DNA from: Adineta vaga
Taxonomy: Eukaryota > Animalia > Rotifera
Length of the DNA: 64,000 nucleotides
Assembly: GCA_021613535.1 (NCBI GenBank)
Contig: CP075493.1
Coordinates: 7,068,001-7,132,000 of the forward strand
Reading direction: 5' to 3'
Shown here: positions 1 through 64,000 of the stretch, one piece after another
How the letters are laid out: each line of letters opens with the position of its first letter
How positions within the stretch are numbered: position 1 is the stretch's first letter
Translations under genes and position numbers: made by a program
The notes under the pieces: model-generated
Told to the model about the DNA's origin: nothing
The model's database searches: none
Seen by the model: the letters and a program-made list of their open reading frames with translations, nothing else

Positions 1-605
1 TTTATTTCGAAAGATTATGTCGCTTAGCAACCATACGCTGAACTATACTCTAAATGAGTTTTACTTTTAATTTCTAAATTTCTTCACAATAATTTTCTTC
101 AAGGAACCAAATATTTCATAGATCATATGTTATATTCATGAAAATTATAGATGTCACTTTTGCACATTTGTGCACTATATATCGCCATTGTTTCCCGTTT
201 GTAGTCCTTCACTTATTCATTCATCTCCTATGTCTGTACTAGAATACTAAATATCGATGGAATTCATTTAAATTAGACATAGTTGTAATTATGAAATTCT
301 TTTTTTTACCTTTATAAATTACGAATCATTTTGAATTTACGCAAGATAAGATATTCTTCGTCTTTATTTTGTATTTAAGTAGCATTTTTTTTGTTTCTAG
401 ATTTCTCTCTGTCCTTAATCGTCGACCGACAGAAGATTTTTCATAATTATTGTAGACATAAAACTTATTCTTCTTTCTTTCTATTACGATTTCTGATCAA
501 TCAGCTTTTATTTAGTCGTCTTGGTGTACGATTAGTCACATTCTGTGCGTCATTTCTTTATTTTCGCATGATCGCTACATCAATATTATTCGTTAATTTA
601 TCGTC

Positions 606-3600
606 ATGTCTGTTCCGAGTAAATCTATTGATAAAAATAAACGTTATGCTGGTGTCAAAACAAATGATTTCGTAAACAAAGCACGAACAAACGAAGCGAG
701 TCGAGCACCTGGTAAGTGACAAATTTTCTTAACTAGAAAATGAATTTCATACTTTATTCTCTAATAAATATGTTTTTCTTCTCTCATGCTAGCTCGTACT
801 CAAGGATGGGCGAACCTCGGAAAAATCAATAGTCGACGAATACCGCCACCGGCTAATGTTCCAAGTTTAAAAAGTGAAACTAATGCCAGTACATCATCAT
901 TCGATCCAACAATGCCAACGAGTACTAGTCATGGATGGACAGCAAGTGGAAATCAGACAGCAACCAATCTCGCTAATAATCAAGCACGTCCATTAACACC
1001 ATCGAAACAGCCAACACAACAGCAACTTGATTCTTTACCAGCTAGTGCATCTACGCCACCACCATATTCACAGCAACCATCATCTTTACTTTCATCAGAT
1101 CTAGATAAACATCGTGGACAAGCAAGTTGGAGTACAGTAACAGCTGGTCAAACTAATGATCATCCACCAAATTTACTTGGTTTAAATGATTTCCCACGTT
1201 TAGTTACACAAGATAATAAAAGTACAAAATCACCATCAGATTCATTAATTAGTTCGATATCGTCGACAACAGCACAAGGACCAAGTTTTCGACCAGCAAA
1301 TCTAGCATCCTGGAAGGAAGGCGGTGGTCGTCTTCAACCAATGTCATCTGATCTAGTGAAAGACTCCAATGAAAATAATAATAATTCTAATCTATCAAGT
1401 TTATCTATGCAATCACAAATCTTACCAACTAATACGAATTCTAATCTACTTCAATCACAAATGTCAAATGCAAATAATTCATCATATATGCGAATGTATC
1501 CACAACAACAACAACAGCAGCAGCAACAACAACAACAACAAATGGTAAGATTTAATTATTTAACAATTATTTTTATTTTCAAAATTTATTCTCGTTCTTT
1601 TTCTCTTCTAGTGGTCATATAATACAGGTAATTCCTATAGTTCATATGGAACAAATCAAGCGCCTGCATCCATACCGATACATCAATTACACCATCAACA
1701 ACGTTCATCCTCGTACGGTAATAATAATCAATCATCTCAACATCAACGTTTAAATACGTCTACGGACTATAAAACTCCAACAATTCTACGAAACAAAGAT
1801 ATTGATGATCTATCGAAAATTACAGCAAATGTTACATGGGCCAGTGCATCTCAGGAAGTTAATTATGAAGAAAAAATTCGCTTTAGTGATGATGAAGATA
1901 ATGATATTAATGATACGAATACTACAAAATCTCGTCGATATGGTAATAATAATTCACAACAACAATTCCGACAAACATATCCTCATGTTTTACAAAATAA
2001 TAATCGTACATCACACCCAAATTATTCACAACAACAACAATCTAGTACACATTCACGTTTATTACATGAAGATGATCATGTTAAACAAATGCAAGATGAT
2101 AAAAATTCAGAATTAATTAGTACATTAACAGTAGCTAAACAGAGACGTGATGAACAAGAACGAAATCTTCGAGATACAGTGTCACAACGACCAACAACTT
2201 CGACGACAGTTTCCAAATCATTTGATGAACAAAAACAAGTACCTGGTTATCAAACACGTCCTTTGTTAAGTTCTACGGGTCAAGAAAATCTACCAGCAAC
2301 ACAAACTGAATCAACATCCTTATGGGGACAATCAAATAGTGGAACAACAACCTCACGTACTCGTCATGATACAACAGATAGTCAACAATTTGCAATGAAG
2401 AGTTGGTCAGATCAAATGGATTCATTCAATTATGCTTCACTTCATGAAAAGTACGTCATCGATTGTCTTCAACTTTCTAGATATTCATCGTCATTCATTC
2501 AAAAGTAATCGTTTATGAAATAAGAACTTTACTCTTGTGTAACATGAGACGAATTATCAATGGGAGTCTATAGACAAAAACCATGAGAGAATATTTTGTC
2601 TAGCTGTATGTCAAAATATGACTTCATTTGAGTAGTCAATGACAATATCGTTACAGAAAGAACTTGATCCAATGTATTCTTAGCCTTGAATGGAAGAAAC
2701 ATTTCAACAATATTAATTTCTTGACTATGATTATAGAAAAGATTTCTTGATTGATCTCGTCCTAATCGACTTGAGAGACAAATGATCCAAAGAAAAAAGT
2801 GAAAATTCATGATAAAACGCTTGAAAAAAAATAGAATCAATTCTGGTTTGATTGTTCAACAGAAATTTATGTTATAGAAATCATCTATTATTTGTTTTAG
2901 ATCCGGTGTTGATGTTGATGACCATAATGATGATACTACTGTTGGAGGTACCAGTGGTCTATCTGTACCACATAAATATAGTCGATCACATAGTGAATCA
3001 AGTTCTCAATCTCAAGTTGATAATGGATCAACTGTAAATCGATCAAAACATTTTCCATTATCAAATCGTAGACAACAAAAATCGGATACGACATCATCAA
3101 AAACCACTACAAATACTTCTCGTTTGAAATCTAAAAGGACTGATGTCATCAATTATTTTGATAATAATGAGCAACAAATTAAATCTAATGACCATTGGGG
3201 TGAGTGGGAAGATTCCAGTTATTCAAACAATAATCGTTACCAGCAACAAAACGCCAATGATCGACGTCGTCAACAACAACACCAATCGACCGATGATCTT
3301 TCACAAAAATCAAATCGTTATAATGAACAAACGCATGATTACAATCGCACGAAACAATCAATAAAATCACGTTCTAATGGTATATCAATTAACGAACTAT
3401 GTTTTCCTAGATATTTCTTTTCTTTTCTTCTAGTAGCTCCACGTCCAACAGATTTACCAACATCAACAACAGCAACAGCTACAGCTACAGCTACAGCAAC
3501 AACAACAACAACAACAATAGCGTCAAAGTCAGAAAATAAAGCACAATCTAATAAAAATCAACGACCATGGCGTCCTTTATCACCTGCACGACCGCTTGAT

Positions 3601-6600
3601 CCAAATGATCCAACACCACAAGAATCTGTTTCATACAAATCTGAATCAAAATTGAATGATCTCACTGATCGTCGACAATCTGCACCAATTGAACGTAAAC
3701 AACGATATGCATCGACTCCAACAACACTCAATACATCATCGATTCCATCGTTAATGAGTGTTCGATCTGATGTTTTACCAACATCTCTTGCACAAACAAA
3801 TCCTTCATCATCATTAACTTCAAAACATTATAAAACTTCAAATCAATCTCAACGACAAGATTATAATAGTTCATCACATTATTCTCAACGAAATGATTTC
3901 TATAATGAAACTAATGATTCTACATGGGGTAATGATGATGATTATTATGAAGATGAAACAGGTTATTATGATCCAAATGCTCAAACACATCAACGTCATC
4001 ATAATTCGATGGGTTATCATTCACATACACATCATCGTGGTTATACCACCTTAGGTTCTTATGGACGTTATCGTCGTGGTGGAACACTTCGTCATCAACA
4101 ACAATATTCTACTTATAATACAAATAATACATCAGGTACATCTTCTTCGCAATTCAATACAAATACAGGATCAACAAAGAAAAAAACACCAATTACTCGA
4201 ACAACACCAAACAAAAATAAAGAAGCTATCAGTGAATCATCAGAACAACAACCGTCCACTATTGTTGAATCATCAAATGTTATTTCAGATAGTGTCGTAA
4301 AAAAACCATCAGCATGGTCGACTGATACTCAACCATCAAAAGTGGAAGAGATTCCAATTATTAAATCAGTTGAAACTCCTACTGTTCCATCATCAATTAC
4401 AATTGAAAAACCAATTGAATCAACAATAACAACTACGGAACCAATGAAAAATGATAATGAATCCAATCTTCTTGTTCAATCTGAATCTGAATTACCAAAC
4501 AAAAAAACAACTACAACAATCGCTTCTTCACAAAAGAAATCTAGTAGAGATCAACAAAATTATCAGCAAGATCAATGCTATCAAAATCAACAAGTATCTC
4601 GTCATCGAACGAATTATTCACGTTCTATGCAAGGTAAATAAAATCTAATCTTTTGAAGATTTTCTTCCAAATAAAATTCTTTTTATTTAGATTATGAATC
4701 CATGCAAATGTCTGCTCAGAATTATTATGGTACAAATCATCGAACAACAGGTGGAAGTCGAAATGCGCGTATGCATGATTTATCCAGTGGTTATTATTAT
4801 GAACCTTCTCAACAGTATGAATCAAAAAATCACTAAAATTTGTTTGTTTTTTTCATCTTTAATTACTGTTCGTCTTCATTTTTAGACGTTATAATAATCG
4901 ATATAATTATTCTAATGAACACTATCCTCAATCACGTTCAACAATTAAAACAACGAAACGTGGAGGTTCATCTTCTACAATTGATCGTCAACAAAAGAAA
5001 TCCAAAACAATTACGACTAGTAATAATACTTCAAGTAGTGCTCGTCAACCGTCCGTTAGTGATAATGAATTAAAAGAAGGTGAAGAATGGGAAACAGCAT
5101 CTGAATCAAGTACGAACATGCGTAATACTCATCATGATAATAATCAACAACAGACGCATAAACCAACTACTACTACTACTACCACTACTACTAATGACAT
5201 GAAAGCAATTGATCATGAACGAACACCACCAAAGAAAAGCTTTTCCAGTCAAAGGTAATAATTGATGAATTGAACGAGCGAAATCTTTATAGTTTTCTTT
5301 TCACACATATCTGTTTAGACCATTGAGTGCACGTCATAATGAAAGTGGTATTCATCGTCGTACATATAATATATACGATCGCAGTAATAAAGCTAGTCGA
5401 GGTCTTGTCAGTCATCGTACTGGTCGTTTATCTTCAAATTTCAAACAAAGTTCGCCACAGAAAACTGATGGAGAAAAGTAAGAACAAATGTCGTATCTCT
5501 TCAAATTATATATCATAAAAATTCAATTTTTAGTTCAACAACAAAACAAATGGGAACAAGTAGAAAAGATCAACATCGTCATTCACTTGATGGTTATGAT
5601 TTAAATAATGTTGCTGGAGTTGTTAAAATTGAAACATTACCAGCTGGTGCATTAGAAGAAGAAAGTACAGCATTTGATGATGGTGGTGAAGAATTTTGTG
5701 TTGTTATGTCAAAACGTGGTCGAAAAGAACAAAAAGCAGCACAATTATCAAAACAAAATGCAATTGAATCAACTACAGAACAAATAACGAAATCTACTTC
5801 AGTTGATAATGATGAACAACAACCCAATGAAGTAAAAATAAAATGATAAAAGTTAAATTATATAAAAATATGTTTCTTCTAGAAATCGTCAAATGACGAC
5901 AATCAAACGAACTCTACGCGTGCGCGAAATGATAAATCTCTTCCACCACGTTTTAATAGTAAATCTACGACACGTCAACATAATACGAAAAATGAGCATC
6001 AGAATAATTCAATATATTATTACGATCAAAATTATTATTATTATGATCAAAGTCAATATTATGATCATGATAATTCTTATTATAATTACGGAAATTACAA
6101 TCAATCTCATCGACAAACATCAACACGTCGAAAACAACGTAGTCAACAAAATCAAGATAGTAATACTATCGATGAACAATTAAACGAGAGAAAAATTGAG
6201 TCAAATGTACCTGATAAAACACATACAATACCATCAAATGTTATGTCTAATATTCAAATGTGGGATCCACATACAGATAGTACAATATCAAAATCTAGTA
6301 AATTGATTGAAAAACGTAAGTTTACAATGAAATCATTGTTGTATGTTACGAGAGACAATCAACTAAAGTTTAACTAGATGTTTTCTATTGATCGTTAGTT
6401 TTTAGTTTCTATTAACTTTAACTTATGTTCATTATCTCAGATTGTCTCTATAGAACATCTTGTTTTTTTTAACAAAATCTTTTATGATCTTTTCAGCTAC
6501 ACATGATCGTAAATTTGGAAATGAAATAGCACCACCTTCATCATCATCAAATGATGCATCACTACCACTTCATCCACGAACTGTATCTGCAGTAAGAGAA

Positions 6601-9453
6601 TAAAATCTTTTGTTTTTCTATCAATCTTAATCTTTTGTTTTAATAAAAGCTACCTGCTCATTCAACGGCGTCGAAAACTAATGAAACTATTGCACGCACT
6701 ATAAAACCACCCAGTACAGATAATAAAACAGATCGTGATAATAAAGTAATGCATTCAATTATGTTATAATGAATCATTTAAAGAAAATTTTTATTCTAAT
6801 TTAGACCAAATCGTCTAGTTACGAAAAGAATGATACAATATCATCATTAGGTTCCAATCAATTATTTGAAAAAGTAACTTACTTTGATTGTCCTAAAATG
6901 ACTATTTAAATTACGTCTATTTTCAGAGTACATTTTTGGATTATGATGATAAACAATCAATTGGTACAGTTGGTGATGATTTAAATCAGAAAATTAATTC
7001 TATCAAAACTATTTGGGACATATCAGATCATCCAAGGTAAATTATCATCAAATGTTTTTTTTTAATATTATAAAACATCTTTATTGATCCAATACATATT
7101 TGATTTCAATAGACAACTTGAACAAACTATCAATACAATGGTTGCTATGAAACAACAACAACAAGAAAATAATATTCAATCGAATAGTTCAGCAAAAACT
7201 GATAGTTATGTTCCAGAATCGATTCCAACATCATCAGCAAATAAATCTGGTCCGAATACGAATGTTTCATCGTCCGTTAATGATGATACACATAGTAAAA
7301 ATCCACCAACAGTTCCTGGTTTACAATCAACTGGATCTTCATCAACAATGAATCAATCAGCAACTTATTCATCAACAAGTGGTTCAAATAAAAATGAACA
7401 GAAAAACATTTGTACCGTAAGTGTTTCTCATAAGATGTGATTTGTTGAAAAAGAATTCTAACTTTTAATCAATATATCTTTAGGTAAAACCTACTCAACA
7501 AGTTGCACCAAATATTCAAGATCAAGTCGATGTTGGCGGTTATCCACCATTTCCACCTCCTACTTTACAAGCACCGATGTCTCAAGTTTCGTTACAACAA
7601 CAACAACAACATCTTCTCCCTCAATCACAAGTCAATCCTTTACATCAACAACCTTCATATCCATTCTATGAAGGTCTTTTACCGCCACACCCTCAACAAC
7701 AACCACCACCACCACAGCAACAACAAGCATTCAATCGAGTAAGATTCGCAGTTCTGATAATTCTTTTTTCTTCATTCGAGACGTTGAGATTTTTCAATTC
7801 CGAACAAAAAACTATCCTATTCCCGTCTATCCCATATTTATATGTATATAGATTTATTCATCAACTTCAAATACTACCAGTACAGATCCGATAAATTCAG
7901 ATTTTTCGGGTATTCAATCTTCACAGATCGTAAGTCTGTCTCTGTATCCTTGCTTGTTTCATCGTTGTAAACGTAAACATCTTCATACATATATGTATAT
8001 ACATATCTTTCTGTTCGATGAACATTTAAAAACTATTTTTAATCAAATTCATATGTGTTTTATTCATACACTCTATTCATGCTTGTCTCTATTTACATAT
8101 ATAGCAGTGAACACGCTATGCTGGTATCATTTAACTAACACGGATATAGATTTTGCAATAGGTGTCATAGTGATCCACTGCAATTCACTTTGTTTCTTTT
8201 TTTTAGTATCCACCGCAAAATTTTTCTTTTCGAAATACAAATATGTACATGCAACCACCACCACCAAATGTACCAAATACAAATTCTATTTATCATCATA
8301 CTTCACAAGGTTCAATATCTGGTAAGTTGTTTTTCCAATCAATATTCGTAGCTAAATGTTCTTCGCTTCTCTCTTCTAATTAAGCGCCACCTCAAAATAA
8401 TGCTTTACCACCTCCACCACCAATGCCTAGTTACCCATCACCTTTTCTAGTTGATCATGGTGCTCATATGCTTGGACAAGCACAACCACCGCAAGGATAT
8501 ATGAGTAAGCTTTTTCTTTGTATTTTCTTAGAAAGTATATTTCTTTTATTATTCTTTATTTACAGACAACCAAATTATGTCTGGTCGGCCACTGGTCCGT
8601 TCTATCGAACACCCCCACCACAACAGATACAAACACCTCCAGGACCACCTTATGGCTCCCAAGATCCATTAGGTCATGGTGGATATTATCCAACATTCTT
8701 TCCACCACCGAATTCAAATGCTCCTGGACATCCAACAACTCATAATGTAAGGTTCACTAGAATTTCTCATTATTTTGATAACATTATCGAGTCGAATATC
8801 ACATATGAAATACTTATACTGTACAGACATCTGAGCAAACTAAATTTTCTTTTCTTGCTATTTTAATTACAAAACGAAACAATCTATATATATATATTAT
8901 TTCTTTTTAGTTATATGGGCAAAATGAAGGATTTCATCCAGGTCATCCTCAGCTATTTACTCGTGGTGGCTCAATAGATCGTAATGATCATTCATTAATG
9001 TCTCAAGCATTATCTCGTCAAACAAATTATCCTTCAAACTCATCCAATCAACAACAACAAGGTCCACCACCATCTCTATTATCACAAAACTTGAAACCAC
9101 CATTTCATACTAATCAACAACAATCATCATCAGCTAATCAGCCTTCATTCTATCCTCCACCACCACCACCAAATCAATTTAATCGACCACCGGTACCTAT
9201 CGGTGCGATGAATTCTGCGAACAATCGTCCCCAAAATCAACAAGTGCCGAGTTTAATGAGTGGTTTCAGTAAAAATATTTCAAATACTGGTAATAATATG
9301 AATAATACTCAACCATTATTTCAACAACGTCAACCATTATTGCCTCCACAATCGAACAATAATCGTTCTCTATATCAACATCATCCACCATATCCAAACT
9401 ATTCAAAATCAACTGGTTCGAATGATGATAATGTTAAGCAAAAGCATACATAA
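606..9453 (+). CDS. PRRC2: PRRC2/BAT2-family (nocte-like) large disordered RNA/translation-associated protein, multi-exon
   Basis: ATG at 606; intron 712-792 joins MSVPSK...RAPA to RTQGWANLGKINSRRIPPPANVPSLKSE (BAT2_N motif). Also NDFPRL, GPSFRPANLASWKEGGGR, WASASQEVNYEEKIRFSDDED and SLPPRF, plus Q/P-rich exons ending at TAA 9453. Internal exon boundaries only partly traced. Confidence 0.85.
1502..1541 (+). repeat. CAA/CAG polyglutamine tract in PRRC2-like exon
   Basis: (CAA/CAG)n encoding Q13 in ORF 786-1622. Confidence 0.9.
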
Positions 9454-9995
9454 ACAGATTCTTTGACATTTGCTTTCTTTTTTTTTCTTTCGCGTCTCTC
9501 ATTTCACACTTATTCATTCTTTATGCTTCATTTTTTTCTTCTCTTTTTTCCTCCTTTCTGTTGCTGTTGTGTGTGTGCGTGTGTTGATTACAAGAGAAAA
9601 CTATCATTTTCGTTTTTTCTGGCCCACATAATTGATTATTCGATATTGTGTATATGTGTCACATTTTTCTCCTTACTCTTCTCTTTCTTCATTTCGTTGT
9701 TATTGTTGCTGTTGTTGTGCTCGAAAGTAAAACAAAAAAAATCATTCAACACAAGACACTTGTCTTCTATTCTCAAGAAAAGAAATCAGCACACTCTTCC
9801 TTATCCTTGTTCTGCTTATTTCATTTCATTTTTTTGTATAGCAATCCATGTTTCTCTCTTTTTTTTACCATATTTACAGACAATACACTTAAACGTTCGT
9901 TTGTCTTTAAGAAACAGACAAAAAAAAAACTAAAAGATTTGTGTTCGTGTTCTTTCGTTTTCTATTTATATTCGATCATATGTTTCAGATCAAAC

Positions 9996-11248
9996 ATGTC
10001 GACTGGAAAAGATATCGACGAAGAACGTCTATTACTTTTAGAACGTTTAAATACGTTAAATCCAGCGGAATTACATGCATTCGATTTACAATTAACATTA
10101 TTACGAACAGCATTTGAATCGTATAAACGTGAAACTGTATTTAAACCTTGTCCATCATTTCTTCTTGGACTTGATGATGATCAATTGGTAAGAATACTGA
10201 TTTGAAATAGAAATCGAATAAATTATTATTGAATGATTTTCAGCGTAATGTCTTACGTTTACCACCTGTTACGGTATTCATTTCCATATTCGATCAATTG
10301 AGTGATTTACAAATTCTATTACTTAATTGGCTTCTTACTCGTGATACATTTAAATTGAATGTTGTACCCGTAGAATCGGTAAGTGAAATGAAAAGACATA
10401 GTTGATAATATTTTGGAACTATTTTATCAGGCACTTTCACTTGTTAAACATCAATTATCTGTACCATCACCAGAATTTGCTTTCGAAATCAATTATAATG
10501 AAATTCGTAATGAACGTTTTCATGATTTAACACAAAATGATCGCTATAAAACTTTCTATGCATATCATGGTACACGCTTAGATAATCTTCATTCGATTCT
10601 TCATATTGGTTTTCTTGGACATATGAATAAATTATCATTGTTTGGTTCGGGAACATATTTTTCCTTGGAACCATCCGTTTCACTTCATTATTCACCATTT
10701 GCTAGTGTGTGGGCAAATAGTCTTTTAGGAAAAAGACTAAGTTGTCTTCTATTATGTGAAATTATTGATCATCCTGATCATGTAAAATGTGCAATCGAAA
10801 GTAAAATATTTCTTTCGTTTGTTTGTGTTTTTTCCATCAATTTGAATTTGTAGACGGAACAACAACTAATCAGGAACGACGAATTGTCAGTGATACTCAA
10901 GCTGGTGCTGTACCTGAGAAATATGTTGTAGTAACATCCAATGAACTTGTACGAGTAAAATATATTCTTATTTATTCAGAACCGAATGATTTAATACAGT
11001 AATGAAAATAGTTTTACTTTTTTGTATCAAATTCAAACTCATTTTATCAATTTAGATTAAATCAAATGACCAGATCTCGTTTACGAACATTTTTTTCGGC
11101 GAATCGTTACAATCTTTATTTAATTTTCTATTTTATTCTTCTTTTATTAATTGGATTTTTCAATTCGAATCTGTTCAAATTCTATTGGCGACTATTTAAA
11201 AAACGTTCTAATCATCTATTTTCGGGTTCATGGCATCTAACTCAATAA
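9996..11248 (+). CDS. PARP16: PARP16-like tail-anchored mono-ADP-ribosyltransferase
   Basis: MSTGKDIDEE start. Catalytic-domain motifs YAYHGTRLDNLHSIL, SLFGSGTYFS, SLHYSP, VPEKYVVVTSNELVRVKYILIY. C-terminal hydrophobic anchor LYLIFYFILLLLIGFF. Four short introns. Confidence 0.88.
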
Positions 11249-11518
11249 GTTGACTCGATTCGTTTTGTGCTATATTTTTAAAATACAATGTGCTTGTGTA
11301 AATGATACCTGAACGGGAATGAAAAGAGAACAAAAACAAAACTTTGTTTTCTTTTCTTGTCTTTTTGATTGATGTTTGTTTTTATTTCAAATGATAATTA
11401 AGAATACAAAAACAGACTTATATATGTAATGAAATACACGCATATCGATATATAAAGAATTCAAACTGTGATCAGATTTATGATTATCGAAATAAATGCA
11501 GTTTAAAATGTTTCTTTG

Positions 11519-12805
11519 TTATGATCGAGCTGTAGCAATTACTGTTCGATTGAAAAAATCGGCAACTATTGTTCGATTTTGTTGAGGATCATTATTGAGA
11601 TATTTCATAAAAAGAGGATATTCAAAGAAATTCTGTGGTAATGGTCGTTCAGCTGGATTTTTTGAAAGACATTGTTGAATTATTGTAGCAAATTCAGATG
11701 AATAACCACGATTTGCTGGTAAAATTGGTGTAGCTTCATATACAATACATTGTACTAATTCAATAGGTCGAACTGCTAATGGTGGACCTTGATTTTCACT
11801 ATGAAATGGATACTTTCCTAGACCCATTTCAAGAATAGTCATACCAACACCCCAAATTTCTGATGGAATACTATATTCATCGGAAATGACTCGTTCCGGT
11901 GCCATATATTTATGTGTACCAATAAATGTTGCCACTTTTTGACCAATCGTTTCCAACACTCGACTAACACCAAAATCACATAATTTTACTGAGCCAACAC
12001 TATTCACAAGAGCATTCGATGGTTTAACATCACGATGCAAAATTTTACGGCTCCACATAGACATCAAACCTTGAATCATCGATAATGTAATATGAACGAG
12101 TACATTTTCAGGAACATGAATACCAATATATTGTTCCAGTGAACCTCGATCCATAAATTCTGTACAAATATGAACCGAATTTTCATGTAAATAAGCACCA
12201 TGTAATTGAACAATGTAATCGGAATGAAGAGTATTTAAAGCATTTAATTCAGTAACAATTTCATGTTTTTTTTCTTCTTTTTGAAAATCTAATGAAATAA
12301 TTTTAACTGCAAGAATTTGTTGAGTTTGACGATTTCGACATCGTCGTACGACACCACCATTTCCTGTACCAATGATTTCAAGCATATCAAGAGATAACAT
12401 ATTTCCTGATGCAAGTATATGTTCAACATTAGCTTCAAGATAAGCAAAATTCTTTTTCTTTTGATCAGGTTGATCATCAGATAATGATGATATTGTATCG
12501 ATTGTTAAATTAGCATGATTACGATTCACAATCGGTTGAAGTTTAAGATTTGGTTTCGATGATAATTGTTCTTGACAGAGACGATAATAAAATTCTCGTA
12601 ATGGACCCATTTCAAGTTCACTTGAGACGGTAACACGATCACCATCATCATCGACATAAATAAATGATGTAAATGGATGTCTACATGTTGGAAATGTTCG
12701 TTGAATTAATCGAAGTATTGTATCAAAGGTTAAGAAATGTTCAGATTCTAATCTTGCTGAACGACATTCACGTCCAAATTGAAACTGAATTTCGATCGAA
12801 TTCAT
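11519..12805 (-). CDS. MAP2K5: MEK5-like MAP kinase kinase (PB1 + kinase), intronless CDS
   Basis: N-terminal PB1 OPCA motif YVDDDGDRVTVSSELE. Kinase motifs GTGNGG, AVK, HRDVKPSN, KLCDFGVS, YMAPER. Confidence 0.88.
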   Translation of the reverse strand: MNSIEIQFQFGRECRSARLESEHFLTFDTILRLIQRTFPTCRHPFTSFIYVDDDGDRVTVSSELEMGPLREFYYRLCQEQLSSKPNLKLQPIVNRNHANLTIDTISSLSDDQPDQKKKNFAYLEANVEHILASGNMLSLDMLEIIGTGNGGVVRRCRNRQTQQILAVKIISLDFQKEEKKHEIVTELNALNTLHSDYIVQLHGAYLHENSVHICTEFMDRGSLEQYIGIHVPENVLVHITLSMIQGLMSMWSRKILHRDVKPSNALVNSVGSVKLCDFGVSRVLETIGQKVATFIGTHKYMAPERVISDEYSIPSEIWGVGMTILEMGLGKYPFHSENQGPPLAVRPIELVQCIVYEATPILPANRGYSSEFATIIQQCLSKNPAERPLPQNFFEYPLFMKYLNNDPQQNRTIVADFFNRTVIATARS

Positions 12806-14506
12806 ACTTAATCTGTTTGTTTTACCTTCGAAAAATGAAATGTGCTTTGGTTTTGTTTTTCTTTCACTTCATTAAAAAGCAGCTGACACCATGATGAGAT
12901 TCTTCTTTTCCGTCTCCTTCATCTGTCTAGATTGATTACGTAATGATCTAATACATAAATATACTCATAACAGCAAAAAGTGTTCTTTAACAAAGAACTA
13001 ATGTCTATACATATATCAAATTATATAGACCATGTATTATAGGATACAATTTGGGATTTTTTTCTCTGACTCTCTCTCTCTCTTTTTCTTTTACATCAAT
13101 GTGTATTCACTGAAATAATCATTCTGTCATCGAAACGTCGATTTCAATAGCACTCAGCTGACACACATATACATGCATGGACATGCTTTTTCTCTTTTTT
13201 TTTCACGTTCGTTTGCGCATTACTCTTTTTCAATCTGATTGTGCATACACTACTTATATGTCAATATTTTGACAGAATCAGTCGTCCTCGCCAAACTTGA
13301 AATTTATGCTTACTAGAATAAAAAAAAGTAAATTCTTTTTCTTTTCCAATAGATCATAATCATTTCTATTATGCAGAAAAGTGACTTTCGTTTTCTCTTT
13401 CTTTTTATTCATCATTGATAATGTCATACAAGTGTGCTTCTCAATGAAACGACAGTCAAGAAAAAGGTAGATAAGAGAAAAAGAAGGAAGTTTATCTATA
13501 TGTACATACATATACATATACATATACGTAGAAATAAAGCACGTATGTATGATTTATTTACTACTGATTAGTATTAGACATAACATTCAGGCAGATGGAT
13601 GATGTTGAACGTGCTTATAGGCACAAGTATGTATTAAGGAAAAAGCAGATCACAAGGGTAACATTTATTGTATTTGAACAAGATGATTATATTCATGATC
13701 GGATTGTTAAAACGAGTTCACAACGATAAACAACATATGGATGGAGTTCTTTGTTCTCTCCGACATATCATACTTGTCACTGATGTGCTCGATTTGTGAA
13801 AAAAATGACTCTTTATATGATAGAATCTTAGTTGAATGTCTCATGACAATGAGCTTTTTCACACCTGTTATTGTTCATATATTTGTATATGTGATATGCG
13901 ACTCTATCATCTTTCAATTGTTTACAACCTTTTCAACTCTATCCTTTTTCGGTTCTCTCTCGCTCTTCCCATTTCTTTCTCATGTAGCATGTATATTGCG
14001 TCATTTGATGCTATGGGGCGGGCGAAATTCTATCGTTTACTTGTCGTTTCTTTTATGGGTTGAAATTCTGTGCAACTAAGAAGCGCACAAACTTTCTTAT
14101 TCTCTTGTCCTCAGTCTGTGCTATGCATGCCTGTTCGATGGATGGCATGAGTAACGAGAACTCTCTCTCTCCTTCGTCGTCGTCTTCTTCTTCTTCCGTT
14201 CGTATTATAACAACTCATAAGGGTACTACTACCCCCTATCGACTACAATACTCATCAGGAAGGATGAAGGAAAGAAAAGCGAGTAGGAGAGAAAGAAACG
14301 ACGAAAAAGATGGAGAAAAAACGTCAGCAAATGGCAGTAACGAGAAAATGTCATTTCCATTTCTTCTTCTTTTCCGTCGGTCGCGTTCCATCAACAGTGT
14401 GCAATAGTTTAGTGGCGGTGGTGGTGGTGGACGACGGTCGGACGGGTTCAACATTGACGAACGTCATTCTTTCTTTTTTTCTTTACCTGTGCAATTGAAG
14501 ACGAAC

Positions 14507-14535
14507 GAAGAAGAAGAAGAAGAAGAAGAAGAAGA
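14507..14535 (+). repeat. (GAA)n microsatellite
   Basis: About 9 tandem GAA units. Confidence 0.85.
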
Positions 14536-14735
14536 GAACGAAAGAGGCAGTTGATTACCATCGCCATGTACATGTTCGTCATGTATACTTGCTTTCACTC
14601 TATTCATTTTTCTGCTCTTCTAGACAAGCCGTCAATACTGTCCAGCATATCAATGCGATACGATTGATTTAAAATTTTGGAAAAGAAAACAAAACCGAAC
14701 CGTTTATTTATAGACTTTTACACATCTATCTATCG

Positions 14736-17700
14736 ATGTGGTATCCTCCGCAACAACATCATCATCAGAATCAACAGCAACGATGGCATGGATATAACCA
14801 TCATCTTTCATCACAGCAGCAGCAACAACAACAAAGTTATTCGAGAACTTCATATTATTGCACTACTGACGAACCATTGACTACAAATCAAGCAACAAAT
14901 ACTTATGTCGTATCAAGAAATGATGAGAATGAATCATTTAATCGTTATCATTCAACTCAAGCTGATGATCTTTATGGTAAAAGAAAGGAAAATTTCTCAT
15001 ATATAACAAATTTGATTTACACTTGAGACTAAGGCTAATCATTCTTCTAAGTGTAATAAGTTTTTTTCTCTCTTCAATTTACAGATTTCATTGTTATCGA
15101 AATCGATAAATAGAATGAATTAAGACAGTAACATGTGGAATAGACGCCTATCTGAAATGTTTTTATTATTAGTCTTTCTATAGAAATATGTTAGAGGACA
15201 AATTGTTGCATATTCCATCTGTAGTTACTACCAGTCGAGTTATTCTCCTTCATCTTGCGCAATAAATGATAATCATATTGGATGAAAATGAAGGCAACGA
15301 TGACGTTAGTCGTGTTTTTTAGTCGAAGTTATTCAATTGAATGAATCGTTCTCGTTGCAAGTTGATCGTTTCGATCAATCAGATGATAGTTACTTGGAGA
15401 TATTCATGCGTGCAATTACTGTACCGCACTACTGTGTTCTATGAGAGCAACCAAGCGACGATAGAATCTAAATCGAATTAGAACGATTTTGTATAAAGAG
15501 AAGAAAAAAAGACATCATTCAACTTTAAGATATCATTCATAGAATAACTTTTTCAGACTATGATTGAATAACTAAGTATACTAGAAATGAAAAAAAGTAC
15601 ACATTATCTCGACGTTTTGTTCATACGATTGAGAATTTATATGAGTCGATGATTTCGAATTTCTTTTTTTTTCTCTCTTCAACCATTATACTCATTTGCA
15701 AATGATTATTACTGCTATCCTTGTAAGACAAGTATCTGATAATAGATACATTAAAAAAAAATCAAAGCAATAAATTTGTGTAGTCTATGAGAACGATATT
15801 CGTCTATTTAATGACCATGATTTGTCATGCGTTTTGGATGTTATATCAAGAGTGTAAAAAAAACATTGACAAAAGTAATTCAGAAACAAAGAGAAGCAAA
15901 ATACATTTTTTAATAATTAAGAACGTGTCATTGTAAAATATACGAAGCGATACGATGCAAAAATAATGATGCAAAATGTCGTTTCTACGCTATCGTATCG
16001 ATAAACATACATAGAGCGATGATTTGTGACACTAGAAAAAATTTCGATGTACAAAGAGAAAATAGAATGCAAACAAATAACATGAATGTTCAGAACAATC
16101 TGCTCTTCATCTGTCAGAAAATGATTGGTTATGGAAGTACTTATCGATATGATATTAAGATTAACATATACTGTTAGAAATAAATGAAAGACATATGAAC
16201 TCATTTAGTACTGATCTTCTTATATTATTTGCTTTTATGATTAAGGGACAAAAATAAGTTCGATAGAATTTATTAGAGATAAACATTTCTAGCTATAATA
16301 TGTATTCGTTTGATTAGGATACCAATGATAGTTTTGTATATTGTCGTTCTTTTGTTTGTTTGACTTGAAATGCAGTTAGACCGAGAATGAACAAAGGCTG
16401 TCAAAGTGTCGAGAATATCAGAATAAAAAAGAAAAAAGAAAGAAGCAGAATAAGAAGGAGGAGGAGAAGGAAAATGTTGTTCTCGAGCGTCCTATTCTCA
16501 TTTCATAATTAGAATGAATATTGCGTTGTTTGCTCGCCGACATACATACAGAGATAGTAGTGCAATAGGAAAAAAATGTGGGAGCGTCAATTGTCTTTAA
16601 GCGTTCATACTTGTCATAAAACAAAAAAAAGTTATGTTGTGTAATCTAAACAGTGCATAGGGAGACCGCAATTTATATAAATACATGCATCCGTAGACAT
16701 GACAGTGCACAGTTAGTCATTAGCACAATTATCGACTGATGATCGGTATATATTTGTAGTATTGATGAAGAAGAAAAGTTTTCTTTGAGTTTTACCAATG
16801 AAATATAATGAATTTGTCTGATAAGCTTTAGATAATTCCTTTTTTCTTCTCTTTTAATTGTTAGTTATTTTTTCTCTGGCGGATTTTTTATGCTTTTCTC
16901 CTAAACTTGAGGAGTAATGTTGAAAGACGACGTATATTTTTCTTTTCTCTTCCTTCTCTTTTGATTTACGTGCTGACTTGCTCATTGTCATTCCTATTTC
17001 TTCATTATCATCTTCCTTTTCTTTTTTTCTAGTAGCTGGTACGGATTATTACGTGACTACTTCTACCGGTTCGTATAGTGATGAGATGTCGTTGTCATCC
17101 TTACCCTATCAAACTCCAAATACTCATTGGAATCCAATCATTTCTGCACCAACCAAAACTTCTATTGTCACAAATAGTATAAATCAAAATCCTCCATTGT
17201 CTTCTTCAACATCAACATCAACATCATCATCATCATCAGCCTGTTGGGATTGGTTACTTTATTCACCCGAAATTTATTCTCATCTATATCGACCTTCATC
17301 GTCTTTCATTCAACATCAAATAGAAGATGAAGATTTCGATCTATCAGCGAATTTACCCACTTGGTTACTTGCATTACTCTATCCATCGATGAAACAAATT
17401 TATTCAACGGACGATGAGAATGATAGTGATCAAGAGATTAGTTCTCTTCATAATAATTCTGACGAGCCATTATTATCGATGAATATCGATAAAAATATTA
17501 CTCATGTCTCGTCCAATTTATCCTTATCGTCCGAAAATACTCTTAATGAGCAAAAATTAACACAAAATCGTTCATCAACACCGGATACAGATGATGGATA
17601 TCAATCAGCTAGTGATGCTAGTCGTAGTGATTATTCTCAACAATCATTATTACATTATGATCATCATAGTAGTAAAGATGATGTCGCAACTGTAAATATT

Positions 17701-18093
17701 TCGTCAACTTCAATGCCAAAACGTATTTCATATGCAGCTGCTGTTAAACCTCTAATTACAACCATAACAAATAATAAAGCAAGTCAATTAATCACACCTA
17801 TTACAAAAACGAAGAATAATTCTTCGTCATCCACTACTAATGACCTATTAAATACAAATGGTCAAAAATTAAAATTTATTGCTCCACGTTTTGAGCGAAT
17901 GCATCATGCTAAACAATATCCATCTCGGATAGTTACGACAACAACGACGACGACGACGACGACGGGCATTAAAGATTCGTCGTCGTCTTCTTCTTCGATA
18001 TGTTTCATCAATCGAACAGCAGTTCGTTCATATAATAATTATCATCATAACCATCAACGCAATCATATTGTTAACTCAACACGACGTCGTTGA
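14736..18093 (+). CDS. Uncharacterised Ser/Thr/Gln-rich intrinsically disordered protein (2 coding exons, ~2 kb intron)
   Basis: Exon 14736-14976 ends at a phase-1 donor (TATG|GTAAA). This matches the phase-1 NAGNAG acceptor at 17032/17035, continuing the long ORF to TGA 18093. No recognisable domain. Confidence 0.6.
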
Positions 18094-19173
18094 AAAGAAA
18101 AAATTAAAAAATAAAACTCCTCATACCTTTGACTTTATTTCTTATTAAGCCATTCAATAAAAATAAAAACTTTCTTTTGATGTGTGTGTGCGTGCGTGTG
18201 TTTCTTTGTTGTTCGTATGTCATTTTTTGTTTCTATGTTGTATTAGAATCGAGTCAGTTAAGAAAAAAATACGGATTATAAGATGATTCTTTGTGTAGGA
18301 AAAAAAAATCAACAGACCTACATACAATGACGCATTTTTTTTTCTTTCGAATTACAAAAATATTTCATCCAGATTTCATATGACTATTCGTAGATACTTT
18401 ACTATTATGTTATGAGCGCTTACATAATGCATTTGAGATCGATTTTCAAATCGGGAAAGAAACTCGTCATGAAATTGATATATACAGACATCTAAAAGAT
18501 TTTATAATGTTGCTGAATCTTATATATGAAAGAAAGATGCATTTGAATGCACTAATGAGTCGTTTTGTTTTGCTTTCTTTTTACCTGATTTATATTATAT
18601 TCTGTGAACTAGAATGAATAGAGAAATTTATCAATATATTAGAATAATTGAGATCTGCAGAAATAGTTCTTGAAAGTTCGATTATTTCATTTAATATTCA
18701 TGGACGACAATTTGGTTTTAAAATGTGTTCAATATATCTATTTTTCAACAATTACATAAGTAATAATATCCGTTAGATCTCTGTTTACTTTCGCTGTCAT
18801 TCAATTCTCTAAACTGTTCTACTCTCATATCTTTGTTACATTTATTCTTATAGAAATTACATGCCGATTTACCGGTATAAATTGAAGGTTGACGTAATCA
18901 GAAAAAAACAAGGAAATCATCTTGATCAAAATGAGATGACTAGACGATACTTTTCTTCAATTTACTACGTCATATAGATTTACAGAATGAACATTTTTCT
19001 CTCTAGATTTCTTATGTATCTTTATCAGCATTAAGTTGATGTTAGATGAAGGCGAAGTGTTAGAAGTAGATAAGAAACAACATCATAAAAGACTTTTTAC
19101 GATATGTCTATTCAATCAGATAACTTTTCATTTTTGATTTCAAATATATAAAAAAATATATGATCAAAAACAT

Positions 19174-20136
19174 TTACTCATCACTTGTCAATACATTTGG
19201 TTGTCGATAATATTTCATCCACCAATCGGGTATTTCAACTTCAAGAACATTTTGATTTCCTTCATTCCAATATTTATTCATAACAAATTCCACTTTTTCT
19301 TCGTTTGTTTTCAATAATTTGTTCATATCAAATGATCCAATACGTACTCGACTTCGTTTAACAATAACATTTTGTTGAGTTTTACGATCAAGACATTCTA
19401 AATCATAGAATTCCTTTTTTAAAAATGTTCCATAAATGATATTTTTCGGTGCTTCATTCCACATGTCCCAATTCTTTTCTAGACACATTAAATCACGTAA
19501 TTCATGTGGACTTTTTCCTAAGATCGAATTTTGAGAATAATAACTTAACGCATATGTTAATGTAGCATTTCTTAATGTATCATATCGATGACGCCAATAG
19601 ATCGATGCCATAGCAGCGAATATATTCGGTACAGAAAAGGCTCGACCATCAAAATAAGCTGAATGTGCTTGAAGACGTTCAAGTACATGTGGATTTTCTA
19701 GATTTGACCAATCTTCTTCATTAATATATTTATTAAATTTTGCTGCGGTATACGAAGCAAGAACAGAGACAAGCTTTTGTATTCGACCAGAATACATATG
19801 TTCTCGAGGATGTTTATCAATCGTTTCAAGCTTTGGACAAGCATTGAAAACAAGAGATATTTCATCAGATTCATAGAAGATAGTCAATGGACTAAAACGT
19901 TGAAGTAGATCAGCACATGTACGAATAAATGCTCGAGTCATACGTTGATCAAATGGTTTAGCAAAACCACGTGTATAATTTCGAAATGAAACACCATCAA
20001 TACGAACAACAAATGGATGAAATGGATCAAGTCGTTGATCACTTACTGCTTCAAGTTGTTTAACTTGATTCGCGAGTAATTTTTCTTCATTTAATAACTG
20101 ATCATCATTTATATCAAAAGATATTGTATCACTCAT
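19174..20136 (-). CDS. Thg1-like protein (TLP; tRNA-His guanylyltransferase family 3'-5' polymerase), intronless, probable horizontal acquisition
   Basis: Motifs VVRIDGVSF, KPFD, YESDEISLVF, YSGRIQKLVS, FDGRAF, YWRHRYDTLRN. Lacks the HINNLYN motif of eukaryotic Thg1. Likely start MSDTISF at 20136. Confidence 0.85.
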   Translation of the reverse strand: MSDTISFDINDDQLLNEEKLLANQVKQLEAVSDQRLDPFHPFVVRIDGVSFRNYTRGFAKPFDQRMTRAFIRTCADLLQRFSPLTIFYESDEISLVFNACPKLETIDKHPREHMYSGRIQKLVSVLASYTAAKFNKYINEEDWSNLENPHVLERLQAHSAYFDGRAFSVPNIFAAMASIYWRHRYDTLRNATLTYALSYYSQNSILGKSPHELRDLMCLEKNWDMWNEAPKNIIYGTFLKKEFYDLECLDRKTQQNVIVKRSRVRIGSFDMNKLLKTNEEKVEFVMNKYWNEGNQNVLEVEIPDWWMKYYRQPNVLTSDE

Positions 20137-21295
20137 ATTTGTAATAGGAAAATATTTATGTGTTAATTTTATAAAAAGAATCGAGTCTTTTATCGAATAA
20201 AAAAAATGAATCATTATTGCAACATCATTTGTCAACTTTTTTTTGTCATGAATCATAATGCGTAAAGTATCTTTCTTTCCTTCCTTCTTTTCTCCCCTTT
20301 TATATGTTTTTCTCGTTATGTAAAGATGTCGGTGATGTAAATTCGATTTATTACTGATGAAATATATTGAAAAGTCATTATTAGTGACTCAATTTTGTTA
20401 AATTGATAGAATTACATCTGTCATATCATTAGCCATCGAAAATCTTTCTTGGACTATCATAAATATGTCTACTAGACATTAACTTTATTACAATTGATCT
20501 TACAACAATAGTTCCTATTTGAATAAAGTTGATGTGAAAGATTTATGCAGTAGATTTAGTTGTAGAATAGAGTTATTTTTCAAACTCGGCAGATGTTTAA
20601 TTAATGAAAAAGATAGAATTCAGTAGACTATGTCTAATATTTGTACTAAATCGTTCTTGTAAGAATAATAGAAGAGTACTTTACTATTCCATAGAGCAAA
20701 GATATCTCTAGCGTGAAAACTCAAATGTACTAAGTGCAAGAAAAAAGATGTTTACGAATCATAACGAGAAATCATTCTTGCATGTAGAATATAATTCTCA
20801 GTGGATGAAATAAAGTAAGGACATATTTTATTATAATTATTTATTTTCATGAATAATAACAAGTTTTATTAATCTTCGGTTTGTTTATTCGAAGAAACGA
20901 ACGTTTTCTTCTTCTTCTTTGACATTGGATATGAATTGTTTATTCATTTATTTGATTCAGATAAGACTTTCCTAATGTATCTAAAGAGAAATGGATAGTA
21001 ATCGGCATCGAATGTTTGTCAGTTTCTTATGTTGCGATAATATAAAAGACACTGCAGGTCATATAGAATTTACTGGTAAATATATTGTGAAAATCCAAGG
21101 ACACATAGATTACAACATAAATGTTGAATAATTCAGTTCCGAAGAGTCCTCTTCATTCTAGGTAGAAAGAGAAAAAGAAAGAAAAGAAAACTACAGTTTG
21201 TCTCAAGTTAGCAAATGCATGCAGATGACTACCGGTACATTAAACCATCTTAATTGATATGCTCCTTTCCTTTCTCTCTTCACTCTCACGTCAGA

Positions 21296-21320
21296 AAGAG
21301 AGAGAGAGAGGGAGAGGGAG
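21296..21320. repeat. (GA)n-rich microsatellite
   Basis: GAGAGA tract. Confidence 0.7.
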
Positions 21321-21665
21321 AAAGAAAAAGAGAGACAAGAATTGTTAGGCGACTTATTTATGAAGACGTGCTTCCATCTGTTCGCAAACCTAATATGTGT
21401 GTATAACAAGCATCGAAGAAACATACAATTACAAGTAGAAAGAACAAAAATCTAAAGAAGATAATATCATCACGACCTCATTACAATATCAGAGAATAAC
21501 CTTTCATATTCTTGCTGTCGTCTAGGCATCTTGTTGTATATATTTAATGAATACATAAATGTAAGACCTTTGTTCTTTTAAATGGTGTGATTATATGTTG
21601 ATAAAGTCTTCGACTTTTTTTTTGCTTCTTCGTTATCTTTAGGTATATATGATTTTATAATTACA

Positions 21666-22091
21666 ATGACAACGACAACAGCATCTTCATCTATTCGAAA
21701 TAAAATTGATAATACGCTTAATATCGAACATTTTACTGATGAAAGATATCCGAAAACATGTTTCGAACAAATTCCACCGATCCTACTCGAATATCCACCT
21801 TCGAAACAAACACATCAAACATCACGTTCTCGTCATAGTCTTCGTTTTCGAACTCAACCAGTTGGATTAGCAGAAATTAATGAAACTGATGAAGAAACTT
21901 ATTTTGAAAATGAAACCAACGATCAGCCAACAAAAACAAAGATATTTAATGATTTTCATCGATTAGACTATTTAATTTTAGCGGAAAACATTCGTCGAAC
22001 AACACGAAAGAAAGCACCATTGAAAAATTATCTTGAACGACAACGATTGAAAACACCACGAGAAGAACTTTGTGAAGCAGATGGATATTAA
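21666..22091 (+). CDS. Small C11orf96-like protein
   Basis: SRHSLRFRTQPVGLAEINETDEE resembles the C11orf96 core motif RFKTQPVTFDEIQEVEEE (recalled). An upstream acceptor (TTTAG ~21642) suggests a 5' UTR intron. Confidence 0.6.
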   Translation: MTTTTASSSIRNKIDNTLNIEHFTDERYPKTCFEQIPPILLEYPPSKQTHQTSRSRHSLRFRTQPVGLAEINETDEETYFENETNDQPTKTKIFNDFHRLDYLILAENIRRTTRKKAPLKNYLERQRLKTPREELCEADGY

Positions 22092-22206
22092 ATAACTGAT
22101 TTCTGTTTTTCTCTTATCTGTATGTTTATATTTCGATTATCTATTCTATATAAAATAAAAGTATATATATATATATAAAACAAACAAAAAAGGAATAAAT
22201 ATAGAT

Positions 22207-24175
22207 TCAAAGATTTGATTTTGAAAAAAGACTTCGTGTATTTTCATATAAATGATTGGAAACATATTTTCGTTGTTTTTCTCTTGTTGTTTGTTGATTA
22301 TTTTGAGAAGATATTGGTGTTGATGAACTCGATCGTGTTGTCGATGTTTCATCATGTTCATTCAATAGATTAACTATTAACGAAGAACGTAATTCAAATT
22401 GTTCATTTGATGGATCTTCTCGTTCAGTTATTGTCGGTGGTGTTGCTGCTTGTGGTGATTTACTTATATTCATATTCAATGAACTATACGTTGCTATTGA
22501 AGATCTTGCTTCTGAATTTGATATGTTTGCATGAGGATTTTCAAGAGTTAATGATCGCTGTTGTTGTTGTTGCTGCTGCTGCTCATGGTAATGAGTCTGG
22601 TCTTGTTGTTGTTGTTGTTGTTCTTGATTAGTTGTTAATTGTCCAAAAGAATAATTAAGTACAGCAAATACCAATGGTACAAGTACAGAAAAATAGATAA
22701 GATAAAAACGCATTGCAATCGGATAAATACATGCAAGTAAACAACATGATAATACTAGTAAAAAACGAAGAAATGTTGTTGAAAGCCATCGTCCACAAGA
22801 TGGAATCGGATAATGTTCTATTGTTACTGTTGAAACATCATTCATTGGTGAATCCATCATTGATGTTAGATTAAGATTACTTTGTGTATTATTTTCAGTA
22901 GCTAAACCTAATGTTTGTAATAATGTCATTGAATAAGATGTTGAATCAACTTGTTCTCGATACGACATATAACGTTTTCGACATGGTGAACATCTCGATA
23001 TTTTCAGTCGAAAATAAATATATTGACAAGAATCATATAAAATTTTCAAAACAGCAATAACTGTTAAAAATAAACTAATTAATAAAGGTATTAAATAGAA
23101 GACAATTGTTTGAGTAAAACGATTTCGATCGAACCATTCTTCCAGATAACTGATTTGTGTTGTTCCTGGACAATAGACAGGTTTAGGTACTTTTTCATTC
23201 GAATCAATTGTATAAAGTAATGGGATTGTTGATGTAAATGAAAATGACCATACACAAAGAACAAGACAAAAACAGAATCGACGAAAAAATCGACGTAAAC
23301 AACGACTACAGGATTGTAAACATGTTTTATTAGTCTTCGACGGTGATGGAAATAGCGATAAAACAAAATTTGCATGCATTGCAGCGACAGTATATGCTAA
23401 AATAATTAAATAACAATAAAAAATCTTTTCTAATTAAGATATGAAAATAATTTACTTCTTTATCATTTGATATCTTTTATAAATCATGAAATAATCAATA
23501 CTCTCTTTGATGACATTTATAGCTTCGAGCGAATCGATAATGATTAGCAATGAGCTATATGTGATCTATTGAAAAGATCAATGGTAGACATCAAGTTTCC
23601 CTTAATCATTTCAATTGAAATCTTAGAAAAGAACTGATTGTCTTTTTCTTTTCTAACCATTATTTCACATGATTTATTCAATTAAGTCAATTAGATTCTC
23701 ATGTTTTTTCTATTCAACAAAATTCTTCATCCGATAATCATCGATTTATCAAGCATAACAGATATGTTCATTGGTCACGAAACTATTCTAATGCTTCAAT
23801 GATAAACAATTATATTATTCATTTGATTTTACACGCGCTCTAATGAATTTACGATACATTGAACATAATATTAAACTTCTGTGAAACGACAAACTTACCA
23901 AGAACAACAATACAAGATGCTTGAAGATAATAGATAGCTCGACAATTAATATCCAAAAGAACTTTTGAACGAAGTGATTGTACAAGATAAAAGAGATATA
24001 ATGTATTAATTAATGAACTTGATAGAGCTGTACTTGAAAAATAGAAATTAACCATATTACGATACGAAGAAAATATCATAAGCATTGGGATAATTAAATT
24101 TAAAATGACTAGAATTAACGTAGCTACCATTTCGATGAATAGCCATGTTGAAATACGAGAAAACCAATCTAACAT
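22207..24175 (-). CDS. Divergent GPCR-like multipass membrane protein (2 exons)
   Basis: Exon 24175-23899 splices in phase 1 to 23396, giving ...DINCRAIYYLQASCIVVL|AYTVAAMHANF (TM3-like, with Cys at its start). Followed by CVWSFSFTSTIPLLY, loop YC, FYLIPLLISLFL and two further hydrophobic helices. No DRY or NPxxY. Confidence 0.6.
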
Positions 24176-26865
24176 TGATGTTAATAGCAAAAATGTTGGT
24201 CACCATCGACACTGCTGTTTTGTCATCGATCTTGCTTAAATGAATTCTTCATCTAAAAGAAAATCGAAGAAGAATTTCATTAATTGATGTTGTTTTTTCT
24301 TCTCAAATACAAGAAAAAGCGAGAAACGATTGATCGATTGACATATAAAACATGTCCTTGACACATCACTGAAATACTTAATAAATAAAGAAAAATCTAA
24401 TTCAATTTTCGACTTATTTTTTATCGATATCATAAAAGGAATAGTTCTTGTAACATCGTTTGTTTTCTTCGCTTCAGACTAAAACATGCATTTAAGTAGA
24501 TAAAAATAATGACATTTAATTATGTTCTTTTTTTCTTCTTCTTCTTATTATTATTATTTGTCATATATATTTATGTTTAGAACGACTTCACCACGAATGA
24601 AACTTATCTATTTATTTATTCAAATAGATTTAAACTAATTGATATGATCGATCTGTAATTAGCTTAAAAAACAAAAGAAGAAAGAAAGGTTAATGATTAA
24701 CTACGATCAAATTATTATTCTATAAATGGAAAAAATGTTCTTTTGAAAAACTCAATATAATAATAAATTCAAATCCTTAAATACATATCTATTCTTATTA
24801 TTCGGAAATAACAATCAAAGGAAGGAAGAATGTTTTTGCCACTAATTGTGATTCAATTAGTCAAGTAAGATGTGGACGACGAATATTTCTTCTACATTAA
24901 ATCTCTTCTTCTTCTTCTTCTTCTTTTTACAAGCTCTGTTACACATGAAAATAAAGCAGTGACGCACAAGCGATTAATGATCATCATATTTATTATTTGG
25001 ATAAGATCATATATTTGTCTAGGATAGTAATGATTCTCCTTGATATTAATGAATAGGAAAAATTGATTTTTTTAATAAATATCGTAACATACGTTTTCTT
25101 TGATTTAGAATTGGAACAAACAAAAGCGAAGACGAGTTCGAGGCATCTTCTTTTGACATAATCAAGTCAAAACTGAATAAATACACTTACAGACATATGT
25201 ATGCAATCATCATATATTGACAATACAATGTCCTTGATAAATATCGAAGAAGAATACCACCTGGTACCATCAAAATAATAAACGAATACTCTGATAGACA
25301 CATCTCTCCAACTCACAGTATGAAATGTGAAGTTGTTGCAATTTTAATTGATTTACTAAAGAATAAAATCGAGATCAATTTTCCACTCTGCCATATTTAT
25401 TTTGTAAACATTCTCATGATTACAATTATATGGAAGAGAAATAACCAAATGAATTATGTAAGTTATGAGCTAAAGGCTTTTATCTTTAAAACTATTCTAC
25501 TCACATATGTCATCAACAAGTTTGTCAATCTAATACTTACTTAAGATATTCTGATTGTCGTTGTTGATTTGCAAATTCGAAGTCTGTTCGATATCAATCG
25601 ATTCGTTACAATATCTTATAAAATAACATCGACCAAAAACAGCAGTTACTATTAGTATAACTATTCTCGTCAAGAATAGATTTACACGTTCTGTATTATT
25701 ATTTCTTCAAAGCCATTTATCTATCAGTAAGCTATCATCCAATAGCATATGATGCTACAATTTGATCTTGAATAATTCCTTTCACATCTGACATACTATG
25801 CTTATATCGATTGTCTTTTGTTATTTGCAAACTAGAATACATTAACTTATATATAATTTACTAGTTATAATCAGTCTTATATTTAATGTCAAATAATAAT
25901 TGTTGATCAATGATTCTATCGATATTAACTAATGCATTCGGTCTTATTTTTTAAGTACTAACTCATTAGATATGCTGTAAACAGTATTTTAATATGATAG
26001 TATAGTTTCTGATGTTGTTGTTGAAAAAGAACGTAAATTTACTGGATAAAGTAATGTATTTTCTCCATCCTGACAGCTGCGAGTACTAATGTTTATTAGA
26101 TATACTGCATTATCACTTCTTTTACGAAATAAAGAAGGAAGTCACTTGGTACACTGATTGAATATGAATTAACAAAGAACATATGGATTGTATTCTTGCA
26201 ATGTAGATCTTCAAAAACAGTCTCCTGAATTTCATCTCAATGTAAGAATACTCAATAGTTGCCATAATATATTCGACTGATTGTTGATTGAATATGGAGT
26301 GATGATAATAACAGAAGAGAAAAGAATAGTTGTATGTTCTTCTTGTCTTTATGCATACGTATTCAAAGAAACAGCACAGCACGAATAAAGTATTTAAAAA
26401 AAAGAAACAGAAACAAAACAAAAGGAAGTGTTTTTATGTGTGCACAAAATACGTTAGTGAAATAAGAGAAATCGAACAATATGGCGTATCGAAAGAAAAG
26501 GAAGAAAGAATCTCAAAACTTGTTTGGCTTTTCGTTCAGATTTTTTAGTCTAAAGCGAGTTTGTATCGAAGAGGTTTTTGGTTTTCACACACGTACATAT
26601 ATAAACAGAGAGAGAGAGAGAGCGAAAGAGAAAAGGCTGATTTTCAATATGTTTGACCTATACAATGCAATAAAAAAACGAAAAAGAAAACATGTACGTG
26701 TATATGTATGCATATAAGTAAGTAAGTAACAACGACAAATAAACAAAAAAAAAAAGATGTAGCGTATAAAGACAATCAGAACTAAGAATAAGAAGAGTTT
26801 ATGATAAAGTGCATGTACAAGTAGAGTATGAGCATTGAAGATAGATAAATAAATAAATTTTTTTA

Positions 26866-29800
26866 TCAAGTTGAAGATTCATTGCCTGATAATGATTCTA
26901 AAAGAGAAAATAAATTGATAGTTTTTTGTGTAAAAGTAGAAAACTGATGTCGAAAAAAAAACAAACCAGTTTTCATTTGATGTTCAGGTGTAGACCATAT
27001 TCGAACTGTAGCATCATCAGATGCTGATGCAAAAAGTAGTGGTAATGTTGGATGCCATGAAACACAATTTACAGTACGTGAATGACCTGAAAATACCATA
27101 ATAGGACGTTCTTGTCGACGATGCCATAGATAAACTTTGGAATCTATTTTGAAAATGAAAAAGAAAACGTTATCACAATCAATATAATAATAGAATGGTG
27201 TTGATACTAACCTTCACTACCACTGGCAATAAATTCTTCATTAGGACCACCGAATGTGGCATGATTAACATAATGACCTTGCGTTACACCTTGATATTTA
27301 CGTACTAATTGTTTATCATGTAAATCCCAAAGATGAACACCCTACACAAATTTTCTATTTAGTTGAGAGAGTTTATACATTTCGAATTATTACCTGTGTA
27401 GCAATATTTAGAAGTCCTAATCGACCATCTTTACTAACAGTAAATGACATAATAGGATGATCTTCATGAATTCTAAAGACAACATAGACAAGAATATTAA
27501 TTTTTTGTACATTAAATTAATTATCAAGAGACATACATTTGTTGATCGGTTAAACTATCAAATTTATAAGAACTAATACGTTTTTGTGCATCAGCTGCTA
27601 AAATAAGTCCATCACTAGTGACATGTAAACACTGTAAGCGAACACCTTCCCAACTATCAATAACATTTCCATCAATATCCTAAAAGAGAAAAAATTCATT
27701 TCTCTTTCTATTCGCTAACTTTCCTTTTCTACGTACACAATAATAGAATTGTCCACGTGATCCTCCACAGACAAATCTTTGTCCACATGGTAACCAAGCA
27801 GCACAAGTTAGACTATCTTCTGATGAATGATTCATACGTGCACGTTGTTCTTCTTGCTAAATAGACGACATAACAAATGAACTTTTTCAATTCAATTCAT
27901 TCTATTTCAAATTTACTTCAACATCCCAAATCCATATTTCATTACATTCATCTGTTCCACATGCAATAATATATCGACTAAATGGACACCAAGCAATACA
28001 ACCAATTCCAAAGGAATGTCCTTCGAACTGTTTACGTATTTTCATTTTATATGTTTGCTAAAAAAATATTTCATATAGAAGAATGAAAATAAACGTTTTT
28101 TCTTTCTAAGCTTGCTCTTCTTACCATATCAACATCATAAATATGTAAACATCCATCTTTTGAACCCGTAGCAAGTTTAGTACCATCAGGAGAAAATTTA
28201 CAAAACCATACTTCATCTGAATGATCTGTTAATGTTTGTATTGTAACACAGGGAAATGTTTGTCTAAAGAAAAATTTTAGATCGATAGTCGTAAAGATTA
28301 ATGTAATGATCAGATCAACGAGAGGTTTTTGACTTTGATGAATTTCTGACATATAAATTGATCTGCTGTATTTATCCAAAATCTCATCATCATCATCATT
28401 TAGTCTCGTATAGACATGCTGATTAGTAAACTACATATGAAGTTCTTTGTATCATTATACTCTTTCAACTTCATATCAATGCATATGATACACTTAAGGA
28501 TGTGTGGTTATATTTTACCAAACACCGCGAAAGTGTAGTCAGTGGATACTGGCACTCATTGTTACAAAATGTGCTTAGAAGTGCAATTGTTACAGTAAAT
28601 ATAATTGTAGGTGCTAGTATTTACACCAACACTGCACATCTATAGATTATTACCACTTTCAATCGTCGAAAAATCCAAACTGGTTTCATCTCTAATCTAT
28701 CAGGAATAGATACAATTATTTAAATGTAAATACATCTTCATTTAGGAACAATAAATATGTACTCGATGAGAGATGAGATAACGTTTAAATAAGAAGGAAT
28801 TCTATTAGTTAATATTACATACTTAGTACATGCATGGTCTTTGAGTAGGGATACATCATCCAATGTCAATTTGCCTGGTTTAACATGATATGTACATCGT
28901 TCTTGTTGTAATTCAATAGCTTGAGATAAAAGTGTTTCAAGTCTTTTCGGAGGTAACATGATATCAGGTGGAAGATATTCTAAATAGAGGCAATTCAATT
29001 TGATAAAATAAAATACAAAGATTTCTGTATACTTTGTAATTTTTCCATGAGATATTGTCTCGATGCAAAACCTTTGCCACTCCAATTTGATGCTTTATAC
29101 ATATCTTTCATTGAATTAAACATTAGAAATCTAAATATAGTTTGTGAAAAGTGGTATTCAATTCATAGACAATATCATACGTAGTTAGTTCATGTGTTCG
29201 TTCAATACGAATTTTTAATCCTTGAATTTCATTTCGCAAACATTGAAGTGCATCCATGGCACGATTATCGTCAATTAATTCGAAATATTTTTGTTCTAAT
29301 ATTAAATATTTCATTTGCTAAAACAATCAAATAGTTTATACATGTATTATTATACTTAACTTACTTGAATTCCATCACGTTCTTCTATATATTGTTTCAG
29401 TTTTTCAAGTGCGACAAGAGCCTAGAAGAATGTAATAGAATTCATTTGTACAGGTACTTGAAAATAGAGTAGATCATATCTTCAACGAGGAGAACTCAAA
29501 ACTTCTGGTGCCCATTTCGAGTATATTATGCAGACTTTTTTTTCGTCCTGTATCGATAGATTTAACAACTCACTAACAAATAAATTTGTCAAATATTCTC
29601 GTTTTTATGATGACAATATGTGTGCAAAGAAAATTCAATGTTTACTTCTGTCCATTTTCCTGACATGATCAGTTCTCGAAAGTTGGATGCTTGTTCATGT
29701 TCTAATACACAACCACTTTCATGAATAAGAATATCAACTGTTTTACTGAAAATTTAAAAGAAAATTATTTAATTTTTTTCTTTGTTTTGTAAATTAATTT

Positions 29801-30378
29801 CGTTTCTTTTACTTTAATCCGATACTTTGTAAATGTTGACCAATAAGTTTTAAAACTTCTTTTTGACTATTTGTAAATATTCTTGAAAGATTTAAATTTC
29901 CATTATTTGATGGATAAGACGAACCAGTTAGAAGTGTTTGAGTTGATGATGATGTTAAACGATTACGTGTATGAGAATTATTTCCATTTGAAGAAGTTGT
30001 TTCATGTCCATTACTACTTGATACATTGGTATTTGAAACTGTTGTTGACGGCGGTGATGTCATTGTTGTAGATATTAAACCATTAAAATGTTGAGTTAAT
30101 CGCTGATTGTGTTGTTTAAGTCTGTCAGGATTATTTGTATCGAGAAGATCAGGTGTCAATGGAAGAGAAGAAGATGTTGCTGCTGCTGCTGCTCCTGTTG
30201 TAGTATCATTCGATGATGATTGTTGTTGACCAGATGTATTCATTGTATGCCGATGAGTGGAATCTTTCTTCCGAGTTGATCGAGTAGTTTTAGTAGTAGC
30301 AGTTGTCGTAGGATTCAAGCGAGCGCGCTTGGGTGGTGGACACCCGGCGACGTCTTCGTCCGAGCTTGATGAGGCCAG
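26866..30378 (-). CDS. WDR26: WDR26 (LisH/CTLH + WD40; CTLH/GID E3 subunit). First in-frame AUG at 30243; probable CUG start at 30378
   Basis: [15 protein letters not shown] (LisH), [14 protein letters not shown] (CTLH), [62 protein letters not shown]...[12 protein letters not shown]. Multi-exon. Confidence 0.92.
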
Positions 30379-30410
30379 TATTGCGAGGAGGATAACGAAG
30401 AATGACTCAT
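30315..30410 (-). promoter_or_regulatory. 31-aa out-of-frame uORF overlapping the WDR26 N-terminal extension
   Basis: ATG 30410 reads [34 protein letters not shown] at 30315; different frame from WDR26. Confidence 0.5.
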
Positions 30411-31319
30411 ACGGAAACAGTTAGAAGACGAAAACTTGGCGACGGCGTGACACAGAGAGATGAAGAGAGAGAAAGAGAGACGAAAAAAAAGAGAGAAAAC
30501 AAACGCACGTCGAAATCGAATAAAATCAATCGAAATATACGTATAAATATACGAAACGTCGTATGAAAATCTTTGAAGTTCGTTGTATAGTAAGAAAATC
30601 AAGGTCCAATTATAGATATGAATGAAATATCTAAAGAAAATAAAATCAAGGTTTTCATTTGATAAATTTTCTATCTTTAGACAAAAAAAATGTATATCAT
30701 AGATTCTTCTTCTTCTTCTTCTCCTTCTCCTTTCGAACAATAAACAGCTGATGAGCCATCGATCACTCGTGATTCAATGAACAAGCAAACGATGTTGATT
30801 TAATGAAAAATTTACTGTGGATTTTTTTTCTTTTCAATAAATTCCATTCATAAATGATTTTTTTCGGAAAATTTCTTATTTTTAATCAGAAAATAATAAC
30901 AATAATAAATAAAACGGCGGTCAATGATACATTTTTTCAATGGTTAAAAATTTTCTCCAACCATACACAAAGTATATGTGAGAATAGGATAGACTATTGA
31001 ATAGTTGTATTCTATGTGCCGCCATCTGCGTATAAATGACAGAGAAATTTCTTTGTCTGTTCAACAAAGATTCATATGATCGATAGAAATAAACGAAATC
31101 GTCTACAAATTCGTTCACTGTATACAGTACATCGAATATTTTGAAGAAAAATACTCTTTGATAATCAGATATTTCATTGAAAGTGACACATTCGATTGTC
31201 ATTTGTATGAAAAAGATCAATAAACACACATACATACATTCGTATTCGATATTATATACTTCTTAATCATATTGATAAATGAATAAAAGAGATCGAATTT
31301 CATTACGATCTATCATTAA

Positions 31320-34380
<3,061 letters not shown>

Positions 34381-34864
34381 TATACTTTCGTACTTAATCT
34401 TTAATAATAATCAGTTTTGTATATATATATATATGTGAAATCAATCAATGGAAATTAAGTTGTATCTAAAGAACACACTTGATGTTATTTATTTTCTGAT
34501 GTCTTATTCTTAACAATATAATATATACATATATATACTCCCGCTAGTATGCAGCTGAATATATTCAGTCTTATTTCAATGTTTTTTTTTAAAGTTTTGT
34601 CAGTATGTTGACAAATATTACGAGAAATGTTTCCATATTGATACTGTTATCAAATTTTATTAAGCTGTAAGAATAATATGTCTTCTTCATTGTTCTTCGG
34701 ACATTGCTCTTAGCGACATCTGGACAATAGAAGAAAGCAATCCTTTGTTTGGATATTTTCTCTCGATTGGAGGGAAAATATTCCTATTTCAAACGGTCTG
34801 TGCGCGAATAACTTTTATCATACCGGTTTCTTTTCCAGATCAACAACTGCTCCCTTTTTTACCG

Positions 34865-37240
34865 ATGACCATTGAAAAAAGCAAACTTCAAGTAAATTTT
34901 GAATTCTCTTTGACAAATTTTACGTTTTCTTTCGATTTAGCTTCCATCAATAAAAGATTTTCATTTTCTAAAGACAATCAGTCGTGGTGGTTATGGGTTA
35001 GTTGATTCTATTTGTATATGTACGTAAAAATAATCCTTTGTTATTTAGCCGAGTTTATTTAGCCACAAAGAAAAGTGATGAAAATGAAACAAAATATGCA
35101 ATTAAAGTGATAAATAAACATGATATACGAAAGAAAAATTTAATTGATCAAAGTAATAAACTGAATATTTCATATTTATTCTTATATTTCTAATTTTTTC
35201 TTCGTCATAGTTCTTAATGAACGTGATGCATTAGCTACAATGCATAGTCAATTTGTTGTTCGTCTATTTTATTCATTACAAACAAAAGATGAGATATATT
35301 TAGTCATGGAATATATGATCGGAGGAGATCTCATGTCATTTTTATGTATAAAACAAATACTTGAACGACATGAAGCACAATTTTATGCTGCAGAAATCGC
35401 ACTTGCACTCGATTATTTACATCGAAAAGGTGTTATTCATAGGTAAAGATAACATATATCGCATTTTAATTTAACTTCCCTTTCTTTCTAAAGAGATTTA
35501 AAACCAGATAATGTTTTGATATCAACCACTGGACATATCAAATTGACTGATTTTGGTTTGTCGGAAATTCGAAATCGCCGAAGTATGTTGAATTTTATTC
35601 ATCGATATAATTATATGAATCGCAAAAACACTGCAAAATAAAATTTATATTATTCGATTTTCTTTTAGAAGTTTCTGTTGCGGATGTTATCGGTACACCA
35701 TCAGTATGTAAAGTACGTGTTTTTCGTACACCTGGCCAGATTATTTCGTTAACATCTGATTTCAGTTTTGTAAGTTTTTCTCCTCGAAATATATGATTGA
35801 TTGATTAATTCTTTAGTCATCAAGTGAATCAGATTCGGATCATTTACATATATCAACATCAGTTCATAGTAATCCAGCTAGTACAACATCAAATGAAAAT
35901 ATTCAAATTAATAATAGTTTTCATCGTTCATTTTCTTCTTCGCGTATTGCTGATTGTAGTTTACGTGTCTATCGTCAACCTTTACCATTATGTATACCTG
36001 AAAATGAACCAATCTCATTTGGACATGATGACATCGATGAACATGAAGATGCTAGTTCGAGCAATATATCCGATTTTTTATTTTGTAGTCCTAAAGGACG
36101 ATCACCAACTACTTTACAAACAGTTAAACAACAACCACGTATTTATCCGAAAACAATTTCACGATTATTAGCATCATCGCCAGCTCACAAAGTCAATTTC
36201 GTCTTTTTCGTGGTATGGGACAAACTTTACATCCAACAACCACAAGTACATTAGCTGTACCAATCTCAGCTTCACCATGCTTATCACCTATACGATATTC
36301 ATTGGATATATCATCGATTAATCATATTCAAACGAATCATATCGATGATGAACCTATTGAAAGTCTACAACATCGTTCATTGCCAACAGATGATGGTTCA
36401 ATGAAGGTTGGTATCTGCAAATGATTACGCATTTTTTCTTTCATTCTAATCATTATTATTTAGTCGGTATGTCTGGCACAGAATTTTTCAACTGGTCGTA
36501 TTTTAACTGATGTATCCAATAATACTTCTATTCGAAGTAGTTTTCTTCGATCACCTATTCATCCAAATGTTTCAGGACCTGTTTTGGGTACACCAGATTA
36601 TCTCAGTATATATCTATTTCTCTCTTAATCTGTTCTTAAATCTATCAATCCATTTTCGTTTAGGTCCAGAGATTCTATTACAAGATGAAAATCACAGTAA
36701 GTTAAAATTTCAACTTTTCTAGTCACATGATAATTTCTATTTTGTTAAATAGCTCCTGCCGTTGATTTTTGGGCACTTGGCGTATGTCTATTTCAATTTC
36801 TAGTTGGTGTCACACCATTCTCTGACGAATCTCCACGTGCAATAACTTCCAATATTTTAAATTATCGTATTTCATGGCCAGAAGATGATGAAAACCAATT
36901 AGATGATGATGCTATCAGTGTTATCAAAGGTTTGCTTAGTTATGATCCTAGTTCGAGACTTCAGTTAGAAGGTAAGAACAACATTATTGATTGGTTGATG
37001 AATTTCTATTTGTATTATTTAGATTTGAAGAAAGAAGCATTTTTTAATACAATTGATTGGGAAAATCTTGCCAATGCACCTGTACCATTTATTCCCGTAC
37101 CTGATAATGATTCGGATACATTCTATTTTGAAGGTAAATAGTTTTTTTTGAAAATAACATGATTCAAAATTTCGTTTTCAGCTCGAAATCGAGCAATCGG
37201 CTTTGATGAAGAATCAGTCGATCACCTATCAATGCTGTGA
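34865..37240 (+). CDS. MASTL: Greatwall/MASTL kinase (apparent 1-nt frameshift near 36190)
   Basis: [56 protein letters not shown], the Greatwall-specific [11 protein letters not shown] followed by a long non-conserved insert, then [10 protein letters not shown] and the AGC tail [19 protein letters not shown]. Confidence 0.9.
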
Positions 37241-37622
37241 AATGGTTCATTACTGCAAAGGCTCGCAACAGTAGATTGTTATTATTAATATTATTTTGCT
37301 TAGAATGTCTATTATACGCGTGCATGTCTTCGACGCTTATTCTCACCGTCGTTCATCTTATTAATATAAAACATCTTTTTCTTCATTTCTTTTCTTGTTG
37401 TCTCTTTCTCTCTCTCTCTCTTTCACTTCCTCATTGGTTCTACTGTTTGTATATTGTACAATTGTATCTTAATTATGCTTGTATGTCTTTGTGGTAGTGT
37501 AGCTTAAATAACAAAATTTTGATTGAATAAAGAAAAATATACATGTAAACACGTTGCCTAATCAAAGGACGTGATTGTGAACATATGTAAGAGATTGATT
37601 CATGAATTATCCTTTTCTTTAT

Positions 37623-37702
37623 CTTGAAGCTGGTGTGGGTGTAGACTGAAGAGGCTATTCAGAACCGAAACCAAAATCGACACTCACGCTCACACCCTCA
37701 AG
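37623..37702. mobile_element. Short palindromic MITE-like element
   Basis: CTTGAAGCTGGTGTGGGTGT ... CACGCTCACACCCTCAAG imperfect terminal inverted repeats; related ends at 50418, 50866 and 51992. Confidence 0.5.
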
Positions 37703-37993
37703 ACAGAATGAGTTGACGTTGTCATGACTTGTTTCCGTAACAAAACTTTATAATTAGAGTAAATTATATGCGATCAACAGTCATTCTTTTGTTGCTTTTC
37801 TTTCTCTCTTACTTGCTGTACTGTTGGCATATTGTATAAGTGTATTTTAATTATACATGCATGTCTTTGCGATAGTTAAAGAAAAAAAAAAGACTTATAG
37901 TCAGAACTTGCCTTGGCATATATGACATGTCGTGTCGAGAAAGAACAATAGAAAGAAAAGAAGTTTGACAAACAAAATCAGTGTATAATTATA

Positions 37994-40900
37994 ATGGTGA
38001 CTGAAAGTAAGAAGTTTGCTTGTTATTTTAACTATTCAATAAAGAAAAATATTCGTAGATAAAGATAATGATACAGGTATAACAAAGGACATGAAAATTA
38101 ATGCAGATAGATTTTTGATGTTATGTGATAATGTACAAAATTGCTTTGCTCTAATTGATAATTCAATGTTTGAACTACTTGAAATGAAAGATCAATTTCT
38201 TCTGGAAAATCTTCCACGAAAGATTTTAGTACGAATAACATTGGTAGTATCACGATTCTATCGAGCATATACTCAATCACAACTACCTATCTATGAACTT
38301 ATTCATCTTATTCAATTGCAAAACAACTCATTCAATCAAAAATGTATTCTATTCAAAAGATTATACAATAGTCATGAAATGAAAAAACGAATGTTGAATA
38401 TTGCTTTACAAAAAATCGCATCGATTGAAAAAGATATACAACAATATCGTGAAGAGAACTCTATGAACAATTGGCAAAAAATGTTTGTTTTTCAATCTAT
38501 CTGTTTCTATCATTATCATTATATTATTTTAGGTATATTCGTCTTGCATTGCCACGATCGAATGTCCGAAAATGGAAATTTCGTCTACAGACATTTCGAG
38601 AAGTAAGAAATAAAATGACAGAACTTGTATTGTTATAGAATATTTCATTATTAGAAAGCCATACTTGGTTATGAACATGTAATTGAATGGTTTCATACAA
38701 CTGCATCACGATCGTCATCACCCTTGTCGGAAATTCTATGCTTAGAAGAATCAATTGATGAACAAGATCCCGATCAATTGGGAAATTCTGATGGAAGAGC
38801 AAGCAGTGTACAAGAAATCGAAGAACAAATTCCGCAAACTAATCATGTTTGTTAATATTAAAAACAATAAGCATATAAATTAAATATACTTTTCTTTAGG
38901 ATTCTGATCATAGTGAGGTGATTATCAGTGATAATGAAGGTAATCTTCATCGTAGTGCTGGAACCTATAAATCAGAACAAATTCAACCGCCATCACCAAT
39001 ATTCATGATCGATAATGAAGTACAAGTACAACCTGATTTCGAAGATCAACAAACATCTACTGAAGATAAGTTTTCAACAAAGTAAAACAAAAGAACAATA
39101 CATTGATTGTTAACAACAAGGTCATTGTTTTGTATTTGCTAGATCCATTATTATGCGCATTTATCGACCCATTGGAATCGTGCGAACAACATTTCAATGT
39201 ATTGTTCATGCATATGGACAAACATATACGACGAAAGAATGGAAATTGAATGTATTTATTGCTTTGTGATTATCAAATCGTAATTGAATTTTATTTTTCT
39301 CTAGAAAACCAACAGTTTACTAGATAATAATGTCAAAAAGAAATCACGATTCATTAATTCAAGTAAGTTTAATCACTAAAAATAATTTGTAAATGTAAGT
39401 TTTCATATGTTTAGCTTTCGAAGAAAATAAAGATATTGATAAACAACAAAATGATGAAATTCTGATCTCGATGTCGAATATTTGTTCAAGAATAAAAAAA
39501 GATATTGCTTCGAATAATATTAGAATAGATGTTTTCGGTGATAAGAAGCTTTTTGGATTTGTTAAATTAACATCTGAAGATTTACAAATATTTGTAAGAT
39601 TTAATAAAGTAACAGATTTTAAATAAAAATCTATGTTTTTGTAGGATTTACCTGTTTTGAATAGTCAAATTTCATCTCCACTGATTGACATGAATAGTAA
39701 TATTTCGAAAAAAAGTATCCGATTTGATCTGGATCAAACATCGAGCGAACTTTATTATACATATCTAAGTCATACACCACAAATATTTACTATTTATGAT
39801 GATAAACATGAACCTATGGGTGAATTACCATTACTCATGTTTTGGTATAATAAATTCGGAAACATGCAGGCAACTAAATCCACAAGTATAGTTATGATGG
39901 TCACAAACATGGATATATGCATCTGTTTTTCTCCGTAGTGACAGTTCCAGTTGTGGAAAATGAAGCAAGACAAACGACTGAAGTCAAATATTCAAAACCA
40001 ATTAGTAATACTCGTATTGAAACTGTGAAAATTGCATATGAAAATGAAATCATTCAAATTCACGAAAGTTATCAGTGCGTATTTTCCAACTTTTCAATTC
40101 TAAAATCGTTCACTTCGTTTCTTTATGTATCGATAGAGCAGAGATTCAACGATTAACAGAACTTCTTCATAATAAACTATCGCGTCAATCCAGTCAAATG
40201 ATAGATTCTGCAGAAGTTGATGAAAAAATATTGGAAACACATCAAGAAGGTGTGTCAAATATTTACATACGGTAAAGAAAATCATAAATAAATATAAAAT
40301 AATTATTGCTAACCCTAGACGACAATTGCCAAGACATAAAATGTCCGGAAAACAGTATCATCATGTACAAACTTCTCGACAGAATTCTTTAGATAATGTA
40401 AGTTTTTCAAAAGTACATCGAATTTTAAATGACTTATCCATAGTGTATTCTTCAATAATAGTCAATAGAAATTCATTGAACTTGATATACTTTAAAAGAT
40501 TTTCAATTGCATTCGGTACATATATCTGTAATGCAAAAGAACGTAAACTTTAATAAATAATGAAACTGTCAATAATACAAACACTTTCATATATTTAGTT
40601 TATTCAATCATTCAGGTACTGTACTTTTAGCGAGAACAGCGAAATATAATAGAAAAGAAAGGGCTTCATTTCTTGAGGCAATGTAATTTTTTCTTTTTCA
40701 TTTCATAAGAATAATGACAAAGCTAAAAGAATCACCTGATCGGTTTTTAATAATATCAGAAACCCTAGATTATTTGTTTTGCTCAGTTTCTTGATCGTAA
40801 TCAAATATATTCACGACAACGTTCAATACATCGTCATCAATTAATTTCTAAAGTATCACGAGAAACTTCTTCAATTAATGAACGCCAAATGGAAATTCAA

Positions 40901-41344
40901 CATCGTTTATACAAGTCACAGGAAAAGAATGCATTTGATGGTAAAATATAAACTAAATAGATTCGTTATTTTCTATATTTTAATGACTGTTCTTCTAGAT
41001 TTATGTTTACCTGGTGTATTTATGCCCTTACATTCTAATCATGTTTACAATCCGCGAGCTTATCAATATTTTCATTCTATTGGTAAATAGAAATAAAGTG
41101 CTTCATTGTACATTTATCTTATAAAATAAATCTATAGGTACAAGAAATCCACGATTAACGCAACCTCCGTCAATTTTCAAATTTCCAGCAGTTCCATCTG
41201 GATCCGTGAGTTTTTTCTTTACTTTCCTATAAAAATATTTCTCTTTCCTCGTATTGTATTTGATAGCTCTCTGTATTGAATCTATTCGAGTTAACACGAA
41301 GTCAGAAGATGAATGATGGAACAGAACCTCCGCCGAATCAATAG
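37994..41344 (+). CDS. Multi-exon coiled-coil protein, possibly FAM186-like
   Basis: Chain of short exons with GT-AG introns. The C-terminal motif CLPGVFMPLHSNHVYNPRAYQYFHSIGTRNPRLTQPPSIF recalls invertebrate FAM186-like proteins (from memory). Start uncertain. Confidence 0.55.
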
Positions 41345-41438
41345 ACAATATGATATTTTACAATTGAAATATTAAATGAACTCAATAGTTTCTTTTTTAT
41401 GTTTGTTTAAAACTGTATTTATATATACAAAAAAAAGT

Positions 41439-43926
41439 TCATTCTTCAGGAAAGCGAAATTTGTTCATACTTCGTATGATACTGTCTGATGCTTTTGATG
41501 TTGACAAAGGTACATCACGGTCCGATGTCAATACATTTTGAAGTGCTGTAGAAAATGATGGTCGTCTCCTTGGCACATCGTATACATCATCATAAGTTGG
41601 TCGTTTCGGTTTTCGATTTGGAAGAGTCTAGGGAAAAAATGGAACCCAAAAGTAGATTTTAAAATGTGACTTACAAGAGGAGCAGCCGTGCGTATTGGAC
41701 GTGCAACTGGTGATCGACGTCGAGGCGGTGTTGGTGCTCGACGTCGTGGTGGCGTCGGTGTTCGGCGGCGTGGTGGTGGAGATGGTGTTGGCGTACGACG
41801 TCGTGGTGGTGGTTGTGGAGAGGGTTTTCGTGTTGGGGCAGGATTGTCTTGCACTTTTGTTAGAGTAGGATAGGTAGTAATTGGTGCTGGTGCAGGTGAA
41901 TCGTCTTTTTTGACAATCTCATGAACTGATGGTGACCGGCTGATAGTGTCAACTACAGGTTGTAAATGGTACATCTCGGGGCCTGTTCTGAGTGACTTTA
42001 CAGAGAGCATTGGCGAAACTCGATTTTTGCCAGAAGGTATTCTTGGAGTCGATGGTTTTGATGTTTCCACTTGAGGTTCAGTTGGCTCATCAAATTTTAT
42101 ATAATATAATTCGGGTTTCTCAAGTGGTGGTGAACTAGGTTTACTAATTGGTGCCACAGGTAGTGGAGACGTTCTTTTAGGTGTTGGAGGTTGATCTACG
42201 TGGTGGTTCTTCAAGAGTTAGTGGAGTATTACTTACATCAGCTTTTAAATAATATAATTCGGGTCCATCTCGAGATGGTGGACGAGATGCTTCGGCTGGA
42301 AGTGGTGATGGCTTTTTAGCAGATGATAAAGGTGAATGATATGGTTGTTCAATAGGAATAGGTGCGTCGTCGACACGCATATGATATAATTCTGGTCCAT
42401 TATGAGGTGGTGTGTTTGATTTCGGCATAAATTGTAAAGGTGTTGGAGAGATTGTTTGAATTGGTGGAGGAGGTGATCTGTATGGTTGTTCAACATATTT
42501 GGGTTCTTCAGGAGTGGGTGGACGATTTGATAATTCCTTATTTAGATGATATAATTCTGGTCCAAGATGAGACGGTGGTGGTTGAGAAGCCATAAGTTTA
42601 GCTGATGATGGTGGTGGTAGTGGAGATTTATATGATGATTCCACACGTTTTGGTTCTTCAGAGACTAATGGATATTGAGTCTCCTCCTTCTTCAAGTGAT
42701 ACAATTCAGGTCCCATAAGAACTGGTGGATGAAATACATTTACAGGTATCGAAGGTGGTGGAGTAGATTGTTTAGCTGATGTTGGTGGTGGTGGTGGAGA
42801 TTTATATGATGATTCCACACGTTTTGGTTCTTCAGAGACTAATGGATATTGAGTCTCCTCCTTGTTCAAATGATACAATTCAGGTCCCATAGGAACTGGT
42901 GGATGAAATACATTTACAGGTATCGAAGGTGGTGGTGTAGATTGTTTAGCTGATGTTGGTGGTGGTGGTGAAGTTTTATATGATGGTTCTTCATGGACCG
43001 GTTGCTTATAGATTTCGTTTCTGTTCAAATGATATAATTCAGGTCCATTAAATGGCGGTGGATGAAATGTATTGACGGGTAATGATGGTGGTCGAGCAGA
43101 TAAATTTTGTGATGGAAGAGGTGATTTGTACAGTTGTTCAACCGCACTGGTTGATGTTGAATCAGTGGACTATTAGTGTCTGTACGATTCAAATGATACA
43201 ATTCAGCTCCATCAAGAGACAACGGATAAGGTTCAGAAGCTACTGGCGGTGGCGGAACATACGACTGTTTAGTGGTGGTGGAGGCGTTCGATGAGATTTC
43301 ACTAAAGGTGGTGAAGGCGATTTATATGATTGTTGAACAATTGGTGTTGGTTCACGATGAACGAAATCATCATTTCCCAAGTGATATAATTCAGGCCCAT
43401 CGAGAGTCAAAGGTTGATATTTGGTAACTGGCGGTGACGGCGATGGATAAGAGTGAGTAACTGGTGGTGAAGGTAGCGGAGTCGATTTTCTCATTGGTGG
43501 TGATGATGTTCGAGTAGATTTGGTGAATGGCGGAGGCGGTGAATATGCCTTCCGAACTGGCGGTGTAAGTGGTTTATATGGTGGAACAGCACGTCTAGGT
43601 TCGTAACGAAGTGGTTTATAATAAATTTTTCTTGCCGTTGGTTTTGTAGTTCTTACAGAAACTGGTAAGTGATATAGTCCTGGTGATTCATGTGGTATCA
43701 GATCATCACTATGTGCAGATGGTGTTGGTGATTTATGCGGTTGTTTATTATAGATTGGACCATTCTTTTTCGTATCGGGTACATAGTATACTTCAGTTCT
43801 TTGCTTGAAAGAATTGTTCGTTGGTTTTCTTGAAGGCTGATTATAAGTAAGAAGTTTTGATGATTGCCGAAAACTAGGATTCTTTCGATTATGCACTGCT
43901 GGTTGTAATACGAACAATTCAGGCAT
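41439..43926 (-). CDS. Proline-rich protein with ~12 GPELYHL-type repeats (three apparent frameshifts, one intron near the 3' end)
   Basis: ORFs 43926-43240, 43222-43025, 43028-42177 and 42214-41528 share the repeated motif and join across short homopolymers. Intron ~41673-41628 leads to a last exon ...KFRFPEE* ending at 41439. Confidence 0.7.
42621..42966 (-). repeat. Near-perfect 174-bp (58-codon) tandem duplication
   Basis: TGGAGATTTATATGATGATTCCACACG... starts at both 42621 and 42795. Confidence 0.9.
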
Positions 43927-45029
43927 AGCTGTAAATTTCTTGTATACGATTACAAGTTTAATTCTTGTTGTGCATGCAAAGTGATTTAATGTTCGTCAAG
44001 AATGTGTCATTGATTGAAAAAATGTTGCTCTAAGTTTTTCTTGCTCAGGCTCCGTACAAGAGGCATGATAGAATGTGAAAAAAAATTGAAAAAAATAAAA
44101 CGTTTGTCAATAGAAACAGAGTAATACTTTCAATAAGTAGCCGTAGGTGGATAGGTGGAGATGACGTGAAGCAGAAAAGTGAAAGAAAAAAAAATTCACA
44201 ATCATTTCTCTTTTTTTCATCGATGATTGGTGAGAAGAGAAAAAGTTCACTGATAAAATAGTTTTAATAAAAATTATGCAATGTTCGAACGAACACAAAA
44301 ACAACATTCTTTTTATGAATATGTCTATCAATAAGTTTTTGTTGAATTCATCATTGAGTGATGTCAGTTTGAATGTTCTTTATCAATTGCATGTTAACGT
44401 AAATATATTTTGACTAACTAAGGTTACATTTCGCTCTGAACATGTTGATTTATATGTCAACTTCATTTTCAATCATCCAAAAGAAATCTTCATTAATGTA
44501 ACAAGTTATTTCAGTATAGTTTTTCTCCTCTTGTTTCTAAAAAAATTAATGTAGCATAAGTGTTAGATATAATGCTGATACTTGTTTTCTTCTCTGCCGA
44601 TGAATATTTATTTCATATGCAAAAGAAAAATTACAACTAATTGATGGATAGATAATTAAATTATCATATAAATAAGACAATGAATAATAATAATAATAGT
44701 TTTTCAGCAAGAATGATTACAATCTCGATGTTGTTTTTTTGGATAGAATTTTCCAGTGATTGTCAAAATCACTTGTTGTCTTTGATTCAAACATCTTTCT
44801 ACCAATGATGTTCTATTAAAACTAGACATTTTTTTCTTTATTGTTACTATTATTGGTAAATATACATCTATACACAACCGATAGTGTGTCAATGTTGATT
44901 GTGAGATAGTTTTGTATTCATAATGATATTTGTCGTGCTTTGCATTGGATGAAGCAAAAAAGAACTCAGTGGTAGTTTACATATTCGATGCAGCAAAATC
45001 AACGTAGTCAAAAAATCGACAAAAAAAAG

Positions 45030-45062
<33 letters not shown>
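45030..45062. repeat. (GA)n(GACA)n microsatellite
   Basis: Direct reading. Confidence 0.8.
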
Positions 45063-45063
<1 letters not shown>

Positions 45064-46548
45064 GGAAGAATGGTCCCGAGTGGATGGGTATGCAACACGC
45101 TCAGTCGAATCTACTAGGTTCTTTTATTCTTGCACTCGTCTTTGTATGTTTATAACTATCGAGACAACAACGATGCTTCGTTTTAGCCACGCATACAAAA
45201 AATCTATTAGACGTTTTTGTCTTATTCTCTGTCTCCTTATTTGCGCTTACTCTCTCTCTCTCCCTCCCTCACCCTCTCTCTTCTCCATGCTTAGCATCCA
45301 AATCTAACATACTGCTAGCGATGCCTACGTATAAAGACTTCTCATTCACTTTAGCGCGCTTGCGTGCATTTGTTACGGAAAAGAGAAAGCAATGAATGTT
45401 GCCATGTTCAGTCTTTCCTTACTATTCTTCGAGTGACGGCAATCTAAAGACAGAACGAGAAAAAAAGAAGAAGAAGAAGCTAGAAAGAGCGAGAAACAAT
45501 CCTATTCTTCGTTCGTTCGTTCGTTCATTCATTCATTCATTTACCAGCAGGGCAAATCATCTAAGGCAAAACTTTGAGACTTCTTTTCTTTCACCTTTCT
45601 ATTCATCTAAAAAAGAAAATAACAACTTAAATAAAAGTCATGAATTTCATATTATAAGAAACAATAATTAAGATGATAATTGAAAGAAAAATATCAATCG
45701 AAAACCGTTGAACATTGAACATGAAGATCTAAACATATACGTATTAACATCACTTTTCTTTTCGCTTACAGCGACGACGATGACGAGTAACGTTCATTTA
45801 ATATATTCCAGAGATTTTCTTCTTTCTCTTTATATTCTCTCGGTTTTTTTTACTATGCATCAGTAGTAGTCAAAGTAGTAAGGAGAAAAACGAAGAAAAA
45901 TAGTTTTCTCTTTAGACTCGCGTTTTTTGGATATGTATGTGCATTCATGCAACCAACAACCACGATTACAATCAGGTAGAATAGAAAATTTCAAGACATG
46001 AACAGTAATAAATAGACAATGATAATGATAAGAACTCTAAGTATATAATCTCTAATGAATGAACTAGTTTTTTGTCTTTCTTTTCATTTTTTACACATTA
46101 ATATTCCATTCAGTGTTAAAATAGTCTCATCGCGTATCTGACTAATAGTTCAAAGTGAATGCGTGTTCATCATCATAATGATAGCACGAGAAGATCATCG
46201 ATAGTATATAGTTAGCTGGAGAAAAGGCACAGCTCATTTGAGACGGACATCCGTTTAGGATCTAATATTTGAAAGGCTTCAAAAGTGAACATCGAGCAAA
46301 AAAACGGCAACGGAAAAAGAAAAGAGGCATTTTCTTTCTTTTTTTTTTCTTCTTTTCTTGACATTGATCCGCCTTTCTCATTGTGGGAAATACAAAACAA
46401 ATCAAGTAGATTTTTCTGACCCTTCTCTCATTTGGACTTTACTAAAAAAGATTATTAAGTTCTTTATCTAAAAAGAAGTATATAGACAGCTGTTCTTTTT
46501 TTTTTCTTCTTCACCAATTATGTGTCAAGAGCTCTTTCCCCAGAAGAG

Positions 46549-49500
46549 ATGTCTAAATTATTTGTTCGACGAACTGCTAAAAACGATTTATTTACACATC
46601 AGTATATGATTCGATTTTCTTGACGATGATGATTATTAGTCGATGTATTTTCCGTCTAGAAGATTTGGTTTTTTTTATTTGCTTACTCGAATTCTTCATT
46701 ATCATCTTCTTCTGCTACTGCTACTCATTTGTCATAGAAGAGAATTATGTATTATTTATCATCTGTTACAAAATAAAAACTTAACTATAAACGCCAATTC
46801 CCCATAGATTATGCGTGCTGTAAATGAGTGCAAGAGAAACAACAATAAAAAAAATGATAGATAGGCTCGTTAATGATAATGTTTGGATTAATCATCTGAC
46901 TTTTTTTTCTTTTCTTTTTATATAAATAATAAGTCAGTTCTTCACAATGGATCAGATTCAATCTAGAAAAACAAATCGATTAAAATATATTCAATAGATG
47001 AGAAAGTATTTCCTACAGACACACGAACAATTGTAGAAATACTTGAGCCTTCTTTTAGCAAAAGAAAGAAACACAATTCAAGAGACTCTTTTCTTCTATT
47101 CTTTATATAGAATTTTTTTCTGATAGACTCAATAATTTATTCAAAAAAGAAAAATCTCGACTACAAATAGATTGTTCTCATAGTTAAGTATTGTAAAATC
47201 TTTCTGAAGAAAACATAAACGACACGTACTTCGTTCTACTTAAGAAGCACATAATCATTTTTCTTTTCTTTCCTATTCAGTCATAACATGATATAGATTT
47301 TAACTATTTAAGTCATTTTCTGCATCGACGTAAACACAGGCCTACAGCATGTTTAACTAATCATGAAACGATTGTCGAACATTTTTATATAACTATATAT
47401 TTTAATTTTTCTTTTAGATCAACTTTAAATCAATACAATGGTATGACATAATTTAATGGCACATTTTACTCGTTTTGTTTCCTTTGAAGATAAGTTCAAT
47501 ACGAAGTAAGACAATTCTCTATGACATTTATTTTCATGATAATTCTTTTCCTTTTTCTAGCTTATTTACATTTATTCTTCCAAGTTCATTTCTATTAGGA
47601 ACTGATGAAAAATTAATCACACGAGAATTTATCTGTCGAAATATTCCATTTGTATTAACATTTGTTAAAAATGGAGATCAATTAAATGCATTTTTACTAC
47701 ATCGTAGTCGTGATACTGAAACATTAGAAATGACACTTGATTTAAGTGTAGCATTACTATGTCGAGAACATTTTACACGAAATGAATCATTTGTGGAGAA
47801 AAATTGTAAATTTACTAATAAAGTTACATTACATGGACGAAAATCGTTTACATCAATAAATCGTTTATGTTCTGTAGATTTTATGGATGAACGTGGTAAT
47901 ATTCAATGTGAATTAGAAATCAAAAATCTTCTTGTTTCATATCTAACTGAAATACAACTTCCACCACAATTAATCAATCCACAATATGCACATGTTATGC
48001 CATCGAATCAAAATCGACAACCATTAGATGCAAAAATTGATACACCATCATTCTTTTATGCAAACTATGAATGGTGTGTTGTTATTCAACCAAAATTAGA
48101 TAGTGTTGGACAACTTGGACATTTTCGATTGTTTATACAACGTTTAACATCTTGTGATCATTCGATTAAATTAACATATCGAGTTAAAATCACTGCTGGA
48201 TCTTACACTTGGGATCCGAATCAAGAGAAAAAGTTAACAAATCCACATGATAGTAATCCTTATGAAGTTAATTATACCGATATTCATGGTCTATGTCGAC
48301 CTTATCGAATTGATCGTGTACGAGAGTTATTACAAGCGAATGGAAAATTTACATTAACTGTTGAACTCAAAGATGCTGTTAGTAAGTATATCGGAAAGAA
48401 AACAAAATATTTATTATATCTTGTTTTTCTCTTTAGCTGTCTTCCCAATTATTGTCGATCCATTCGCACCGAATCCTATTCCAGTACCTTTTCTTGATAA
48501 AGATCAACAGGCATGGACTGTCGAAGCATATATAGAAGAACAATGTTTTATAATACGTTTATATTATTCAGATATATTTAAAATACCAATTAATTATCTA
48601 CGTTCGATATGTTTTAATATCACAGTACGTAATCATCGTGATACAAAAACAACGACAAGTGTTTTTCAAAAACCAGTTACAAAATATTATTCACAAAAAG
48701 ATACTGATGAAGGTTTAGAAATCAGCACCACGCTAGATGTTGAAGAAGTTTGTTTGAAAGAATTTCATCTCTTTATTTTCATTCTTATTGATATTTAGTT
48801 AACTGAACGTGGATATTTAAATGAACAACATAGTGTTACGATAGAAATTGAAATTTTCTTTTCACATCTTATGTTTTCACCAGAATATTCACCATTAGAT
48901 GATATCGTTCGAAAACAAAAACAACAAATCATGTATGTGTGTTCATCCTTCTTATTGTGGAGAGAGAGAAAAAAAACAGAAAATGTTCTTCATTTTCAGA
49001 CGTGAGTTACAAGCTGCTCAAAATGAAAATTTTCAATTGGAAAAAAAACTTCATGAACTACAAATGACTATACAAAATCCAGGCATGTCCAATCGTTTGT
49101 CTGATCTTACTAATGGTCCTTTATCAGTAGGAGGACTTCCTGGTGGTTCAAGTGCGCCAGCTACACCTGATGTTGTTCGAAAATACTACGAAAGAAAATA
49201 TGGTGAAAAAGGTTCATCATCAAATCTACTAGCAACAATCGGTACGAATAATCCATCATTATCATCTAATAGTAATGCACCAAGTTTTGATGCTGGTCAA
49301 TCAATGTCGAATACTTTACCAGTACGAAATGGTACTGTACCTGGTAAAAATTTGACGACGACAACATCAACAATGCCACAACCTAATAGTGCTAATGCTG
49401 TTCGTGGTGTACAAAATTCGAGTACGTTTAATTTAAGAAATAGATTACCTGATTCGATACAAAACACGATTGCTATGACAAGTCAATCTCTACAATCAAA

Positions 49501-49594
49501 ATTACCTGCTAGTTTACAAAAACTACCGACAAGTTTTACCCAAGGTCCAACATTAAATATGTTAGCGAGCAAATTTCAAAATGCTTTTTCCTAG
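46549..49594 (+). CDS. Uncharacterised protein with MATH/TRAF-like beta domains, coiled coil and disordered tail (possible extra 5' exon at 45933-45975)
   Basis: MSKLFVRR... exon joins 47560 in phase. MATH-like segments (HGRKSFTSINRL...FMDERGNIQCELEI; TPSFFYANYEWCVVIQP). Coiled coil RELQAAQNENFQLEKKLHELQ. Stop at 49594. Confidence 0.7.
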
Positions 49595-50417
49595 ATATAT
49601 TTTGTATTCATAAAAATTTCAATGTTCTTTTTTGTGTGTATGTATATGTGTGTGATACCATTCCTATATTTTCCCCTACTCTGTGATCCCTTAATGTATT
49701 TCTAAAAACAAATTTGAAACGAAATCAAACTAAGAATACATATGAAAAGTAAAGAATTCTTTCGCATCTTAGCATTCGTTATTCTATTCATAGATCAGAC
49801 ATGATATAAATAGTTGATAGATGAATGTTATGTTTAGTTCCTTGCTATAATTAGAACGATGTGAAAGAAAGAAAATCTTAATGTGTTTTTGTAGGAATAT
49901 TAATCTTCGAGGTTGATTATATTAAATGTATTTCCTATGTTGAGAGTTTTAATGCCTCGATATTTCTAACATCCTATCGATTGTCTAATTATATTAAGTT
50001 TTTACAAGGAAGAGGTCTAAGTAATAGAATATTTCATATAATCTTTCATCGAAAGAGAAAAATGTTCTTGTATGCATATTTAGATATTTTTTTATTTATA
50101 AAGTACAGACAACTTAACTATTTATGACTTCATTAATAATGAAAAACAAGAAAACGATTTTCTTTTATCTGTTATTGATCAAAGTGCCATTGAACTATTT
50201 TGTTATATATTTAGTATCTATTAAAACAAGAACAGATTTTGATTTTATTATTCTGTACCTGATACAGATAGATGTTTTTTCAATCATCAAATAGCAATGA
50301 TAAAATTTTCGTGACTGTCAATTATAGAAAAGTAGATGCGTAGATAAATGCTTTTATGACATCTTGATTCTTATATAAGTTACAAATATACTTTCATTTT
50401 TTTTATCTTCGTATAGT

Positions 50418-50455
50418 GGGTGTGGGCAGTATTGATGTACAAATATACTACACCC
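50418..50455. repeat. Short imperfect palindrome of the same MITE-like family
   Basis: GGGTGTGGGCAGTAT...ATACTACACCC. Confidence 0.45.
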
Positions 50456-50818
50456 AGCCACCTTCGAAATTATCTTTAAATTCGATGCAGAGAATCAAGA
50501 AAAATAACACAACTGTATTGTAAAATCATTCCATGTTCAGTATGCATGTGTTTGAAAGTAGTTTCAAAGAATGTTTTTGAAAATGATTCTTTTTCTTCTC
50601 ATGTAAATTCATGTGTAACGCCTTAATGATATTCTTTTTCAAGACCTAGACAACGACCAACTAAAATAGTAGTTTTACTTTTTTCATTTGTAATAATATT
50701 TATTGAGTTATTTCATCACTGAATTCTGCAACTGTTTCGCAAAAACAAAACAATACGGGAAGAGATGAATAGTGGAAAAGAATGATAAAAGAAAATAAGT
50801 ATACAGAGTTCGAATTAA

Positions 50819-50880
50819 CTTGTGTGTGAGCGCCGGTGAGGAACGGAGGTCCCACATTCATTTCTACCCACACCCTCAAG
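50819..50880. repeat. Degenerate copy of MITE-like palindrome
   Basis: CTTGTGTGTGAGCG ... ACCCACACCCTCAAG. Confidence 0.45.
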
Positions 50881-50995
50881 AAATGAATATTTTGAATTGA
50901 AGTCTTTTACATCTCTTTTATTAGTAATTAACAAACATAACAAACTACATAGATAATCAAAAGTGTACCAAAAAATATAATTCGACAAAAAACAC

Positions 50996-51700
50996 TTAGT
51001 CGTATTTCTCATAAATTTTGTTGTTACGAATCCATCCGAGCACTGTTGGAGTTATATAAGTCGTGGCAAAACATGTTGGTTTAAGTTTGACTTCACGTTC
51101 CATACATTCGGCAAATCTTTTACTAAAACCAATTCGAGGTAATTTCATAGCTAGATCGTCGATCTGTTTCTGTGCCCAAAGAGTATCAGGTACTTGACCG
51201 AGTACATCAAGTGTTGTACTAAATTCCAAACAGGCATCCAGGACTGATTGGTGACCTTTGTGAGGCATCCCTTCATGTTTGCAGATGGCTTCAAACACTT
51301 GATTAGCTACCTGTTCTGTACCACCATTATTAAGGACCAATTCACGCCCAATTAATCCACCTTGAAATTCGAATGATACTTGACTATTCAGTTGTACTGT
51401 GTCTGATAATGCGATATCATGCATTAGAGCAGCAACGTATAATGTTTCATCTTCTACTTTCCATCGTGGAAAATGATCTTGACGTAACATTTGACTGATA
51501 TAGTAGATACGGACAGAATGATTGAATATTGCATCATCCAGAAGATCTTTTGCATACTTGCTGGCCGCATCCGTAAGTTTACTGGAGGGCACAACGATAG
51601 AAGCAATATCCACAGGATTGTTGGCGCGTTGGTGACCAATACGTTGCAATAAAGCGTTGAGATCGCGCTCCACAAAACTTACATCAATTTCATGCAACAT
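50996..51700 (-). CDS. HD-domain hydratase, cyanamide hydratase (Cah/DDI2-like) family; intronless, probable horizontal acquisition
   Basis: IFNHSVRIY, YVAALMHDI (HD), SFEFQGG, VFEAICKH, LDVLG, PRIGFSKRFAECMEREVKLKP. Visibly higher GC than its flanks. Confidence 0.8.
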   Translation of the reverse strand: MLHEIDVSFVERDLNALLQRIGHQRANNPVDIASIVVPSSKLTDAASKYAKDLLDDAIFNHSVRIYYISQMLRQDHFPRWKVEDETLYVAALMHDIALSDTVQLNSQVSFEFQGGLIGRELVLNNGGTEQVANQVFEAICKHEGMPHKGHQSVLDACLEFSTTLDVLGQVPDTLWAQKQIDDLAMKLPRIGFSKRFAECMEREVKLKPTCFATTYITPTVLGWIRNNKIYEKYD

Positions 51701-51788
51701 ATCAAGTGATTATGAACTGACAGAATACGTTGACCTATGACGAGCTATATATGTATATCACCGTGCATTGTTAGAGAGTTCAATCAGT

Positions 51789-51928
51789 AGTGATAAGGAC
51801 ATTTATTTTCTCCGTCCAAATATCGTATCGTCATATTTTCTCTATTAACACAACAAGCTGGCGCGAAAAAGAAAATAGACGATTATTCTTCTCACGTGGG
51901 TGAAAATAAAGATATCCAGTGATAAGGA
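51789..51928. promoter_or_regulatory. Duplicated GATA-type motif AGTGATAAGGA upstream of the HD gene
   Basis: Identical 11-mers at 51789 and 51918; CACGTG at ~51893; TATA-like element at ~51745. Confidence 0.35.
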
Positions 51929-51961
51929 GCTTATGTATAGCACAAGTTAATTCAAAATCTG

Positions 51962-52006
51962 GAGGGTATGATTGAGAAAAGAAGGACATACACCCATACC
52001 CTCAAG
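51962..52006. repeat. Short palindrome of the MITE-like family
   Basis: GAGGGTATG (51962) and CATACCCTC (51995) form a 9-bp inverted repeat; right end ACCCATACCCTCAAG. Confidence 0.5.
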
Positions 52007-52296
52007 CTTAGATATAGAAGTGTGTATAAAGAAAAAAAAAGTATTATATTTAAATATTATCATCATTCTTTTATTAATTGTAAAATTTCACCAATTTTTT
52101 TTCACAACAGAAAAACCGGTTTCGTAGATTATATCACAAAATAACAATAAAAAAGTCAACAGTTACTGTACAAGGGTTATAAAAAATTCTTGCCTAAAAA
52201 AAACAAAAAAAATGAGAAAATAATATTCTAAGCAGATTGCTGTTCCTGGCTAGATCATTACTGATGTTATGCCTTCTATCTAACTGATTTGCGTTG

Positions 52297-53583
52297 TTAC
52301 GATGCAGCTGAGTCATTTGTTGAGTTGTTTTTCTTTTCAATAGATATTGATTTTTTTATTTTACTTTGCTTGTTTTTCGTGGAAGTTGAAGTATTGTTTG
52401 CTGTTGATTGATCTTCTTCGTCTACGGCAACCGATGGAAGTGTTTTATCACTTGCTGTGATGGCATTCTCATTCTCGCTTTTACCAGATTTCTTTGTTTT
52501 ACGAGTAGTTGTTGTTTGAGATTCATTGGTGATGGTATCATTTTCATCTTCATTTTTTTCAGATGCTGTTGATTTCTTTCGAAGATTTACATGATAAGTC
52601 TCCGCCCAAAAATTAAGATCTTCAATGGAGTTTTGTTTCGTTTTAATATGTTCGATTAGATCATCGAAGATAACATCTTGTCCTGCCGAATAATCAGATG
52701 TATGAGCAGCTTGAGCAAAACTAATTAAAACTTCTTGAATTTGATCCAATCGTTCCTTTTCATATTCTCGACATTCTTGATAGATTTCCATTGCTTTTTG
52801 TTGGTAAGTTTCTTGTTCATGAACATATTCTTTTTCTGCTCGTGCAATTTTATCTTGAATAATTTCTAATTCATTTTGGCGTTTTTCTTGAGTATCTTTA
52901 GCACGTGTACTTTTGCTCTTGCTAACAGTCGAATCCAAACTATAATTTTCACATTGAATATCAGCTGCAAGTAATGATTCTTTGGCTTGTTTTTCTTGTT
53001 CATGTAATTTTTCGAGTGTTTCGGCAAGTTTTGATAGAGCTGAACGAGCTGTTTTGAACGCTTTTCTGACTTGTTCGGATCGATAATGTTTGTGTACAGT
53101 ACCTAAACGTTCCTTTGGATACATACGATCGACTTGACGATGAAATGTAGCAATGACATGTTCTATCTCATCACAACGAGTTTGTACAAGTTCAGCAAGT
53201 TTGTGTGACGATTTAATAGTTTGATATTGAGCACGTTTTGTTGTATGATACGATGAAATAGTTGGCTGTTGTTTTAATTTTCCATTCCATTTCGTTGTAT
53301 GAGACGAAAGACTGTCAGCATAGTTTTGTTGAAGAGTAAGATAGTCTTTTAGCCATTGGAGAATATCTTCAGATACTTTATAGCCATCGTCAAGACATTT
53401 AATTATTGCTAGATAGTTATCATCATTCAAAAATGAATTATGAATATATTCATTTGAACCGTAGGTTGAATCATTATCGAAAGGCAAACGATTAGAACGA
53501 AGTTTATCTGTGATACCTGAAAGAGTTGTTCGTCTAATCGAATCTGTTCGACGTAAAAGTGCGGATTTGATACGTAAAGTCAT
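52297..53583 (-). CDS. PACSIN/syndapin-like F-BAR protein lacking SH3, intronless
   Basis: SFLNDDNYLAIIKCLDDGY...QQNYADSL...KW, YQQKAMEIYQECREYEKERL and EDLNFWAETY resemble the PACSIN F-BAR. The tail is K/S/T/E-rich with no SH3 or NPF. Confidence 0.72.
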   Translation of the reverse strand: MTLRIKSALLRRTDSIRRTTLSGITDKLRSNRLPFDNDSTYGSNEYIHNSFLNDDNYLAIIKCLDDGYKVSEDILQWLKDYLTLQQNYADSLSSHTTKWNGKLKQQPTISSYHTTKRAQYQTIKSSHKLAELVQTRCDEIEHVIATFHRQVDRMYPKERLGTVHKHYRSEQVRKAFKTARSALSKLAETLEKLHEQEKQAKESLLAADIQCENYSLDSTVSKSKSTRAKDTQEKRQNELEIIQDKIARAEKEYVHEQETYQQKAMEIYQECREYEKERLDQIQEVLISFAQAAHTSDYSAGQDVIFDDLIEHIKTKQNSIEDLNFWAETYHVNLRKKSTASEKNEDENDTITNESQTTTTRKTKKSGKSENENAITASDKTLPSVAVDEEDQSTANNTSTSTKNKQSKIKKSISIEKKNNSTNDSAAS

Positions 53584-53816
53584 TTCAAGTTTCCGAGTAG
53601 TAAATAGAAATAAAAGTGACAGAAATCACACACTACACGTATATATATACCATCTGTAGGCTGTTCTGTTTCTTGTTTTGCGGAAGAATAGAGAACAGAT
53701 GAATCATACATATGGAATTCAGTTTTCTTACTTATTCTCTACAGAACGACAACTAAATCTACTGTTTTCGACGATATTTTATCTGATTTTATCAATAAAA
53801 ACGCATTTTGTCGCAG

Positions 53817-53921
53817 AATTACGTCATATTGCATAAGTGTAATTACGTAAGATTTTTTAGAGAGATATTTTTTATTTACCCCTAGTGAAATAAAAATCAC
53901 CTACACAACAATTACGTCATA
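53817..53921. promoter_or_regulatory. Cluster of bZIP-type sites upstream of the F-BAR gene
   Basis: AATTACGTCATA at 53817 and 53910, TTGCATAA at 53829, TTACGTAA at 53843. Confidence 0.45.
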
Positions 53922-54537
53922 AATGTCTTGTTGGCAACGCATCAAAACATATTAATGATTCATCAGTAGTATCAACGCATATTTTCAATTTCTTTACTAA
54001 AGACAAAGAAAATTCCATATCGATTTTAATGGAATAATCCAATAATTAAAAAAAGAAAATGACACCATACCTATGCAATTTAGTTTTGATTAACATATAG
54101 AATTTTAATTGAATATTTCTTTATGAGAAAATCTGAATAATATATATGATTATTAATTAAAAATTTGTTTTTATTTTGACATCCATCGACATAACAACAC
54201 AAACAATTCTAGTCAAAATCTGTGTGGGTGTCCTTGGAATCACTTTAGACGTATGGTGATAGATATAATAGTGAATAAAAGTCAAGAGAGATTATATGTC
54301 GTTTTGATCGAGCAAATATTTGATTTGTGTGAATGAGATGAATAGAATTTCTTTTATGAAAAATGTTTTATTATTGACTATAAATTGTTTTTAATAAAAT
54401 TTCATTTTTCAATTGACAATGGCACTATTCAATTATCTAACTATTGCTCTTATCACACGCAGTATTTCTTATTCTTTTTAGAGTGTGTTTTTTCAAAAAT
54501 GTCTGAAGTAAACAAAATAAAAAACTTATCGTACCAT

Positions 54538-56307
54538 TTATTCGGACGTTTGATTTAAAGTATAAAATAATAGATAAGCTTTGGAATTGAAATGCAATTT
54601 ATCAGAAGGTAAAGATTTGATTTGATCATCATCACATTCAAACCATTGCGATTGATTTCGAGAGAATGTTGTATAATGTCCATCGTTTATTGAACCATTA
54701 TGATTGATAACAGAATAAAGTGTATAAAGTGTTTGAGCCGTTGGTGGAGAAAAACAATATTGTTTGACATCGAAATTATCCTCAGGATAAAGTACAAGAG
54801 TATTATTTTTCATCCATTTTTGTTCGACATTCAATTCAAATCTTCATAAAAAATGAAATTATCGATACTTGCTTCAAATATTCTTACCTTTTAAATTGAA
54901 TTATTAAAATCTTCGGAAATTTCTCAATTTCTAAACGTCGTTCAGCATCACAAAGATATTTACATACAGGACCTAGAAAAGTTGACTATATGAAATATAT
55001 AAGATTACTATTCGAACCTACAAAACCATTTCGAATCATCGGTTAGATATTCACATTGACTGACAGCTGCAAGACAATCTTGTAATGTACATTGATTTGT
55101 TGATGAAATTGGAAGAGATAGACAAATAAAAGGTTCTAATCGAGAAGAAGATTGCTGACATTGTAAACATGTTGTCGTTGTTTTGTAACTACCCTGAATG
55201 TAAAGAAAAAAGATTATGGATTAGATATAACTTTACTAGAAAATACTAACATAAAATAAGTCAAGAAATGTTAAATTATTTTCTGTTTGATTGATATTCT
55301 GATTTTCATTGTCCGATTTTATCTATGGAAAATAAATCGATAATTCTTTTCTATGAGTTTTATCTTCATTCTTACTTTTGTTATATCTTTATCTAAACAA
55401 TCCAATAAAAGTAGAAGAAATTCATGAGCATCTTGTTGTTGATTTTTGAAATAAGCATTGTTTAAATGACCAAAAATTTGTTTGAATGGATTCGGTGTTA
55501 AAACACAATAATCACCACAAGATAATAATAATAATAGATTCAAATATTCATTCAATATAGTTCCTTCTGAATACGATCGAATTTCAATACTGAACTCTTT
55601 TTCAGTTAGCAAAAAATCAGTTAATAAAGAAGTTAATGATAATGATTGGAGCACTGAATTCATATAACAAGTTCCACCGAGATTTTTCAATCCACATAGC
55701 TCTTGTGTTTGTTTGGATACCTTAGAAATAGCGTGATAATCTTGAACAATTTGACGATGAAACCAATCATCGTATAAAATGGATTTTATCTGCTCGTCTC
55801 TTGCACGGCTATTATCAAATAAATAAAACAGTTTGAGAATAGAAAGAAATTGCTCGTCTCAACAGCATCTTACCTTTCTATAACGTCAAGATTATAATTT
55901 CGTGAATAATTGTTATCCCAAAATTCTCGTCTATTCACATCATAACAGACAGCAAATGACATACATCTTGCTACGATTGATAATGATTGTAATTTTTCTT
56001 TTTGTAAAGTTAATTTAAATTGAAATAAATCTGTATTAGTGTCTGAATAGTATACCATATGATGTGCATCTATAGTAGAACTTGTCTTCCATTGATCAAT
56101 GGTAAAACGAATAGAAACGTGTTTATGAAATGAAATATTGTTAACACGTACAGTCCCATAAACAGTAATACCTCTCGTAAACATATCTTCTAATGCGATT
56201 TGTTGTTCATAGATACGTTGAAGAAGATTCGACGGACGTTGAAAATTTTTTGGCATACGAAGAGAATATTCTCGATTGACAAGTGGTTTCTCAGATGAGA
56301 CGCTCAT
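54538..56307 (-). CDS. CBM21 (glycogen-binding) - USP deubiquitinase fusion protein, 6 exons, ~500 aa
   Basis: Exon 1 is CBM21 (VYGTVRVNNISFHKHVSIRFTIDQW, TDLFQF, FAVCY, WDNNYSRNY). The 65-nt intron 55873-55809 joins it in frame to a USP domain (GLKNLGGTCYMNSVLQSL, QQDAHEFL, CLQC, LSLPI, WFCPVC, PKILIIQLKRF, YSVINHNG...GHYT, WFECDD). Confidence 0.85.
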
Positions 56308-57912
56308 ATTAGATTTCGCTTTGAAATAAAGATCACTTGTAGCATTAAATAAGCCTTTTCATGTGAATAAGATTCTGAAACTATCTAAAAAAAACAATAC
56401 TTAAAAGGTCATATGAAATTATTTAATTCTATTCCCACTAAAGGTATTTGCCCTGAAGACATACTTAAAGTTGTTTTCATGCAAAGTAAACATAATACAA
56501 TGCACATCGAAAGAAAATATTTGCTTACTTTCAAAAGATTGATGACTGTTCTTATACATGTAAACTAACGAAAATTTTATTCCACTAGGGTCGCTCGAGG
56601 ACAAGATAGAACGTTATAGTTTTAACTATCTAATCATCGAACTCAGGCACTTGGTTAGTACAAACGATCGATGTTCATTGAAGAATATGATGATATTTTG
56701 AAAATTAACTACGAAATAATTATTTCTGAAATAGAATTGTCAATGAATCTAGATAATATCTGGTGAGAAAAGAAAGATGTTCAATCTATAAAACTCTCTT
56801 CTTCTCGTTCATATTAAAAGACATCGATCAAATTAATTGATTCTAAGTATTCATTAGAGAATCTATATCGATAGTTGGATTAAATCTTTGAAAGTGTTTC
56901 ATTAACTCTTGTTCGCTTTGACTATAGAATTAAGTTTGACAGGTTAAAAATCTAATGAAAATCTAAACTCAAGATTATACTTATAGCAAGATCGCTTTGC
57001 TGAGACTGGGAATGTATGATGAAGAGCAAGAAGAATACAACTCAAAATTCAATTTTCTTGACGAAAAACCATCATATGATGCACTTTTTGATAAAAATCT
57101 TCAATGCTAAAAGATCCAAAATCATAATTTTACTGCTGATGAAAAGGTAATATTCCATAACAACTAATATTTCCATATGGTATCCGTATCCGCCATTTTG
57201 ATTTTTTTTTTCGTTTTGTGAAATAACTAGTCTAAATTTGAACCAATCAAACTTTCCCTTTGTTTTTTTCTTTTGTCCATCCTGTCGTTACTTTCTCTTG
57301 CTGTTCTTTTTCTTTCTACACACACCTATTTTGACTACTTCTGTCTTTTTTCCTCTCAATCGTTCATGATAAAAATCAACAAACTTCCTCTGTAAGTTAT
57401 TAAAAAAAAGCATATCATATTGCTATTTTTATACAGTTTCTTGCTTATAAATATATCAATTCATGTATATAATTATCTTTCTATTACTCTAAATGAGAAC
57501 GATCTGACGAGCATATTAAAACTATATATATATACATACATACATACATACATACAATTACATTCTTCCTTTCAATACGGCCAATTGATCGATCTCTCAC
57601 TATTTTGTTCCCTCTTCACGATGGATGGACGGCGCCGTTTATACGCCTGCATACAGATACATATATGCACAAGGCAAAGGAAAACGTTGCTCATTTTCTT
57701 TCTCTCTTTCTTTCTTTTACTTTACTACTCGTTCTTCATTTCTTCCTTCTTCTATACGTCGGTAAAATCATCATCATAATCATCATCGTCGTCGTCGTCA
57801 TTTTACATTTTTTCGTTTTGATTTCTTCTAGTTTTATAGAGATGTTCTGTATAAAATTACAAACTCATTATTCATCATTTCATTCTTCGATTTTTCATTG
57901 GTAAAATATTCA

Positions 57913-60900
57913 ATGAAAGTTATTATCAGTTTTGGTGAAAAAAAAGTTGTTGTACCATGTGGTTTCGATGGCGATATATCTATACGTGAATTAATTCAAT
58001 CAGCAACAGCGAAATATTCCAAATTAGTAAGTCTATTTTCATAGACATATAGAAATTTAATACAATAGAAAGCAATTGAAGACATATGCGTATACATGTC
58101 AATCACATAAATGAAATGATTGTCTTTTCTAGTCTTATAATACTGGTTCGATTCTGAACAGTGATCAAGTTCAATTACGATTAAATAATGGTGCTGTCGT
58201 CGATCCTGATGATCGAGTTTGTGATGTAGTTGATGATCGAGAAGAAGTAATTTGTTATTTGTTTTTTTTTGATTAATTATATTATTTTATTTAAAATTTC
58301 ATGTAGTTATTTGCTGTTATCGATTCTCATCAATCAATCTATCCATTCTATACACCACCGGCAATGAATAGCAATGGAGAATTATCTTCTAGTGTAACAA
58401 GTTCGAATCTTTCATCAAGTTTATCAGAACATGAACGTTTAATGATGCCGTCTTCAACAAATCGTCATGAAGTGATTGTAACTGACGCTGATCTTCGAAG
58501 TAGGTCATCTCTATTCTCTTATCAATCGTTGATTTTAAACGATAAAAATGAAGAGAACGAAATTTGAACTTGTAAATCATGTTCACGTCAAGAACATTGA
58601 ACAACAGGCAAAGTGAACGATGATGAAGAAATTTGAGTATATACTATCTATGCGTGTGTATGTGCGTGACGATTGATAAATGAGATAGGTCTGATTACAT
58701 GTTAACGTTGTCATAAAAATAACATGTCCTTGAAAGTGAATTAAACTTCTCTTACATCAGGTTAATGAGAAAGAAAAAGTTTCTTTTTACAAGAAAAGAA
58801 AGCATGAAACATTAACCCAATGAATTTCGCACATCATTGATAGACATTTTTATCGATGATTGATTGTTACTGTTTTTGACCGCTCTTCATATAAACACGA
58901 TTGAACTTATTCATATTTTTGTTGACTAGAAAGAAAGAAAGAAGAAGAAGAAGAAGAAGAAAAGAATTTTTGAATATTACCCAGCAAGTAGTTTCATATT
59001 ACTATAATAAAAGTGATCATTAAGGACATCGAATAGAAAGAAAGGTTAACGGATTTATACGAACGATTTAAAAATCACATCCTTTTATTTTATGACTCAG
59101 TAAGCATTCTTGACTAGTCTGAAAATTTTCGTTATTATTTCTAATTTCTCACGAATAGAAACGAACAATATCTTTACGAATCATTAAATTTTATAATCTC
59201 TTTTCCTTTGTAAGATATCTTTGATGAATAAAACCTACAACACTATAAGCATCTACGTATGTAATCGTTTAAATAATAGGTAGCCTGCTACAAATTTTCG
59301 TAGCGTCCACTCTTTCAGTTTTCTAATATATCATATTACATATCATCAACGAACACTTTATCAAATTACCGATAGGAAATATTTTATATTGTTCTTCACT
59401 GAATAATCATCATTCTTTTTCGTTCTTGTGCTTTTTCATCAAAGATTAATTCTATGATATTTTATTTCTTGATTAGAATCTTTAAAAATCAGTATAATCA
59501 ATCGAAGAATAGAAATAATAGAACTCCTTGAAAATTTCAGACGATTTTTGTACATTATACTTCAGTTTTTATTCTTTCTCTTTTCACGTTTCAATCATGA
59601 CGTCTTGAAGTTAACGTAAACATATTCGATAGATGATTTGAATAATTAAAAACAATAAAAAAATGTCAACTTTTCGTTTTTTTCTTTCTCTCTCTCTGCA
59701 GATCGATCGCTACGTGTTAAAAACGATCCTATTTACAATTCACAACAGGTAATAGATTACAAATGATTCATCTACTATCTAATATCTTCTTCTACTTCTT
59801 CTAGTCGATCTCTCACCAATCAATATCTTCAAATAATAAAACGATATATCGTCAAACAAATTCTCCTCCAACACAAGATGCAATGAGAAAGCAGTTTTCT
59901 GATGATATTGGTGAAATGTATAATGTTTACATTGATGATAAAACTGGTGATAAAGTATTTTCCATCATTCTACCAAAAGAAAATAGTCCGTTAGGAATAC
60001 ATGTTATACCATATAATGGTGATGAACAACCAGTCAACGGTCTTGTATTACAAAATATTGAAGCCGATGGACGTGTTAAACGGCATGGCATTTTACAGAT
60101 TAATGATCGAATTATTGAAATTAATCGAACCAATATTGAACGTTGTTCATTTGATAAAGCTCAATTGATATTTCGTACAGCTTTGTTAGAACCAGAGTTG
60201 GAATTAAAGATCGTTCGAAATATGAACAAACCACCAATACCACCTAAATCAGCTTCATTTCGTGCAACTAATAAACAACGTACAACATTATCAGAAATCA
60301 ATCAAAACAATGATCTTTCATTTGTTGATCATGATTCAAATATGAATTCATTAAATACAAGACGAATAGGAAAAATCATTAAAATTCTACTAGTTAAAGG
60401 TATGATTATATTCAATAGTATTTTTCCTTACATTGACCTTCATAATTTCATTGATAATGCATGTCGACAAGAAAAATTGATTAACCTAGGCAATAGAAAT
60501 CCTTGATGTCAAGTTTCTCGTCACAACTAATGAAATGTAATCATATGTAGAGATGAATGGATGGTAGACACGTTAGATTGGCAAATGGATATTTAAGTTG
60601 TATTAGTCCAAAAAGGTCATGAGGAATGAGACTAATGAATGATTTTATTAACTTCATAGTAGAGTTCAATTGCATGAATTCAATCAAATATTCGACTGAT
60701 ACAAACAAAAAGAAATGTATCTGTATAATGCATAGTTTTATATTCGCAAATACTTGAAAAGTTCTGTTTATTAGTAATTGACTTAGTGTATATGTTTTTT
60801 AGGAAATGATGGTCTTGGTTTTAAACTTGCCTCACGTGATAATCCTACCGGTGTTGCCAATCCAATATATGTAAAAACAATATTTCCAAAAGGTGCAGCT

Positions 60901-62404
60901 ATCGAAGATGGACGTTTACAACGTGGTGATCGATTATTATCAGTGAATACTATTGATATCACGCGAATGTCCTTACAAGAAACAGTTGGTTTATTACGTG
61001 AAACACGTGTTGGTGATGCAGTGGAATTCTGTATATCAAGACAACACGATGGATTAGTACTATCAGATCTAGTATGTTTTAATACTACAAAAAAGATTCT
61101 TTTTTCATTTACGATTATTTTCAAGGTAAATGACGAAACATCTATCATTGATAATACAGCACATGAAATTAAACCACAAATCATGACATTTGATATACCA
61201 TTAAACGATACATCTTCAGCTGGTCTTGGAATAACGTTGAAAGGCAAAACATCAATTGTTGACGGACAGTCAGTAGATTTAGGAATATTTATTAAAAGTA
61301 TATTAACTGGTGGCGCAGCATCTCGAGTATGTTTATTTTTTATTTTAAAAATGATATTTATTGACTAGTTTTTGCTTTTGATTGTGTAGGATAATCGCTT
61401 GCGTCCAAATGATCAACTTCTTGTTATTAATGATTCATCATTAGTAAATATATCAAATTTAGAAGCTGCTGCTATCTTACATGAAGCTGTTCGACGTGAA
61501 ATTCATCCTGGATTTATCAAAGTAACAATATCACGTCTACCAATAACATACGAAAATGAACAGGAACGTTTGAATTCAACTAAATATGTCAAAGAAACGG
61601 ATTTATCACTACCTTCACTATCATTAATTCCAGTCAATAACGATGAAAATGAATTAGATCTAACAACATTTGTTCCTCCACCACCTCCTATCAGTCGAAA
61701 ACCATCGTTACAACAATCAAGTAAATCTTTCTTGACTTTAACATTCATTGATTTATTATTATGGAATAATTTAATATCATTTAGATCATCATTCTTTCCG
61801 CATAGATCCAAATATTCGTTCTTCTAGTCCTCGTTCTTCATCTATATCGTCCAGAAATAAACAAGGTCTTCATCTACAACAAAATGAACAACGTAAGATT
61901 CTATTTTACTGCTCTTGTACAATCTCTTTTTCTAATTTTCTAGAAACTCCAGATGATGTCGATAGTAACAGGTAAATTCAAAAACTCGTTTTTTTCTCTA
62001 TTAAAGAAGAAACCTATATATTAGATCTATATTTCTAGAATAGTTTGCATAAAGTTGATTTCAAACTCTCTAAGAGCATATGAATAGAATATTGAATCAA
62101 TATATTTTATTATAATCATTTAGAGTAAATCCATTTGAACGTGAAACATTATTTCGTCAAAGTGTCTCTGAAAAACGTCGTCTAACACATCAACGAAATA
62201 AACAAGTTATTCAATGGAAACAACGATCATTTCATGAAAGTCGAACACAAAATGAACGAAGTAAGTTTAGTCAGATTGTTAATCATTATTTATTTCATAT
62301 AATAAATCATTGGTTTTTTGATTAAAATGAGTTCTTATTGCAGAATCATATCCGATATCGACTGCAACATCAATTGAAATTCTTACACCTCTCATCGATA
62401 TCTC

Positions 62405-62435
<31 letters not shown>

Positions 62436-64000
62436 AATGAGACAGATGAACATTGTCGATATTCTGTGACGAGACGAGCAGGTCTCTATCTCTCTTTTCT
62501 TTTTTGAAATTATTTCATTTGTTGTTGCATGTCTACATTGACGAAAAAACACTTGTTTATGATATGGGACATCTTCTTATATCGAAAAAAAAGCAATGCA
62601 TGTTTCTTGAAGAAAAAAAAACAGTTCATTTTTTAATGAGCATGTCTTTTGTTTTTCATTTCAAAGTTCAATTTATAAATTAAATTTTTTATGTTTTATT
62701 TAAATAGAACAATCAACTCGTGTATTACCCGATTCAACTTCGAATAAAAATCGTACATCGCCAAGTTTAATTCGTTCGTCATCATTAGAAAGTATTCCTA
62801 AAATCATCGACGAACGTGAATCATCGAAATCTATATCAAACAATGATGAAGAGCGAAAACGTCAAGCAAAACTTCGTAGTCGAGCATGTAATGATTCGTT
62901 TCGACAAGCTGTAGATAAATCCTACGGTCAAAATTCAAATCTAAATGATGATGGTAAGACTATCATAAAGAAAGAGAACAGATTTTGCAGTAAAAAAAAG
63001 ACGTTATTTTTACTGGAAAATATCATACTTCAAAAAGAACGAGTAGGATGAACTGATTGTTGATTAGAAAGTGATGTTCTGACCTTGACGTACTTTATTA
63101 TGAAATTTTTTGTCATAGCGGATATCAATGTGTCTTTATGAAACGGGAAATCGTCATTAATGTTGATGATTACTTCAGTGGGCAGTAGTATTGAGTAAGA
63201 ATTCATTTCCCAACGGTAATTATTTGTCGGAAATATTCAAAAGTTCATTTCCGCATAACTGAATCAAATTATCCAATTTTCAAGGTTGTAAATGTAATAA
63301 TGTGTTTAGATTTGATAGATGAAGTTAAATCAAATAAATCAGATAAACAACGATTTCGTTTTTCAAATTTATTTACAACTAAGTAAGTTTCTTCTTTTTT
63401 ACATGATAGTATCATTATTTATGTTTCTTTTCGTGATCATTTATTTCAGATCAAAACGAAAAGAATATCCCGAAGAAAGGTAAGAATAATTTTCTTTTGT
63501 CGTTTATTATCTCATGTCTTTTCCTATACATAGAATATCAAAAACGATTCCTATACAATATCAATTAGCATCTCATGACATTCGACCGATATTATATTCA
63601 CTCCCACCACCTGCACCTTTTAGTTCTCGACAAGATTCAGTTTCATCATCCTCATCTTCATCCGCACAAAGATCATTGAAAATTCCACACGTATACTGAA
63701 TATTTACACTCTTTTCCTCATTCTTAATTTAATATTTAGAAGAATAATCGTCCTTCAGCGGTATTTTCCTATTCACTATCTTCAAATGAACAAACACAAC
63801 AACAGCAACAAGGTTATCAACTATACCGTTTCAATACATCCACTCAAACACCTTCTTCAAATAAACCAAAATCGGAACATTTCACTTCAGTTCGTCATGA
63901 ATTCCATGGATTTCATGATTATCAAACAAAAAACATTCCAAGTCAATCATCTCTTTCGATCAATAATCAAAAATCATCTGGTAAACGAATGGATATTATT
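57913..64000 (+). CDS. par-3: Par-3/Bazooka polarity protein (3' end beyond window)
   Basis: N-terminal oligomerisation domain MKVIISFGEKKVVVPCG. Three PDZ domains (PLGIHVIP; GLGFKLASRDNP...IYVKTIFPKGAAIEDGRLQRGDRLL; IPLNDTSSAGLGITLKG). aPKC-binding-like FERETLFRQSVSEKR, SSSLES, RSRACNDSFRQAVDKSY. Confidence 0.92.

What the first reader, a model, noticed from the sequence alone, without database searches (positions are those of the whole stretch)
54538..56307. CBM21-USP fusion: candidate glycogen-targeted deubiquitinase
Seen: the CBM21 ORF ends at GAA AG|GTAAG. A typical 65-nt intron (55873-55809, ending ATAATAG) joins it in frame (VIE-S-RARDEQ...) to a complete USP domain with catalytic Cys (GTCYMN), His (GHY), Asp (CDD) and both CxxC zinc-ribbon pairs. 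The USP frame has no Met before its catalytic Cys and is closed by a stop inside the intron, so it needs an upstream exon, and the CBM21 exon is the obvious one. Known: in animals CBM21 occurs in PP1 glycogen-targeting subunits (PPP1R3 family) with an RVxF motif, and none is visible here. Glycogen-associated ubiquitination is done by laforin-malin and by LUBAC/HOIL-1. Inference: this may be a DUB delivered to glycogen particles, reversing ubiquitination of glycogen enzymes or of the polysaccharide itself. I know of no described protein with this architecture. It could matter for carbohydrate handling in a desiccation-tolerant animal.
Basis: partly seen in the sequence, partly recalled or inferred. 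Interest (0 to 1): 0.88.

Follow-up and report, generated by a model that had tools for sequence, protein, structure and literature searches.

The report
Rotifer glycogen-binding deubiquitinase fusion gene
This is a real, expressed six-exon gene of the bdelloid rotifer Adineta vaga. It joins a glycogen-binding module (CBM21) to an intact ubiquitin-removing enzyme (USP), an architecture I found only in bdelloid rotifers and unnamed close relatives and in no paper, so it is a natural candidate for a deubiquitinase that works on glycogen particles.

Summary
The minus-strand gene has six exons (ATG 56307, stop 54538). The 65-nt intron 55873-55809 joins the CBM21 exon in frame to the USP exons.

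- **Transcript evidence:** contigs from two studies lack this intron. One 1,924-nt contig spans all six exons with all five introns removed. Its 5' end carries the tail of the bdelloid spliced leader 77 nt before the ATG, so no upstream coding exon exists in that mRNA.
- **Database status:** the product equals NCBI UJR15328.1 (499 aa, hypothetical protein, Adineta vaga). Pfam gives CBM_21 at 34-140 and UCH at 183-492.
- **Conservation:** five other bdelloid species carry the same architecture with all catalytic, zinc and most sugar-site residues kept. In several unnamed relatives both domains lie in one uninterrupted ORF.
- **Distribution:** only 16 clusters among 5.8 billion hold both domains, and all are close kin.
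- **Origins:** the USP is closest to USP8. The CBM21 is closest to the rotifer's own PPP1R3-like genes, but it lacks their RVxF motif.

Glycogen targeting and DUB activity are inferred, not shown. No paper on this architecture was found, and the scan had not noted it before. I rate it a new variant of a known kind, of moderate to high interest.

The parts
56385..56386 (-). Trans-splice acceptor AG (TTTTTTTTAG|ATAG). This is the 5' end of the mRNA, carrying the 3' end of the bdelloid spliced leader.
   Evidence: the X1 and X3 contigs end at 56386 with 9 loose letters, CTTGGTAAG (+ strand), which is CTTACCAAG on the gene strand....ACTTACCAAGAG stands in 42 copies in this genome and 0 in the control. 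There is no read depth upstream of about 56500.
56308..56384 (-). 5' UTR of 77 nt with two short upstream ORFs: ATG 56362 (5 codons) and ATG 56345 (13 codons, whose stop overlaps the main ATG as ATGA).
55874..56307 (-). Exon 1 coding part, residues 1-145 (phase 2 end): CBM21 starch/glycogen-binding module with no RVxF motif.
   Evidence: CBM_21, 97 bits, E 1e-27. (PTG, GL and GM CBM21 structures, E 1e-15 to 2e-12).
55809..55873 (-). Intron 1, 65 nt, GTAAG..ATAG. It contains the in-frame TAA (55872-55870) of the CBM21 frame and the TGA (55861-55859) that closes the USP frame.
   Evidence: joint 55808|55874 in X1, X3 and X6.
55376..55808 (-). Exon 2: a linker of about 16 residues, the USP8-like pre-catalytic segment (RQIxxDYxAI), the Cys box (C192, oxyanion N187) and the QQDAHEF box.
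   Evidence: UCH, E 1.3e-18; alignment to the USP8-like paralogue from exon-2 residue 17.
55323..55375 (-). Intron 2, 53 nt.
   Evidence: joint 55322|55376 in X1, X3 and X5.
55251..55322 (-). Exon 3, a variable Asn/Gln-rich insert of the USP domain.
55194..55250 (-). Intron 3, 57 nt, GTTAGT..CAG.
   Evidence: skips 57 (cut +1) in X1, X3 and X5.
55022..55193 (-). Exon 4: first zinc-ribbon pair, C322/C325.
54973..55021 (-). Intron 4, 49 nt, GTAGGT..TAG.
   Evidence: skips 49 (cut +2) in X1 and X3.
54888..54972 (-). Exon 5: second zinc-ribbon pair, C371/C374.
54842..54887 (-). Intron 5, 46 nt. If retained it reads AGG TAA, which gives the annotated 399-aa isoform without the His box.
   Evidence: skips 46 in X1, X3 and X5. 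P0001 ends ...IIQFKR.
54538..54841 (-). Exon 6 coding part: His box (GHY, H454), Asp box (CDDD, D469/470), and stop TAA at 54540-54538.
   Evidence: UCH, E 2.9e-18.
54198..54537 (-). 3' UTR, at least 340 nt.
   Evidence: X3 record 6 reaches 54198.

Best explanation
Gene I4U23_002280 of Adineta vaga encodes one 499-residue protein. An N-terminal CBM21 module came from the rotifer's PPP1R3-type glycogen-targeting subunits, without their PP1-docking RVxF motif. About 16 variable residues tether it to a catalytically intact USP domain derived from USP8.

The most likely mechanism is this. The CBM21 anchors the enzyme on glycogen particles through the conserved site II sugar clamp, and possibly also on glycogen synthase through the conserved WDNN..NY patch. 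The raised local concentration lets the otherwise unspecific USP domain remove ubiquitin from glycogen-bound proteins such as glycogen synthase, PPP1R3-like subunits, phosphorylase or debranching enzyme. That would protect them from degradation or from ubiquitin-dependent routing.

Shown: gene structure, transcript, domain identities, conservation of catalytic, zinc and sugar-site residues, and restriction to bdelloid-type rotifers. Inferred: glycogen binding, DUB activity, the substrates and the physiological role.
For: Transcript:
- One contig spans all six exons, and the CBM21|USP joint stands in two studies.
- The genome has no second copy that could be a processed pseudogene.
- The spliced-leader tail lies 77 nt before the ATG.

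Protein:
- It equals NCBI UJR15328.1, and each exon's peptide is found in it in order.
- Pfam gives UCH 182 bits and CBM_21 94 bits.

Conservation:
- Six named bdelloid species share the architecture at 57-62% identity.
- Invariant residues include N57, K62, W73, F129-N133, Y138, N187, C192 and the QQDAHEF box.
- CBM21 and USP share one uninterrupted ORF in unnamed relatives.
- The intron position is kept in another relative.
- Synteny with Par3 is shared.

Sugar and partner sites, mapped from the alignment onto PTG residues listed in PMC9582199:
- Site II: N177/F180/K182/D214 correspond to N57/F60/K62/D93. E181 is H61 and Y203 is H83.
- Site I: W193/W246/N248/N253 correspond to W73/W130/N132/N137.
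- GM N228, needed for GYS1 recruitment (PMC6235537), maps by my numbering to N137.

Catalytic domain: the best solved match is human USP8, E 1.3e-56.
Against: - No biochemical or localisation data exist.
- Two of six site II contacts differ in A. vaga (H61, H83), and site I Tyr196 is Ser76.
- The AlphaFold model from the 12-sequence alignment was poor (pLDDT 49.9), so nothing can be said about domain packing or autoinhibition.
- The RNA runs were available only as contigs, so expression level and condition dependence are unknown.
- USP8-type domains act on many substrates, so the targets could be unrelated to glycogen.
Confidence: 0.6

Rival explanations
1. The CBM21 acts mainly as a protein-recruitment module, binding glycogen synthase directly as the GM CBM21 does. 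The enzyme would then be a dedicated glycogen-synthase deubiquitinase, with glycogen binding secondary or lost.
For: The GM CBM21 recruits GYS1 directly, independent of glycogen, and N228A abolishes this (PMC6235537). The matching patch FWDNN..NY, including N137, is invariant or nearly so in all fusion orthologues. Two site II sugar contacts are altered in A. vaga.
Against: The core site II residues N57, F60, K62 and D93 are conserved too, which would not be needed for a purely protein-binding role. My mapping of GM N228 to N137 rests on an assumed construct numbering.
Confidence: 0.15
2. The enzyme removes ubiquitin that is ester-linked to glucose units of glycogen itself (the HOIL-1-type modification). 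It would be a glycogen deubiquitinase proper, controlling ubiquitin-dependent lysosomal clearance of glycogen.
For: Glycogen is ubiquitinated in cells and tissues, and the deubiquitinases involved are stated to be unknown; OTULIN cannot cleave the ubiquitin-glucose bond (PMC13345935). Most DUBs outside the OTU family cleave oxyester-linked ubiquitin about as well as isopeptides, and USP2 removes ubiquitin from LPS in vitro (PMC9527308). A CBM-tethered USP is placed exactly where such a substrate is.
Against: Nothing shows that rotifers ubiquitinate glycogen. I did not look for a HOIL-1-like ligase in this genome. The same tethering serves protein substrates equally well.
Confidence: 0.12
3. 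The fusion is expressed and the USP is active, but the CBM21 no longer targets glycogen. It would serve as a structural, regulatory or autoinhibitory domain, or bind another glycan, and the substrates would be unrelated to glycogen metabolism, for example endosomal cargo as for USP8.
For: Site I and site II substitutions (S76, H61, H83). The catalytic domain is USP8-like. No functional data exist.
Against: Conservation of the sugar-clamp residues across lineages that are only 33-62% identical overall argues that carbohydrate binding is under selection.
Confidence: 0.1
4. There are two separate genes, a small CBM21 protein ending at TAA 55870 and a USP with another 5' exon. The joined form would be an assembly or read-through artefact.
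For: The CBM21 frame has an in-frame stop one codon after the donor. Prokaryote-style gene callers annotate the equivalent exon alone, one entry being named 'protein phosphatase 1 regulatory subunit 3A/B/C/D/E'.
Against: The exact GT..AG joint appears in contigs from two studies, and one contig spans all exons. No contig listed retains intron 1. Loose ends near 55655-55694 are roughly 40-nt cross-matches of other USP transcripts at the conserved Cys box, with 4 mismatches, not alternative 5' exons. Relatives encode both domains in one uninterrupted ORF. The USP frame has no start codon before its catalytic Cys.
Confidence: 0.02

Closest known systems
PPP1R3 glycogen-targeting subunits of protein phosphatase 1 (GM/PPP1R3A, GL/PPP1R3B, PTG/PPP1R3C)
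   Same: The CBM21 module is homologous (E 1e-15 to PTG 7QF7), with the site II sugar clamp and the WDNN..NY patch. The logic is the same: a CBM21 brings an unspecific hydrolase to glycogen and its enzymes. The nearest CBM21 paralogues in this genome are PPP1R3-like genes.
   Different: There is no RVxF PP1-docking motif, and the mRNA begins 77 nt before the ATG. The effector is a covalently fused cysteine protease acting on ubiquitin, not a recruited Ser/Thr phosphatase. The CBM21 is N-terminal rather than central or C-terminal.
USP8 (UBPY) and the USP2/USP21/USP4/USP15 group of USP catalytic domains
   Same: The whole catalytic domain matches best to human USP8 (2GFO, 8XPN; E about 1e-56). 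The closest paralogue in the genome is a USP8-like gene with a rhodanese-like region and a USP8-type N-terminus by eye, not scanned against Pfam. The shared pre-catalytic segment, Cys box, QQD box, zinc ribbon and His/Asp boxes are all present.
   Different: It lacks the USP8 dimerisation and rhodanese regions; Pfam finds only CBM_21 and UCH. It is about 49% identical to the rotifer USP8-like paralogue over exon 2, so it is a separate, lineage-specific gene.
Laforin-malin complex
   Same: A carbohydrate-binding module (CBM20 of laforin) brings ubiquitin machinery to glycogen, where PTG, glycogen synthase and others are modified (established knowledge; reviewed in PMC8067510, which I listed but did not read).
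   Different: It runs the opposite reaction: an E3 writer against a DUB eraser. It is a two-protein complex rather than one chain, uses a different CBM family, and is mainly a vertebrate system.
HOIL-1/LUBAC-OTULIN axis and glycogen ubiquitination
   Same: It concerns ubiquitin on glycogen or unbranched glucans. The erasers of the ubiquitin-glucose bond are not identified (PMC13345935, PMC9016349).
   Different: These are writers and an M1-chain-specific OTU DUB with no carbohydrate-binding module, and OTULIN cannot cut the ubiquitin-glucose bond. The rotifer protein carries its own glycogen anchor.
Engineered FKBP-GFP-CBM20 / FRB-HOIL-1L induced-proximity system
   Same: A starch-binding module is used to place ubiquitin enzymology on glycogen (PMC13345935).
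   Different: It is synthetic, carries a ligase rather than a DUB, and uses CBM20 rather than CBM21. The rotifer gene is a natural, conserved counterpart with the reverse activity.

Membership tests
USP deubiquitinases (peptidase C19, Pfam PF00443 UCH) | Full-length match to the family profile above the curated cut-off | tested here: met
   P0151 scores 182.3 bits against a cut-off of 23.9, profile positions 1-254 of 254, residues 183-492.
USP deubiquitinases (peptidase C19, Pfam PF00443 UCH) | Cys box with the catalytic Cys and the oxyanion Asn | tested here: met
   GLKNLGGTCYMNS with C192 and N187, invariant in 12 of 12 aligned sequences.
USP deubiquitinases (peptidase C19, Pfam PF00443 UCH) | His box and catalytic Asp/Asn | tested here: met
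   GHYTTF (H454) and WFECDDD (D469/470), kept in all six full-length orthologues.
USP deubiquitinases (peptidase C19, Pfam PF00443 UCH) | Four-Cys zinc ribbon in the fingers subdomain | tested here: met
   C322-x2-C325 and C371-x2-C374, kept in all six full-length orthologues.
USP deubiquitinases (peptidase C19, Pfam PF00443 UCH) | Hydrolysis of ubiquitin conjugates | not testable with these tools
   Needs a recombinant enzyme assay.
USP8 orthologues | N-terminal USP8 dimerisation domain (PF08969) and rhodanese domain before the catalytic domain | tested here: not met
   Pfam finds only CBM_21, UCH, UCH_1 and a weak CBM53 match in P0151. The likely USP8 orthologue lies elsewhere (L020, C1:10.02 Mb); its N-terminal and rhodanese-like regions were read by eye, not scanned against Pfam.
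CBM21 carbohydrate-binding modules (PF03370) | Match to the family profile above the curated cut-off | tested here: met
   94-97 bits against a cut-off of 28.9, profile positions 4-112 of 113.
CBM21 carbohydrate-binding modules (PF03370) | Site II sugar clamp (PTG N177, F180, E181, K182, Y203, D214) | tested here: inconclusive
   Four of six are identical (N57, F60, K62, D93). E181 is H61 and Y203 is H83 in A. vaga, though Tyr is common there in orthologues.
CBM21 carbohydrate-binding modules (PF03370) | Binding to glycogen, starch or cyclodextrin | not testable with these tools
   Needs pull-down, ITC or NMR.
PPP1R3 PP1 glycogen-targeting subunits | RVxF PP1-docking motif N-terminal to the CBM21 | tested here: not met
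   There is no [RK]-x(0,1)-[VI]-x-[FW] in residues 1-33. The mRNA 5' end is a spliced-leader acceptor 77 nt before the ATG. The paralogue L007 has KKNVRFAD.
PPP1R3 PP1 glycogen-targeting subunits | Conserved WDNN..NY patch at the end of the CBM21 (substrate / glycogen-synthase recruitment) | tested here: met
   F129-W130-D131-N132-N133 and Y138 are invariant and N137 is nearly invariant. Its role in GM is given in PMC6235537.

The most novel reading that the evidence does not exclude
The protein is a dedicated eraser of ubiquitin ester-linked to glycogen itself. It would be the first natural glycogen deubiquitinase, evolved in bdelloid rotifers to keep glycogen stores out of ubiquitin-triggered lysosomal clearance, for instance during entry into or exit from anhydrobiosis.
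Probability: 0.13. Interest if true: 0.85.

Novelty: new variant of a known kind. Interest (0 to 1): 0.62.

Why it matters
Ubiquitination at glycogen is now known to shape glycogen quality control and glycogen storage diseases. It acts on glycogen enzymes (malin-laforin) and on the polysaccharide itself (HOIL-1/LUBAC). A 2026 study states that the deubiquitinases involved are still to be found (PMC13345935).

The rotifer gene is a natural, conserved protein in which a glycogen anchor and a USP catalytic domain form one chain.

- It gives a concrete enzyme to test for removal of ubiquitin from glycogen-bound proteins or from glycogen.
- It could serve as a ready-made glycogen-directed DUB tool for cell studies.
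- It shows that the PPP1R3 logic, in which a CBM21 recruits an unspecific hydrolase, has been reused for a second kind of post-translational eraser.
- Its restriction to bdelloid-type rotifers invites a link to their unusual carbohydrate and stress biology, but that link is untested.

Tried and rejected
- **AlphaFold2 model.** I folded the 499-aa database protein with the 12-sequence alignment A1. Mean pLDDT was 49.9 and pTM 0.44, too poor to use, so I ran no fold search and make no claim about domain packing.
- **ESM Atlas.** The feature search gave no usable hit.
- **Second fusion in the same genome.** The CBM21 paralogues (L018, L019, L021, L022) have no USP within several kb. The USP8-like paralogue (L020) has no CBM21 upstream. 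No ohnologue of the fusion gene was found.
- **Alternative 5' exons for the USP.** I considered the loose ends at 55655-55694 in X1 and X3 and rejected them. They are roughly 40-nt matches with 4 mismatches at the conserved Cys box, from other USP transcripts.
- **Literature.** Searches for CBM21 plus deubiquitinase, carbohydrate-binding module plus USP plus rotifer, the locus-tag prefix, and glycogen plus DUB plus malin plus PTG found no description of the architecture.
- **Taxon of the most divergent unnamed relatives (P0153, P0015).** A second homologue search returned only bdelloid names, so whether these are non-bdelloid is open.
- **Steps not done.** I did not build or submit a joined spliced model. 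Exons were searched one by one by reference, and full-length work used the database protein P0151 returned. I did not run complex prediction, because no specific partner pair was justified.
Full report
**What is there**

The region 54198-56386 holds one gene on the minus strand. The ORF list shows a 145-codon ORF from ATG 56307 to TAA 55870. Several shorter open frames follow on the same strand.

Pfam scans were done exon by exon, by reference:
- The first ORF is CBM_21 (97 bits, E 1e-27).
- The second and last pieces are the N- and C-terminal halves of a UCH/USP domain (E 1e-18 each).

- The sequence reads ...GAA AG|GTAAG.
- The intron is 65 nt, at 55873-55809, ending ATAATAG.
- The reading continues as ...VIE-S-RARDEQ.
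- The exon-2 frame is closed upstream by TGA 55861-55859, inside the intron.
- Exon 2 has no Met before the catalytic Cys.

**Transcript evidence**

I laid four public runs on 53400-57600. They were kept as contigs and their RNA label is only a guess.

- X3 record 6 (1,924 nt) covers 56386-55874, 55808-55376, 55322-55250, 55192-55020, 54970-54888 and 54841-54198. That is all six exons with all five introns removed.
- X1 record 4 bridges the CBM21|USP joint with 193 and 513 letters on its two sides.
- X6, from another study and under another organism label, shows the same joint.
- After the tool's 'cut +1' and 'cut +2' notes, all introns are GT..AG and 46-65 nt long.

Own-genome searches find only one copy of each exon. 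Intron-less contigs therefore cannot come from a processed pseudogene, so they are spliced RNA.

The contigs end at 56386 with nine extra letters. On the gene strand these read CTTACCAAG, followed by the genomic AG. The 22-mer GCTTATTACAACTTACCAAGAG is the bdelloid spliced leader as I recalled it, and PMC1925144 confirms that a 23-nt leader exists. It stands in 42 copies in this genome against 0 for the control.

So the mRNA is trans-spliced 77 nt before the ATG, and no upstream coding exon belongs to it. No contig listed retains intron 1. Short loose-ended matches at 55655-55694 are cross-matches from other USP transcripts at the conserved Cys box.

**The protein**

An exhaustive HMMER search with the CBM21 exon returned a 399-aa protein that is 100% identical. 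Its cluster also holds a 499-aa member, P0151.

Both are NCBI 'hypothetical protein I4U23_002280 [Adineta vaga]': UJR15329.1 (399 aa) and UJR15328.1 (499 aa). The genome is 100.8 Mb in six contigs, and the window is C1:7,068,001-7,132,000.

The coding exon lengths sum to 1,500 nt. Each exon's peptide occurs in P0151 in order, at residues 1, 146, 290, 315, 372 and 400.

I did not build or submit a joined spliced model. All full-length work used this database protein.

Pfam on P0151 gives CBM_21 at 34-140 (94 bits) and UCH at 183-492 (182 bits, full profile).

Key residues:
- catalytic C192, with oxyanion N187
- the QQDAHEF box
- zinc pairs C322/C325 and C371/C374
- H454
- D469/470

The 399-aa isoform corresponds to retention of intron 5 (AGG TAA) and lacks the His box. 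None of the four runs showed it.

**Conservation and distribution**

Searches with the 399-aa protein, with a divergent relative and with a 12-sequence profile gave the same result. Only 16 clusters among about 5.8 billion carry both PF03370 and PF00443.

The named members are:
- Adineta vaga
- A. ricciae
- A. steineri
- Rotaria sordida
- R. socialis
- Rotaria sp. Silwood1

The rest are unnamed metagenome contigs. After them the score drops from about 364 bits for the weakest two-domain hit, past a few USP-only fragments of the same genes (196-249 bits), to about 158 bits for plain USPs. The first plain USP is a USP8 with PF08969.

Of the 150 best CBM21 representatives, only four clusters contain a USP, and all four are of this family.

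Caveats:
- The word-indexed searches see only proteins of 0.55-1.75 times the query length.
- Only the top 150 of 2,855 CBM21 hits were inspected.

The alignment shows the five named orthologues at 57-62% identity to A. vaga. In all of them the Cys box, QQD box, zinc ribbon, His and Asp boxes and the CBM21 core are kept.

In the unnamed relatives L026-L029 the CBM21 and the first half of the USP are one uninterrupted ORF called by a prokaryote-style gene finder. This proves the fusion independently of any splice model.

Another relative (L030, 61% identical) keeps the same donor position, GAA AG|GTGAG, with USP ORFs downstream.

A divergently oriented Par3 gene lies upstream in L026, L029 and L031. 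In the window itself I confirmed only a PDZ-domain ORF on the opposite strand at about 59.9-61.8 kb. This fits orthology.

**Origin of the two halves**

The USP half:
- Its best solved match is human USP8 (E 1.3e-56), then USP15, USP4 and USP2.
- The closest paralogue in the genome (49% over exon 2) is a USP8-like gene on the same chromosome, with a USP8-type N-terminus and a rhodanese-like region as read by eye, not scanned against Pfam.
- The similarity starts at exon-2 residue 17, in the segment RQIxxDYxAI.
- The true linker between the halves is therefore only about 16 variable residues.

The CBM21 half:
- It is closest (about 40%) to an ohnologous pair of PPP1R3-like genes (L002, L003).
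- Their CBM21 is C-terminal and ends ...DVIEK* or ...EVFER*, like exon 1 here.
- Another paralogue (L007) carries a classic KKNVRFAD PP1-docking motif.
- The fusion protein starts just after the region where that motif would lie, and it has none.

None of the paralogues is itself fused.

**Can it bind glycogen?**

I used the HMMER alignment to PTG (7QF7) and the contact list in PMC9582199.

Site II, the dominant cyclodextrin site:

| PTG residue | Fusion residue | Status |
|---|---|---|
| N177 | N57 | kept |
| F180 | F60 | kept |
| K182 | K62 | kept |
| D214 | D93 | kept |
| E181 | H61 | differs |
| Y203 | H83 | differs (often Tyr in orthologues) |

Site I:

| PTG residue | Fusion residue | Status |
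|---|---|---|
| R187 | R67 | kept |
| W193 | W73 | kept |
| W246 | W130 | kept |
| N248 | N132 | kept |
| N253 | N137 | kept |
| Y196 | S76 | differs (Tyr or Phe in most orthologues) |

GM N228 is essential for direct recruitment of glycogen synthase (PMC6235537). By my numbering of the 2M83 construct it maps to N137, which is an inference.

These patterns fit a functional glycogen and glycogen-synthase binding module. They do not prove one.

**How it most likely works**

In PPP1R3 proteins the CBM21 turns the unspecific PP1 into a glycogen-specific enzyme by scaffolding (PMC6235537). The rotifer gene replaces the PP1-docking part with a covalently attached USP.

The simplest mechanism is the same scaffolding applied to deubiquitination. 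The anchor raises the local concentration of an intrinsically broad USP8-type domain at the glycogen particle. Ubiquitin is then removed from glycogen-bound proteins.

A more novel variant is removal of ubiquitin ester-linked to glycogen itself:
- Glycogen ubiquitination is now documented in cells and tissues.
- OTULIN cannot cut the ubiquitin-glucose bond, and the relevant deubiquitinases are stated to be unknown (PMC13345935).
- Most non-OTU DUBs cleave oxyesters about as well as isopeptides (PMC9527308).

I could not read from the text whether the USP10 and USP21 domains used in that study cleaved the sugar conjugates.

Nothing here links the gene to desiccation.

**Comparison and verdict**

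It is a member of the USP family and carries a CBM21. It is not a USP8 orthologue, because the N-terminal domains are absent. It is not a PPP1R3 subunit, because the RVxF motif is absent. It works like a PPP1R3 scaffold with a different eraser, and like an inverse of the laforin-malin arrangement.

The architecture exists in public databases only as unnamed or hypothetical entries.

I rate it a new variant of a known kind. The gene model is certain, the function is plausible but untested, and interest is 0.62.

Noticed in passing
window 55791-55800 and 55851-55860 (- strand); also 62471-62480 (+): The G+C-rich 10-mer GAGACGAGCA occurs in intron 1 and again 60 nt later at the start of exon 2, in different frames, with partly similar flanks (TGC...). 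The window has 3 matches against 0.02 expected. It may be a trace of a local duplication linked to the origin of this intron, which is absent in several relatives. Unexplained.
   Followed up: partly
window 56308-56384 (- strand): The 5' UTR holds two short upstream ORFs: ATG 56362 with 5 codons and ATG 56345 with 13 codons. The stop of the second overlaps the main start as ATGA. This could mean translational control.
   Followed up: no
G000 C1:2551160-2551336, C1:7347779-7347956, and clusters on C2 8.68 Mb, C5 9.88-9.93 and 10.91-10.93 Mb, C6: There are 42 copies of the spliced-leader exon sequence (T)GCTTATTACAACTTACCAAGAG. Many lie in head-to-head pairs about 155 nt apart and in clusters. 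These are presumably the SL RNA gene families. The first base differs from the G I recalled.
   Followed up: no
window 54842-54887 (- strand): NCBI lists a second isoform (UJR15329.1, 399 aa) that corresponds to retention of the 46-nt intron 5. It ends before the His box and so would be catalytically dead. All contigs laid here have the intron removed.
   Followed up: partly
window about 59883-61827 (+ strand): A divergently oriented PDZ-domain gene, likely Par3, lies upstream of the fusion gene. The same neighbour (Par3_HAL_N_term, PDZ) lies upstream in the relatives L026, L029 and L031, so synteny is conserved.
   Followed up: partly
window 52297-53583 (- strand): The downstream neighbour is a 428-aa single-exon ORF with a weak FCH/F-BAR match (E 1e-4, below the cut-off). 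It is transcribed, with contigs at 53400-53626 in X1 and X3.
   Followed up: no
L020 = G000 C1:10020000-10029999, about 4600-8050 (- strand): This is the likely USP8 orthologue of A. vaga, with a USP8-type N-terminal helix region, a rhodanese-like segment, a Pro-rich linker and a USP domain in several exons. It is the closest paralogue of the fusion's catalytic half.
   Followed up: partly
G000 C1:9588103-9591471 (L014, L016, L017): Three USP-domain hits lie in tandem on the + strand within 3.4 kb, with open frames of 383-399 aa. This looks like a local USP gene array.
   Followed up: no
L030 904-1353 and cluster of P0002: In a relative that keeps the intron, automated metagenome annotation calls the CBM21 exon alone. 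One entry names it 'protein phosphatase 1 regulatory subunit 3A/B/C/D/E'. Such entries hide the fusion in databases.
   Followed up: partly
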